IMG/VR virus record: IMGVR_UViG_3300048897_000022
Span: 1-39,357 of that record
Direction: 5' to 3' (one strand)
DNA from: a virus
Taxonomy: Duplodnaviria > Caudoviricetes
DNA length: 39,357 nucleotides
Part shown: piece after piece, positions 1 to 39,357 of the stretch
Position numbering within the stretch: position 1 is the first letter of the stretch
How the letters are laid out: every line of letters begins with the position of its first letter
Made by a program: the position numbers and the translations under genes
Notes under the pieces: model-generated
What the model saw: only the letters and a program-made list of their open reading frames with translations
What the model was told of the DNA's origin: nothing
Database searches by the model: none

Positions 1-127
1 GCAATTTCCGATATCCTGGGCCAGTTGCAGCTTGTCCTGAATGCGCCGATGGTCGAACCAGTCTTCCCAGAGGATTACGCGCCGGCTATTCCGTACGGGA
101 CTATCGCATACCAAAACGCCGATGCGG
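1..127. repeat. 127-bp terminal direct repeat (copy of 39231-39357), circular-assembly overlap
   Basis: Exact identity of gcaatttccg...gatgcgg at both ends; an ORF reads in frame across the junction. Confidence 0.95.
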
Positions 128-747
128 TGGATATCACTGGCGGCACCATAGCGGGCGTCACAATTTCCGCAGGGTCAGGAAATTTCAGCAGCATTTCCGT
201 TTCTGGGCAGATCACATCGACACTCGCAACAGGAACGGCACCATTCGTAGTAGCAAGCACCACGAAGGTAGCGAATCTGAATGCTGATTTACTTGACGGG
301 GCGGATTGGGCAAGTCCTGCTGCCATCGGCTCGACTACTCCTAGCTCTGGGAATTTCACGAGCATCACCACGTCAGCCGGCGCCACTATTGGGGATGCAA
401 CCTCTTCGAAATTCATCGTCCTAAACGGCTCTAATAGTGGAACTGGTGGCGGGGCTGCGGAATTCATTAGGAATAATGGCGTCAATGTTATTGCGCTCGG
501 CAATAAATCGGGTATCCTCGGCACCGCCTACGATGCCACGCCATATATTTTCGCCCCGTCGCAGATTGAAATTGCGGTAGGCATTAAAGTACCAGGGGGC
601 GCGCAGTTTCTTTCTACAAGCAGCGCTCTGACAAATGGCGCAGGGGCGGGCGCCGGGACGATCACAAATGCACCAGCGGCCGGGAACCCGACAAAATGGA
701 TCGCTATTAATGACAACGGAACTCTGAGGTATATTCCGAGCTGGTAA
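1..747 (+). CDS. 3' part of tail needle/fibre-like virion protein (gp26 position); true start at 39057, about 306 aa in total
   Basis: Frame continuous with ATG 39057 across the repeat; follows gp10; S/T/G-rich fibre motifs (QNADAVDITGGTI, VANLNADLLDG). Confidence 0.7.
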   Translation, partial: AISDILGQLQLVLNAPMVEPVFPEDYAPAIPYGTIAYQNADAVDITGGTIAGVTISAGSGNFSSISVSGQITSTLATGTAPFVVASTTKVANLNADLLDGADWASPAAIGSTTPSSGNFTSITTSAGATIGDATSSKFIVLNGSNSGTGGGAAEFIRNNGVNVIALGNKSGILGTAYDATPYIFAPSQIEIAVGIKVPGGAQFLSTSSALTNGAGAGAGTITNAPAAGNPTKWIAINDNGTLRYIPSW

Positions 748-827
748 TTATTCTATACTTCAATCCACCAAAAAGATTGGGGTTCGCATGCCCGAGGCAA
801 TGTAAAATCTGACGAAAAGAGGGAGTC

Positions 828-1160
828 ATGACCACAGTTCCAGCAGTTCTAATCCAATCGAAGACGGCGGAGGCCGTTGAAACGACCCAATATACATCCT
901 CCAATTGCACTACATTAATCGACAAATTCACGGCAACAAATGTCTCCGGAGCCACCGCCACCCTTACGGTTAGTCTTGTTCCTAATGGCCAGGTGGCAGG
1001 CGCGACGAATAAGCAGAAAACCGTGTCTGTGCTGGCCGGGCAGAGCTATCAATTCCCCGAGATTGTTGGCCATACGCTGGCGAACGGCGATTTCATTAGC
1101 ACACTAGCAAACGCTGTCAGCACGTTTAATATTCGGTCTAGTGGGCGTCAGGTGACATAA
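828..1160 (+). CDS. Putative small virion protein (beta-rich)
   Basis: RBS GAGGGAG; T/S/V-rich; lies in the tail module. Confidence 0.6.
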   Translation: MTTVPAVLIQSKTAEAVETTQYTSSNCTTLIDKFTATNVSGATATLTVSLVPNGQVAGATNKQKTVSVLAGQSYQFPEIVGHTLANGDFISTLANAVSTFNIRSSGRQVT

Positions 1161-1254
1161 AATAGCCATACTGTAAGAAACCTGCTTATAATTGCATAAC
1201 TCAGCTGAGAATTGGAGCGTCCAGCGGCTCGCCACCCAAGTAATTGGAGAAGCC

Positions 1255-1602
1255 GTGTCCGAACTCCTGATTGAGCACCATTGTGCTGGCGATCTGTACA
1301 CAAAAGCCGCCCATATTCCTGCTGGCCATGTCCTGGTGCAGCACATGCACAAATACTCCCACCTGTCTATTCTCGCATCCGGCATTGTCGAGGTCTGTGT
1401 TGATGGGGTGACGACTCAGCATGTCGGCCCTGAGTGCATGACGATTGAGGCAGGAAAGCACCATGGGGTAAAAGCGCTCACAGATGCGGTTTGGTACTGC
1501 ATCCATTCGGTTACTGGTGCTGAGGCTGATCTTGATGAAGATGAGCTGATCATCCAGCCGATTCCTGGCGCAATGGAGAAAATTGCCGAGGGGATGCTAT
1601 GA
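1255..1602 (+). CDS. Cupin-fold protein
   Basis: GTG start with GGAG RBS; cupin motifs QHMHKYSHLSILASG and IEAGKHHGVKAL. Confidence 0.75.
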   Translation: MSELLIEHHCAGDLYTKAAHIPAGHVLVQHMHKYSHLSILASGIVEVCVDGVTTQHVGPECMTIEAGKHHGVKALTDAVWYCIHSVTGAEADLDEDELIIQPIPGAMEKIAEGML

Positions 1603-2138
1603 GCAAGATCCAGCTTCTAGGAAAAGGCATTCCAGTTGAGGCGATGCAGGCGGCGCTTGCGGCTCATCCCGAGCTGTGGGATCAACATACGGCACGAACT
1701 GAGCATCCAGATTCACCACATCATGGCCTGTCCGACATCTGGGCGCGCTATGCGGAATCCGCTACAGCGGGCGCAGAGGCGCACAAATCAGCATGGTATC
1801 CATGTGCCGATGTCCTGCCAGTTCGTGAGTTGACATATCCGCTCATGTCGCTCGTCGATGGCGATGAGCTGGGCGGAGTCCTGATCACAAAGATTCCCGC
1901 AGGGAAGGAATGCCGTCCGCATGTCGATCACGGCTGGCATGCTCGCTACTATCAGAAATTCGCCATCCAGATTCACGCCGACCCTGGCCAGACGTTCCAC
2001 TTTGAAGATGGATCACTGGTTACGGAGCCGGGGGATTTGTTCACATTTGACAATGCATACATGCATTGGGTTACTAATCCGACAGCATACGACCGTGTAA
2101 CCATGATCGTGTGCATCCGTACTGAAAAGAGGTGGTGA
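1599..2138 (+). CDS. Aspartyl/asparaginyl beta-hydroxylase-like 2OG-Fe(II) dioxygenase
   Basis: HxD (PHVD), distal His (FDNAYMHWVTN) and 2OG-binding Arg (DRVTMIVCI); ATGA overlap with the cupin. Confidence 0.8.
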   Translation: MSKIQLLGKGIPVEAMQAALAAHPELWDQHTARTEHPDSPHHGLSDIWARYAESATAGAEAHKSAWYPCADVLPVRELTYPLMSLVDGDELGGVLITKIPAGKECRPHVDHGWHARYYQKFAIQIHADPGQTFHFEDGSLVTEPGDLFTFDNAYMHWVTNPTAYDRVTMIVCIRTEKRW

Positions 2139-2139
2139 G

Positions 2140-2823
2140 ATGCCATGGGGAGTTGCTGCTTTAGCTGTGGGTACTGTTGCTGCTGGGGCAATGAGTGCTA
2201 ATGCACAGAAAAAAGCTGCACAAGGTGCAGCTAATGCGCAAAGGGAGGCTGCCGAGCAAGGCATTGAAGAGCAGCGCCGTCAATTTGATGCGGTAAAGGA
2301 GCTGCTTTCTCCTTATGTTAATGCGGGGACAGGTTCGTTAAGTGCTCAGCAAAATATTCTTGGCCTGAATGGGTTTGATGCGCAACAACAGGCCATGAAC
2401 CAACTTCAGAACTCAGCTCAATTTGGTGCCTTGGCCAAACAAGGAGAAGAGGGTATTCTCGCCAATGCTTCGGCTACTGGCGGTCTACGCGGGGGCAACG
2501 TGCAGGGGGCTTTGGCGCAATTCCGGCCGGCGCTATTGAATCAACTCATTGACCAGCAATATGCTCGTCTTGGAGGCCTGACCAGCCTGGGCCAAAATGC
2601 TGCTGCTGGCGTTGGTAACGCTGGCATGCAAACTGGCAATGCCGTTACTAATCTGCTCCAAAGCCAGGGCGCAGCAAGTGCAGGGCAAGCGCTCGCAAAT
2701 GGCCAAGCAAATGCGCAACTTGCCAATGCATTTGGTAAAGCTATAAGTTCATTTGGCGGGGCATTTGGCGGCGGTGGATTCGGTGGTGGTGGCAGTGGCC
2801 GAATGTCCAATGAGCTATTTTAG
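2140..2823 (+). CDS. DNA ejection protein, P22 gp7-like
   Basis: Gly/Ala-rich N-terminus, Q-rich coil, LLSPYVNAG and ASATGGLRGGN motifs; first of three ejection genes. Confidence 0.8.
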   Translation: MPWGVAALAVGTVAAGAMSANAQKKAAQGAANAQREAAEQGIEEQRRQFDAVKELLSPYVNAGTGSLSAQQNILGLNGFDAQQQAMNQLQNSAQFGALAKQGEEGILANASATGGLRGGNVQGALAQFRPALLNQLIDQQYARLGGLTSLGQNAAAGVGNAGMQTGNAVTNLLQSQGAASAGQALANGQANAQLANAFGKAISSFGGAFGGGGFGGGGSGRMSNELF

Positions 2824-2831
2824 GAGTAGTA

Positions 2832-4214
2832 ATGGATCCTATTAATTACAAAATTGACGTTGGCGACCCATTTGCATCTGCCGTACAAGGGTTCCAAGTT
2901 GGAAGCGCTATTCGGCAGCAACAAATTGCACAGCAGCAGGCTATTCAGCAGCAGATGAATCAACAGCAAATGCAAGCTGATCTGCGCGGCGTGGCAATGA
3001 ATCCGAATGCTACAGGCGCAGACTATGCAGGTCTCATGACGAAATATCCCCAGATTGCTGAGCAACTTGGAAAAGGCTGGGGCGTCCTGAATGAGCAGCA
3101 AAAACAAACAAAGCTGAACCAGGCCGGTCAAGTTTATTCTGCACTTCAAGCTGGTAAGCCGGATATTGCTGCTAACTATTTGACCGATATCGTTTCGGCC
3201 GCCAAGAATAGTGGAGATCAGCAGGGAGCCGCAGCCGCACAGACAATGCTTGATCACATCAATGACGACCCAGAGGCTGCGAAAGCATCCGTTGGCATGA
3301 TGCTTGTCTCTCAGGCTGGCCCCGAGAAGTTCGGCGAGGCTTTTTCGAAGTTCAATGCAGAGAACCGCGCGCAGCAATTGGCGCCGGCCGATCTTCGCAC
3401 GGCCAATGCGAAAGCTGGCACGGCTGAAGCTGAGGAAAAAATCAAGAGCGAAGAATCAAAAGTTGCAGCAGAAGCTAATCGCCTTGGTCTTCTCAAGACA
3501 AAATCCGAAATCGCTAATATCAACAGCCAAATCACCGAGCGCTCTAAACGTTTAGCACTAGACCAGGATAGACTTGCAACTGAAACTGCACTAAAGCTGA
3601 AAGAGTTGAATCAGAAAAGCACTGAGCTTGGGGCTGACGCAAGGAAGCTGGTCAATGATTCTGTGGTGGCTTCTGTGGCTGCTGATAACTCAGCTCAAAA
3701 AATGGTAGATCTTGCTGATCGTCTGGAGACTTCTGGTGCAGCATCAGGCATTGGAGCAAAAGGCATGGAGCTTTATAAATCCATAACAGGTAATCAGGAT
3801 GCTGTTAGCCAATTGCGACAGGAATATACGCGCCTTCGTTCTACCCAGGTTTCAAAAATGCTCCCTCCTGGTCCTGCGTCAGACAAGGATATCCAACTTG
3901 CATTGCAAGGATTCCCGTCCGAAAATGCCAACCCAAAAATGATGGCCTCATTTGTACGTGGCATGGCAAAACTCAGCAATTATGAGTCCGCAGTAGAATC
4001 TGCTAAATCAGAATGGGTGAATTCGGTAGGTCACTTAGGGCGCCCCAAAACTGACATTGTTGTTGGTGGTACTAAAGTTCCGGCTGGCACAACTTTTGCA
4101 GATTTCAGTAAGCTGAAAGTTCAAGAGAATGCTAGTGCTCGGCAGGCGGAACAAGAAGCACAACACATCCAGGGGCGTAGCTACATGAAATATGCGAATC
4201 CTGCGGGGCAATGA
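2832..4214 (+). CDS. DNA ejection protein, P22 gp20-like
   Basis: Helical Q/A-rich protein, GPASDKDIQLAL motif, synteny. Confidence 0.7.
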   Translation: MDPINYKIDVGDPFASAVQGFQVGSAIRQQQIAQQQAIQQQMNQQQMQADLRGVAMNPNATGADYAGLMTKYPQIAEQLGKGWGVLNEQQKQTKLNQAGQVYSALQAGKPDIAANYLTDIVSAAKNSGDQQGAAAAQTMLDHINDDPEAAKASVGMMLVSQAGPEKFGEAFSKFNAENRAQQLAPADLRTANAKAGTAEAEEKIKSEESKVAAEANRLGLLKTKSEIANINSQITERSKRLALDQDRLATETALKLKELNQKSTELGADARKLVNDSVVASVAADNSAQKMVDLADRLETSGAASGIGAKGMELYKSITGNQDAVSQLRQEYTRLRSTQVSKMLPPGPASDKDIQLALQGFPSENANPKMMASFVRGMAKLSNYESAVESAKSEWVNSVGHLGRPKTDIVVGGTKVPAGTTFADFSKLKVQENASARQAEQEAQHIQGRSYMKYANPAGQ

Positions 4215-6787
4215 TGGCTCAGAGTACATTTGATCGTTTGATGGCAGCGCAACAGCAGGAGAAATCGGCTACGCCGCAGATTGCTCAGATTTATGCAGCC
4301 TATAAGTCGGGGCAGATGGATCCGCAAGCGGCTTCCGATTTTGAGGCTGATGTAAAAAAGGGCGCAATTCTGCTTCCTAAAGGCGCCTCACTTACAGCGC
4401 CAAAAAATACCGCAGAGCTTGCCGGCACATTGCTTCCTGCGGGGGTGATTGACGCATACAAATCGGGAGCAATGTCGCGTCAAGATAAGATCCAGCTTGA
4501 GAGTGATGTAAAGAATGGTCTGGTTCAGTGGCCTAAAGATGTTCCTCTGCAAAATACAGAGCCACTTGGCGTACTTGGTGGTATTAAGGAGGCTATTACA
4601 GGATCGGAGCGTAAGACTGCTGAAACTGAATCACTCCCGGATTGGGCTTCTATGCCTGAACTGAACTCTTTCAGCATCGCATCTGGCAAGACCGCTCTTG
4701 GCACATTGCTTTCCAATCCACAGGAAACAGTACAGGTCATCCAGTCGAATTTCCCAGGCGTCCAAGTGCGCCAGGATGATAAAGGCAATTTCCTTCTGCG
4801 CTCGTCGATCGACGGGAAGGAGTACGCCATCAAGCCCGGATTTCGAGCAAGTGATATTCCTCGTGCTGCCGGCGCTCTTGCCGCTTTTACTCCTGCTGGT
4901 CGCGCTGAAACTTTGCTTGGGTCGGCACTTGGTGCCGGAGCGACGCAAGCGGCCATCGAAGGCACGCAGGCGGCAACTGGCGGCGAATTCAACCCTGGGG
5001 AAGTGGCTACCGCTGCCCTAACTGCGCCGATCATTCCTGCTGCTGTGCGTGCAACACAAGCCGCCGCCACGCCTGTAAAACAGGCTATCAGCCGCGTATT
5101 GGGACGAGAAGTAGCGGCTGAAGCGCCCGCTGCGGCTGGTGCAGTCACGCCCGAAGTGCCAGCAGCTGCGCCTGAAATACAGCCAGTAGCGCCTGCTGCT
5201 CAACCTGCTCCCCCAGCTGCTGCGACTACTCCAGCAGCAGAGGCTGCTACCCCAATGGGCGTTAATGAGCTTGGACAGACAACTCGCCAAGCGGCACTGG
5301 GCGGCATTGGCAGCAAGAAGGCAACGCAGTCACTCGCTGCCGAGGCGTCCCCAAATCCTGAAACCGTTGCGGCTGCGGAACGGCTCGGAATTGCTGACTA
5401 TTTGCAGCCTGATCATGTAACGACTAACCAGGCATTCCGGCAGCTTTCGCAGCTCATCAAGTCGCAGACCGGAAGTGAGGCTGCAGTAGCTCAGCGCCAG
5501 GGTCTAGAGAAGGTCGCAGAGCGTGCCAATGCCATCATTGAAGAGTTGGGCGGCACTTCAGATGTCAGCGCGGTTTCCTCTGGCATACGTGATCGTATGG
5601 CGGCGACTCAAAAAGAACTTCTTGACCACGCTGATACGCTTTATGCGGATGTGCGCGCAAAAATCCCAGCATCATCGGAAGCGCCGGCCAAGAATGTCTT
5701 GGATTTCCTAAAGCAGCGCTCTAATGACTTGGGAGGCGCTGAAAATCTGTCCGAAATGGAGCGCCGGATTCTCAAGAAGCTGACCCCAAAGAACGACGGT
5801 GCGCAGCCTACTTACGCGCTGCTGGATGACGTGCGAAAAGATGTGGGTGCCGCCGCTCGTGCGGCTGGGCCATTTAAAGACGCCGATACCGGATTAGCGA
5901 AGAAGCTTTACGGGCTGCTTTCTGATGATCAGGCGCTTGCCGCCGAGGCGCACGGCGCCGCCGATACATATAACGCCGCACGTCAAGTTGTCGGTGTACG
6001 CAAGGCGCTAGAAGATGACATGGCGGCACTCTTCGGTAAGCAGCTAGACAAAACCATGGTTCCACTGATGAATGGCGCTGTTAAAGATCTTGGGAAAGGG
6101 GATGCTGCAAAATTTGCCAAGATGATTGCCTCAGTACCGCCTGAAATGCGCAATGAGGTTGCCACATCTGGGCTGTCATCTTTTTTCCAGAAAACAGCAC
6201 GCGGCGGCGAAATGGACTTCGCTGGTTATGCCAAATTCATGGATGGGTTGGAGCGTAATTCTCAGGCAAAAAATGCTCTCTTCGCCAATTTGCCGGAAGG
6301 TGCGGCACAGCAATTAACTGACCTAGCGAAAGTGGCGCGCGGCGTAGCCATGGCAAAAGGAGAATTTCTTTCTACTGGTAAAGCATTGAATACAAAAGTG
6401 TTAGAATCCGCCGACGGTTTCATGAATAAAGTCTATGAGGCAGTCGCCCAGCGCGGTGTTACTGGATTGATCGCTGAGGGCGTAACAACTGCCTCAGGAT
6501 TCCCAGGTCTGGCAACGGCAGTAAAAAGCGCAACAATGAAAGGAAAGACCGACGTGCTAAAGGCGGCTGATAGGCTGATAGCATCGCCGGAGTTTATTAA
6601 TGCGGCACGTGCGGCCGGGACGAAAGCCCAAGACGCAGCAGTAAATAAAATGGCCCGCAGTCAGCGATTCATGCAGTTTATGCAGAAGATTAACGGCCCT
6701 AGCAAACCATCAGAGCGCGAAGCGTGGGCGCGCGCAGCATTTCAATCTGCACAGCAACAAAACTCGCAACACAAGAACCAACGGTAA
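4211..6787 (+). CDS. DNA ejection protein, P22 gp16-like
   Basis: 858-aa Ala-rich helical protein, third ejection gene before the tailspike. Confidence 0.7.
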   Translation: MMAQSTFDRLMAAQQQEKSATPQIAQIYAAYKSGQMDPQAASDFEADVKKGAILLPKGASLTAPKNTAELAGTLLPAGVIDAYKSGAMSRQDKIQLESDVKNGLVQWPKDVPLQNTEPLGVLGGIKEAITGSERKTAETESLPDWASMPELNSFSIASGKTALGTLLSNPQETVQVIQSNFPGVQVRQDDKGNFLLRSSIDGKEYAIKPGFRASDIPRAAGALAAFTPAGRAETLLGSALGAGATQAAIEGTQAATGGEFNPGEVATAALTAPIIPAAVRATQAAATPVKQAISRVLGREVAAEAPAAAGAVTPEVPAAAPEIQPVAPAAQPAPPAAATTPAAEAATPMGVNELGQTTRQAALGGIGSKKATQSLAAEASPNPETVAAAERLGIADYLQPDHVTTNQAFRQLSQLIKSQTGSEAAVAQRQGLEKVAERANAIIEELGGTSDVSAVSSGIRDRMAATQKELLDHADTLYADVRAKIPASSEAPAKNVLDFLKQRSNDLGGAENLSEMERRILKKLTPKNDGAQPTYALLDDVRKDVGAAARAAGPFKDADTGLAKKLYGLLSDDQALAAEAHGAADTYNAARQVVGVRKALEDDMAALFGKQLDKTMVPLMNGAVKDLGKGDAAKFAKMIASVPPEMRNEVATSGLSSFFQKTARGGEMDFAGYAKFMDGLERNSQAKNALFANLPEGAAQQLTDLAKVARGVAMAKGEFLSTGKALNTKVLESADGFMNKVYEAVAQRGVTGLIAEGVTTASGFPGLATAVKSATMKGKTDVLKAADRLIASPEFINAARAAGTKAQDAAVNKMARSQRFMQFMQKINGPSKPSEREAWARAAFQSAQQQNSQHKNQR

Positions 6788-6798
6788 AAGGAATACCA

Positions 6799-8379
6799 AT
6801 GCTCCCAATCCCATCGCCATTAAGCTATTTCCACGATAATGGCGCACGCGCCTTAGACAGTGGATTTATTTACATTGGCCAGGTTAACCAGAACCCCGAG
6901 ACCGCGCCCCAAACCATTTATTGGGATGCTGAAGGCACGCAGCCAGCCGCGCAACCACTCCGTACATCTGACGGCTATATTGTTCGCAATGGCGCCCCGG
7001 CGAACGTCTTTATCCTCAACGCATATTCGATGACGATCAAGAACAAAGCGGGCGGCCTGATCTTCTACGGGCCAGACTCGACTCAGTTCGACTCAAATAT
7101 CATTGCAGGCGGGTTGATCAATAATATCCAGCGCATTGTTCAGAACCTTGCCGAACTGCGCACCCTGAGCAAATCAGTGTATGCCTTTGCCTTTGTGGCT
7201 GGCAACACAGTGAAAGGCGACGGCGGCGGCGGCGATTATTACTATGACGCCTCCGATATCACCAGCACCGATAATGGAGGTGATGTCATCGTGGCTGCTG
7301 ATGGTGGCCGCTGGAAGTTCATGACGATGAAATTCCGTCCTGCCGGCTTCTTCACTGGCAACGGCAGCAAGGCGCAGCGCTTTGGTGACAAGGTTTTCAT
7401 GGGCGATGCTGTGGCTGGCGATGGGGCCTTCCCTGGCACCGCGCACGATTGGCTGTACACCTACATGAACCCATATTTCTCGGCTGCTGGGAACACTCCA
7501 CCGAGTAACACGACTGGCGTTGTCGCGCTGGCCGGCGGCACTGGCTCGCCCTTCCCTGGCGAAGCCATCCTGGGTGGCGCTTCCTCTGCTGCCGCGGCCT
7601 CGCCAGGCGGCAATGCAATCGGGGTGCAGGGATATGGCGTGGCGCAAAGCGGCCTCGGCGGCGACTTCGCTTGGGGCTTCTACGGCGAAGGCCACCGCGC
7701 CACATCGACCACCGGGAATTGTTACGGAGCCGAGATCTGCGTTGTGAATCGTGGCACAGTCAAGGTGAATACCCCGTATTTCAGCGAATCCGGCGCGACC
7801 ATCGGCCTTCAGGTTGATTCCGGCGTCGGCTTCACTTCGGCGCAGATGTCGGGTCTTGCGAAAGCGTCGAGTGCCATCGTGGTCGTTGAGAACGCAGACG
7901 GCTCGATCCCTTTCCTGAACGGCCTGGTGTTCCAGGCGACCTCGCTGGATGGCACGAACGGCAACGATGCTGGCCACGGCGACGCCATCGTCATGGCGAA
8001 AGGCCACCGTGTGCGCTGGTACAAGCCCGGCAACGTGTCTGGCCCGACCATCACGAGCGATGTCAATGCTGGAGTGAACACGAACCTGGCATTCACGGAT
8101 TTCGGCTTGCAAGTGCAGAACTCATCGGGGCAGGCCATCGCGCAATTTGCCAATTCCGCAGCCTCTAAAAATGGCTTCAACTTCAACACGGCAGACGGCA
8201 GCGGCCATATCAGCATTGAGGCTGTCGGCGCCGATACAAACATTGACGTCAAATTGACGCCAAAAGGCACTGGCTTGGTAAAATTCGGGACATTTACTTC
8301 CAGCTCTGGATCGCCTAACGGTTTTATTCTGGTCCTGGACGCCGCAGGCAACCAACGTAAACTCGCAACCATTCCGTAA
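6799..8379 (+). CDS. Tailspike/receptor-binding protein with P22-type head-binding N-domain
   Basis: ATG 6799 after AAGGA; N-terminal GFIYIGQVNQNP...AQPLRT...GYIV motif; GDGGGGDYYYD...GGRWK module. Confidence 0.8.
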   Translation: MLPIPSPLSYFHDNGARALDSGFIYIGQVNQNPETAPQTIYWDAEGTQPAAQPLRTSDGYIVRNGAPANVFILNAYSMTIKNKAGGLIFYGPDSTQFDSNIIAGGLINNIQRIVQNLAELRTLSKSVYAFAFVAGNTVKGDGGGGDYYYDASDITSTDNGGDVIVAADGGRWKFMTMKFRPAGFFTGNGSKAQRFGDKVFMGDAVAGDGAFPGTAHDWLYTYMNPYFSAAGNTPPSNTTGVVALAGGTGSPFPGEAILGGASSAAAASPGGNAIGVQGYGVAQSGLGGDFAWGFYGEGHRATSTTGNCYGAEICVVNRGTVKVNTPYFSESGATIGLQVDSGVGFTSAQMSGLAKASSAIVVVENADGSIPFLNGLVFQATSLDGTNGNDAGHGDAIVMAKGHRVRWYKPGNVSGPTITSDVNAGVNTNLAFTDFGLQVQNSSGQAIAQFANSAASKNGFNFNTADGSGHISIEAVGADTNIDVKLTPKGTGLVKFGTFTSSSGSPNGFILVLDAAGNQRKLATIP

Positions 8380-8388
8380 GGAGCTGCA

Positions 8389-8586
8389 ATGCAGGAATTT
8401 ACCGTCTCCCTCAACGAGCAGGAAATCAACACCGTTCTGGCCGGTCTGGGCGAACTGCCATTCAAGCTGTCCTGGCAGGTGTTCAACAAGATTCAGGTGC
8501 AAATCGCACAGAAGAAAGCGGCCCCGGTCAATCTATCAGACCTGGGCTTTACCGAAGTATCCAAAACTGAAAGGGATGCAGCATGA
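8389..8586 (+). CDS. Small protein downstream of the tailspike (possible fibre chaperone)
   Basis: AAGGAG RBS; EINTVLAGLGELPFK motif of the type seen after phage fibre genes. Confidence 0.55.
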   Translation: MQEFTVSLNEQEINTVLAGLGELPFKLSWQVFNKIQVQIAQKKAAPVNLSDLGFTEVSKTERDAA

Positions 8587-8684
8587 AGCAATACGAAATG
8601 GGAGTTGGAGCAGGCGGCGCGAAAGACCCGAAAAAAGCCGATACTCCACCTAAAACTACTCCGTCGAAAAAGCCGACGAAATGA
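8583..8684 (+). CDS. 33-aa peptide MKQYEMGVGAGGAKDPKKADTPPKTTPSKKPTK (not in ORF track)
   Basis: ATGA overlaps with both neighbours (8583-8586 and 8681-8684); fills the gap exactly. Confidence 0.7.
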   Translation: MKQYEMGVGAGGAKDPKKADTPPKTTPSKKPTK

Positions 8685-9103
8685 ACACCTGGCGCAATCG
8701 CCTCTTTGTAGGTCTCATCCTGCTGCTTGCTCAAAAATTGCATGCTGAGGTGAATGCGCCCTTACCAAACACTCAAGGCTGGGCGCTGATCTTTTTCGGA
8801 TCGGCGGCCACTCTGGAAGGTTTGATATGCACGATCATCCCGAAAAAACTGGATGGTCAACTATGCGATCACATGCTGATTCTGGGATTAGTGTGTGTGA
8901 TTGTTGATGCCCTGGGATTCCTCGGCTACATGACCAAAACCCCGTCTATCTATTACAACACGGTCATGTGGGGGATCAGTTATGCGCAGTGGCTACGACT
9001 TCTTTTTGTGGACAGTGACCATGCTTTATCTGTATGGACTGCTCTGGTTCGGCGTACTCATTCATTGGGTGCGATACTCAATCATCAAAAGGCGAGCGAA
9101 TGA
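8681..9103 (+). CDS. Multi-pass (about 4 TM) membrane protein, function unknown
   Basis: Four hydrophobic segments; translationally coupled to the peptide upstream and the holin downstream. Confidence 0.75.
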   Translation: MNTWRNRLFVGLILLLAQKLHAEVNAPLPNTQGWALIFFGSAATLEGLICTIIPKKLDGQLCDHMLILGLVCVIVDALGFLGYMTKTPSIYYNTVMWGISYAQWLRLLFVDSDHALSVWTALVRRTHSLGAILNHQKASE

Positions 9104-9348
9104 GCGAGCAAGAAAGCGCAAAAGCGGCTGTCGAGACGGCCCTAAGCAATCCGAAAGTTTCTGGCATCGTCGCGGCTCTGACTAGTTCGTCAGGCGCCGC
9201 CGCGCTATTCAGCAGTTTGAATTCCGTGCTGGGGGCGATTTCCCTTGCCCTGGGGTGCGTGGTGGCGGTCTACACGATCCGCATCCTGCATACCAAGAGC
9301 AAAATTTATGACCGAATGCATCGTGAAGGCGAGAGCCTGAAGGAGTGA
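9100..9348 (+). CDS. Putative holin
   Basis: 82 aa, 1-2 TM segments, charged C-tail, immediately before the endolysin. Confidence 0.6.
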   Translation: MSEQESAKAAVETALSNPKVSGIVAALTSSSGAAALFSSLNSVLGAISLALGCVVAVYTIRILHTKSKIYDRMHREGESLKE

Positions 9349-9350
9349 CA

Positions 9351-9788
9351 ATGAACCTGTCGGAACACTTCACCCTGGAAGAGTTGACTGCCAGTCAGGC
9401 GGCAGTGCGCAACGGACTTGATAATCGCCCCGGACTGGAGGAGGTGAAAAACCTGCGCTGGCTGGCCGAGGTGCTGGAAAAGGTGCGCGCCCTGGTCGGC
9501 AAGCCCGTCCATGTCTCCAGCGGCTATCGCTCTCCGGCCGTCAATAGGGCCGTTGGCGGTTCCGCTAAGAGCGCCCACATGCTTGGCCTGGCGGCGGACA
9601 TCACTGTTCCCGGCATGGGCTGCAAAGACCTTGCAGAGCTGATCCGAAGCAGCGGAATCGGTTTCGATCAACTCATCCATGAAGGGCAGTGGGTTCATAT
9701 CGGATTGGCTGAGGGTAGCCTGCGCAAGCAGGTGCTTACTGCTCACTTCTCGCCGGCCGGCGTCACTTACACACAGGGGATCAGTTAA
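9351..9788 (+). CDS. Endolysin, peptidase M15A family
   Basis: SGYRS...N..VGG..SAHMLGLAAD and WVHI zinc-ligand motifs; AGGAG RBS. Confidence 0.9.
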   Translation: MNLSEHFTLEELTASQAAVRNGLDNRPGLEEVKNLRWLAEVLEKVRALVGKPVHVSSGYRSPAVNRAVGGSAKSAHMLGLAADITVPGMGCKDLAELIRSSGIGFDQLIHEGQWVHIGLAEGSLRKQVLTAHFSPAGVTYTQGIS

Positions 9789-10304
9789 ATGGACTGGAAA
9801 GCCGCTATCGGCGCCATCGCGCCAACCGTTGCCACAGCCCTTGGCGGCCCCTTGGCTGGTCTTGCAGTCGATGCCGTAGGCTCTGCCTTCGGCTGGACCG
9901 ACGCGACGAAAGAAAAGGTCGAGGAAGCGTTCAGCAAAGGCCAGATGACCGGCGAGCAGATCCTCGCGCTCAAACAGGCTGAGCTGGCCCTTGTGCAACA
10001 GGAGAAGGAACTGGGCTTCAAGTTCGCGGAGCTGGAGTTCCGGGACCGTGACAGCGCTAGGCAACGCGAATCGAACGTCAAGGACAGCACCAACAAGATC
10101 TTGGCCTATGCGGTCGTGGGCGGCTTCCTGGCGGTCGTGGGCGGCACGTTGGCCGGATGGGCGAAAGTGGATTCTGTGCTGGCCGGCAGCCTGATTGGCT
10201 ACCTCTCCGCGAAGGCTGAGCAAGTTCTTTCTTACTATTTTGGCAGTACCTCTGGCAGCGCGGAGAAGTCTCGCTTGCTCGCGCAGGCCCAGCCGCCGAA
10301 ATAA
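9789..10304 (+). CDS. Holin-like lysis membrane protein (3TM-holin type)
   Basis: APTVATALGGPLAG, DRDSARQRE, two C-terminal TMs, YYFGSTSGS. Confidence 0.65.
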   Translation: MDWKAAIGAIAPTVATALGGPLAGLAVDAVGSAFGWTDATKEKVEEAFSKGQMTGEQILALKQAELALVQQEKELGFKFAELEFRDRDSARQRESNVKDSTNKILAYAVVGGFLAVVGGTLAGWAKVDSVLAGSLIGYLSAKAEQVLSYYFGSTSGSAEKSRLLAQAQPPK

Positions 10305-10306
10305 AC

Positions 10307-10331
10307 AAAGCCCGGATCACCCGGGCTTTTT
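10307..10331. terminator. Bidirectional intrinsic terminator between convergent late and early transcripts
   Basis: aaagcccgg-atcac-ccgggcttttt between stops at 10304 and 10333. Confidence 0.85.
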
Positions 10332-10332
10332 C

Positions 10333-11535
10333 TTATCCTGGCAAGCCGCCAGTGTCTACCTGCTGGGGCGGTGCTGCGCGATACAGTGGAACCAGTTCCG
10401 CCGACTCATACTTTGCCCAGCGTTTCGCTGCTTCGACTTCACCGAACCAGATGCGCACATTGCCATTTGGCGCATATACTGCCCACGCCACTGGCTCTAC
10501 CTTTGTGACGCTGGCCGCTGGCTTCAGCAGATGCGCATCGGCAACCATTGGGCATTCGTCGGCCATGTTGGGGCATGGCTTCTTGAAGCGATCCACGCCG
10601 CAAGTCGGGCATTTCATCTTGGCTGGCGCTACCTGTACGGTGCTGGCCTGTTGCAGGTTGTCGGATGGCTGCGCGAGCAATTCTTCCACCTTGCGGCGAA
10701 TCATGCCCAGCACCGAAAACGCGCAGCCCCACAGTTCTTCGTCAGACTCAGGAATGGCCGAGCCTAGCCCAAGTTTCGTTGCGATGAGGCGCATACGCTT
10801 TGCCGCGTCGGTATCCGTTTCCTTCCCGCCCTCCTGTTGCAAGGGCTGGGCGGTGCTGGATGACTGATGCCCACCCCAGTCATCAGCTGCAATGTCCGTG
10901 TCAATGGCGGCCCGCATATCGTCGTAGTAGCGCTTGTCAGTACCAAAGTCGGAATGCGCAACAGCGTCAAATCGTGCTCGCCGTCCTTGCTGTTCGGCCC
11001 AAGGATTCGTGCATAGAAGCGCTCGGCGGATGATCCAGTTGAGGCGTTTGGTTTCTTTATCCGCCCGCTCCTTCTCTTTCGCCAGTTCTTCCATGGCGCT
11101 GCGTCGGCCTTCGGCGTGGGCGATTTTCTCCTGCGCTGTGACGGCAGCATTCAGGAAGTCCACGAGCGATGCGTGTGCTTCCGCTTGGTTGTCATTGGTG
11201 TAGCCGCGCTTCATGTGCGTTTCCGCCCAACGCCACAGAATCTCCAGCAATTTCTTGTTGTAGAAGTCCACGCTCTGCACGCTCTCTGCTGGAGATACAG
11301 CGCGCTCGGCCAGGGCGATCAGCTCCAGCACGGCGGCAGGGTTCGCGGCGGCAATGAATTTCGCATCTTCCTCGCATGGGCCGTATTCGCCAACAACTTC
11401 ATTGTTTCGTACCGAATCCATCACCTCAAAGTAGTAGGTGCCATTGTCGGTATAGGATTTCCCGATGTAGTCCCAAGGCCCCGGCGTTGCCGCTTGCGCT
11501 AGCTCTTTCAGTCGTTGCAATTCTTGTGCATCCAT
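10333..11535 (-). CDS. Ead/Ea22-like mosaic protein
   Basis: LKELAQAATPGPW...DAKFIAAANPAAVLELI N-domain; EPVAW...PLY module. Confidence 0.75.
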   Translation of the reverse strand: MDAQELQRLKELAQAATPGPWDYIGKSYTDNGTYYFEVMDSVRNNEVVGEYGPCEEDAKFIAAANPAAVLELIALAERAVSPAESVQSVDFYNKKLLEILWRWAETHMKRGYTNDNQAEAHASLVDFLNAAVTAQEKIAHAEGRRSAMEELAKEKERADKETKRLNWIIRRALLCTNPWAEQQGRRARFDAVAHSDFGTDKRYYDDMRAAIDTDIAADDWGGHQSSSTAQPLQQEGGKETDTDAAKRMRLIATKLGLGSAIPESDEELWGCAFSVLGMIRRKVEELLAQPSDNLQQASTVQVAPAKMKCPTCGVDRFKKPCPNMADECPMVADAHLLKPAASVTKVEPVAWAVYAPNGNVRIWFGEVEAAKRWAKYESAELVPLYRAAPPQQVDTGGLPG

Positions 11536-11546
11536 TCATGCTCTCC

Positions 11547-11762
11547 TTATTGAGGATTGGCGTTGTCGCCAAAGTCCATGTTGCCTGGATGTGGAATGTC
11601 GTCATGGACGATCAGGTTGCCACCTTCGTGTTCTTCTGCTTGCAGGAAGCGTCCACAGATGACGCACCAATAGCCGGAGCCTTCGGTTTGCACTTCCGCT
11701 GAAGCATTACCTTTCGGCTCCATTTCAGCATCGCTTCCAGTTTTGATTTTTTCATTCATCAT
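11547..11762 (-). CDS. Hypothetical protein (CxxC)
   Basis: AAGGAG RBS; WCVICGRFL. Confidence 0.6.
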   Translation of the reverse strand: MMNEKIKTGSDAEMEPKGNASAEVQTEGSGYWCVICGRFLQAEEHEGGNLIVHDDIPHPGNMDFGDNANPQ

Positions 11763-11798
11763 GTTCTCCTTGCCCCCGCAGCTATTGCGGGGTGGTGG

Positions 11799-11993
11799 TT
11801 ATTCTTGGTTGGCAGCGTAGCGCTTGATTTGGTCGCTTTGGTTTGGCGTATAGTAGGCATCGACTTGCACCGTTGCCTGACGCGGGACTTGGTCAAACTG
11901 GCACAGTTCCTTGGCTAACTCCTCAGCCTCTTCCAAACTTTCGGCCAGTACGCTAAAACTTACCCGGATATAGACGCTGTAATTATCGGCCAC
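11799..11993 (-). CDS. Hypothetical protein
   Basis: Likely GTG start at 11993 overlapping the upstream gene. Confidence 0.5.
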   Translation of the reverse strand: MADNYSVYIRVSFSVLAESLEEAEELAKELCQFDQVPRQATVQVDAYYTPNQSDQIKRYAANQE

Positions 11994-12177
11994 GATCAAG
12001 CCTTTCTTTCCATTCAAACAAAGTAGCCAGCGTCCGAATACCGCTTGCCGGTTTTCCGTCGCACTGCTCCGTGACTTCCAGTGCCATTTCGATGGGGTAT
12101 GGCTGGCCGCTTCCGTCCGACGTCTTGTAGGTCATAGTAAGCGGGTCAAGCTTCCGACCACAAAACTGGTCAGCCAT
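11983..12177 (-). CDS. Hypothetical protein
   Basis: AAGGAG RBS before ATG 12177. Confidence 0.55.
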   Translation of the reverse strand: MADQFCGRKLDPLTMTYKTSDGSGQPYPIEMALEVTEQCDGKPASGIRTLATLFEWKERLDRGR

Positions 12178-12439
12178 GGCCGTCTCCTTTGGATTGCTGG
12201 GCGGCGCGCTCGGGGCGTTCACAAGAGCCGTAGCCCCATTCAATCCAGCCGCCCTCATAGCTTGCGCATTCAAGCATGTCTTCGTAGCATTCCGGGTGCA
12301 TCTTTACGGTGCCGACATCGCCACCATCAAAGTAGCGATAGCGCTTGTAGGACTCACCGACATCAATGCTTTCCCCGCACCACGAGCAGCGATGCTTCTT
12401 TGCTGCATTCTGTTCGGTTGTCTCGGTTTGTGCTGGCAT
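12170..12439 (-). CDS. Small zinc-finger-like protein
   Basis: HRCSWCGESI...MHPEC; start coupled to upstream stop. Confidence 0.65.
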   Translation of the reverse strand: MPAQTETTEQNAAKKHRCSWCGESIDVGESYKRYRYFDGGDVGTVKMHPECYEDMLECASYEGGWIEWGYGSCERPERAAQQSKGDGHG

Positions 12440-12969
12440 CACGCGCCCTCCGACTTCTGCCCATCCTGAGCGATGGAAGGGGCGGCAGCGAGCATGGCAC
12501 TGAAAACAGCTTCCATCCCGCACCCGTTAGCGTTTCCGCAATCACAATGACCGTTCTGCTCGTAGGCATCTTCGCCAGCACGATCCATTTTTGACGTCGA
12601 AATTGTCGGCACTAGCTGCCAGCCTTCGGGGATAGCCGCACCTACGCTAGATGGGGATGGCTGCGGCTTGACTGCCGTAGCCTTCAATGCGGCGTGTGCC
12701 GTGCATCGCGCTTCACTATCGGCCAAGGTGCTTGGCGTCCCGGTGAATTGCTGAAGCATCAAATACAACGCGTTGCGCAGAAGATTTACTTGCTCGCTTT
12801 CGCTTGGCACCGGCTGTGCTGGAGTAGCGCGGGCGGCAGACCATGCGCACCATAGGTCGGTTGTCATAGGATTGAGCCATACCCACTTGCTACGGTCTGT
12901 GTCGTAGGTGTTGGCCGTGTCGAATCCTTCTTTCTTGGCCCACGCTTCAAATTGTTCGCGGTCGTTCAT
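12439..12969 (-). CDS. Hypothetical ea-region mosaic protein
   Basis: REQFEAWA...WCAWSAAR and IPEGWQLVP...AMLAAAP lambdoid modules. Confidence 0.7.
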   Translation of the reverse strand: MNDREQFEAWAKKEGFDTANTYDTDRSKWVWLNPMTTDLWCAWSAARATPAQPVPSESEQVNLLRNALYLMLQQFTGTPSTLADSEARCTAHAALKATAVKPQPSPSSVGAAIPEGWQLVPTISTSKMDRAGEDAYEQNGHCDCGNANGCGMEAVFSAMLAAAPSIAQDGQKSEGA

Positions 12970-13304
12970 GCTTGCTCCTTGGCTGCGATAACCATGCGTG
13001 CTACCTCTATCAATACATCAACAGCGGTATGCTGTTTTTCGGTGAATTCGTAGCAGCCGAAGTATTTGTACTCGGTTTCGCTGATGGCGTTCTTCAAATC
13101 GCTGATCTGCTCATCGCTTAGCACCACAGGCTGCGCGGCACGGCGGTTCCATAGTGCCTGCTCGTTGTCTGCATGGTCTGCCGCAGGGCCAGATGCCCCA
13201 CATCCATTGCATTCGATATAGCTGCTGTACACACCATTTCCCGTACTATGCAGATCATCGCTTCCGCAAAACGGGCACGGCAGCAGTTCTTTGTTATCGC
13301 TCAT
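12966..13304 (-). CDS. lar: Lar-family restriction alleviation protein
   Basis: LLPCPFCG...IECNGCGASGP...WNRR. Confidence 0.75.
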   Translation of the reverse strand: MSDNKELLPCPFCGSDDLHSTGNGVYSSYIECNGCGASGPAADHADNEQALWNRRAAQPVVLSDEQISDLKNAISETEYKYFGCYEFTEKQHTAVDVLIEVARMVIAAKEQA

Positions 13305-13316
13305 TCTTTTGGCTCC

Positions 13317-13529
13317 TTAGTACAAGAGACTTCCGTTTTCCATGGAGTAGCGCAGTTCCTCGTAGGTGTCAGTGACGTAATAGGTGTCCGGGTCAGTAAC
13401 GCTGTTGGGGAACGTGACAATCGCCTTCGCATCTTTGAAGTCGGTCGGCTGCACGGACTGGGCCATCGACAGATTCAGCATGATTTTTCCGCGACCATCG
13501 TAGAGAGTGCATTCTTTGAAGATGCTCAT
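13317..13529 (-). CDS. Hypothetical protein
   Basis: Coupled ORF in leftward operon with RBS. Confidence 0.6.
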   Translation of the reverse strand: MSIFKECTLYDGRGKIMLNLSMAQSVQPTDFKDAKAIVTFPNSVTDPDTYYVTDTYEELRYSMENGSLLY

Positions 13530-13804
13530 TTCGATTCACCTTTATTGGGGGTGGACATGGCGGCAGCATCAATGTTCAGTCGATACGTCTGTGTTGGATA
13601 TTTATAGGTATCCTTCACAATATAGCCGTGATGTTCCATTGCACGAACAGTACCAAGACTAACTGATTGGATCTCGCCACCATAGCCGCAGCCGCCCTTT
13701 TGAATCCATGCGCGGCCATCAATCACACCGTCTCGACGGCCAAGTTGCCAGCCATCGGCCATCTTAGACAGTACTTCCATCTGCACTTTACTTGGCTTAG
13801 CCAT
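13526..13804 (-). CDS. Hypothetical protein
   Basis: Coupled ORF in leftward operon. Confidence 0.6.
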   Translation of the reverse strand: MAKPSKVQMEVLSKMADGWQLGRRDGVIDGRAWIQKGGCGYGGEIQSVSLGTVRAMEHHGYIVKDTYKYPTQTYRLNIDAAAMSTPNKGESK

Positions 13805-14279
13805 TGCCCTGCTCCTTATTCGCTTGTGCTACGGATGCGGCGTCGATAGCGGCGTCAAGGCGTTCACGTGACGGGCAATCCGCGCCCAGCATCAGGCGAG
13901 TATCGACAGCCTTTTTAGGGTCGCTCAGCACGCACAGAGGGCTGCTGAACCAATCGCAACCGCGCAGATAACGGTAGCGTTCTGCATCCTTCCGCACCTC
14001 TGCCAGTTCGCGCTCTTTCTGGAGCAACTTCGATTTCAACAGCGCCAGGTCAGCAGCAGCAATAGCTTTTGCAGTCTTCACTGTCGATTGATGCATTGTC
14101 CACATCGCATCAGTGAATGGTGACCCGCGCAGCATTTCAGCAACAGCATCGTTGTTGCAGCGTGCTAGGCCAAGACGGCATGCACAATAGTCCCGAGTCT
14201 CGTTGTGGATGCCAGAATCGTTACAGTCGTCGCAGCTATAGCGTGACTCGTTTTCGTGGTGGTGGTCGAGTTCATGCAT
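13797..14279 (-). CDS. Hypothetical protein (Cys-rich N-terminus, KDAERYRYLR module)
   Basis: GGAGG RBS; common phage KDAERYxxLR...LDAAIDAA module. Confidence 0.7.
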   Translation of the reverse strand: MHELDHHHENESRYSCDDCNDSGIHNETRDYCACRLGLARCNNDAVAEMLRGSPFTDAMWTMHQSTVKTAKAIAAADLALLKSKLLQKERELAEVRKDAERYRYLRGCDWFSSPLCVLSDPKKAVDTRLMLGADCPSRERLDAAIDAASVAQANKEQGNG

Positions 14280-14451
14280 TGGTTGCCTCCTGCTGTGCGC
14301 GCCAAGCCTTGTAATCTGGCCGGCGGTAAATCGAATTGACCTTCACGCCGAACTTCGCAGCAGCTTCTGCCACGGTAAGGCGGTGCTTCTTGTGCTTATG
14401 CGTGATTGCCTCAATGGCCCACGTCATAGCTTGAGTTTGACGACCTGACAT
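14272..14451 (-). CDS. Small HTH DNA-binding protein
   Basis: Strong RBS AAGGAGGAG; LTVAEAAAKFGVKVNSIYRR helix-turn-helix. Confidence 0.7.
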   Translation of the reverse strand: MSGRQTQAMTWAIEAITHKHKKHRLTVAEAAAKFGVKVNSIYRRPDYKAWRAQQEATNA

Positions 14452-14479
14452 TTCTCCTCCTTGCTGTGAATGTATGGTA

Positions 14480-14520
14480 ATCATACACATGTATTCGTAC
14501 ACATGCAAGAAAATAAAATA
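14480..14520 (-). promoter_or_regulatory. Internal leftward sigma70 promoter
   Basis: TTGCAT (14508-14503), 17 nt spacer, TATGAT (14485-14480); AT-rich UP-like tract; palindrome TGTATG-N5-CATACA at 14471-14487. Confidence 0.75.
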
Positions 14521-14539
14521 GCCCCACAAGGAGGCTATT
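14510..14539 (-). terminator. Intrinsic terminator ending the recombination operon
   Basis: Minus strand aatagcctc-cttgt-ggggctatt followed by ttatttt. Confidence 0.65.
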
Positions 14540-14762
14540 CGAAGAGGTCAACTTGGCGAGGATCAATCTTCACCGGAACGTAAATCCAGCCATCCTCACA
14601 ATCCGGAAGCCGCCGCAACTTCGCTTCGGCCCCGGCCTTGTGACAGACTTCGCTACGCTCCCGCATGAAGACACAGCCAGCACATGGGTCTTCGTCCTCG
14701 TCCAGCAAACTCATTGGCCGGCGACTGGCTGCAAAGATTATGCGGGCTGGGTCGAGGGGCAT
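14535..14762 (-). CDS. Small Cys-containing hypothetical protein
   Basis: ATG just after the Gp157 stop; PCAGCVF...VC...PDC. Confidence 0.6.
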   Translation of the reverse strand: MPLDPARIIFAASRRPMSLLDEDEDPCAGCVFMRERSEVCHKAGAEAKLRRLPDCEDGWIYVPVKIDPRQVDLFE

Positions 14763-14763
14763 T

Positions 14764-15267
14764 TCATCGGATATCCAAGCGCGTGCCTTGTGCCAGCATG
14801 GCGCCTGGCACTTCACGGCCTTCCTTGATGGCTTCTGCGATGGCCTTTTTATCCGGCGCTGGTGGCGGCGGTTCAGGCTGACGCATGAAGCTTGCAGGAA
14901 TCAGATTCGGCTCGAAGATTTCTACGCCGGCCAGATTCTTCTTGATGGTCAGTGCGAAGTGCGGGCATTCGATCTTTTGCACGCCAGCGATTTCCATGCA
15001 GGTCTTCGTGTACTCGCGCAGGTTCGCGGCCCGCTTCTCGATGGCCTTGCGACGGTCGGCCATTTCGCGCTCGGCGTTCTTGATCGCTTCCGCTGTCGCT
15101 TCCAGGTTCTTGATGGCATAGGCCACGTTCTGCGCTTTCAGTTCCAGCGGATAGGCTTCTGCTTCCAGCGTGTCAGCAATCGCCTGCTCGTCAGTCTGTA
15201 TGTCCATCAGATGATCAACGACAGCGCGGTACTCGTGAGAGATTTGATAAAGGCTCATAGCAGTCAT
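14764..15267 (-). CDS. Siphovirus Gp157-family protein
   Basis: MSLYQI...KAQNVAYAIKNLEA...PDKKAIAEAIKEGREVPGA. Confidence 0.85.
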   Translation of the reverse strand: MTAMSLYQISHEYRAVVDHLMDIQTDEQAIADTLEAEAYPLELKAQNVAYAIKNLEATAEAIKNAEREMADRRKAIEKRAANLREYTKTCMEIAGVQKIECPHFALTIKKNLAGVEIFEPNLIPASFMRQPEPPPPAPDKKAIAEAIKEGREVPGAMLAQGTRLDIR

Positions 15268-15276
15268 GGTTATTCC

Positions 15277-15606
15277 TTAGTTGTCGGATTTGCTGCCGAG
15301 CATCTGCATGCTTTCGGCAATGATGTCGGTGGCGTACTTTTCGATGCCGTCCTTGTCGGTGTACTTGCGCGTCTGCAAGCGTCCTTCCACATAGACGCTG
15401 TGGCCCTTCTTTAGGTACTGACTGACAATCTCAGCCAGCTTGCCAAAGAAGCTGATGCGATGCCATTCTGTAACTTGGTCCCGGTCTTTTGGTTTATAGC
15501 TAGTTGCCACTGAAATATTGGCAATAGCATCGCCAGAAGCCTGATAACGGATTTCAGGATCACGCCCCAACGATCCGACAATAATCACTTTATTTACTGA
15601 TGCCAT
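15277..15606 (-). CDS. ssb: Single-stranded DNA-binding protein (OB fold only, no acidic tail)
   Basis: [17 protein letters not shown]...TEWHRI...[12 protein letters not shown]. Confidence 0.95.
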
Positions 15607-16057
15607 TTCTTCTTACTCCCTCTTTTCGTGCGATATATCCGGCAGTTTGCCGCTTGATTCCAAAGTCTTTTGCGATGGACGCGTACTTTTCACCTAACTG
15701 TGCGCGTCGAATGACTTCAGCCCTTTCTTGATCTGTCAATTTTGAATGCGGCAGCATACTCCCCTTGGCTTGCCTTCCTTTTGAGACTGCGTCATCCATA
15801 TTTTCCTGGCGACTACCAACAAAAAGATGTGCTGGGTTGACACATTTCCGGTTGTCACATTTATGGCAAACATCAAGCCCATCAGGGATAGGCCCAATAA
15901 AGGATGCATATGAAAGGCGATGTGCGTACTGCGAACGGCGCTGAAAGTTAATTCGGGCATATCCATTGGCCTGCACACAACCGGACCATTCCCAGCAGCC
16001 AGTTTTATCAATGATAGAGACGCTAGCCTTGATTCTTTGTTGAGCAATTTCCATCAT
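15590..16057 (-). CDS. HNH endonuclease with C-terminal HTH
   Basis: GCWEW...AHRLSY...[16 protein letters not shown]...N. Confidence 0.9.
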
Positions 16058-16671
16058 TGGCCTTTCTTGAGTTCGCCCATGCGGGCATTAAAATGGCCCG
16101 TGTACAGGCGTTTCTGGTCGTTCGGCAAGCCGTTCATCAGCTTAGTAAGGGATGGCACGTCCTGCGCAGCGTTGAACTGTGCCAGGATTTCAGCATCTGG
16201 CTCGCCGGCTGCATCCTGTTGTGGCTTTGCGCGCTTCGGTGCGACTTGATGCGTCTCAGCATCTGGATCGCTACTAGTTTCTTCGGTTGGGATGCAGAAT
16301 GCTTGGAAGGCAGCGTATTTGTATGCAATGGACATAGCCTTGTTCGTTGCCTTGTCACCGCTATCCATGGCCTCACCGAACATCGCCACAGTATGGCGGC
16401 TCCCATCAATGGCACTGACGAAATCAAACTCCGCCTGCACGGTGACGTAGAACAAAACGCCGCCGTTTTTGGTTTCACGCTCATGGCTTGAGCGGTTCAG
16501 ACAGCGCGGGAGAATTAGAAGCTTGTGCTTTGCCAGGAGTGGAGATAGAGCATTGTAGACAGCATCGATACCGCGAAACATGAAGCCCTGCTGTTGATTC
16601 TTGCTGGACTTGCTGATGCCGATTTGAGCAAGTTCTTCTTGAACGGCATTGATTGCTTTGTAGACTTCCAT
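16054..16671 (-). CDS. erf: ERF-family ssDNA annealing protein
   Basis: FMFRGIDAVYNAL...GEAMDSGDKATNKAMSIAYKYA...DPDA; AAGGA RBS before ATG 16671. Confidence 0.9.
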   Translation of the reverse strand: MEVYKAINAVQEELAQIGISKSSKNQQQGFMFRGIDAVYNALSPLLAKHKLLILPRCLNRSSHERETKNGGVLFYVTVQAEFDFVSAIDGSRHTVAMFGEAMDSGDKATNKAMSIAYKYAAFQAFCIPTEETSSDPDAETHQVAPKRAKPQQDAAGEPDAEILAQFNAAQDVPSLTKLMNGLPNDQKRLYTGHFNARMGELKKGQ

Positions 16672-16723
16672 GATATTCCTTAGTGTTGTGTAAGGCCAAG
16701 AGGCCAAATTCCTGTGGTACAGC

Positions 16724-16879
16724 TTAGAACGGGATGCGCCCCGATGCAAGGTCTTCGTAGTGCTGCGCTCGCTGCTCTGGCGTCATTTCTATACGCTGCG
16801 TGGTGAATGGGACCGGCTTGCCGGTGACTGGGTCGCGCGTTGTCAGTTCCGGCTTTGATTGTTCAGCATTCGCTTGCAT
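16724..16879 (-). CDS. 51-aa peptide ending ...EDLASGRIPF (not in ORF track)
   Basis: GGAG RBS; start overlaps the stop of the upstream ORF (TAATG). Confidence 0.65.
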   Translation of the reverse strand: MQANAEQSKPELTTRDPVTGKPVPFTTQRIEMTPEQRAQHYEDLASGRIPF

Positions 16880-17052
16880 TATTCTTCTCCATCATCATGC
16901 ATGCTTGCATATGCCGACTCAGCAGCAGTCAAGGCACGCAACGACTCTTCCGCTTCAATCGCATGATCAAGCACCTTTTCCCACGTACTTTTGCTGATCA
17001 TGATGCCTTGATTGAAGTCTTTCTTTACCTGCTCAAGTTCTGCTAATGTCAT
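16879..17052 (-). CDS. Hypothetical 57-aa protein
   Basis: GGAG RBS directly after the U-tract of the leftward RNA element. Confidence 0.65.
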   Translation of the reverse strand: MTLAELEQVKKDFNQGIMISKSTWEKVLDHAIEAEESLRALTAAESAYASMHDDGEE

Positions 17053-17065
17053 TTCGTTTTCTCCA

Positions 17066-17176
17066 ATAAAAAAGGCTTCGTGAAACCCTCTCCCATTGCT
17101 GGGTTGGACTAACGGATTGGTATCCGCCAGAGGGTTCACGAAGCCTTACCAAGTTTTCCCGGAGTCCAAGCCGGAC
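17066..17176 (-). ncRNA. c4/CI-like antisense/attenuator RNA element (leftward operon)
   Basis: 19-bp stem 17072-17091/17129-17147 enclosing two hairpins; U6 tail; unpaired segments complementary to upstream sites at 17147-17152 and 17163-17169. Confidence 0.7.
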
Positions 17177-17271
17177 AATCAATATATCAAGTGCCGAGCT
17201 ACTGTAGCAAGCACTTTATGCGCTGGCACTTACGCGGCCAGCTTACGCCCGGCACTGTGGAGCCTACCGGG

Positions 17272-17415
17272 TTAGGTGGCAAAACAGATCAGCACGAAGC
17301 CAGCGATAAAAACAGCGACATTGGCAAAAGTAAATTCAGCCTCATCCGCTGCGTTATACCCAGTGCAAGCCGCCAACGCGCAACCAATACCGAACATGAT
17401 CATCTGCGCGCTCAT
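17272..17415 (-). CDS. 47-aa two-TM membrane peptide
   Basis: ATGA overlap with upstream ORF; two hydrophobic stretches. Confidence 0.55.
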   Translation of the reverse strand: MSAQMIMFGIGCALAACTGYNAADEAEFTFANVAVFIAGFVLICFAT

Positions 17416-17519
17416 GCCATCCTCGCTACAAGATATCCCGCCAAGATCCCCGCAGCCACGATGATGAAGCAGGCGGCTGCGCTTGGGGTGCGGCGGGTGG
17501 TGGGGATTCGCTGGATCAT
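17412..17519 (-). CDS. 35-aa single-TM peptide MIQRIPTTRRTPSAAACFIIVAAGILAGYLVARMA
   Basis: ATGA overlaps on both sides. Confidence 0.55.
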   Translation of the reverse strand: MIQRIPTTRRTPSAAACFIIVAAGILAGYLVARMA

Positions 17520-17794
17520 TTGCAGCCCTCAAGTGGGTTGACGTCTTCGCTGGTGCCGAATTCGCCATATGGGTTGTCGTAGTCGTCGTAATAGTCGTTC
17601 ATGTATCCGGCCATTCCGAAGTAGCCGCCGCCCACACTGGCGCCTGCACGACGTTGCGTTGGCGCAGCAGCCTTGCAAGCGTCAACAGTCAAGTGTTCAG
17701 TCTTCCACTTGCCATCAACCTTGTTTGTCTCGCCGGCGCCAGCATCAACCAGCTTGCCGCACTTGCAGCACGAAGCTGCAAATTTGTTTTTCAT
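17516..17794 (-). CDS. Hypothetical protein (CxxC N-terminus, acidic/Tyr C-terminus)
   Basis: GAGG RBS; MKNKFAASCCKCGKLVDAGAG. Confidence 0.65.
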   Translation of the reverse strand: MKNKFAASCCKCGKLVDAGAGETNKVDGKWKTEHLTVDACKAAAPTQRRAGASVGGGYFGMAGYMNDYYDDYDNPYGEFGTSEDVNPLEGCK

Positions 17795-17919
17795 GCTGCA
17801 CCTCGCTGTCGTTGCTGCTGCTCCCACCGCTTGTAAGCCGCCACAGCCTCACGAATGCGGCGCTGCTTCCATTCGTATTCGGCGCGGTCGGCGGCTGCCT
17901 GGTCTTGCTGCTGGCTCAA
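17791..17919 (-). CDS. 42-aa hypothetical protein (TTG start)
   Basis: AAGGAG RBS; ATGA overlap with the next gene. Confidence 0.5.
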   Translation of the reverse strand: MSQQQDQAAADRAEYEWKQRRIREAVAAYKRWEQQQRQRGAA

Positions 17920-17997
17920 TTGGTTCTCCTTGTATGGTTGGCTTTCAGTGCCAAAGCCGCGCCGTGCGCGGCGTGTGGTACTGCTGGGCGAGGTCGG

Positions 17998-18192
17998 TTA
18001 CTTTTGCGGCTCTGCGCGATCACAAGGCTCATCGTCTTGAATGCGAGCGCGCAAGAACTGCTGCCTATTCAATTTCGGGTATTTTTCAAACTCCGAGCGT
18101 TCAGCATCAGAAAAGTGCAAGTGACCACTCTTGCTATTCTCCGATTCTTTGATACGGAAATTTACCTCTATGACTTTGTTTTCGACTTTCAT
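17998..18192 (-). CDS. Hypothetical protein
   Basis: AAGGA RBS; 64 aa. Confidence 0.55.
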   Translation of the reverse strand: MKVENKVIEVNFRIKESENSKSGHLHFSDAERSEFEKYPKLNRQQFLRARIQDDEPCDRAEPQK

Positions 18193-18226
18193 GATTTCCT
18201 TTCGATGATGCGCCTCGAAGGGCGCG

Positions 18227-18709
18227 TTAGATTCCTACTGGGTTCAATACTGCGAATTCGCCAAAGTGCTTGATCGCTGCCTTGTTGTAAGCATGCGCCG
18301 CTTCGTCCACGGTGTCATGCGTGCCCAGGTCGTAGCGCTCGCCGTCGAACGTGATGCGCGCCTGAAATTTACCGGAGCGATGGGCGCGCACTCCCTTGGC
18401 CTGGATAGGCTTGCCTTCCATCCCTTTACGATTCCAGTTGTTCTGTTGATTGGTCGCTGGGCGCAGATTCTCGATGCGGTTGTTATCCCGTTTGCCGTCG
18501 CGATGGTCGATGCGCACTCGCGGCAATTCCCCGTGCACGTAAAGCCATGCCATATGATGCGCGAAGAATCGTCGTTCGCCCACCATCACGTACACGTAGC
18601 CTTTCACGCTTGGGTGGCCGACCTCCTGCCCATGTCGGCCTGTGAATACGCCCGTTTCCGGGTCGTATTCCAGGTGATGCATCAGTTCTTTTTGAGTGAT
18701 CGTGTTCAT
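18227..18709 (-). CDS. HNH endonuclease with AP2 domain
   Basis: YDPETGVF...IDHRDGKRDNNRIENLR...N; KGV...FQARI...LG...AAHAYNKAAIKHFGEFA. Confidence 0.9.
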   Translation of the reverse strand: MNTITQKELMHHLEYDPETGVFTGRHGQEVGHPSVKGYVYVMVGERRFFAHHMAWLYVHGELPRVRIDHRDGKRDNNRIENLRPATNQQNNWNRKGMEGKPIQAKGVRAHRSGKFQARITFDGERYDLGTHDTVDEAAHAYNKAAIKHFGEFAVLNPVGI

Positions 18710-18724
18710 GTCGGCACGGGGTTG

Positions 18725-18934
18725 TTAGGCGATTTTGCGAACTTCAATTTGATAGGTAGGCGTGCCGTTTTCATTGACGGTTACAACGTTTCCAGGTTCA
18801 ACAAAGTCAATGATTGCCTTAAGGCAGTCGCTAGTAACGTCTTGCGGGTTGCCGGTGAAGGCATTGCCCGCTTTGTTCACTTTTCCAGCGTTAATGCGCT
18901 TGGCCAGTGCAGTGCATGCAATTCGAATGTTCAT
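18725..18934 (-). CDS. Hypothetical protein
   Basis: 69-aa ORF with DVTSDCLKA motif in the leftward operon. Confidence 0.6.
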   Translation of the reverse strand: MNIRIACTALAKRINAGKVNKAGNAFTGNPQDVTSDCLKAIIDFVEPGNVVTVNENGTPTYQIEVRKIA

Positions 18935-18944
18935 AAATTCTTCC

Positions 18945-18965
18945 AAATAGCCCGCCGAAGCGGGC
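18945..18965 (-). terminator. UUCG-capped hairpin / weak terminator after the first leftward gene
   Basis: Minus strand gcccgc-TTCG-gcgggc-tattt. Confidence 0.5.
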
Positions 18966-18973
18966 CGCAAGTT

Positions 18974-19114
18974 TTAGGCTACGCTGAACAGCAGCATGGT
19001 CACGGAACGGCGGATTACTTCGTCGCCGTTAGCGATTGCGGCGGTGACTTCTGCGGCGGTCGTCTTAGCCAGCTCAGCGTAAGTTTCGATTGCCAGTTTC
19101 AATGCTGCATCCAT
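18974..19114 (-). CDS. 46-aa first gene of the leftward operon (not in ORF track)
   Basis: AAGGGA RBS; MDAALKLAIETYAELAKTTAAEV... Confidence 0.6.
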   Translation of the reverse strand: MDAALKLAIETYAELAKTTAAEVTAAIANGDEVIRRSVTMLLFSVA

Positions 19115-19164
19115 TTTGATTCCCTTTCATTCCCGCCGCGCTGAATTGCGCTGCCATGTAGAGA

Positions 19165-19193
19165 ACTATACTCCTGTGCTTTTTGCGAGTCAA
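19165..19193 (-). promoter_or_regulatory. Leftward early promoter (PL-like)
   Basis: TTGACT (19193-19188), 17 nt spacer, TATAGT (19170-19165). Confidence 0.85.
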
Positions 19194-19237
19194 CCAATTT
19201 ATGTAAAAATTTCTTCATGATAGGTTGAATAAAGTTC

Positions 19238-19266
19238 TTGCTCAATTCATCCGAGTAGGTTAATCT
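19238..19266 (+). promoter_or_regulatory. Rightward early promoter (PR-like)
   Basis: TTGCTC, 17 nt spacer, TAATCT, upstream of the Cro-like gene. Confidence 0.6.
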
Positions 19267-19299
19267 ACCAATACCAACTCACCAACCGAAAGGAAAGAC

Positions 19300-19527
19300 A
19301 TGGCAACGAAACAGGAAATCGATATCCGCGCAGAAGTCCGTGCGCATATCGCAAGGAAGTACAAGACACAGAGCGCAGCTGCTAAGGCGTGGGGCTATTC
19401 CAACGCCTATGTTTCTGCTGTGCTTTGCGGTAAAAAGATGATGCCTGATGTAATGGCAAACGAGGCCGGCTATGAGCTTGTTCAGGCCGCCGCTGAATGG
19501 CATAAGATTAAAAAGGTGACGAAATGA
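19300..19527 (+). CDS. Cro-like HTH regulator
   Basis: TQSAAAKAWGYSNAYVSAVLCG XRE-type HTH; first rightward gene. Confidence 0.75.
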   Translation: MATKQEIDIRAEVRAHIARKYKTQSAAAKAWGYSNAYVSAVLCGKKMMPDVMANEAGYELVQAAAEWHKIKKVTK

Positions 19528-19724
19528 AGCCGAAGCTGACGCCGTGGTTTTCGGCAAAGGTGAAGCCTGTGCGCGTGGGAGAGTACCAATGCAAAGACAG
19601 CGCATATCCAACGTGGTTGTGGGATGGGGTTGTCTGGCGGTGCCCCCAATTTGGGAATGTCTGTTCCCAGCAAGATCGAATTTGGCGCGGCCTTGCCGAA
19701 GACCCTGCAAAGGCTACGCCGTGA
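19524..19724 (+). CDS. Hypothetical protein
   Basis: LTPWF..VKPVRVGEY...WRGL small phage module. Confidence 0.7.
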   Translation: MKPKLTPWFSAKVKPVRVGEYQCKDSAYPTWLWDGVVWRCPQFGNVCSQQDRIWRGLAEDPAKATP

Positions 19725-20185
19725 GAGCGAAATTCCCCACGCGCACAATCCTCCTGCGCACAGAGCAGCAGCGAGAGCAGGCGCTTGCGCTGTTGCGGAA
19801 TGTGCCGCTGGACGCTGCAAAGCCGCTGGAGCTGGTGGTGAGCGAGCAGCAGAAGAAGCGCGGCCCCGACGCCAATAGCTTGATGTGGGCTGGCCCACTG
19901 CGCGACCTGGCCGAGCAAGGATGGCTTGAGCAGCGCCGCTATAGCGCCGAAGCCTGGCATGAGCTGGCGAAGCGCGAGTTTCTGCCAGAGGAATACGACC
20001 CCGAGCTATGCCTGAAAGGCTATCGCAAATGGGAAACATTGCCGGGCAGTGACGAGCGTATTCTGGTGGGCAGCACGACCATGCTCACCGTCAAAGGCAT
20101 GGCTCTGCATATCGAGCAGCTTCACGCCCTGGGTGGATCGCTGGGCGTCCAATTCCACGCAAATCCTAACGAGAGGTTTTCATGA
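19721..20185 (+). CDS. ninB: NinB/Orf-like recombination protein
   Basis: GTG start overlapping upstream stop; KKRGPDANSLMW...AEAWHE...GSTTMLTV...IEQLHA. Confidence 0.7.
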   Translation: MRAKFPTRTILLRTEQQREQALALLRNVPLDAAKPLELVVSEQQKKRGPDANSLMWAGPLRDLAEQGWLEQRRYSAEAWHELAKREFLPEEYDPELCLKGYRKWETLPGSDERILVGSTTMLTVKGMALHIEQLHALGGSLGVQFHANPNERFS

Positions 20186-20463
20186 CACTGAGGATAAAAA
20201 AGCCGGGCGTTGTGTTCATCAATGGAAACAGAATCACAATCTCCCACTTCAGTTTCGATACAGACGGGAGGGCAGAGGACGTGACCCAAGACGAAATTAC
20301 CGCATGCGCGCGTGATTACGTTATGCAGCAGTTCGCAAAGGTTCTCGGCACATCGGTGCCGGCCATTGAAGAATGCTCCGTTTCGCCTGTCAGCATGGCC
20401 TCTGAGCGCGAAGCCGAAATGGAAGCGTACCTGCTTATCAACCGTTGCCAAGATAACTCATAG
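20182..20463 (+). CDS. Hypothetical protein
   Basis: ATGA-coupled ORF. Confidence 0.6.
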   Translation: MTLRIKKPGVVFINGNRITISHFSFDTDGRAEDVTQDEITACARDYVMQQFAKVLGTSVPAIEECSVSPVSMASEREAEMEAYLLINRCQDNS

Positions 20464-20471
20464 GAGAAAAC

Positions 20472-20657
20472 ATGCTTGACTCAACCGACATCACCGCATT
20501 GCAAGCACTGCCGGCCGACATCCCGCGCACGCTGGTCGCCATCAGCGAAGACCCGCGCGCCGCTGAACTGGTTGCCCTGTTCAACAAAGCCGACGAACGC
20601 GGCAAGCACTGCATGATCGCTATGGCGCGCTGCATGCCCTGCATGAGGGGTGGCTGA
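20472..20657 (+). CDS. Hypothetical protein
   Basis: AGGAG RBS. Confidence 0.6.
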   Translation: MLDSTDITALQALPADIPRTLVAISEDPRAAELVALFNKADERGKHCMIAMARCMPCMRGG

Positions 20658-21064
20658 TGCTGGCTCGCAAAAAGCCCCTGGCCAGGTCCGGCTTCAAGCC
20701 CGCAGTATTCGGCGCCGTGCGCGCAACTGGCAAGCTAAGGTCGAAGCGGATGAAGTCGGCCAGCCAGAAGATGACGCCAATTCGGAAGAGCGCCAAGGGT
20801 GAGGAATGCACGCTGCGTATCCCTGGCGTATGCAACGGAGACAACAGCACTGTGGTTTGGTGTCACAGCAACAATATCCGAGACGGGAAAGGCATGGGCC
20901 TCAAGTCGCGCGATGAAGAGGGCTGCTATGGCTGTTCATCTTGCCATGCATGGATTGATGGTGGTTATGTAAAGGATGGTCCAAGGCATTGGATGGAGCA
21001 ATATTTTGACTTAGCACGCGCTGAAAGCCAAGCAATTCTAAAACGAAAAGGACTTATGAAATGA
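20657..21064 (+). CDS. DUF1364/YbcO-like zinc-binding nuclease-fold protein
   Basis: SAKGEECTLRIPGVCNGD.STVVWCH...KGMGLK...GCSSCH. Confidence 0.85.
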   Translation: MLARKKPLARSGFKPAVFGAVRATGKLRSKRMKSASQKMTPIRKSAKGEECTLRIPGVCNGDNSTVVWCHSNNIRDGKGMGLKSRDEEGCYGCSSCHAWIDGGYVKDGPRHWMEQYFDLARAESQAILKRKGLMK

Positions 21065-21354
21065 ATACAAAAGCTGAAAATGCAATTGACCCATTACAGC
21101 CTGAGTATTGGAACAAGCCTTTATGGTTTGTGTATGGTAGCGAAGCATGGCCGATGGTCCTTTGCGCAATGATAAAAAATAATGCTGGTGTGAATATCTG
21201 GGGTTACAGCGTATGGAAACGCCAGCCTGGGTTTCGAACCTTGGGGCAGGATGCGGGAGCTTGGATTAATCGCGAGGACGCAGTTGCTTTTGCTGATCAA
21301 CAGCACATGCTTGATTATCTCAAAAAGATCACGACCCCAAAGGTGAAGCATTGA
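21061..21354 (+). CDS. Hypothetical protein (AT-richer)
   Basis: ATGA-coupled ORF. Confidence 0.6.
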   Translation: MNTKAENAIDPLQPEYWNKPLWFVYGSEAWPMVLCAMIKNNAGVNIWGYSVWKRQPGFRTLGQDAGAWINREDAVAFADQQHMLDYLKKITTPKVKH

Positions 21355-21668
21355 GAGCCGCAAAAATAGACGCCAACCAGCCTGAAATCGTCCAGGCGCT
21401 GCGCAAAGCCGGTGCCAGCGTCCAACCCTTGCACACGGTCGGATGCGGCGTCCCTGACCTGCTATGCGGCCTTCCTGGCGTGTCATTTCTGGTCGAGGTG
21501 AAAGACGGTGCAAAGCCGCCCAGCGCGCAGAAGCTGACGCCAGATCAGGAAAAGTGGCATGCCGCCTGGAAGGGTCCAGTATTCATCGTGCGCGATGTTG
21601 CGCAAGCGCTACACCTTTTGGCTGATATCAAAGCCAACCAACTATTGAAGGAAATTTCCAAGTGGTGA
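21351..21668 (+). CDS. VRR-NUC-like PD-(D/E)xK nuclease
   Basis: DANQPEIV...GVPDLL...LVEVK...LTPDQEKW. Confidence 0.8.
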   Translation: MRAAKIDANQPEIVQALRKAGASVQPLHTVGCGVPDLLCGLPGVSFLVEVKDGAKPPSAQKLTPDQEKWHAAWKGPVFIVRDVAQALHLLADIKANQLLKEISKW

Positions 21669-22138
21669 TCGCAAAGAAAATTTCATATGAGGAGGTATCT
21701 AAGGTCTTCTCATATGACCCAGAAACTGGGAATCTTATTTGGATAAAAAATTTCCACTCTCCGCGAATAGGAACGGTGGCAGGAACCAAAGACTGGCGTG
21801 GATACGTCTATGTATCTTGGGGAAGAAAGCGATATCACGCGGCTAGAATCATATGGGTGCTAGTCCATGGCTCTATTGATGACTCTCTTGTTATTGACCA
21901 TATAAATAGGAACCCATCAGATAATCGGATATCAAATCTTAGGCTTGTTACGCAAGCAATAAATGTGAGCAACAGGAGTGGTAGGAGATCATCTGGGTAT
22001 AGGCGTGATCCTAAATTTTATACGAAGCATCGGAGCGGTAAATTTCAGGTGCTTGTGAAAGGGAAATACATTGGTCTGGTTGACTCTGAGGATGAGGCCA
22101 AACTGTTGGTAAATAAAACTTTGGAGCAAATGCCATGA
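21662..22138 (+). CDS. HNH endonuclease
   Basis: YDPETG...IDHINRNPSDNRISNLR...N; AT-richer. Confidence 0.9.
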   Translation: MVIAKKISYEEVSKVFSYDPETGNLIWIKNFHSPRIGTVAGTKDWRGYVYVSWGRKRYHAARIIWVLVHGSIDDSLVIDHINRNPSDNRISNLRLVTQAINVSNRSGRRSSGYRRDPKFYTKHRSGKFQVLVKGKYIGLVDSEDEAKLLVNKTLEQMP

Positions 22139-22260
22139 ACCACGACGAAGACGAAGACCTGTGCATGTTCGACCCTGGAAGCTGGCAGATTGCGCTGGCG
22201 TGCGCGCTGGTGGCTGTGGTGCTTCTGCTGGCCGGTGTGGTGCTGAAGGAGGTGCTGTGA
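22135..22260 (+). CDS. 41-aa single-TM peptide
   Basis: MNHDEDEDLCMFDPGSWQIALACALVAVVLLLAGVVLKEVL; overlaps both neighbours. Confidence 0.55.
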   Translation: MNHDEDEDLCMFDPGSWQIALACALVAVVLLLAGVVLKEVL

Positions 22261-22913
22261 ATCCTGTGATTATTGGCGATGCCACGCTGTACCTAGGCGA
22301 CTGTGCCGAAATCCTGCCGGCATTGAAAGCTGACGCAATTTGCAGCGATCCACCGTATGGATTAGGCGACAAGATGACAGGTGGAACAAAGCTTTTTCAG
22401 ACTGGTGAGGGCGGTATGCAAACTCTTGGCGCATGGGATGCGCAGCCGGTACCTGGATTGCTGGAAATGTTGCAGCCAGTTGCGCCCATTTTGATGCTAT
22501 GGGGCGGGAATTATTATTCGGTACCGGCCTCGCGTGGATGGCTGGTATGGGTCAAGATTAACGGCCTGCAGACTATGGCAAGCGTTGAGCTCTGCTGGAC
22601 GAATATCGACATGAACAGTAAGCATTTCCTTCATCCTGTAAATGGATGGCAGCGAGATCATCCAACTCAAAAACCGGTCGACCTGATGCACTGGTGCCTA
22701 TCATTTATTCCAAAGGCGGAGACGATTCTCGACCCATTCATGGGAAGTGGAACTACGGGCGTGGCGGCTGTCATGTCTGGCAGGAAGTTTATCGGCATCG
22801 AGCGCAAGGAAAAGTATTTTGATGCTGCCTGCAAGCGTATCGAACGCGCCATCGCTCAGGGCCAACTTTTCGCACCTGAACCCATCAAACAAGTACAGGA
22901 GTCCCTACTATGA
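22257..22913 (+). CDS. Orphan DNA amino-methyltransferase (N6A/N4C, beta class)
   Basis: DPPY before HPTQKP and LDPFMGSGTTG; GTG start with AGGAGG RBS. Confidence 0.9.
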   Translation: MNPVIIGDATLYLGDCAEILPALKADAICSDPPYGLGDKMTGGTKLFQTGEGGMQTLGAWDAQPVPGLLEMLQPVAPILMLWGGNYYSVPASRGWLVWVKINGLQTMASVELCWTNIDMNSKHFLHPVNGWQRDHPTQKPVDLMHWCLSFIPKAETILDPFMGSGTTGVAAVMSGRKFIGIERKEKYFDAACKRIERAIAQGQLFAPEPIKQVQESLL

Positions 22914-23068
22914 TGCACTCATACGAAAACCGCACCTGGCGCACCGAGCGGCGCCGCGCATGGCCCCGCATCCTCGGCTGGGTCGTGGCTGTCATTCCGT
23001 TCATTCTGTTGATGGCAGCAGTTTTTTACGGCGAATGGTTCATGGAGTACTTGCGGAAGCTGCAATGA
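22910..23068 (+). CDS. 52-aa single-TM peptide
   Basis: ATGA overlap; ILGWVVAVIPFILLMAAVFY. Confidence 0.55.
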   Translation: MMHSYENRTWRTERRRAWPRILGWVVAVIPFILLMAAVFYGEWFMEYLRKLQ

Positions 23069-23084
23069 TGGACTAATATGCACG

Positions 23085-23239
23085 CATCAGTACCGGCAAG
23101 TGCTGATGACGAAGAAACATTGACAGTGTAGTAGCCCAGAATTTTTAGGAGTGCCGACAAAATCGGTTGCGCGTGTTCACTGTCCGCGTGTAACCGAGGC
23201 TTGCCGGCCCGGCACCCCTAAGTGTTCTGGGCTTTTTTT
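23085..23239 (+). ncRNA. c4/CI-like antisense/attenuator RNA element (rightward operon)
   Basis: About 100-nt interrupted stem 23133-23233 plus T7; loop CACTGTC and bulge CTTGCCGG complementary to upstream GACAGTG and CCGGCAAG. Confidence 0.75.
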
Positions 23240-23491
23240 CGTCTGTACTTGCTGTGCTGCATGCTCCGCACTTCCCGAGGGAGCAGCTACGCGAACAAGG
23301 TAGTGGGTGGCCCAGTTCATCGGGTTGGCTGAAAGGCCGGGGTTTGTTCAGGGGTATGTGTCCGTGGCTCGTCTCACAGGCAGTACCAAGCTTCTTTACC
23401 CTTGGGGGGTATGGGGGGCTTTGGGGATCGGAGCCGGGTCTGAACTCTAGGCAATAACGAAAAGCAGTTAAATGTAGATAAGAGGAATTTA

Positions 23492-23722
23492 ATGAATCTT
23501 AAAGAATACTGGCGTCAGAACTTCCACTTGAGCGGTTACGGGATAACGAAAATCGCTTGCCACGCTATCGGCATGAATTGGCCGCCGCAAAAAGGATGGC
23601 TAAAGCACAAAGGCCACATCAAAATGACGCCGGAATTGATCGAAATTTTCGAGCGTCATATTCCTGAAGACGTATTGCGCGACCGCAAAGACAAGGCATC
23701 GAAAGGGATCAAATGGAACTGA
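23492..23722 (+). CDS. Hypothetical protein
   Basis: GAGG RBS; WPPQKGWL motif. Confidence 0.65.
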   Translation: MNLKEYWRQNFHLSGYGITKIACHAIGMNWPPQKGWLKHKGHIKMTPELIEIFERHIPEDVLRDRKDKASKGIKWN

Positions 23723-24396
23723 CGATTTCTGCACAACAGAAGACCATGACAAGCCGCGAGATTGCGGATTTGGTCGAGTCCCGGCACGCAGATGTGTGCA
23801 TCTGCATTGAGCGCCTGATGGCGACTGGCGCGATTCAGGGGTATGCGGCAATGCCGTACACCCATCCTCAGAATGGCCAGCAGTACCGCGAATACCATAT
23901 CGGGCAGCGTGACAGCTATGTGATCGTTGCTCAGCTTTCGCCGCAGTTCACTGCGCGCCTTGTAGATCGCTGGCAAGAACTTGAGCAGGCCGCAAGCAAG
24001 CCGCGCGAACTGACCCGCATGGAGTTAATCCAGATCGCCATGGATGCGGAGAAGGAGAATATCCAACTGCGCGCTGACTTGGCCATGGCGGCGCCGGCTG
24101 TGGAGTTCGTTGGCCGTTACGTCGAAAGCGAAACCGGCAGCATGGGCTTTCGCCAGGTCTGCAAGCTGCTGAAAGCCAAGGAGCCGGAATTCCGCGCCTT
24201 CCTGCATGACAACCAGATCATGTACAAGCTTGGTGGCGAGTGGGTGCCCTACGCTGCGCACATCGACGCCGGCCGCTTTGAAGTGAAGACCGGGACTGCC
24301 AATGAACATGCTTACTCGCAATCGAAGTTCACGCCAAAGGGCGTCGAATGGATTGCCGGTGAGTGGGCCAAGCACCAGATCAAGGAGGTGGCATGA
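23713..24396 (+). CDS. Rha-N + ANT/KilAC antirepressor-like protein
   Basis: TMTSREIADLVESRH...FTARLVDRWQELE; C-terminal FRQVCKLL...KFTPKGVEWI. Confidence 0.85.
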   Translation: MELTISAQQKTMTSREIADLVESRHADVCICIERLMATGAIQGYAAMPYTHPQNGQQYREYHIGQRDSYVIVAQLSPQFTARLVDRWQELEQAASKPRELTRMELIQIAMDAEKENIQLRADLAMAAPAVEFVGRYVESETGSMGFRQVCKLLKAKEPEFRAFLHDNQIMYKLGGEWVPYAAHIDAGRFEVKTGTANEHAYSQSKFTPKGVEWIAGEWAKHQIKEVA

Positions 24397-24701
24397 GAGT
24401 CCTTCCTGACTGGGTCCCGGCCGAAGCCTGGGACGGCTACGTAGACATGCGCAAGAAGATCCGGAAGCCGATGACCGATCGCGCAATCTCTCTGGCGGTG
24501 AATACGCTGACGAAGCTGCGCGACGAAGGCTACGAGCCTGGCGCGGTGTTGGATCAGTCGGTGATGAACTCTTGGCAGGGCCTGTTCCCAATCCAAGAAG
24601 ACCGCCGCACTCAGCGCGCCCAATCGGTAAAACTTAGCCCCCTGAGTAAGACCGGCCAAGCGACCGCCAATAACCTGCTGGCATGGCTGGAGGAAGCATG
24701 A
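24393..24701 (+). CDS. Replication-initiator C-terminal-domain-only protein
   Basis: LPDWVPAEAW..YVDMRKKI.KPMT...VLDQSVMNSWQGLF resembles the C-domain of lambdoid initiators; own AAGGAGG RBS. Confidence 0.65.
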   Translation: MRVLPDWVPAEAWDGYVDMRKKIRKPMTDRAISLAVNTLTKLRDEGYEPGAVLDQSVMNSWQGLFPIQEDRRTQRAQSVKLSPLSKTGQATANNLLAWLEEA

Positions 24702-24898
24702 AAGTTCGACAGGAATTCATTAATAAGTGGAATGATGACAGTGAGGCATGGTCGCATCTTAATGCGAACTTCATTGATAATCGTGGGCTAATTTCTCCTA
24801 AAGAAGGACATATACCTAGCGAGGAAGATATGGGCGCGATCATATATCTTTGCTATGAGTGGGATTATGGTTATGAGGGGCATAGTAATGCTGGATAG
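24698..24898 (+). CDS. Hypothetical protein (AT-richer insert)
   Basis: GGAGG RBS, ATGA overlap. Confidence 0.6.
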   Translation: MKVRQEFINKWNDDSEAWSHLNANFIDNRGLISPKEGHIPSEEDMGAIIYLCYEWDYGYEGHSNAG

Positions 24899-25490
24899 CC
24901 TGGAAGAAAAGCAGCGCTTCGCCTTGATGCTGACTGGCCTGTCCGAGTACTACCGCCAAGAGGTCAGCAAGGCCATGGCCGGCATCTACTGGGAGGGCCT
25001 AAAGCAGTACGATATCGGCGCCATCGAAAAGGCCGCACATGCCCACATGCAAAGCCCTGACGAGAATGGCCGCTGGTTTCCGAAGATCAGCGACCTGGCG
25101 AAGTATCTGGAAGGCAGCACGACCGATCAAGCCAGCCTGGCATGGTCGAAGGTGGACAGGGCGCTTCGATCCGTGGGCACCTATGCCGACGTCATCTTCG
25201 ACGACCCGATTATCCACTGCGTGCTGCAAGACATGGGCGGCTGGGTTCCGTTGGGCGACAAGACCACGGACGAGTGGCCATTCGTCGCCAAGGAGTTCCA
25301 GACACGCTACCGGGGCTACAGGATGCGGACCAGCGAAGTCACGCCACCGCGCCGCCTGACCGGAATGGCAAACCTGCACAACGCCGCCTCAGGCATGCCG
25401 CTGGAGCCGGCCAGACTGATCGGCAGCGAAGAAAAATGCTTGGACTGGCTGCAAATCACGGCTGGCAATAAGCCTTTGCAATTGAAGTAA
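24888..25490 (+). CDS. DUF6475-type putative helicase loader/inhibitor (lambda P position)
   Basis: N-terminal helical domain with FPKISD; AWSKV...G.YADVIFDDPIIH...MGGW. Confidence 0.65.
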   Translation: MLDSLEEKQRFALMLTGLSEYYRQEVSKAMAGIYWEGLKQYDIGAIEKAAHAHMQSPDENGRWFPKISDLAKYLEGSTTDQASLAWSKVDRALRSVGTYADVIFDDPIIHCVLQDMGGWVPLGDKTTDEWPFVAKEFQTRYRGYRMRTSEVTPPRRLTGMANLHNAASGMPLEPARLIGSEEKCLDWLQITAGNKPLQLK

Positions 25491-25510
25491 CAACACAAGG
25501 AGAAAGAGAA

Positions 25511-25756
25511 ATGAAGGTTTATTGCACGAAGTATGCACTGTCAAAAGGCATTACTGAGCATGAATTGGTGAAAGAAACCAATGGGGAGCATGCGGTTGTT
25601 AAGTGGGAAAATGGCTTGAATGGCGAAAATTATCTACATCGTGGTGAATGGCATTACACACGCTCTGATGCAGTAAAGCGCGCCGAAGAAATGCTCAATG
25701 CAAGGATTACATCCTTACAGAAGCAAATTAATAAACTTGGCAGAATGTCTTTCTGA
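25511..25756 (+). CDS. Hypothetical protein
   Basis: AAGGAG RBS; TKYALSKGI motif. Confidence 0.7.
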   Translation: MKVYCTKYALSKGITEHELVKETNGEHAVVKWENGLNGENYLHRGEWHYTRSDAVKRAEEMLNARITSLQKQINKLGRMSF

Positions 25757-25770
25757 TTAGGAGGAAGTAA

Positions 25771-25923
25771 ATGCAACTCGACACAAACGCTGTTCTTGCC
25801 TGGGGCGGTATTCTGAGCTTTATCGGGCTGGGGCTATGGGCCTGCGCTGAAATGATCACTGGCGCGGTAAAGCTGTATTGCGACATGGCTGGCCAGCGGG
25901 CGAAGGAGCGCGACAATGGCTAA
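25771..25923 (+). CDS. 50-aa single-TM peptide
   Basis: AGGAGG RBS; LAWGGILSFIGLGLW. Confidence 0.55.
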   Translation: MQLDTNAVLAWGGILSFIGLGLWACAEMITGAVKLYCDMAGQRAKERDNG

Positions 25924-26332
25924 GCCCTTCAAGTATCGCGACCAGCGCAACCCGCTGATGGTCATCGCCGGCAAGACCAAGATCCAGCCCGAGGACGTTG
26001 ACGCTATCGCGCTGCCGATCCTGATCGCACTGGATGCCGCCAAGCGCGGGAAGGCCCCAAATAGCCTCTCCAACACGCTTGCGCGCAACATGCTGGCTGC
26101 CGCCTACATCATGACCAAGAACGGTAACCACGCGATGTACATGGCCGTGGCAGACACCTGGACCGCGCTCAAGTCGGCCTGCGAGCGCCCGACGCAGCTG
26201 CTCGACCTGACCACGAAGGAATACCAGGCCCTGCGCAAGGGCGTCAGCACCTACCTGCGCACCCTGCCGCACATCGAGGCAGCTATGCTGGTAGGCGCCT
26301 ACAAGCTGGCCGATGAAAGGATGGTGGCATGA
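25916..26332 (+). CDS. Hypothetical helical protein
   Basis: AAGGAG RBS; 138 aa. Confidence 0.7.
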   Translation: MAKPFKYRDQRNPLMVIAGKTKIQPEDVDAIALPILIALDAAKRGKAPNSLSNTLARNMLAAAYIMTKNGNHAMYMAVADTWTALKSACERPTQLLDLTTKEYQALRKGVSTYLRTLPHIEAAMLVGAYKLADERMVA

Positions 26333-26508
26333 TGCTGAACGAGGTACGACGCAAGCCGGAGAAGCCGCGCATATTCAAGAGTGGATTCGATTATTATTGC
26401 GCAATGCAAAAAACCGGGAAGATTGAGCGATGCGGCCGAGGTGGGACACCTAGATCTGCATATGAGGACTGGAAGGCTCAGCACCCAACCCCGCCCACAA
26501 GGGCATAA
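26329..26508 (+). CDS. 59-aa hypothetical protein
   Basis: ATGA overlap; KPRIFK...GRGGTPRSAYEDW. Confidence 0.55.
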   Translation: MMLNEVRRKPEKPRIFKSGFDYYCAMQKTGKIERCGRGGTPRSAYEDWKAQHPTPPTRA

Positions 26509-26524
26509 ACTGAAGGAGTAGGAA

Positions 26525-26638
26525 ATGAAAGATAGCTACTTCTCGCCGTATGAGAAAATAAAAATAGCCTGCTGGCTTCATGGCTTCATCTGCGGCATTG
26601 CAGCGGGGATTATCATTGCTGGATTGGTGATGAAATGA
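26525..26638 (+). CDS. 37-aa single-TM peptide
   Basis: AAGGAG RBS; GFICGIAAGIIIAGLV. Confidence 0.5.
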   Translation: MKDSYFSPYEKIKIACWLHGFICGIAAGIIIAGLVMK

Positions 26639-26778
26639 ACAGCCGCACGCCACCAAAGCTAGCGCCTAACCCTATGGGCTGCGAACATTTCACCATCACC
26701 GAGAAGCAAGCCAAGCAGCGCCAGGACGGAAGCTGGTACATGGAGACGGTAAAGGTGGAAAAGTCGGCTCTGGCGTGA
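26635..26778 (+). CDS. 47-aa hypothetical protein
   Basis: ATGA overlap. Confidence 0.45.
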   Translation: MNSRTPPKLAPNPMGCEHFTITEKQAKQRQDGSWYMETVKVEKSALA

Positions 26779-26809
26779 TAGAGTTGAGGTATGGCTAAGG
26801 GCAGGTTGA

Positions 26810-27178
26810 AGCGCACGAAGCCAGCCGACGATCCAAAGGTTGCGGACGAGTTCACTAGTGGAAAGGTCTTCAGCGGATCGGTGGAATGGACTGGGAGTTC
26901 CTGGTCGATGCTACCCAGCTTGCAGGGAGGCCCATGAGAGTTGGGCCAAGAACAGAACCACTAGCAGTCCCGGTAAATCGTGCAGATACGGTCGAAAGCC
27001 CGGCGGATTGCCGCCTCACCCTCGTAAGGGGTGGCTACACGCATGCTGATTTGACTGCCACCGAACCAGGAATGGGCGCAAGCAGGTGGCGAATGCGGTT
27101 CTTGTCCGCTGAGTCAGCAGTCGTGTGGTGCAAGCAAGCCGATGATGTGCCCGGAACGTAGGCGCCGGCCACCACAAC
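26810..27178 (+). ncRNA. Putative structured non-coding RNA(s) preceding the tRNAs
   Basis: Many nested stems (e.g. 26855-61/26958-64, 26929-34/26942-47, 27035-52/27111-28) and GNRA-like loops; no credible CDS. Confidence 0.5.
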
Positions 27179-27185
27179 AGTTTCA

Positions 27186-27263
27186 GCGGCGGTGTAACTC
27201 AATTGGTAGAGTCATGGAGCACAAATCCTTGGTTGCTGGTTCGAATCCAGCCGCGGCCGCCCA
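27186..27263 (+). tRNA. Aberrant tRNA-like gene (Cys-like body, ACA at the anticodon position); possible pseudo-tRNA
   Basis: D-arm actc/gagt and T-arm gctgg-TTCGAAT-ccagc intact; anticodon loop GC-ACA-AA; mismatched acceptor. Confidence 0.6.
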
Positions 27264-27271
27264 GTTTCAAA

Positions 27272-27347
27272 TGTGATGTAGCTCAGACGGTAGAGCGCCG
27301 GATTGTTAATCCGGTGGTCCCTGGTTCGATCCCAGGCTTCACAGCCA
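27272..27347 (+). tRNA. tRNA-Asn(GTT)
   Basis: 76-nt cloverleaf; ccgga-TTGTTAA-tccgg; TTCGATC loop; G discriminator plus CCA. Confidence 0.93.
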
Positions 27348-27410
27348 AGTTTCTCCTTGCTGTTGGCCTAGCCAGACTTCGGCCCTGGCGCCTCCCTAGT
27401 TTGGACTTAG

Positions 27411-27435
27411 CCCCGCGCCATGCGGGGATTTTTTT
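27411..27435 (+). terminator. Intrinsic terminator ending the rightward early/tRNA transcript
   Basis: ccccgc-gccat-gcgggg-attttttt. Confidence 0.85.
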
Positions 27436-27440
27436 GCCTG

Positions 27441-27469
27441 CTGACACAAGCTTTTCAATGTTGTAACAT
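27441..27469 (+). promoter_or_regulatory. Candidate late promoter upstream of terS
   Basis: CTGACA, 17 nt spacer, TAACAT directly after the terminator. Confidence 0.45.
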
Positions 27470-27518
27470 AGCACTACCGACGCTGCCCGGATGGCAGTAG
27501 ACAAAGAGGTACTGCACT

Positions 27519-28067
27519 ATGGCTAATGAAGCCAACACTGCCGACTGGGGAAAGATCGAATTAGACTACCGCGCAGGCATCAAGGTTCTGCGTCAAATCG
27601 CTGCCGAGCATGGGATCACAGAAGGGGCAATCCGTAAGCGTGCCAAGGCAGAAGACTGGGAGCGCGACCTTGGCGCCAAGATCCAAGCTAAGTCAGATGC
27701 TATTGTTCAGAAAGAAACAGTACGCAATTTGGTACGCAAAGAGTATTCTGCGTACCATGAAAATGACCTCGTAACTGCCAATGCGGAAATTACGGCAGCA
27801 GTCCGTTTGGAGCATCGTAAGGATGTTCAGAATCTGCGGCGGATTGCTAAGAAGTTCTCTGATGAGCTGGAGGCAAACGAAGGTGATGTTTCTCTTCCTG
27901 CCAAAATCACCAGTCTGAAAAATCTTTCAGACACCACGAAGACACTCATCGCTCTGGAGAGAGAAGCATTCGGGATCGCTGCCGCCACTGCTTCAGACGA
28001 TGATGCCATCAACCCAGCACGAAGTGTTGTCTTCAAAATCGTAAGGCCAGACAATGCAGCCTCTTGA
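27519..28067 (+). CDS. terS: Terminase small subunit
   Basis: DWGKIELDYRAG...IAAEHGITEGAIRKRAK..W HTH; directly before terL. Confidence 0.85.
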   Translation: MANEANTADWGKIELDYRAGIKVLRQIAAEHGITEGAIRKRAKAEDWERDLGAKIQAKSDAIVQKETVRNLVRKEYSAYHENDLVTANAEITAAVRLEHRKDVQNLRRIAKKFSDELEANEGDVSLPAKITSLKNLSDTTKTLIALEREAFGIAAATASDDDAINPARSVVFKIVRPDNAAS

Positions 28068-29469
28068 AATAGAGCTGTTTGAGGCATTCGAATTCCTGCT
28101 TTATCCCAAGCGTGTCAAAGTTCCTTATGGTGGACGCGGTGGGGCAAAGTCGGAAGAGATTGCTGAGCTACTTGTTTGGTTCGCATGGCAGCATGGAGAC
28201 AAGGTGCTTTGCGGCCGGGAATTCCAGAACTCCATGGATGAATCCAGCTATGCGCTGATCGTTTCCAAGATTGACAAGTTTGGACTTCGAGGATTCTTTG
28301 ACGTCCAAGCAACCGCAATTTATGGCCGCAACGGATCACTCTTCAAGTTTGTCGGCCTATCTCGCAATATCACCTCTCTCAAGTCGAAATTTGGCTACAC
28401 GAAGGTCTGGATCGAAGAAGCAGAGAACATCAGCGAGGAGACATGGAAAGTTCTGATCCCCACGATTCGTGCCGAGAATTCGGAAATCTGGATTAGCTTC
28501 AACCCGAATGAGCCGGATGCGCCTACATATATGCGCTTCGTGGCGCCTTATCTGGACGCAATCAATAAGCAAGGCTTCTATGAGGATGATTATATTTACG
28601 TCAAGAAAGTGTCATGGCGTGACAATCCGAAATTTCCTGAAGTCCTGCGCATCGAAATGGAGCGCGACAAACAGCAGAACTATAAAAAGTACCTCCATGT
28701 GTGGGAAGGTGAGTGTAATGCCGACTACGAGGATTCTATCATCGAGGCTGAGTGGGTTGACGCAGCCATTGACGCCCATCTGAAACTGAAATACACACCT
28801 CGTGGTGACCGGGTGATTGGATTTGACCCTGCTGATAGTGGAAGTGACGCAAAGTCAACGACAAAACGATACGGCATGCTGGTTGAGGATGTTCGCCGTT
28901 GGACTGATGGCGATATTGACGACGCGATCACTCGGACGTTTGATGATGCGTTTGATTATCGTGCCGATGTCATTGTTTATGACAGCATCGGGGTTGGGGC
29001 TGGCGTGAAGGTTGGCCTGAGGGATCGAATTTCCGGCCGCAATATTGATGTGCAAGGCTTTGGCGCCGGAGATTCGCCATGGCCAGGTATCTACCAGCAA
29101 GATCGCAAGAATCAAGATGTGTTTAGGAATCTTCGGGCAATGGGATGGTGGCTGCTGCGCGATAGATTTGAGCGCACTTACCAGGCTGTGGTAAAGGGTG
29201 AATATCACGACCCAGCAACCATGATCAGCTTGTCGTCATCCATCAAGGATATTGCCCAGCTCAAGACGGAACTTGTTCGGCAGCAGCGCAAGCGGTCTTC
29301 TGGATCTAAGATGATCCAGCTTGTAAGCAAAGATGAGATGCGCTCCAAGGGCATCCCCAGCCCTAACATGGCTGACTCTCTTATGATGTCTTTCATGGTG
29401 CGTGACAAGCCAAAGCAACCGCAAAACGCATCACCCATCCCAATGACTTCTCATTTCGGCAGAAAATAG
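28054..29469 (+). CDS. terL: Terminase large subunit (PBSX/P22-Sf6-like)
   Basis: Walker A YGGRGGAKS, Walker B WIEEAE, SFNP; nuclease GFDPAD and SPNMADSL. Confidence 0.95.
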   Translation: MQPLEIELFEAFEFLLYPKRVKVPYGGRGGAKSEEIAELLVWFAWQHGDKVLCGREFQNSMDESSYALIVSKIDKFGLRGFFDVQATAIYGRNGSLFKFVGLSRNITSLKSKFGYTKVWIEEAENISEETWKVLIPTIRAENSEIWISFNPNEPDAPTYMRFVAPYLDAINKQGFYEDDYIYVKKVSWRDNPKFPEVLRIEMERDKQQNYKKYLHVWEGECNADYEDSIIEAEWVDAAIDAHLKLKYTPRGDRVIGFDPADSGSDAKSTTKRYGMLVEDVRRWTDGDIDDAITRTFDDAFDYRADVIVYDSIGVGAGVKVGLRDRISGRNIDVQGFGAGDSPWPGIYQQDRKNQDVFRNLRAMGWWLLRDRFERTYQAVVKGEYHDPATMISLSSSIKDIAQLKTELVRQQRKRSSGSKMIQLVSKDEMRSKGIPSPNMADSLMMSFMVRDKPKQPQNASPIPMTSHFGRK

Positions 29470-29508
29470 CGTTACAATCGCAGAAATTGAAATATTCTAC
29501 GGGGTTAT

Positions 29509-30288
29509 ATGGATGGCAATTCGACTGGGCTAAACGACTTTGCTTCACGTGTGCTGATGGGCCAGGTTCCTGGTGTGTCACGTGTGGCGGCCATCGGAAC
29601 GCGAACCGTTCCTGTTGCAGTGACTGGATTGGCCACCGCCGAAGACATTTGGGAGGGAGCAGCAGCCGGCTATCCATGGATGCTGGCAGATACTGCACTT
29701 GAGGCAGTGTCTGACAATGTCAACGACACAGCAGCCGGAACTGGCGCCCAAAGCATCAATGTACAGGGAGTCCTGTCTGCCGGAACAGCGACCAACTCCG
29801 GTAATATCCCGCTGAATGGCCTGACCCCTGTCTCTGTTGGAACACATTACCGCATCAATCTTGCCAACACTGGTATGGTGACGCCTATTGCTGGCGCACA
29901 GACAAATCTCGGCACGATTACCATTCGGGACGTTGTTGGCGGAACTGTTCGTGCCGTAATTCCGCCTCGCCAACGTACAGCACAGCAATGCGTCTATACG
30001 CCGCCGCTGGGCTTCTTCTTGAACATCTTTGCGGTGGAGATTGAGCTACTGGAAGCGGCTGGCGGTGCATCGCGTCATATTGATGCGGCTCTGTACTTCC
30101 GCTTCGCAAACAGCGCATCCGGTCGGCCGCGCAAGATTCAGTGCTCTGATGGCGCACCGTTCACCCTGAACGCTGGTGCGCGTATTCCTGTTGGGCCGAT
30201 GACAGATTTCGCAGTGAGCTGCGCATTCTCCAGTACGAACGGCATCAAAATCGGCGCCGCTTTCGAGGGACACCTTTACAAGATCTAA
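29509..30288 (+). CDS. Hypothetical beta-rich protein between terL and portal (possible virion protein)
   Basis: 259 aa, G/T/A-rich, NDTAAGTGAQSI motif. Confidence 0.65.
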   Translation: MDGNSTGLNDFASRVLMGQVPGVSRVAAIGTRTVPVAVTGLATAEDIWEGAAAGYPWMLADTALEAVSDNVNDTAAGTGAQSINVQGVLSAGTATNSGNIPLNGLTPVSVGTHYRINLANTGMVTPIAGAQTNLGTITIRDVVGGTVRAVIPPRQRTAQQCVYTPPLGFFLNIFAVEIELLEAAGGASRHIDAALYFRFANSASGRPRKIQCSDGAPFTLNAGARIPVGPMTDFAVSCAFSSTNGIKIGAAFEGHLYKI

Positions 30289-30290
30289 CC

Positions 30291-30440
30291 ATGCCATACA
30301 CCGCCAAGCAAAATAAGCTTTTCCGGGCTGCCGAGCACAATCCAAAAATTGCCAAGAGCACAGGCATTCCTCAGGCCACGGCCAAGAAACTGGCTTCTGA
30401 GGGTGTGAAGCGTGCGACCGTAAAGAAAGGCAAGAAATGA
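30291..30440 (+). CDS. 49-aa Lys-rich protein MPYTAKQNKLFRAAEHNPKIAK... (not in ORF track)
   Basis: Fills the gap exactly; stop overlaps the portal ATG. Confidence 0.65.
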   Translation: MPYTAKQNKLFRAAEHNPKIAKSTGIPQATAKKLASEGVKRATVKKGKK

Positions 30441-32515
30441 GCATGACCAAAGCCGAGCGCTTGCAGCAAGTCCATGCGCGTGCGATACGTAGCTTCGATA
30501 TGATCCAGTCGGCGGTACGTGCTGAGCGCATGCAATCGCTTCAAGATCGACGATTCTATTCGATCCCATCAGCACAATGGGAAGGCCCGCTTGGACAGGA
30601 GTTTGAAAATAAGCCACGCTTTGAGCTGAACAAAATCCATCTGGCCGTGATCCGCATCATCAACGAGTATCGAAACAACAGAATCGACGTTGATTTCACC
30701 GCCAAAGACGGAAGCGAAAATGACCTTCTGGCCGATGCTTGCGACGGCCTATATCGGGCCGACGAGCAGGATAGTGGCGCCCAAGAGGCTTTCGATAACG
30801 CTTTCGAGGAAGCTGTAGGCGGTGGCTTTGGCGCTATCCGCCTGCGCACTCAGTACGAAGATGAATACGACGAGGACGATGACCGGCAGCGCATTTGCAT
30901 CGAGCCTGTCTATGATGCTGACTCGTGCGTGTTCTTCGATCTCGACGCAAAGCGCCAGGACAAGGCAGACGCAAAGCACGCGTTCGTCCTGACTGGGATG
31001 ACCATTGAGTCATACGAAAATGAATGGGGACACACGCCGGCAACCTGGCCAAAGAGTATCTATCAAACCGAGTTTGATTGGTACACGTCAGACCAGGTAT
31101 ATGTTGCCGAGTACTACGAAATTGAGGAAAAGAAAGAAACGCTCTATTTCTACGTTGGCCCCGATTTAGGGATGGGTGAACCAGAGGAAAAGCGCCTCAC
31201 CGAGTCCGAACTGGATGATGAAAAGCTTGACGAGCTGAAAGCGCTTGGCTTTACTCTATCCCGTCAGAAAAAAGTAAAAGTATGCAAGGTGCATAAGTAC
31301 CTAATGGACGGTGGCCAGGTGCTGGAGGACTGCGGCTACATCGCCGGCAAGTGCATCCCTGTGGTTCCGACGTATGGGAAGCGCTGGTATGTGGATGGCA
31401 TCGAGCGTTTCATGGGGCACGTTCGCCTGGCCATTGATGCGCAGCGCATCAAGAATATGCTCGTTTCTGCCCTGGCTGAGATCACTGGCATTTCGAATGT
31501 CGAAAAGCCAATTTTCACACCTGAGCAGATCATGGGCCACCAACAGATGTGGGCCGACGACAATATCAAGAAGTACCCATATCTGCTGGTGAATCAGACA
31601 ACGGACGGCAATGGACAGCCAATTCCTGCGATGCCCATCGCATACACGAAAGCGCCCAGTCTGCCACCGGCTCTGGCTGCGCTCATGCAGATCACCGAGC
31701 AAGATCTTCAGGATTTGCTGGGCAACCAGCAGGCCGGCGAGCAGCTTAACCCGAATATCTCCGGGAAAGCCATGGAGCTAGTGCAGAACCGCCTAGACAT
31801 GCAGGTCTTCATCTACATGAGCAACTTCGCCAAGTGCGTGAAGCGCGTAGGTGAGGTATGGCTCTCGATGGCCAAAGACGTCTACGTGGAAGAGGGCCGC
31901 AAGATGAAGACAGTATCCGGCGACGGCGCGTCAGGATCTATTGAGCTGATGCGGCCGGCAATGGATCAAGAGACCGGAGAAGGCTACCTGGAGAATGACC
32001 TGTCCGAGGCAAAGTTCGACGTGAATGTCGAGGTTGGCCCAAGTTCGTCCAGCAAGCGCGCCTCGACTGTGCGTGCGGTGACGGGCATCTTGCAGATGAA
32101 TCCAGATCCAGAGACCGCGCAAGTGCTGACTGCTTCGGCCATCATGAACTTGGAGGGCGAAGGCATGAGCGATATCCGTCAGTACTTCCGCCAGAAGCTT
32201 GTGCGCATGGGCGCTGTCAAGGCGACGAAGGAAGAGGCGGCCCAGATGGCGCAGGAAGCGCAGAACCAACAGCCGGACGCGAATGCCCTTTATTTGCAAG
32301 CCGCAGCTGAGAAGCAAAAAGCTGACGCTCTGAAGGCGACCGCTGAAACCGAGCTGACTGGCGCAAAAGTCGCTCAGACTAAGGCAGATACTGCGAAAAC
32401 GATCTCGGATATCGAACAGGGCCGCACGCAACAAGCTTTTGAAATTTCGCAGCAACTTAACCAAAGCATGCAAAAAAATACGATTCCGCAGCAGGAAGTT
32501 GCTAATCCAAGCTAA
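30437..32515 (+). CDS. Portal protein (P22 gp1-like)
   Basis: 692 aa; D.RFY...QW, FFD.DAK..DK.DA, G.VR.A.D.QR..N; C-terminal coiled-coil barrel. Confidence 0.9.
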   Translation: MSMTKAERLQQVHARAIRSFDMIQSAVRAERMQSLQDRRFYSIPSAQWEGPLGQEFENKPRFELNKIHLAVIRIINEYRNNRIDVDFTAKDGSENDLLADACDGLYRADEQDSGAQEAFDNAFEEAVGGGFGAIRLRTQYEDEYDEDDDRQRICIEPVYDADSCVFFDLDAKRQDKADAKHAFVLTGMTIESYENEWGHTPATWPKSIYQTEFDWYTSDQVYVAEYYEIEEKKETLYFYVGPDLGMGEPEEKRLTESELDDEKLDELKALGFTLSRQKKVKVCKVHKYLMDGGQVLEDCGYIAGKCIPVVPTYGKRWYVDGIERFMGHVRLAIDAQRIKNMLVSALAEITGISNVEKPIFTPEQIMGHQQMWADDNIKKYPYLLVNQTTDGNGQPIPAMPIAYTKAPSLPPALAALMQITEQDLQDLLGNQQAGEQLNPNISGKAMELVQNRLDMQVFIYMSNFAKCVKRVGEVWLSMAKDVYVEEGRKMKTVSGDGASGSIELMRPAMDQETGEGYLENDLSEAKFDVNVEVGPSSSSKRASTVRAVTGILQMNPDPETAQVLTASAIMNLEGEGMSDIRQYFRQKLVRMGAVKATKEEAAQMAQEAQNQQPDANALYLQAAAEKQKADALKATAETELTGAKVAQTKADTAKTISDIEQGRTQQAFEISQQLNQSMQKNTIPQQEVANPS

Positions 32516-32577
32516 CGGAATTACTATTGCACCAACGGAAACCGCCGGGCCGTTTTCCCGGTGAGACATGGGGATAA

Positions 32578-33447
32578 ATGATGGATGTTGAAAATGTAGT
32601 TGATGAGCAGCAAGAGGATATTCAGGATGATCAGCAGCAGAACCCTGAGGAAGTCGGTGGCGAGACGCCTGCCGATAGCCAGAGTGCTGATGGTGATCAG
32701 ACTGTAGCTGATGATCCAGAGGGCATGATTGTCACCATTGGTGACGAGAAATCCGAAGATGATCAGGATCCAAAGGATGCGCCAAAGTGGGTTAAAGAAG
32801 TCCGCCGGCAGAATCGAGAGCTAGTCCGCGAGATACGCGAGTTAAAAGCTAAGCAACCGCAGTCTGAACCGTCGAAACTTCCAGAGATCGGGCCGCGCCC
32901 GCGCTTGTCTGACCCAAATATCGACTATGACGAAGAAAAGTTCGATGCCGCAATGGATGTATGGCAGCAGAAAAAAACTGCTGTTGAAGCCGAATTGCAG
33001 AGCGAACAGCAGAAGGTAAAACAGCAGCAGCAAGAATGGAATGATCGGCTGAGTGCTCACGACAAGGCGAAAGCTGCTTTGAAAGTAAGCGATCTTGACG
33101 AAGTGGAAGATGTTTTGCAGGCCACTTTTAGCCAAGTTCAGCGAGCAATCCTGATTACTGGCGCAGAAAATAGCGCACTGCTGGAGTATGCCATCGGCAA
33201 AAATCCGGCGAAGGCGAAAGCCCTGGCCGCCATTAATGACCCCGTGAAATTCGCTTTCGCCTTGGCGAAGCTGGAGACTCAAGTGAAAACGCAGCCACGC
33301 AAACCACCTGCGCCAGAGAGCAAAGTCCGTGGTAACGCGGCGCCGTCTGGTGCGATTGACAACCAATTGGAGCGGCTTCGCGCCGAGGCGGAAAAGACCG
33401 GCGACATGTCGAAGGTCATCGCCTACAAGCGTAGCCGACAGAAATAA
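32578..33447 (+). CDS. Scaffolding protein
   Basis: Acidic N-terminus, coiled coils, C-terminal LERLRAEAEKTGDMSKVIAYKR coat-binding hairpin; between portal and coat. Confidence 0.85.
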   Translation: MMDVENVVDEQQEDIQDDQQQNPEEVGGETPADSQSADGDQTVADDPEGMIVTIGDEKSEDDQDPKDAPKWVKEVRRQNRELVREIRELKAKQPQSEPSKLPEIGPRPRLSDPNIDYDEEKFDAAMDVWQQKKTAVEAELQSEQQKVKQQQQEWNDRLSAHDKAKAALKVSDLDEVEDVLQATFSQVQRAILITGAENSALLEYAIGKNPAKAKALAAINDPVKFAFALAKLETQVKTQPRKPPAPESKVRGNAAPSGAIDNQLERLRAEAEKTGDMSKVIAYKRSRQK

Positions 33448-33466
33448 AAGATAAAGGAGTTTCAAA

Positions 33467-34735
33467 ATGAGCAATAGTTTTTCCAAGGAAGAGCGCGTCG
33501 CGTTTGAGAATGTGGTAGAGGGTTTCGAAGACGCCCTTGTCCTGTCTCGCAATGTGGCGACGTATAACACTGATCAAACCATGATGGCGCGCACTAATGA
33601 CGTCATTTGGCGCCCAGTGCAGTATATCGCTCAGTCATTCGATGGCATTGACCAAACCGGCAACTTCGGCACCGCAACTCAGCTGTCTGTGCCTGCAACC
33701 ATCGGTTTCAAGAAGTCTTCGCCATGGCTGATGGACGCCATCGAACTGCGCGATGCTCTGCAAGAAAACCGCCTGGGAGAGGCTGCCAAACAAAAGCTGG
33801 CCTCCGATATCAACGTCGCCGTGATGGGCGTCGCCGCATCGCAAGGCACCCTGTTTGTGAAGCGCTCGACCGCAGCAACCGGCTTCGATGACGTAGCCGC
33901 ATGCGAGGCGATCTTCAACGAGCAAGGTGTCCCGCACGACCAGCGCTATCTGGCCCTGTCCACCCGTGATTACAACGGCATGGCGTCGAATTTGGCCAGT
34001 CGTCAGACCATGCAGGGCAAGCCTGTTACCGCCTACGAAAAGGCATATGTAGGCCTGGTGGCAAGTTTTGATACTTACAAGCTGGACTATGCAAACCGTC
34101 AAGCTGCTGCGGCTGGCGGTGGCGGCATCACCATCAGCACCTTGGCAGGTGGCGGCAATGTGTATGTGCCACGAGCAACCTCGACCGCAACCACGGGCGA
34201 AACCAACAACGTGGACAACCGCTATCAGGTCGTGACCGTTTCGTCTACCACCAACGTGGCCGCAGGCGATGCCTTCACCGTGGGTAACGTAAACGCAGTT
34301 CATCACATCACCAAAGGCGACACCGGTCAGCTGAAAACCTTCCGTGTAATTGCGGTGAACTCGTCCACTACCATGACGATCAGCCCACCAATGATTACCG
34401 GCCAGGGTGGCACCGATGCGGAATTGATGTACAAGAACTGCGTTGTCAACACTGCTGCGTCGAATGCGGCCATCACGTTCCTGAACACCGTGTCCAACTC
34501 GGTCAATCCGTTCTGGTACAAGGATTCGATTGAGCTGCTGCCAGGCCGCTATGCAGTGCCGGAGAATGCTGGTGCCGCCGTGATGCGTGCGACCACTGAG
34601 CAAGGCATTGAGCTGGTCTTCCAGAAGTTCTACGACATCAAGACCATGAAGACGCTCTTCCGTATTGACACCCTGTTCGGTGTCTGCATGAAAGATCCAG
34701 AAAAAGCCGGCCTCATGATGTTCTCACAATCTTGA
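33467..34735 (+). CDS. Major capsid protein (P22 gp5 coat family)
   Basis: IWRPVQY...QLSVPAT..., I-domain AGDAFTV, RIDTLFGV...PEKAG. Confidence 0.92.
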   Translation: MSNSFSKEERVAFENVVEGFEDALVLSRNVATYNTDQTMMARTNDVIWRPVQYIAQSFDGIDQTGNFGTATQLSVPATIGFKKSSPWLMDAIELRDALQENRLGEAAKQKLASDINVAVMGVAASQGTLFVKRSTAATGFDDVAACEAIFNEQGVPHDQRYLALSTRDYNGMASNLASRQTMQGKPVTAYEKAYVGLVASFDTYKLDYANRQAAAAGGGGITISTLAGGGNVYVPRATSTATTGETNNVDNRYQVVTVSSTTNVAAGDAFTVGNVNAVHHITKGDTGQLKTFRVIAVNSSTTMTISPPMITGQGGTDAELMYKNCVVNTAASNAAITFLNTVSNSVNPFWYKDSIELLPGRYAVPENAGAAVMRATTEQGIELVFQKFYDIKTMKTLFRIDTLFGVCMKDPEKAGLMMFSQS

Positions 34736-34745
34736 TCCATGGAAA

Positions 34746-34784
34746 CATCGCAGGTAATGGAAACATCTTCCATAACCTGCGATG
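34746..34784 (+). other. Long intergenic hairpin after the coat gene
   Basis: catcgcaggt-a-atggaa/ttccat-a-acctgcgatg, 16 bp with one A-A mismatch. Confidence 0.75.
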
Positions 34785-34818
34785 GATGACCAGAATTATT
34801 TAATTTAAAGGAAATATC

Positions 34819-35448
34819 ATGCAAAACGTTGTATATCCTTTTGGCCAAGTCACTCTGAATCTGACTGCCGGCCAAAGTATTGCGGTGGCCACCAACGCGG
34901 AAACGATGGTCTACCAAAATGGCAATTTCCCGAACTACCCAGCGTCCAAGATCCTGCTGGGTACTGTGATTGGCGGCGCTGCCGGCGTAACTGCTGGCAA
35001 TAACAACGGCCAAACTGTGTTCGGCCCATTCGCCTCTGGCGCGCAAATCATTGTCGAGAGTGGCGCCGAGGCGAGTTATTACGAGATCGGCGTGTCTCCT
35101 GTCGTGCAGATGCTGTACAGCGCACAGGTCTCGACTACCCCTGTCGCAGTCAACGTGACCGGCGCCGTGTCTGCGGCCGCAATCATGGGTGGCCTGGTCA
35201 CGTCCACCACTGCGGCGGCCGTGGCTGGCACCATCCCCACTGGCACTGTCATGGATCAGGCAAGCAACTTCTCGATCAATGACTCGATCGACTGGTCTGT
35301 GGTCAATACTGGCGGCAATACCTTCACCGTTACTGCTGCTTCTGGTCACACCATCGTCGGCTCTGCTGCGGTGGCTACTGTCACCTCGGGCCGTTTCCGC
35401 ACTGTGAAGACCGCAGCCGCAACCTTCATCACTTACCGTCTGGCTTAA
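34819..35448 (+). CDS. Putative capsid decoration/auxiliary protein
   Basis: Strong RBS; directly after coat and before a terminator; A/T/G/V-rich. Confidence 0.6.
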   Translation: MQNVVYPFGQVTLNLTAGQSIAVATNAETMVYQNGNFPNYPASKILLGTVIGGAAGVTAGNNNGQTVFGPFASGAQIIVESGAEASYYEIGVSPVVQMLYSAQVSTTPVAVNVTGAVSAAAIMGGLVTSTTAAAVAGTIPTGTVMDQASNFSINDSIDWSVVNTGGNTFTVTAASGHTIVGSAAVATVTSGRFRTVKTAAATFITYRLA

Positions 35449-35458
35449 ATCTGGCGCC

Positions 35459-35484
35459 GCCAGGGGCTTCGGCTCCTGGCTTTT
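35459..35484 (+). terminator. Intrinsic terminator after the capsid genes
   Basis: gccaggggc-TTCG-gctcctggc-tttt. Confidence 0.85.
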
Positions 35485-35498
35485 CATCTGAGGTTGAC

Positions 35499-35801
35499 AT
35501 GGAATTTCCACGTTTTGTATTCAAGACACCCGGCTCACAGCAGCATGCGAAAGGCACCTACGAAAGCCTACTGACGCATGATGATGCTGACCATGCAGGG
35601 AAGCTCAGTGAAGGTTGGTTTAACACGCTGCCCGAAGCTATTGCCGGCGTTGCCGCTGAAGTCGAGGCAGAAGACGACAATTCACCGCCTACACGCGCAG
35701 AACTGGAGGAAAAGGCAAAATCGCTGAACATCGCTTTTGATGGCCGCACCAGCGATGCTAAACTGCTGAGCAAGATCAACGAGGCTCTGGCCGAGGTGTG
35801 A
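35499..35801 (+). CDS. Hypothetical protein with C-terminal HeH/LEM-like motif
   Basis: TRAELEEKAKSLNIAFDGRTSDAKL. Confidence 0.65.
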   Translation: MEFPRFVFKTPGSQQHAKGTYESLLTHDDADHAGKLSEGWFNTLPEAIAGVAAEVEAEDDNSPPTRAELEEKAKSLNIAFDGRTSDAKLLSKINEALAEV

Positions 35802-35802
35802 C

Positions 35803-36294
35803 ATGAGCTGGACTAAAGGCGAGCTGGTATCCGAGGCTTACAACGAACTGGGCCTCCAGGGATATATCTTCAACGTTGGCCCCGATGAGCGAGAAACCGC
35901 GCTGAAGCGGCTCGACACCATGATGGCCACTTGGAACGGCAAAGGAATCCGCCTGGGCTATCCGCTGCCATCCACCGCTAACGGATCGTCTCTGGAGCAG
36001 GACTCTGCAATCCCAGATTGGTCTATCGAGGCGGTCTATTTGAATTTGGCTGTGCGGCTGTCCGCCGGCTTTGGTAAGCAGATCCCGCCAACAACCGCCA
36101 GTACGGCCAAAGATGCATACAATGTCGTGCTTCAGCAGCTCGCTATGCCGCCTGAGCAGCGCATGCCATCCACAATGCCAAAAGGCGCGGGAAATCGCCG
36201 CTGGGCTGGCGCGTTTGGCGAAATCAATCCATTCTTCCCGACGCCGGTCGATCCGCTCCTGGCCGGCCAGGATGGCGAAATCACTTTCACCTAA
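35803..36294 (+). CDS. Head-tail adaptor (P22 gp4-like)
   Basis: TKGELV..A..ELG...LKRLDTMMATW...NLAVRL...MPKGAGN. Confidence 0.85.
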   Translation: MSWTKGELVSEAYNELGLQGYIFNVGPDERETALKRLDTMMATWNGKGIRLGYPLPSTANGSSLEQDSAIPDWSIEAVYLNLAVRLSAGFGKQIPPTTASTAKDAYNVVLQQLAMPPEQRMPSTMPKGAGNRRWAGAFGEINPFFPTPVDPLLAGQDGEITFT

Positions 36295-36302
36295 GGTAAA
36301 TC

Positions 36303-36767
36303 ATGCCAACCATTAATGAGCTGAGTTCGGCGGATACACTGCAAGGCTCCGATCAGACAGTTATCTATTCGTCCGCAAACGGCGATGCACGCAAGGTCTC
36401 GATGACCACTCTGGCCACGTTTATGGAGTCGGCCGTCACTGAGCAAACCGACTTCCAGACGCAATATTCTGCCACAAATGCATCAGGTTTCAGCGTAACT
36501 ATTGCGCCAATTGTGAGTGGCGGCGATGTATATTTGCTTTTGACGCCAACTGGAGCATTTGCCGCAGGCACGATTGTTTTGCCTCCGGTGGCAGCCTGCA
36601 TTGATGGGCAAGAAGTGCTGATGAACACCACTCAGGCAGTGACCACGCTGACGGTAAGTGGTAATGGTGCGACCGCTGTCAACGGCGCTCCGACTACGCT
36701 GGCGGCAAACGCTTTCTTCCGCCTGCGCTTCGACGGAGTTTTCAAATCTTGGTATAGGATTGGCTGA
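36303..36767 (+). CDS. Putative virion protein
   Basis: MPTINELS...ARKVSM N-terminal adapter motif; beta-rich C-domain. Confidence 0.6.
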   Translation: MPTINELSSADTLQGSDQTVIYSSANGDARKVSMTTLATFMESAVTEQTDFQTQYSATNASGFSVTIAPIVSGGDVYLLLTPTGAFAAGTIVLPPVAACIDGQEVLMNTTQAVTTLTVSGNGATAVNGAPTTLAANAFFRLRFDGVFKSWYRIG

Positions 36768-36769
36768 TC

Positions 36770-36952
36770 ATGGCTGGCAAGAAATTCATTCAAGAGGCGA
36801 TCAAGAAGCCAGGTGCGCTTCGTGAGACCTTGCATGCCAAAGCTGGCAAGGATATTCCAGCCAAAGCTCTGGCGAAAGCTGCAAAAAAGCCCGGCGTGAC
36901 TGGACAACGCGCACGGTTTGCTGAAACTTTGAAGAAAATGAACAAAAAATGA
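36770..36952 (+). CDS. 60-aa Lys/Ala-rich basic protein
   Basis: FIQEAIKKPGALRETL...QRARFAETLKK; fills the gap. Confidence 0.7.
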   Translation: MAGKKFIQEAIKKPGALRETLHAKAGKDIPAKALAKAAKKPGVTGQRARFAETLKKMNKK

Positions 36953-37257
36953 GCGCCTTCCAACCATTCTCTCCTCATTACGGAACAAACCAGATCCTGG
37001 CTGCTGCTGTTGGCGCTGCGGTGGCCAACATTGACCCGGTGGACAAGAGCGTGCGCATCGTCAATACCGGCTCAAACCCGGCATATGTGCGCCTGTATAA
37101 GAGTGACGCAAATCCGGCGCCATCCGCATCGACTGCTGATTTTCGTGTGCAGCCCGGCAGTTCCAGCACGCTGACTAAGGCGGATGGACAGGATCGGATT
37201 TCGTATATCTCGGCGCTTGGCACCAACATTGAGGTCATGACTGGCGAGGGCTGGTAA
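36949..37257 (+). CDS. Putative small virion protein
   Basis: ATGA-coupled; beta-rich; ends MTGEGW. Confidence 0.65.
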   Translation: MSAFQPFSPHYGTNQILAAAVGAAVANIDPVDKSVRIVNTGSNPAYVRLYKSDANPAPSASTADFRVQPGSSSTLTKADGQDRISYISALGTNIEVMTGEGW

Positions 37258-37259
37258 TC

Positions 37260-37652
37260 ATGGTTGACGCAATGAGCGGGGCGCCCTTCAATCCCCAGCA
37301 ATCGGCCGTAACACGCCCACTGAACAGCGCTTTTCAAATCAGTGAAACACGTCCGGCCCAAGTCGCCTACAGCGTGCAATCAACGGTAACGGCGAATATT
37401 GGCGGGAGCCAGAATGGTGATGTAATTCTCGAAATCGCAAATGATTCCGGCTTTTCGTCTGGAGTGCAAACGTTGTCAATTTCTGGGCAGGGGCAGGCGT
37501 ACACGCTTGCGGTAGCGCTTCAGGGGGTGCAGCCGATGACTGGAGTTGTTTCAGGAATGGTGCCGGCCGGTGCTTGGGTTCGCATCAGAACCGTCAATAA
37601 CACGGGCGCGCCAACCTATTCATTCCGCAGTGGCCAAGAGGTACTGATGTAA
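37260..37652 (+). CDS. Putative virion protein
   Basis: RPLNSAFQISETR...MVPAGAWVRIR...QEVL fibre-tip-like domain. Confidence 0.6.
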   Translation: MVDAMSGAPFNPQQSAVTRPLNSAFQISETRPAQVAYSVQSTVTANIGGSQNGDVILEIANDSGFSSGVQTLSISGQGQAYTLAVALQGVQPMTGVVSGMVPAGAWVRIRTVNNTGAPTYSFRSGQEVLM

Positions 37653-39064
37653 TGCAAATCCCCATCCTTCAGGGCGCCTACTCCGATGAGAGTGCGGATT
37701 TCCGTACTTCCTATCCTCGTAATATGGTGCCAGTCCCAAAAGACCAGGGGATCTCCCAGGGCTATCTGCGCCCTGCGGATGGGATTGTTCAGTTTGCGAC
37801 TGGCCCCGGCCTTGATCGCGGCGCCATCAACTGGAACGGCGTCTGTTATCGGGCGATGGGCAGCTCGCTGGTAAAAGTCAACGCGGACGGATCAGTTTCC
37901 AGCCTGGGGACGATTGTTGGCAGCGAGCAAGTCGCTATGGATTACTCCTTTGATCGGCTTGCTATTGCTGCCGGCGGGAGGCTGTACTACTACAATGGCG
38001 GATCACTTACACAGGTCACAGACCCAGACCTGGGAACGGTGCTCGATGTGATTTGGGTTGACGGCTACTTCATGACGACTGACGGGACGTCCCTCGTTGT
38101 CACTGACCTGAATGACCCGTTGTCCGTCAACCCATTGAAGTACGGTTCAAGTGAGGTTGATCCCGATCCAATCGTTGCGATTTGGAAGCTGCGCAATGAG
38201 CCGCACGCCGTCAACAGGTACACGATTGAGGTGTTCAATAACGTTGGTGGAACCGGCTTCCCGTTCCAGCGGAATGAAGGCGCACAATTCCAACGCGGAG
38301 CGGTCGGCACGCATGCCTGCTGCATCTTTACTGGCGGTGCTGGTGAGGCACTTGCCTTTGTCGGTGGTGGTAGAAATGAGCCTTGTGCTGTCTGGTTTGG
38401 CGCGAATAGCCAAACCGTGAAGATCTCAACACGAGAAATTGACACAATTTTGCAGGAGTATTCCGATGCGCAACTCGCCTTGACTGTGCTGGAAACGCGC
38501 ATTGATAAGTCCCATCAGCATCTGTTGGTTCACCTGCCTGACCAGACGTTAGTATATGATGCCGCAGCATCGCAGGCGGCGAGTACTCCGGTTTGGTTCA
38601 CGCTAACCTCATCCAATGTTGGTCGAGGTCAATACCGGGGCCGCAACCTAGTATGGGTGTATGGGAAATGGCTCGTTGGCGACACGATTGCCCCGAATGT
38701 TGGCGTTCTGGATAACTCGATTTCCACGCATTACGGGAGCTTGACTGGTTGGGACTTCCAGACGCAGATTGTCTACAACGAGAGCATGGGCGCAATTTTC
38801 CATCGGCTGGAGCTTGTTGCATTGCCTGGCCGCGTGAAGCTTGGTGCTGATCCGGTTGTATGGACGTCCTATAGTACTGATGGCGAAACCTGGAGCCAGG
38901 AGAAGACATGTTCAGCCGGCCGGCAGGGTGATAGGGAGCGGCGCCTTACCTGGCTGCGTCAGGGCCATATGCGCAACTACCGCATCCAGAAGTTCCGAGG
39001 CACCAGCGATGCGTTTATTTCGTTTGCGCGCCTGGAGGCCGCACTGGAGCCGCTGTATGCCTAA
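37652..39064 (+). CDS. Packaged-DNA stabilisation protein / tail hub (P22 gp10-like)
   Basis: YPRNMVPVPK...YLR; SEVDPD.IV; S.S.DG.TWSQE. Confidence 0.9.
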   Translation: MQIPILQGAYSDESADFRTSYPRNMVPVPKDQGISQGYLRPADGIVQFATGPGLDRGAINWNGVCYRAMGSSLVKVNADGSVSSLGTIVGSEQVAMDYSFDRLAIAAGGRLYYYNGGSLTQVTDPDLGTVLDVIWVDGYFMTTDGTSLVVTDLNDPLSVNPLKYGSSEVDPDPIVAIWKLRNEPHAVNRYTIEVFNNVGGTGFPFQRNEGAQFQRGAVGTHACCIFTGGAGEALAFVGGGRNEPCAVWFGANSQTVKISTREIDTILQEYSDAQLALTVLETRIDKSHQHLLVHLPDQTLVYDAAASQAASTPVWFTLTSSNVGRGQYRGRNLVWVYGKWLVGDTIAPNVGVLDNSISTHYGSLTGWDFQTQIVYNESMGAIFHRLELVALPGRVKLGADPVVWTSYSTDGETWSQEKTCSAGRQGDRERRLTWLRQGHMRNYRIQKFRGTSDAFISFARLEAALEPLYA

Positions 39065-39357
39065 GCTGAATCTCACCCGCCAACAACTTGCTGCCTTTTG
39101 CCCTGATCATCAGACGATTCGTGCATTTGAGCAGATTTTTGAACAGGTTGATACGGTATTGCCCGACACTGGCGATGAGGCAAACAACAACGCCAACCTT
39201 GCGATTGCTGCGGCCCAGGCTGCGCTTTCTGCAATTTCCGATATCCTGGGCCAGTTGCAGCTTGTCCTGAATGCGCCGATGGTCGAACCAGTCTTCCCAG
39301 AGGATTACGCGCCGGCTATTCCGTACGGGACTATCGCATACCAAAACGCCGATGCGG
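39057..39357 (+). CDS. 5' part of tail needle/fibre-like protein (continues at 128..747)
   Basis: ATG 39057 with GGAG RBS; MPKLNLTRQQLAAFCPDHQTIRAFEQIF followed by a coiled coil. Confidence 0.75.
   Translation, partial: MPKLNLTRQQLAAFCPDHQTIRAFEQIFEQVDTVLPDTGDEANNNANLAIAAAQAALSAISDILGQLQLVLNAPMVEPVFPEDYAPAIPYGTIAYQNADA
39231..39357. repeat. 127-bp terminal direct repeat (copy of 1-127)
   Basis: Exact identity with the window start. Confidence 0.95.

Follow-up and report, generated by a model that had tools for sequence, protein, structure and literature searches.

In the N-less lambdoid phage HK022, both early operons are subject to RNA-based antitermination by the put RNA, which acts through modification of RNA polymerase and lacks a variable pairing code. 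The C4 RNA of phages P1 and P7 is matured by RNase P and has a second target, a2/b2, downstream over the gene it controls. C4 is described as a branched RNA on a long closing stem, in which a hairpin loop carries a' and a junction strand carries b', with complements of both upstream and variable codes (PMC2864571). The P4 CI RNA is a same-strand small RNA from the leader of a replication operon that pairs upstream on new transcripts and causes premature termination, whilst Gifsy-1 IsrK (RF01394) occurs as short terminated and long read-through forms from one promoter, before an antirepressor-like gene (PMC4825925). In plasmids pT181 and pIP501 an RNA forces a terminator and controls the replication initiator, and at the ColIb-P9 repZ pseudoknot an RNA competes with an activating cis pairing (PMC8383071).

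The window analyzed here is the whole 39,357-nucleotide phage record IMGVR_UViG_3300048897_000022. An initial annotation had proposed that twin orthogonal antisense-RNA attenuators replace CI/N control in both of its early operons, giving a protein-free system. This interpretation is partly supported: the evidence for selected pairings, orthogonal codes, competition with the stem and CI-less carriers is in its favour, whereas "twin", "replacing" and "protein-free" claim too much.

Two leader elements in the early region

The genome is complete, with a 127-base terminal repeat and an estimated completeness of 100%. Searches of PHROGs (72 ORFs) and Pfam (144 plus 29 window ORFs) detected no integrase/recombinase, S24-type CI, N or Q, and no divergent CI or integrase emerged from the window, in agreement with the initial annotation. 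The lambdoid CI/N switch (HTH plus S24 repressor, N or Q antiterminator, integrase) was not recognized in the genome, although a very divergent short N-like peptide could escape such a search. The window does however encode a single-HTH Cro/MOR-like protein that had gone unmentioned, and "protein-free" is to that extent overstated. The top PDB match of its structural model (pLDDT 75) was the TP901-1 CI-MOR chain (E 0.12), and the structure matches were mostly to XRE-type domains.

A model-free architecture scan, which recovered 23/29 known copies, returned exactly two sites in the window, the left and right elements. The same scan of 25 shuffled windows gave 6 matches, none combining a score of at least 12 with a stem of at least 18 bp. 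Irregular scan matches, for example in G005, G018 and G024, were discarded by eye. Folding z-scores of the left and right elements were -5.5 and -7.1, and no equally stable structure was found among 200 shuffles. No call on the elements was made by a simple intrinsic-terminator scan; the terminator-like structure differs from typical intrinsic terminators in its large branched loop. Rfam scans of the window, the two element regions, 4 loci and 14 member loci assigned the elements to no family. When both element regions were used as blastn queries against cultured phages no element was found, though a relative's copy as query did find one, and the closest cultured capsid relatives, Firinga and PfAn1, had neither a match to covariance model R1 nor a scan match. 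No paper on this leader RNA family was found, and supplements of related surveys, outside the search, may describe it.

Features of the early region and of the two leader elements
Feature	Position	Strand	Basis
Operon 3' of left leader: two small ORFs, Erf recombinase, HNH, SSB, Gp157/Gam-like protein	14764..17052	-	PHROGs, Pfam
Left leader RNA	17067..17176	-	model R1, 91 bits; folding
Left U-tract (T6), closes terminator-like stem; ribosome-binding site immediately 3'	17068..17073	-	
Left b' AGTCCAA, unpaired junction strand	17104..17110	-	
Left a' TACCAA, hairpin loop	17117..17122	-	
Left a1 TTGGTA, touching P1 base	17147..17152	-	
Left b1 TTGGACT, 5' hairpin loop	17163..17169	-	covaries with b'
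Left leader sigma-70-type promoter (TTGCTA-18-TATATT, extended -10)	17181..17210	-	
Leftward promoter at divergence point (TTGACT-17-TATAGT, 10/12)	19165..19193	-	
Cro/MOR-like single HTH protein, 75 aa	19300..19527	+	PHROGs HTH E 8e-5; 9 homologues
Right leader promoter-like site (TTGCGG-17-TAATAT; 7/12)	23051..23079	+	weak match by itself; spacing common to 13/15 right-type copies
Right leader RNA	23084..23239	+	architecture scan, folding, 15-sequence alignment A3
Right b1 CCGGCAAG	23093..23100	+	
Right a1 GACAGTG	23122..23128	+	
Right a' CACTGTC, hairpin loop	23178..23184	+	
Right b' CTTGCCGG	23200..23207	+	
Right U7 tract (T7) of terminator-like stem	23233..23239	+	
Operon 3' of right leader: 76-aa ORF, Rha/ANT-KilAC, O-like initiator domain, DUF6475 protein	23492..25490	+	PHROGs, Pfam
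Rha/ANT-KilAC protein	23713-24396	+	
O-like initiator domain	ends 24701	+	
DUF6475 protein	ends 25490	+	

Every box and U-tract that had been named for the two elements was recovered in its place. The left leader consists of a 5' hairpin with b1, a1, a 19-bp stem P1, the a' hairpin, unpaired b', a tetraloop hairpin and the U-tract, and its b1 starts 11 nt past the end of the -10, the most frequent spacing in the family. The right leader is ordered as a 5' hairpin with b1, a1, a 22-bp P1, a long a' hairpin, b' and the U-tract. The supposed identical logic needs correction for the right element, where a small hairpin sequesters part of b' and a1 lies 2-4 nt from the stem. A small RNA at 27364-27435 also contains TTGGACT; this is probably the family consensus, judging from the similar RNA in relative L004, which has no left element.

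Distances from the divergence point are about 2 kb and 4 kb, and each element comes straight after a promoter-like site of its own, indicating leaders of internal transcripts and not the first attenuators of pL and pR. PHROGs and Pfam bear out the initial annotation's placing of recombination genes behind the left element and of Rha/ANT and replication genes behind the right. The DUF6475 protein is likely a helicase loader, from a weak phrog_2289 match of a homologue.

A family of phage leader RNAs

Sequence comparison places the two elements in a large phage RNA family detected by no Rfam model, of which about 100 distinct copies were collected with two narrow patterns. Of 87 distinct viral left-type copies, 84 have a free b1 triplet that is the exact complement of b', compared with 5/92 bacterial-genome pattern matches and 22% between copies. 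Thirteen b triplets occur, and parsimony gave 26 changes in b1, 26 in b' and 26 joint, with about 37 changes in a on the tree; all left-type helices covary, with a score reached by none of 500 shuffles. In the right type, the b helix is 97.5% paired in A3, and a 6-8 bp a1:a' match is present in 13/14 copies with about 11 different codes, these a pairs being counted per copy and not per column, as the register of the helix shifts in the alignment. These patterns indicate that both pairings, a1:a' and b1:b', are under selection, as is the long stem P1. A promoter scoring at least 8 was found at a fixed distance in 46/101 copies (3% of shuffles), and 96/101 copies have at least 6 T in 8 nt at the U-tract.

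The two codes of the window do not cross-pair, with cognate duplexes at -4.8 to -13.4 kcal/mol and cross duplexes at +0.4 to -2.5, and the claim of orthogonality is supported there; these energies cover the window, and orthogonality in other twin genomes rests on the boxes being different. Genomes or contigs with several copies have a different code in each (7/7); as a b triplet is shared by no more than 21% of random pairs, this counts as weak evidence. Column identity was 0.54-0.59 for codes and 0.68 for the stem, so the codes vary only moderately more and selection for new codes is not proven. The same b triplet occurs in 34/85 left-type copies, and codes are common to different phages. Model R1 did not match the right element of the window and model R2 detected no left-type copy, leaving common ancestry of the two types unsupported; L005 and the second G010 copy have an appearance intermediate between them.

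Among 52 left-type copies, a replication initiator lies behind 29 and a recombinase or SSB behind 5, and Rha/ANT genes come after several copies. A single copy was present in 23/27 near-complete carriers and two or more in 4/27; L004 has the same Cro-like gene but no left cassette, which is also skipped in two soil contigs, making "twin" an overstatement. Carriers are almost all CI-less and integrase-less, with a CI-type S24 domain in 0/50 carriers and 45/50 controls, and a PF00589 match missing in 48/50 carriers. In Ralstonia phage GP4 however the element is accompanied by a Cro/C1 repressor and by a tyrosine recombinase, and "replacing CI/N" is too strong.

A proposed switch and its alternatives

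In 85/85 left-type copies the gap from a1 to P1 is zero or less. As a1 abuts or overlaps the base of P1, with the a' loop about 25 bp away, formation of a1:a' should be incompatible with that of P1. Nascent-chain folding favoured b1:b' in 71/85 left-type copies, whilst the full-length minimum-energy fold never contained it. For the right element, ViennaRNA, which cannot score pseudoknots, favoured the a1:a' conformer only at chain lengths of 101-109 and gave b1:b' at most 0.09, so that an antiterminator there would have to be a kissing or kinetic state. The proposal of antitermination in cis is consistent with the covariation of both pairings and with the placing of a1:a' to compete with the terminator stem.

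The leaders (110-160 bases) are, with somewhat more confidence than doubt, attenuators open by default and predicted to be closed by earlier-made copies of themselves. The best model, by analogy, would be P4 CI/P1 C4 logic inside one self-terminating leader, with feedback by released RNA. By computation, b1 and a1 are made first and would pair with b' and a' before the 3' strand of P1 has been transcribed; its 5' strand would be caught in a closed loop around which the polymerase-tethered 3' end could not easily wind, and read-through into replication or recombination genes would follow. Termination would set free a stable RNA whose a' and b' lie exposed and which presumably builds up with time and genome copy number. 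By binding b1 and a1 of a new transcript whose own a' and b' have yet to appear, this RNA would allow P1 to form and transcription to stop. The outcome would be code-specific negative feedback on the supply of initiator or recombinase, with two codes in one genome keeping two operons independent and the switch acting beside the Cro-like protein, not in its place. The released RNA keeps its own b1, which could mask b' unless the RNA is processed. A wider and doubtful extension is an RNA-only copy-number and incompatibility system in soil and freshwater phages of lambdoid type that have neither CI nor integrase, in which leaders would count genomes, cap initiator and recombinase on separate coded channels, permit non-integrated carrier persistence and exclude same-code superinfectors, driving codes apart.

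Cis pairing alone explains everything measured, and the leaders might be throttles in which the pairings fix a read-through fraction or delay, codes drifting neutrally with no action in trans. The modest excess of variability in the code columns fits this reading. It is nevertheless considered unlikely, because neutral double substitutions in a helix of 6-7 bp would have to account for a large number of events (at least 26 paired changes in b and about 37 in a), both targets lie exposed in a loop or single strand, as antisense recognition sites do, and no ligand-like conserved pocket was seen in the family. Action in trans on other targets, with the terminated RNA directed against mRNAs of the host or the leader of a competing phage, and with a1/b1 merely masking or titrating it, has some appeal from the likeness to C4, which acts in trans according to the supplement drawings of PMC2864571, and the sharing of codes makes cross-phage action possible. 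Yet a second b..a site downstream was at chance level in 97 copies (9/97 per box with 9% expected, 2/97 in order), and a b2-like covarying site over the ribosome-binding site was unsupported (8 matches, 5.9 expected). Rapid code change moreover suits a self target better than a host target and the location before initiators is conserved, leaving this a small probability.

A decision by protein, the pairings being the substrate of Rha/ANT, the Cro-like protein, an unrecognized N-like antiterminator or a host chaperone or RNase, is held to be similarly improbable. Many small early ORFs have no PHROGs or Pfam family, several copies are followed by Rha/ANT genes, and P4 CI RNA itself arises by processing of a primary transcript (PMC4825925); against this, the elements occur in phages whose virion modules are unrelated, ahead of gene sets that are unrelated too, with no neighbour in common, and boxA is not in excess within the window (9 sites, 14.7 expected). 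Least credible, and very much so, is positive control, in which a short RNA binds read-through transcripts and turns downstream expression on. IsrK is described as working in this way (PMC4825925) and the left 5' hairpin weakly matches isrK (15.7 bits against a cut-off of 50, E 0.56), but binding of a1/b1 would free the 5' strand of P1, favouring the terminator, and no downstream complementary site was found.

These data define a widespread, uncatalogued family of phage regulatory RNAs with very strong pseudoknot covariation, placed mostly before the replication initiators of phages without CI and integrase. Its 110-base units allow in vitro tests of how such phages limit replication or exclude rivals. 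If the trans step is true, one RNA would be sensor, terminator and inhibitor at once, and nature would supply dozens of orthogonal attenuators, a part type hard to engineer; an orthogonal 7 x 7 set has been reported (PMC3753616).

Comparison with described RNA switches

The isrK and c4-a1b1 motifs have two adjacent target hairpins, and the elements here a single 5' hairpin, which carries b1, with a1 in single-stranded form; c4-a1b1 (RF03163) gave no match at the elements, and IsrK activates translation in trans, its model match here being far under cut-off. HK022 put is likewise set apart, as no Rfam family of any kind matched the elements. The layout of P1/P7 C4 is shared, a' and b' each having its complement upstream in a1 and b1. 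However, C4 (RF01695, cut-off 45 bits) matched none of 5 genomes including the window at E <= 10 and none of 14 member loci, and c4-2 (RF02944, cut-off 41 bits) gave no window match and a single 20.7-bit match in G027, away from its elements. The stem order also differs, being P1, tetraloop hairpin, a' hairpin and b' in C4 as drawn in PMC2864571, a' hairpin, b' and tetraloop hairpin in the left type, and bulge, a' hairpin and b' in a small hairpin in the right type. The downstream a2/b2 target has no counterpart beyond chance, and the controlled genes are mostly initiators and recombinases rather than icd/ant.

As in P4 CI, there is a same-strand RNA, an upstream complementary site and a replication-operon leader. 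P4 has a downstream seqC and separate terminators, whereas here no downstream target was found among the 97 copies and the RNA's own closing stem and U-tract form the terminator; P4 also integrates, unlike, to judge from PF00589, nearly all carriers. Plasmid antisense control resembles the present system in placing a replication initiator under RNA control, but its RNAs are transcribed from the opposite strand and fully complementary, whereas here one same-strand RNA is sensor, terminator and predicted inhibitor through two boxes of 6-8 nt.

The paired leaders and their family

All eight boxes and both U-tracts of the two leader RNAs were found where the initial annotation had placed them, the first-made a1 and b1 boxes being matched by a' and b' later in each RNA. 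Both RNAs folded far more stably than shuffled sequences, and a model-free scan of the whole genome returned exactly two sites of this architecture, the left and right elements. Each has its own promoter-like site directly upstream, and the distance to the point of divergence is 2 kb for one and 4 kb for the other. Other features are listed in the table.

Using a search pattern in which the code (box sequence) positions were left free, 119 viral loci matched the left type, with approximately 130 estimated in the collection. After removal of duplicates the b1 triplet was the exact complement of b' in 84 of 87 left-type viral copies; applied to bacterial genomes, whose matches are mostly chance, this pattern gave complementarity in 5 of 92, four of these being full elements. 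Pairing of a1 with a' over at least 6 bp was observed for 92% of own pairs versus 25% of cross pairs, every helix, including both long-range ones, covaried across 65 left-type copies, and changes in b1 and b' coincided in 26/26 cases on a scaffold tree that is rough, being built from short sequences. Copies of the right type are fewer: 15 were aligned, 14 pattern matches carried some 11 different a codes, and three positions in the b helix were compensated. Promoter-like sites scoring at least 8 of 12 preceded 46 of 101 copies at a fixed distance, compared with 3% of shuffles. No Rfam model detected either type and no description of the family was found in the literature searched, although supplements of some related papers, outside that search, may contain one. 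The leader family is real, widespread and uncatalogued, and is a variant of the C4/CI kind.

Features of the window phage and of related records (L, loci or records; G, genomes)
Feature	Source	Position	Strand	Observation
Left element	window	17176-17067	-	
53-base stretch	window	17222-17274	-	just upstream of left promoter; 98% identical in L004; at edge where relatives swap cassettes; candidate recombination or terminator site
HTH protein, 75 aa	window	19300-19527		found by PHROGs/Pfam
Right element	window	23084-23239	+	
Structured stretch	window	23241-23490		directly 3' of right element; differs from sequence behind L008 element
O-like initiator	window	24363-24701	+	about 100 aa; matches C-terminal part of initiator families
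tRNA-like gene	window	27188-27259	+	irregular anticodon arm; 45 bits; adjoins regular tRNA
Regular tRNA	window	27272-27344		
Small terminated RNA	window	27364-27435	+	after two tRNAs; weakly SorX/MmgR-like (E 0.048); includes left b1 heptamer; similar RNA in L004; possibly a late host-directed sRNA
RNA in slot of window right element	L004	~7590-7740	+	promoter; C4 helix order; upstream matching boxes; no U-tract; no Rfam C4 match; a third interchangeable type
Betaproteobacteria-1 RNA (RF02932)	L008	9008-9133	+	73 bits; directly 3' of right-type element; similar downstream sequence behind L166, L167, L178 and second copy in G010
Replication-initiator ORF	L406 (GP4)	18943-19896		behind element; partly annotated in RefSeq record; its complete counterpart in L261 matches initiator PHROGs
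Three copies	G027 (L467)	6960, 10207, 12041		each with own code
Three copies	G106:C18	22203, 29385, 30707		each with own code

Gene complement and downstream genes

The genome is complete (39.4 kb, with a 127-base terminal repeat) and its virion module is P22-like by PHROGs, the nearest cultured capsid relatives being Ralstonia phages Firinga, Hennie and RSK1 (58%). The early region is lambdoid in layout, with recombination genes leftward and nin-like, Rha/ANT and replication genes rightward. Profile searches of the window detected no integrase, S24-type CI, N or Q (PHROGs, 72 ORFs; Pfam, 144 + 29 ORFs). A protein repressor of the Cro kind is likely, since the predicted model of the 75-aa HTH protein resembles XRE/Cro domains; its best structural match was the TP901-1 CI-MOR complex (E 0.12).

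Downstream genes were tallied by hand after 109 of 177 ORFs had been put to PHROGs, 'primosomal' and related families being counted as initiators. Among 52 left-type copies, 29 led an initiator or loader, four a helicase, four a recombinase and one an SSB, whilst for eight an HNH gene was the only one named, three preceded an Ant-like regulator and three unknown genes. Behind right-type copies were initiators, Ant, helicase, and Sak4 or Erf, and therefore both types serve both operons. An HNH nuclease gene often came first behind the U-tract (e.g. L257, L264, L270, L377); the slot may be one that homing nucleases prefer, or they may help to spread the cassette. The short O-like initiator form also occurred behind right-type elements in L166, L184 and L442, and its DNA binding might be supplied by the upstream Rha/ANT protein.

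Copy number and relation to CI and integrase

At least two copies were present in 4 of 27 near-complete carriers (G010, G017, G037 and, with three, G027), further cases being G045 (39% complete) and one contig of G106. These were divergent except in G027, and the code differed in every co-resident copy. The scan recovered 23 of 29 known copies, missing about one in five, and twins may be undercounted. G010 mirrors the window layout, with the same left code before RecT and a different code before O/P homologues. A single copy per genome is still the rule.

The proposal that the elements replace CI and N control is overstated. Of 50 records selected by length, 49 had an element and the other was L004; two matched PF00589, none had an S24 domain and none was classed as provirus. 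S24 was present in 45 of 50 control Erf relatives lacking a match near Erf to R1, the left-type RNA model, a sharp contrast; the controls, however, were mostly proviruses of unmatched habitat, and many lytic phages have neither CI nor the element. Against replacement, GP4, one of 18 Ralstonia phage records with the left type, carries the element before its initiator in a genome that also has a tyrosine recombinase and a repressor of the Cro/C1 type; the same is stated of Gervaise (PMC9144972). In L004, which shares the Cro-like gene with the window, a different sequence occupies the left slot. Soil run X5 gave two contigs in which the stretch from window 16840/16880 to 17222 appears to be missing, as judged from short flanks. 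A carrier-state or immunity role appears unlikely.

Proposed mode of action and comparison with known systems

The a1 box touched or overlapped the first pairs of P1, the long closing stem, in each of the 85 left-type copies; the 5' strand of P1 was 19 nt in 68 of them. Computed folding of the window left RNA gave a nested a1:a' and b1:b' fold as optimal at chain lengths of 76-84, whilst at full length the terminator fold was ahead by 15 kcal/mol; b1:b' was dominant in the nascent chain of 71 of 85 copies. Behaviour of this kind is characteristic of a kinetic antiterminator. In the window right RNA the nested form was favoured only briefly, and a kissing form must therefore be assumed. A YUNR-type motif, known from antisense recognition loops, begins the left-type b1 loop and was also part of the search pattern. 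The two codes of the window are predicted to be orthogonal, computed cross duplexes being 2.5 kcal/mol or weaker versus 4.8-13.4 for cognate ones.

A switch in cis is probable. Finished RNA would in addition act in trans on new transcripts, as suggested by the many code changes, by a geometry in which targets are synthesised 45-100 nt ahead of partners that are exposed in the finished RNA, and by the P4 precedent (PMC4825925). Cis switching with trans feedback is the best single model, and somewhat more likely than not.

The family falls outside C4, c4-2, c4-a1b1 and isrK on the basis of score, of the order of the helices or of the second target. No second target was found downstream of the element, which sets the family apart from the P1 a2/b2 scheme. 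The leaders are proposed to work like P4 CI RNA, and they also recall plasmid attenuators and the ColIb-P9 pseudoknot (PMC8383071).

Follow-up and report, generated by a model that had tools for sequence, protein, structure and literature searches.

The window analysed here covers the whole of a virus record (39,357 bases) and has direct terminal repeats. It contains P22-like head and ejection genes, a leftward arm with Erf, SSB, Gam and Lar, and a rightward arm with NinB, a methyltransferase, a Rha/ANT antirepressor, an O-like initiator and DUF6475. Genes for a tyrosine integrase, a resolvase, an S24-type repressor and ParA were all searched for in the window and none was found. Ralstonia phages are among its nearest capsid matches; together with the Betaproteobacteria-1 RNA found in relatives (see below), these matches point to a betaproteobacterial host. 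The 39-kb genome has four HNH endonuclease genes (15590-16057, 18227-18709, 20657-21064 and 21662-22138). A divergent region at 18970-19300 has two minus-strand promoter-like sites with a Cro-like HTH gene (19300-19527) beside it; no CI-type repressor was found there. Rfam models matched two tRNAs in the window, and the two tRNA-like genes (27188-27344) lie directly 5′ of the terminase gene, the first with a lower score (45 bits).

The element that we describe lies on the plus strand ahead of the replication genes. It begins with hairpin 1 (23085-23108; 95.5% mean identity among 12 homologs), whose loop holds the target b1 (23093-23100). An A-rich linker (23108-23121) leads to the second target, a1 (23122-23128), a hypervariable word 4-5 nt 5′ of the base of a long branched stem, or rod (23133-23233). 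The rod is built of a basal terminator-like stem, a stalk and an apical hairpin. It contains an invariant ACAAAA bulge (23157-23162), the word a′ (CACTGTC, 23178-23184) at the apex and the word b′ (CTTGCCGG, 23200-23207) in a minor hairpin or bulge. A T7 run (23233-23239; 6-7 T in 12/12 homologs) stands right behind the G+C-rich basal stem, forming a predicted intrinsic terminator. The strand that follows (23240-23255) is complementary to b1, the 3′ arm of hairpin 1 and the linker (duplex −24.8 kcal/mol) and carries CGTCTGTACT in all 12 homologs. Including the end of the T-run, the conserved complementary strand spans 23235-23255 and faces 23094-23117; positions 23108-23117 of the linker can pair with the T-run plus CGTC once the latter has been read through.

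The predicted fold of the element has a free energy of −78.1 kcal/mol (z −6.63), and none of 200 shuffles was as stable. When the upstream 47-nt segment was shuffled 200,000 times, the two complements co-occurred in only 4 shuffles. The initial annotation had located hairpin 1, b1, a1, the two loop words and the T7 run at the positions given above, and all of these were confirmed. It had also placed both complements exactly in unpaired parts of the rod, which stands except for b′: in the ensemble fold only the four central bases of b′ are open, while its ends form a small hairpin. The two end bases of b1 likewise close hairpin 1. The gcgcg/cgcgt register that it gave for the apical stem was off by two bases, and the predicted stem pairs 23163-23175 with 23185-23197. 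The promoter and the strand past the T-run had both been missed.

The predicted promoter is of the sigma70 type (TTGCGG-17-TAATAT, 23051-23079, plus strand), with a predicted start at about 23086. In the window it matches only 7 of 12 consensus bases and was absent from a strict promoter scan. Nevertheless, 11 of the 12 homologs have TTG...xAxxxT with 17-18 nt spacing, ending 6-7 nt 5′ of hairpin 1, an arrangement with a background rate of 0.2-1.4% of positions, and the DNA upstream of the promoter is otherwise unrelated among homologs. The strict scan found no minus-strand consensus promoter near the element, although it missed the plus-strand one too. A terminator-like hairpin with T6 (23006-23027) lies within a 54-aa ORF immediately 5′ of the promoter and could insulate the switch against upstream transcription. 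The 17-codon ORF (23078-23131, plus strand), whose coordinates had been given correctly, was proposed to couple translation to the switch. Three of the 12 homologs have its ATG, a codon that overlaps the −10 box and precedes the predicted start. Because the conserved promoter would start the RNA at hairpin 1, the ORF is not supported and is probably not functional; a conserved translatable ORF inside the transcript, as expected of a leader-peptide attenuator, was not found at the element.

To collect homologs, we combined protein and pattern scans, which gave 20 loci with 12 distinct copies including the window. A 16-mer scan returned 33 loci, 5 of them homologs. A word-based pattern scan returned 14 loci, none homologous, and a loose pattern scan returned 119 loci with no new homolog among them. 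The fold is kept throughout the 12 close homologs. Mean identity among them is 100% in b1 and b′, 99% in the T-run plus CGTCTGTACT and 88-92% in the lower stems, but 47% in a1 and 45% in a′, which are the least conserved part of the element. Nine versions of the a1/a′ words occur among the 12 copies, each complementary to its own partner. The a1:a′ duplex averages −11.8 kcal/mol for own partners compared with −5.6 for others; own pairing was best or tied in 9 of 12 rows, and none of 100,000 permutations reached the own-partner mean, a result that is not a true probability because the sequences are related. A covariance model search added two distinct members (L217 and L218), and in these more distant sequences b1:b′ is compensated as well. 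We fitted an alignment of the 14 sequences to this model; in it, 96.6% of cells are paired, and both partners have changed in 19 of the 42 model pairs. Among rods of this class (class I), the plus strand folds better than the minus strand in 11 of 11.

Since words and stems change in a compensatory manner across homologs, we conclude that the pairings are under selection. Covariation thus gives strong support to both a1:a′ and b1:b′ and bears out the earlier proposal of an RNA switch with two nested target/anti-target pairings in a c4/CI-like layout. The structure of the element is real, and in all likelihood the element is functional. Judged from these alignments, the a word looks diversified rather than drifting. 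Four DNA sequencing runs yielded contig pieces only, one of them with changes clustered at a1 and a′; among the sequencing runs listed, no RNA run carried the element. Blastn of the element against cultured phages gave no match, nor did a class III query, and a class II query gave only 30-nt spanin matches that we judged to be chance. In prokaryotic genomes, neither the RNA pattern nor the DUF6475 protein was matched by exact-word searches, which are weak evidence of absence.

Downstream of the element in the window come an interchangeable non-coding leader of 236 nt (23256-23491), a 76-aa ORF (23492-23722) that overlaps the start of the antirepressor gene, the Rha/ANT (KilAC) antirepressor-family gene itself (23713-24396; PF09669, PF03374; phrog_63), the O-like replication initiator (24393-24701; phrog_678, E 1.9e-20) and DUF6475 (24855-25490), all on the plus strand. 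DUF6475 occupies the position of a helicase loader, which suggests that role. The 76-aa ORF has no PHROG or Pfam match and is not conserved, its slot being taken by other ORFs in homologs. The switch had been placed upstream of antirepressor and replication genes. However, by ORF inspection, 5 of 12 homologs have no ant between the switch and the first replication gene, which leaves the antirepressor unsupported as the defining target. Replication genes lie 3′ of the switch in all nine loci long enough to reveal them; the first is O-like in eight loci, while in L116, a phage of 58.8 kb whose head module differs, it encodes a helicase-primase. The constant target of the switch is therefore the replication operon and not the antirepressor.

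The leader folds at −78 kcal/mol, and its slot is filled by at least four interchangeable types; the window's type is also found in L014 and L187. In many homologs the slot is taken by the Rfam Betaproteobacteria-1 RNA (RF02932), which lies directly 3′ of the switch in 7 of 11 homologous and 6 of 19 further loci (L001:2591-2717, L217:2980-3099, L213:2396-2517 and 10 more) and was not found in the window. It mostly begins about 30-45 nt past the T-run, 5′ of the replication genes. Rfam types it as an sRNA; from this position, it may act in cis within the read-through transcript. It is a module of its own, with no overlap with the switch.

To determine how far the design extends, we analysed the best 80 of 226 relatives confirmed by alignment of the O-like protein. 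Searching without regard to sequence for long stems that run into a T-run, we detected a rod in 23 of the 80, and one more (L209) was found by eye. The rod is present in 19 of the top 23 O-like relatives, and three of the other four have too little upstream DNA. Eighteen further distinct rods of the same design precede related initiators, many of them unrelated in sequence. They include two-site classes (L212, 213, 222, 235 and 277; L207, 208 and 220) and one-site rods (L211, 225, 226, 227 and 284); further classes exist, and the classes share little sequence. Across 29 distinct rods, exposed bases match the rod's own upstream targets over a mean of 12.2 nt, compared with 3.6 nt for those of others, and the own target is the row maximum in 23 of 29. 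A post-terminator complement to the upstream target is found in 24 of 29 rods (at most 4 of 300 shuffled upstream sequences were as good) and is weak or absent in the other five.

The design is also carried, before the O-like operon, by the cultured Erwinia phages PEp14 (L286:2120-2292), Stean (L332:10120-10292) and Pavtok (L333:300-472). These Pavtokvirus elements have three combinations of compensated words, with the b word of Pavtok being that of PEp14 and its a word that of Stean. The PEp14 element has no credible Rfam match. Among capsid-related phages, no switch was found in Firinga, RSK1, PfAn1 or MW202475 (0 of 4), nor in the stretches of Pocitis76 and Hali that were examined. Solano gave one ragged minus-strand match, which overlaps a CDS.

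The window contains a second, leftward switch of the same design (17074-17210, minus strand; promoter 17210-17181) ahead of Erf, SSB and Gam. Its targets are TTGGACT (17163-17169) and TTGGTA (about 17147-17152), and its rod (17074-17145) exposes TACCAA and AGTCCAA and ends in T6 (fold z −4.71; 0 of 200 shuffles as stable). Its target region gives an isrK score of 15.7 bits, which is below the cut-off of 50. A near-identical copy occurs in G011, and compensated versions occur in G020 and G022. Inspection by eye showed no post-terminator complement in the leftward switch of either the window or G003.

When whole or near-whole genomes were scanned (G008 and G018 up to their final 0.5-2.5 kb), 9 of 13 carried two or more switches (the window, G003, G011, G012, G015, G019, G020, G021 and G022). 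A single switch was seen in G002 (76% complete), G008, G009 and G018. In five control genomes without the element, the scan gave one G+C-rich match with a 6-nt complement and nothing else. In 7 of the 9 genomes, the second switch lies ahead of a gene for an annealing protein or an exonuclease. Sibling switches do not match each other, scoring 0-6 compared with 8-16 for own pairs, except that the window's right rod scores 10 against the left target (two 5-mers). G015 has three switches (L310:1579-1641, L310:7407-7484 and one on the minus strand of L312), of which the extra one precedes a 530-aa gene with no assigned function. The left switch of G011 is common with the window and its right switch is of a different class, indicating that switch modules reassort.

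To place the element among known systems, we compared it with phage and plasmid regulatory RNAs. The closest likeness is to P4 seqA/CI: both have a promoter, an upstream target and a structured RNA from the same transcript with matching exposed bases, both lie before replication genes, and RNA-controlled premature termination is the proposed output. P4 termination is Rho-dependent, and RNase P processes P4 CI. The CI RNA is described in PMC4825925 as processed from the primary transcript and as causing premature termination before the replication genes through pairing with seqA and seqC; the account in PMC3632133 presents the mechanism as unresolved. Unlike P4, the element has a T-run directly behind the rod, a post-terminator strand complementary to the target, a second target that is single-stranded rather than in a second hairpin, no downstream seqC and usually two orthogonal copies per genome.

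In Rfam searches, nothing matched the locus (22600-23800) with E up to 10, so that the proposed kinship with the C4/CI family found no support in cmscan; C4, c4-2 (described in the PMC5737381 supplement), c4-a1b1 and isrK were all without a match. RF01695 was absent from 5 genomes with E up to 1 and from the 11 homologous and 19 further loci, and C4 and isrK were absent from the 19 further loci at the curated cut-off. As in C4/CI RNAs, two exposed segments are complementary to upstream targets in the same transcript; the second, downstream target over a ribosome-binding region was not found. No a2, b2 or seqC target occurs within up to 700 nt downstream in any of the 12 homologs, where the best complement to a member's own loops is 4-7 nt, no better than to the loops of other members (12/12). 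The suggested likeness to P1 c4 control of icd-ant is therefore not supported in its mechanism, with no downstream target copy in 12 homologs and the first ORF 250 nt away. Without a model match, a downstream target or a second target hairpin, the element is not a C4 member; it would work like P4 seqA/CI without being a member and fits no catalogued RNA family. No description of it was found in the literature searched, a search that mostly covered papers outside subscription.

Several other systems share single features with the element. P1/P7 c4, which blocks translation at the ribosome-binding region of ant mRNA according to PMC12197685, shares two-site loop pairing, a specificity defined by words (heteroimmunity) that the hypervariable words of the element no more than suggest, and, in some element members, a downstream antirepressor gene; its ribosome-binding target was not found downstream of the element, for which ant is dispensable. 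The c4-a1b1 motif as described in PMC2864571 has a −10 box about 7 nt before its first hairpin and a loop that often holds GCAA, as b1 does. The element shares with seqA, c4-a1b1 and IsrK this placement of the −10 box before a hairpin with a loop target. However, c4-a1b1 has two hairpins, and the second, 4-bp hairpin with a 9-nt loop (CGGG...CCCG type) is not conserved in element homologs. From their accession numbers, rows of the c4-a1b1 alignment presumably include P1, P4 and N15. IsrK of Gifsy-1 (RF01394), in the account of PMC4825925, resembles the element in having two alternative folds, a small ORF that overlaps an antirepressor-family gene downstream, and a single promoter for both a short and a read-through isoform. 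It differs in acting in trans to activate translation and in having a terminator of its own, and the element locus gives no isrK match.

Antisense RNAs drive the attenuation of plasmid rep genes in pIP501 (RNAIII) and pT181 (RNAI). As proposed for the element, pairing between RNA loops determines whether transcription stops ahead of a replication initiator, and loop words would define incompatibility. Their RNAs come from the opposite strand, whereas the inhibitor of the element would come from the same strand, with complementarity kept by compensatory change. This same-strand covariation makes a counter-transcribed antisense RNA unnecessary for the element.

The element is probably a self-regulating transcription attenuator that gates the replication operon, in which pairing in cis would block the terminator stem and RNA already made would block that pairing in trans. 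Transcription would begin at hairpin 1, from the predicted promoter. While the RNA is being made, a1 would pair with a′ and b1 with b′; the pairing itself is shown by covariation and the timing is presumed. From the geometry, cis pairing would exclude the basal terminator stem, since 4-5 nt separate the end of a1 from the base of a stem about 34 bp tall, and the first transcripts would read into the replication genes. After read-through, the strand past the T-run would pair with b1 and the linker, freeing a′ and b′ on the rod. By analogy with P4 CI, the freed rod would then act in trans, occupying a1 and b1 on later transcripts as they emerge, so that their terminator could form. The outcome would be negative feedback on the replication genes, and an incoming phage with the same words would be shut off. 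New words would escape this shut-off, which would explain why the words are hypervariable. The second switch, with different words, would act likewise on the recombination arm.

Some of these steps can be compared with the predicted structures. In the window, the 5 nt (about 30 Å) between the a1 end and the rod base compare with 34 pairs (about 95 Å) enclosing a′. By a rough measure (6 Å per nt, 2.8 Å per bp), the reach of the spacer is shorter than the stem height in 20 of 29 rods; the nine that failed are five one-site rods, L206, L221 and two in which b was picked instead of a. In stepwise folding, a1:a′ was best at 23185, b1:b′ at 23210 and the rod from 23222. At equilibrium, in a model that leaves out pseudoknots, the terminator fold wins by about 31 kcal/mol (−72.7 versus −41.7), so that read-through would depend on a kinetic trap or on a protein. 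The main doubts concern any action in trans and its direction, and the terminated RNA could be neutralised by its own a1 and b1 unless it is processed.

Other explanations can account for part of these data. A kinetic attenuator acting in cis only, in which the pairings set a fixed read-through or answer a phage protein or the elongation rate, would need no trans RNA. A single molecule offers all of its pairings, stepwise folding passes through the cis pairings, and no downstream target was found. We consider it rather unlikely because it leaves unexplained both the fully compensated swaps of 7-8 nt words inside stems that are 88-100% conserved and the presence of two orthogonal switches per genome. 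The opposite direction of trans action, in which the terminated RNA, or a released 5′ piece comprising hairpin 1 and a1, promotes read-through of nascent transcripts and the replication genes come on once RNA accumulates, has a precedent in IsrK, a seqA homolog that activates its own read-through transcript in trans in the description of PMC4825925. It also agrees with a default fold that is the terminator. However, no terminator follows a1 to release a 5′ piece, unlinked a1/b1 RNA on the loops would not be expected to strain the basal stem, and the element has no ribosome-binding site, making this direction unlikely.

It is more improbable that the T-run is simply the constitutive end of an sRNA gene. 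Here the upstream matches would serve to fold, mask or process an RNA with targets elsewhere, and the replication genes would depend on another promoter or on protein antitermination. The promoter, the stable fold and the T-run do delimit a 155-nt RNA, with the first ORF 250 nt beyond. Nevertheless, neither strand of the genome has a second copy of the b-then-a word pair, a target in the host would not vary in step with a1, and the conserved complementary strand past the terminator implies that read-through matters. The coupling of attenuation to a ribosome on the 17-codon ORF seems very improbable. The ORF is intact in the window and L001, covers b1 and a1, and could be included in a transcript from further upstream; against this, the nine homologs without the ATG are joined by variable stop positions, and the ORF in L194 extends past a1.

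No tyrosine integrase was found in 17 element-bearing records compared with 5 of 17 others (Fisher p 0.044), and no S24 repressor in 19 element-bearing records compared with 4 of 17 others (Fisher p 0.040). We treat this depletion as no more than suggestive, given unmatched controls and records that are related to one another, with one element common to both members in each of two pairs. Integrases are annotated in PEp14 and Stean, which rules out the idea that the switch always replaces repressor and integrase; PEp14 and Pavtok are treated as temperate in PMC7317114. A phage-plasmid reading was not supported, with ParA and resolvase in 0 of 20 each and initiator matches in plasmids only distant.

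To our knowledge, the systems in which phage immunity is based on RNA are few and enterobacterial, namely P1, P4, N15 and Gifsy-1. The element packs a promoter, targets, anti-targets and an intrinsic-type terminator into one 170-nt unit and is accompanied by dozens of natural, mutually orthogonal word sets. These sets make the mechanism directly testable in a purified transcription reaction, and the three cultured phages provide a live system. As a tentative extension that we regard as possible but doubtful, widespread, uncatalogued same-strand lock-and-key RNA attenuators may be the main early control in phages without recognisable repressor, integrase or partition genes. Two orthogonal switches would then gate the replication and recombination arms separately, and rapidly swapped words might delimit exclusion groups based on RNA alone or maintain a carrier state without integration. 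If the proposed mechanism is right, the set would be a natural library of orthogonal transcriptional repressors, and phages without recognisable lysogeny genes would control replication and exclude their kin by RNA alone.
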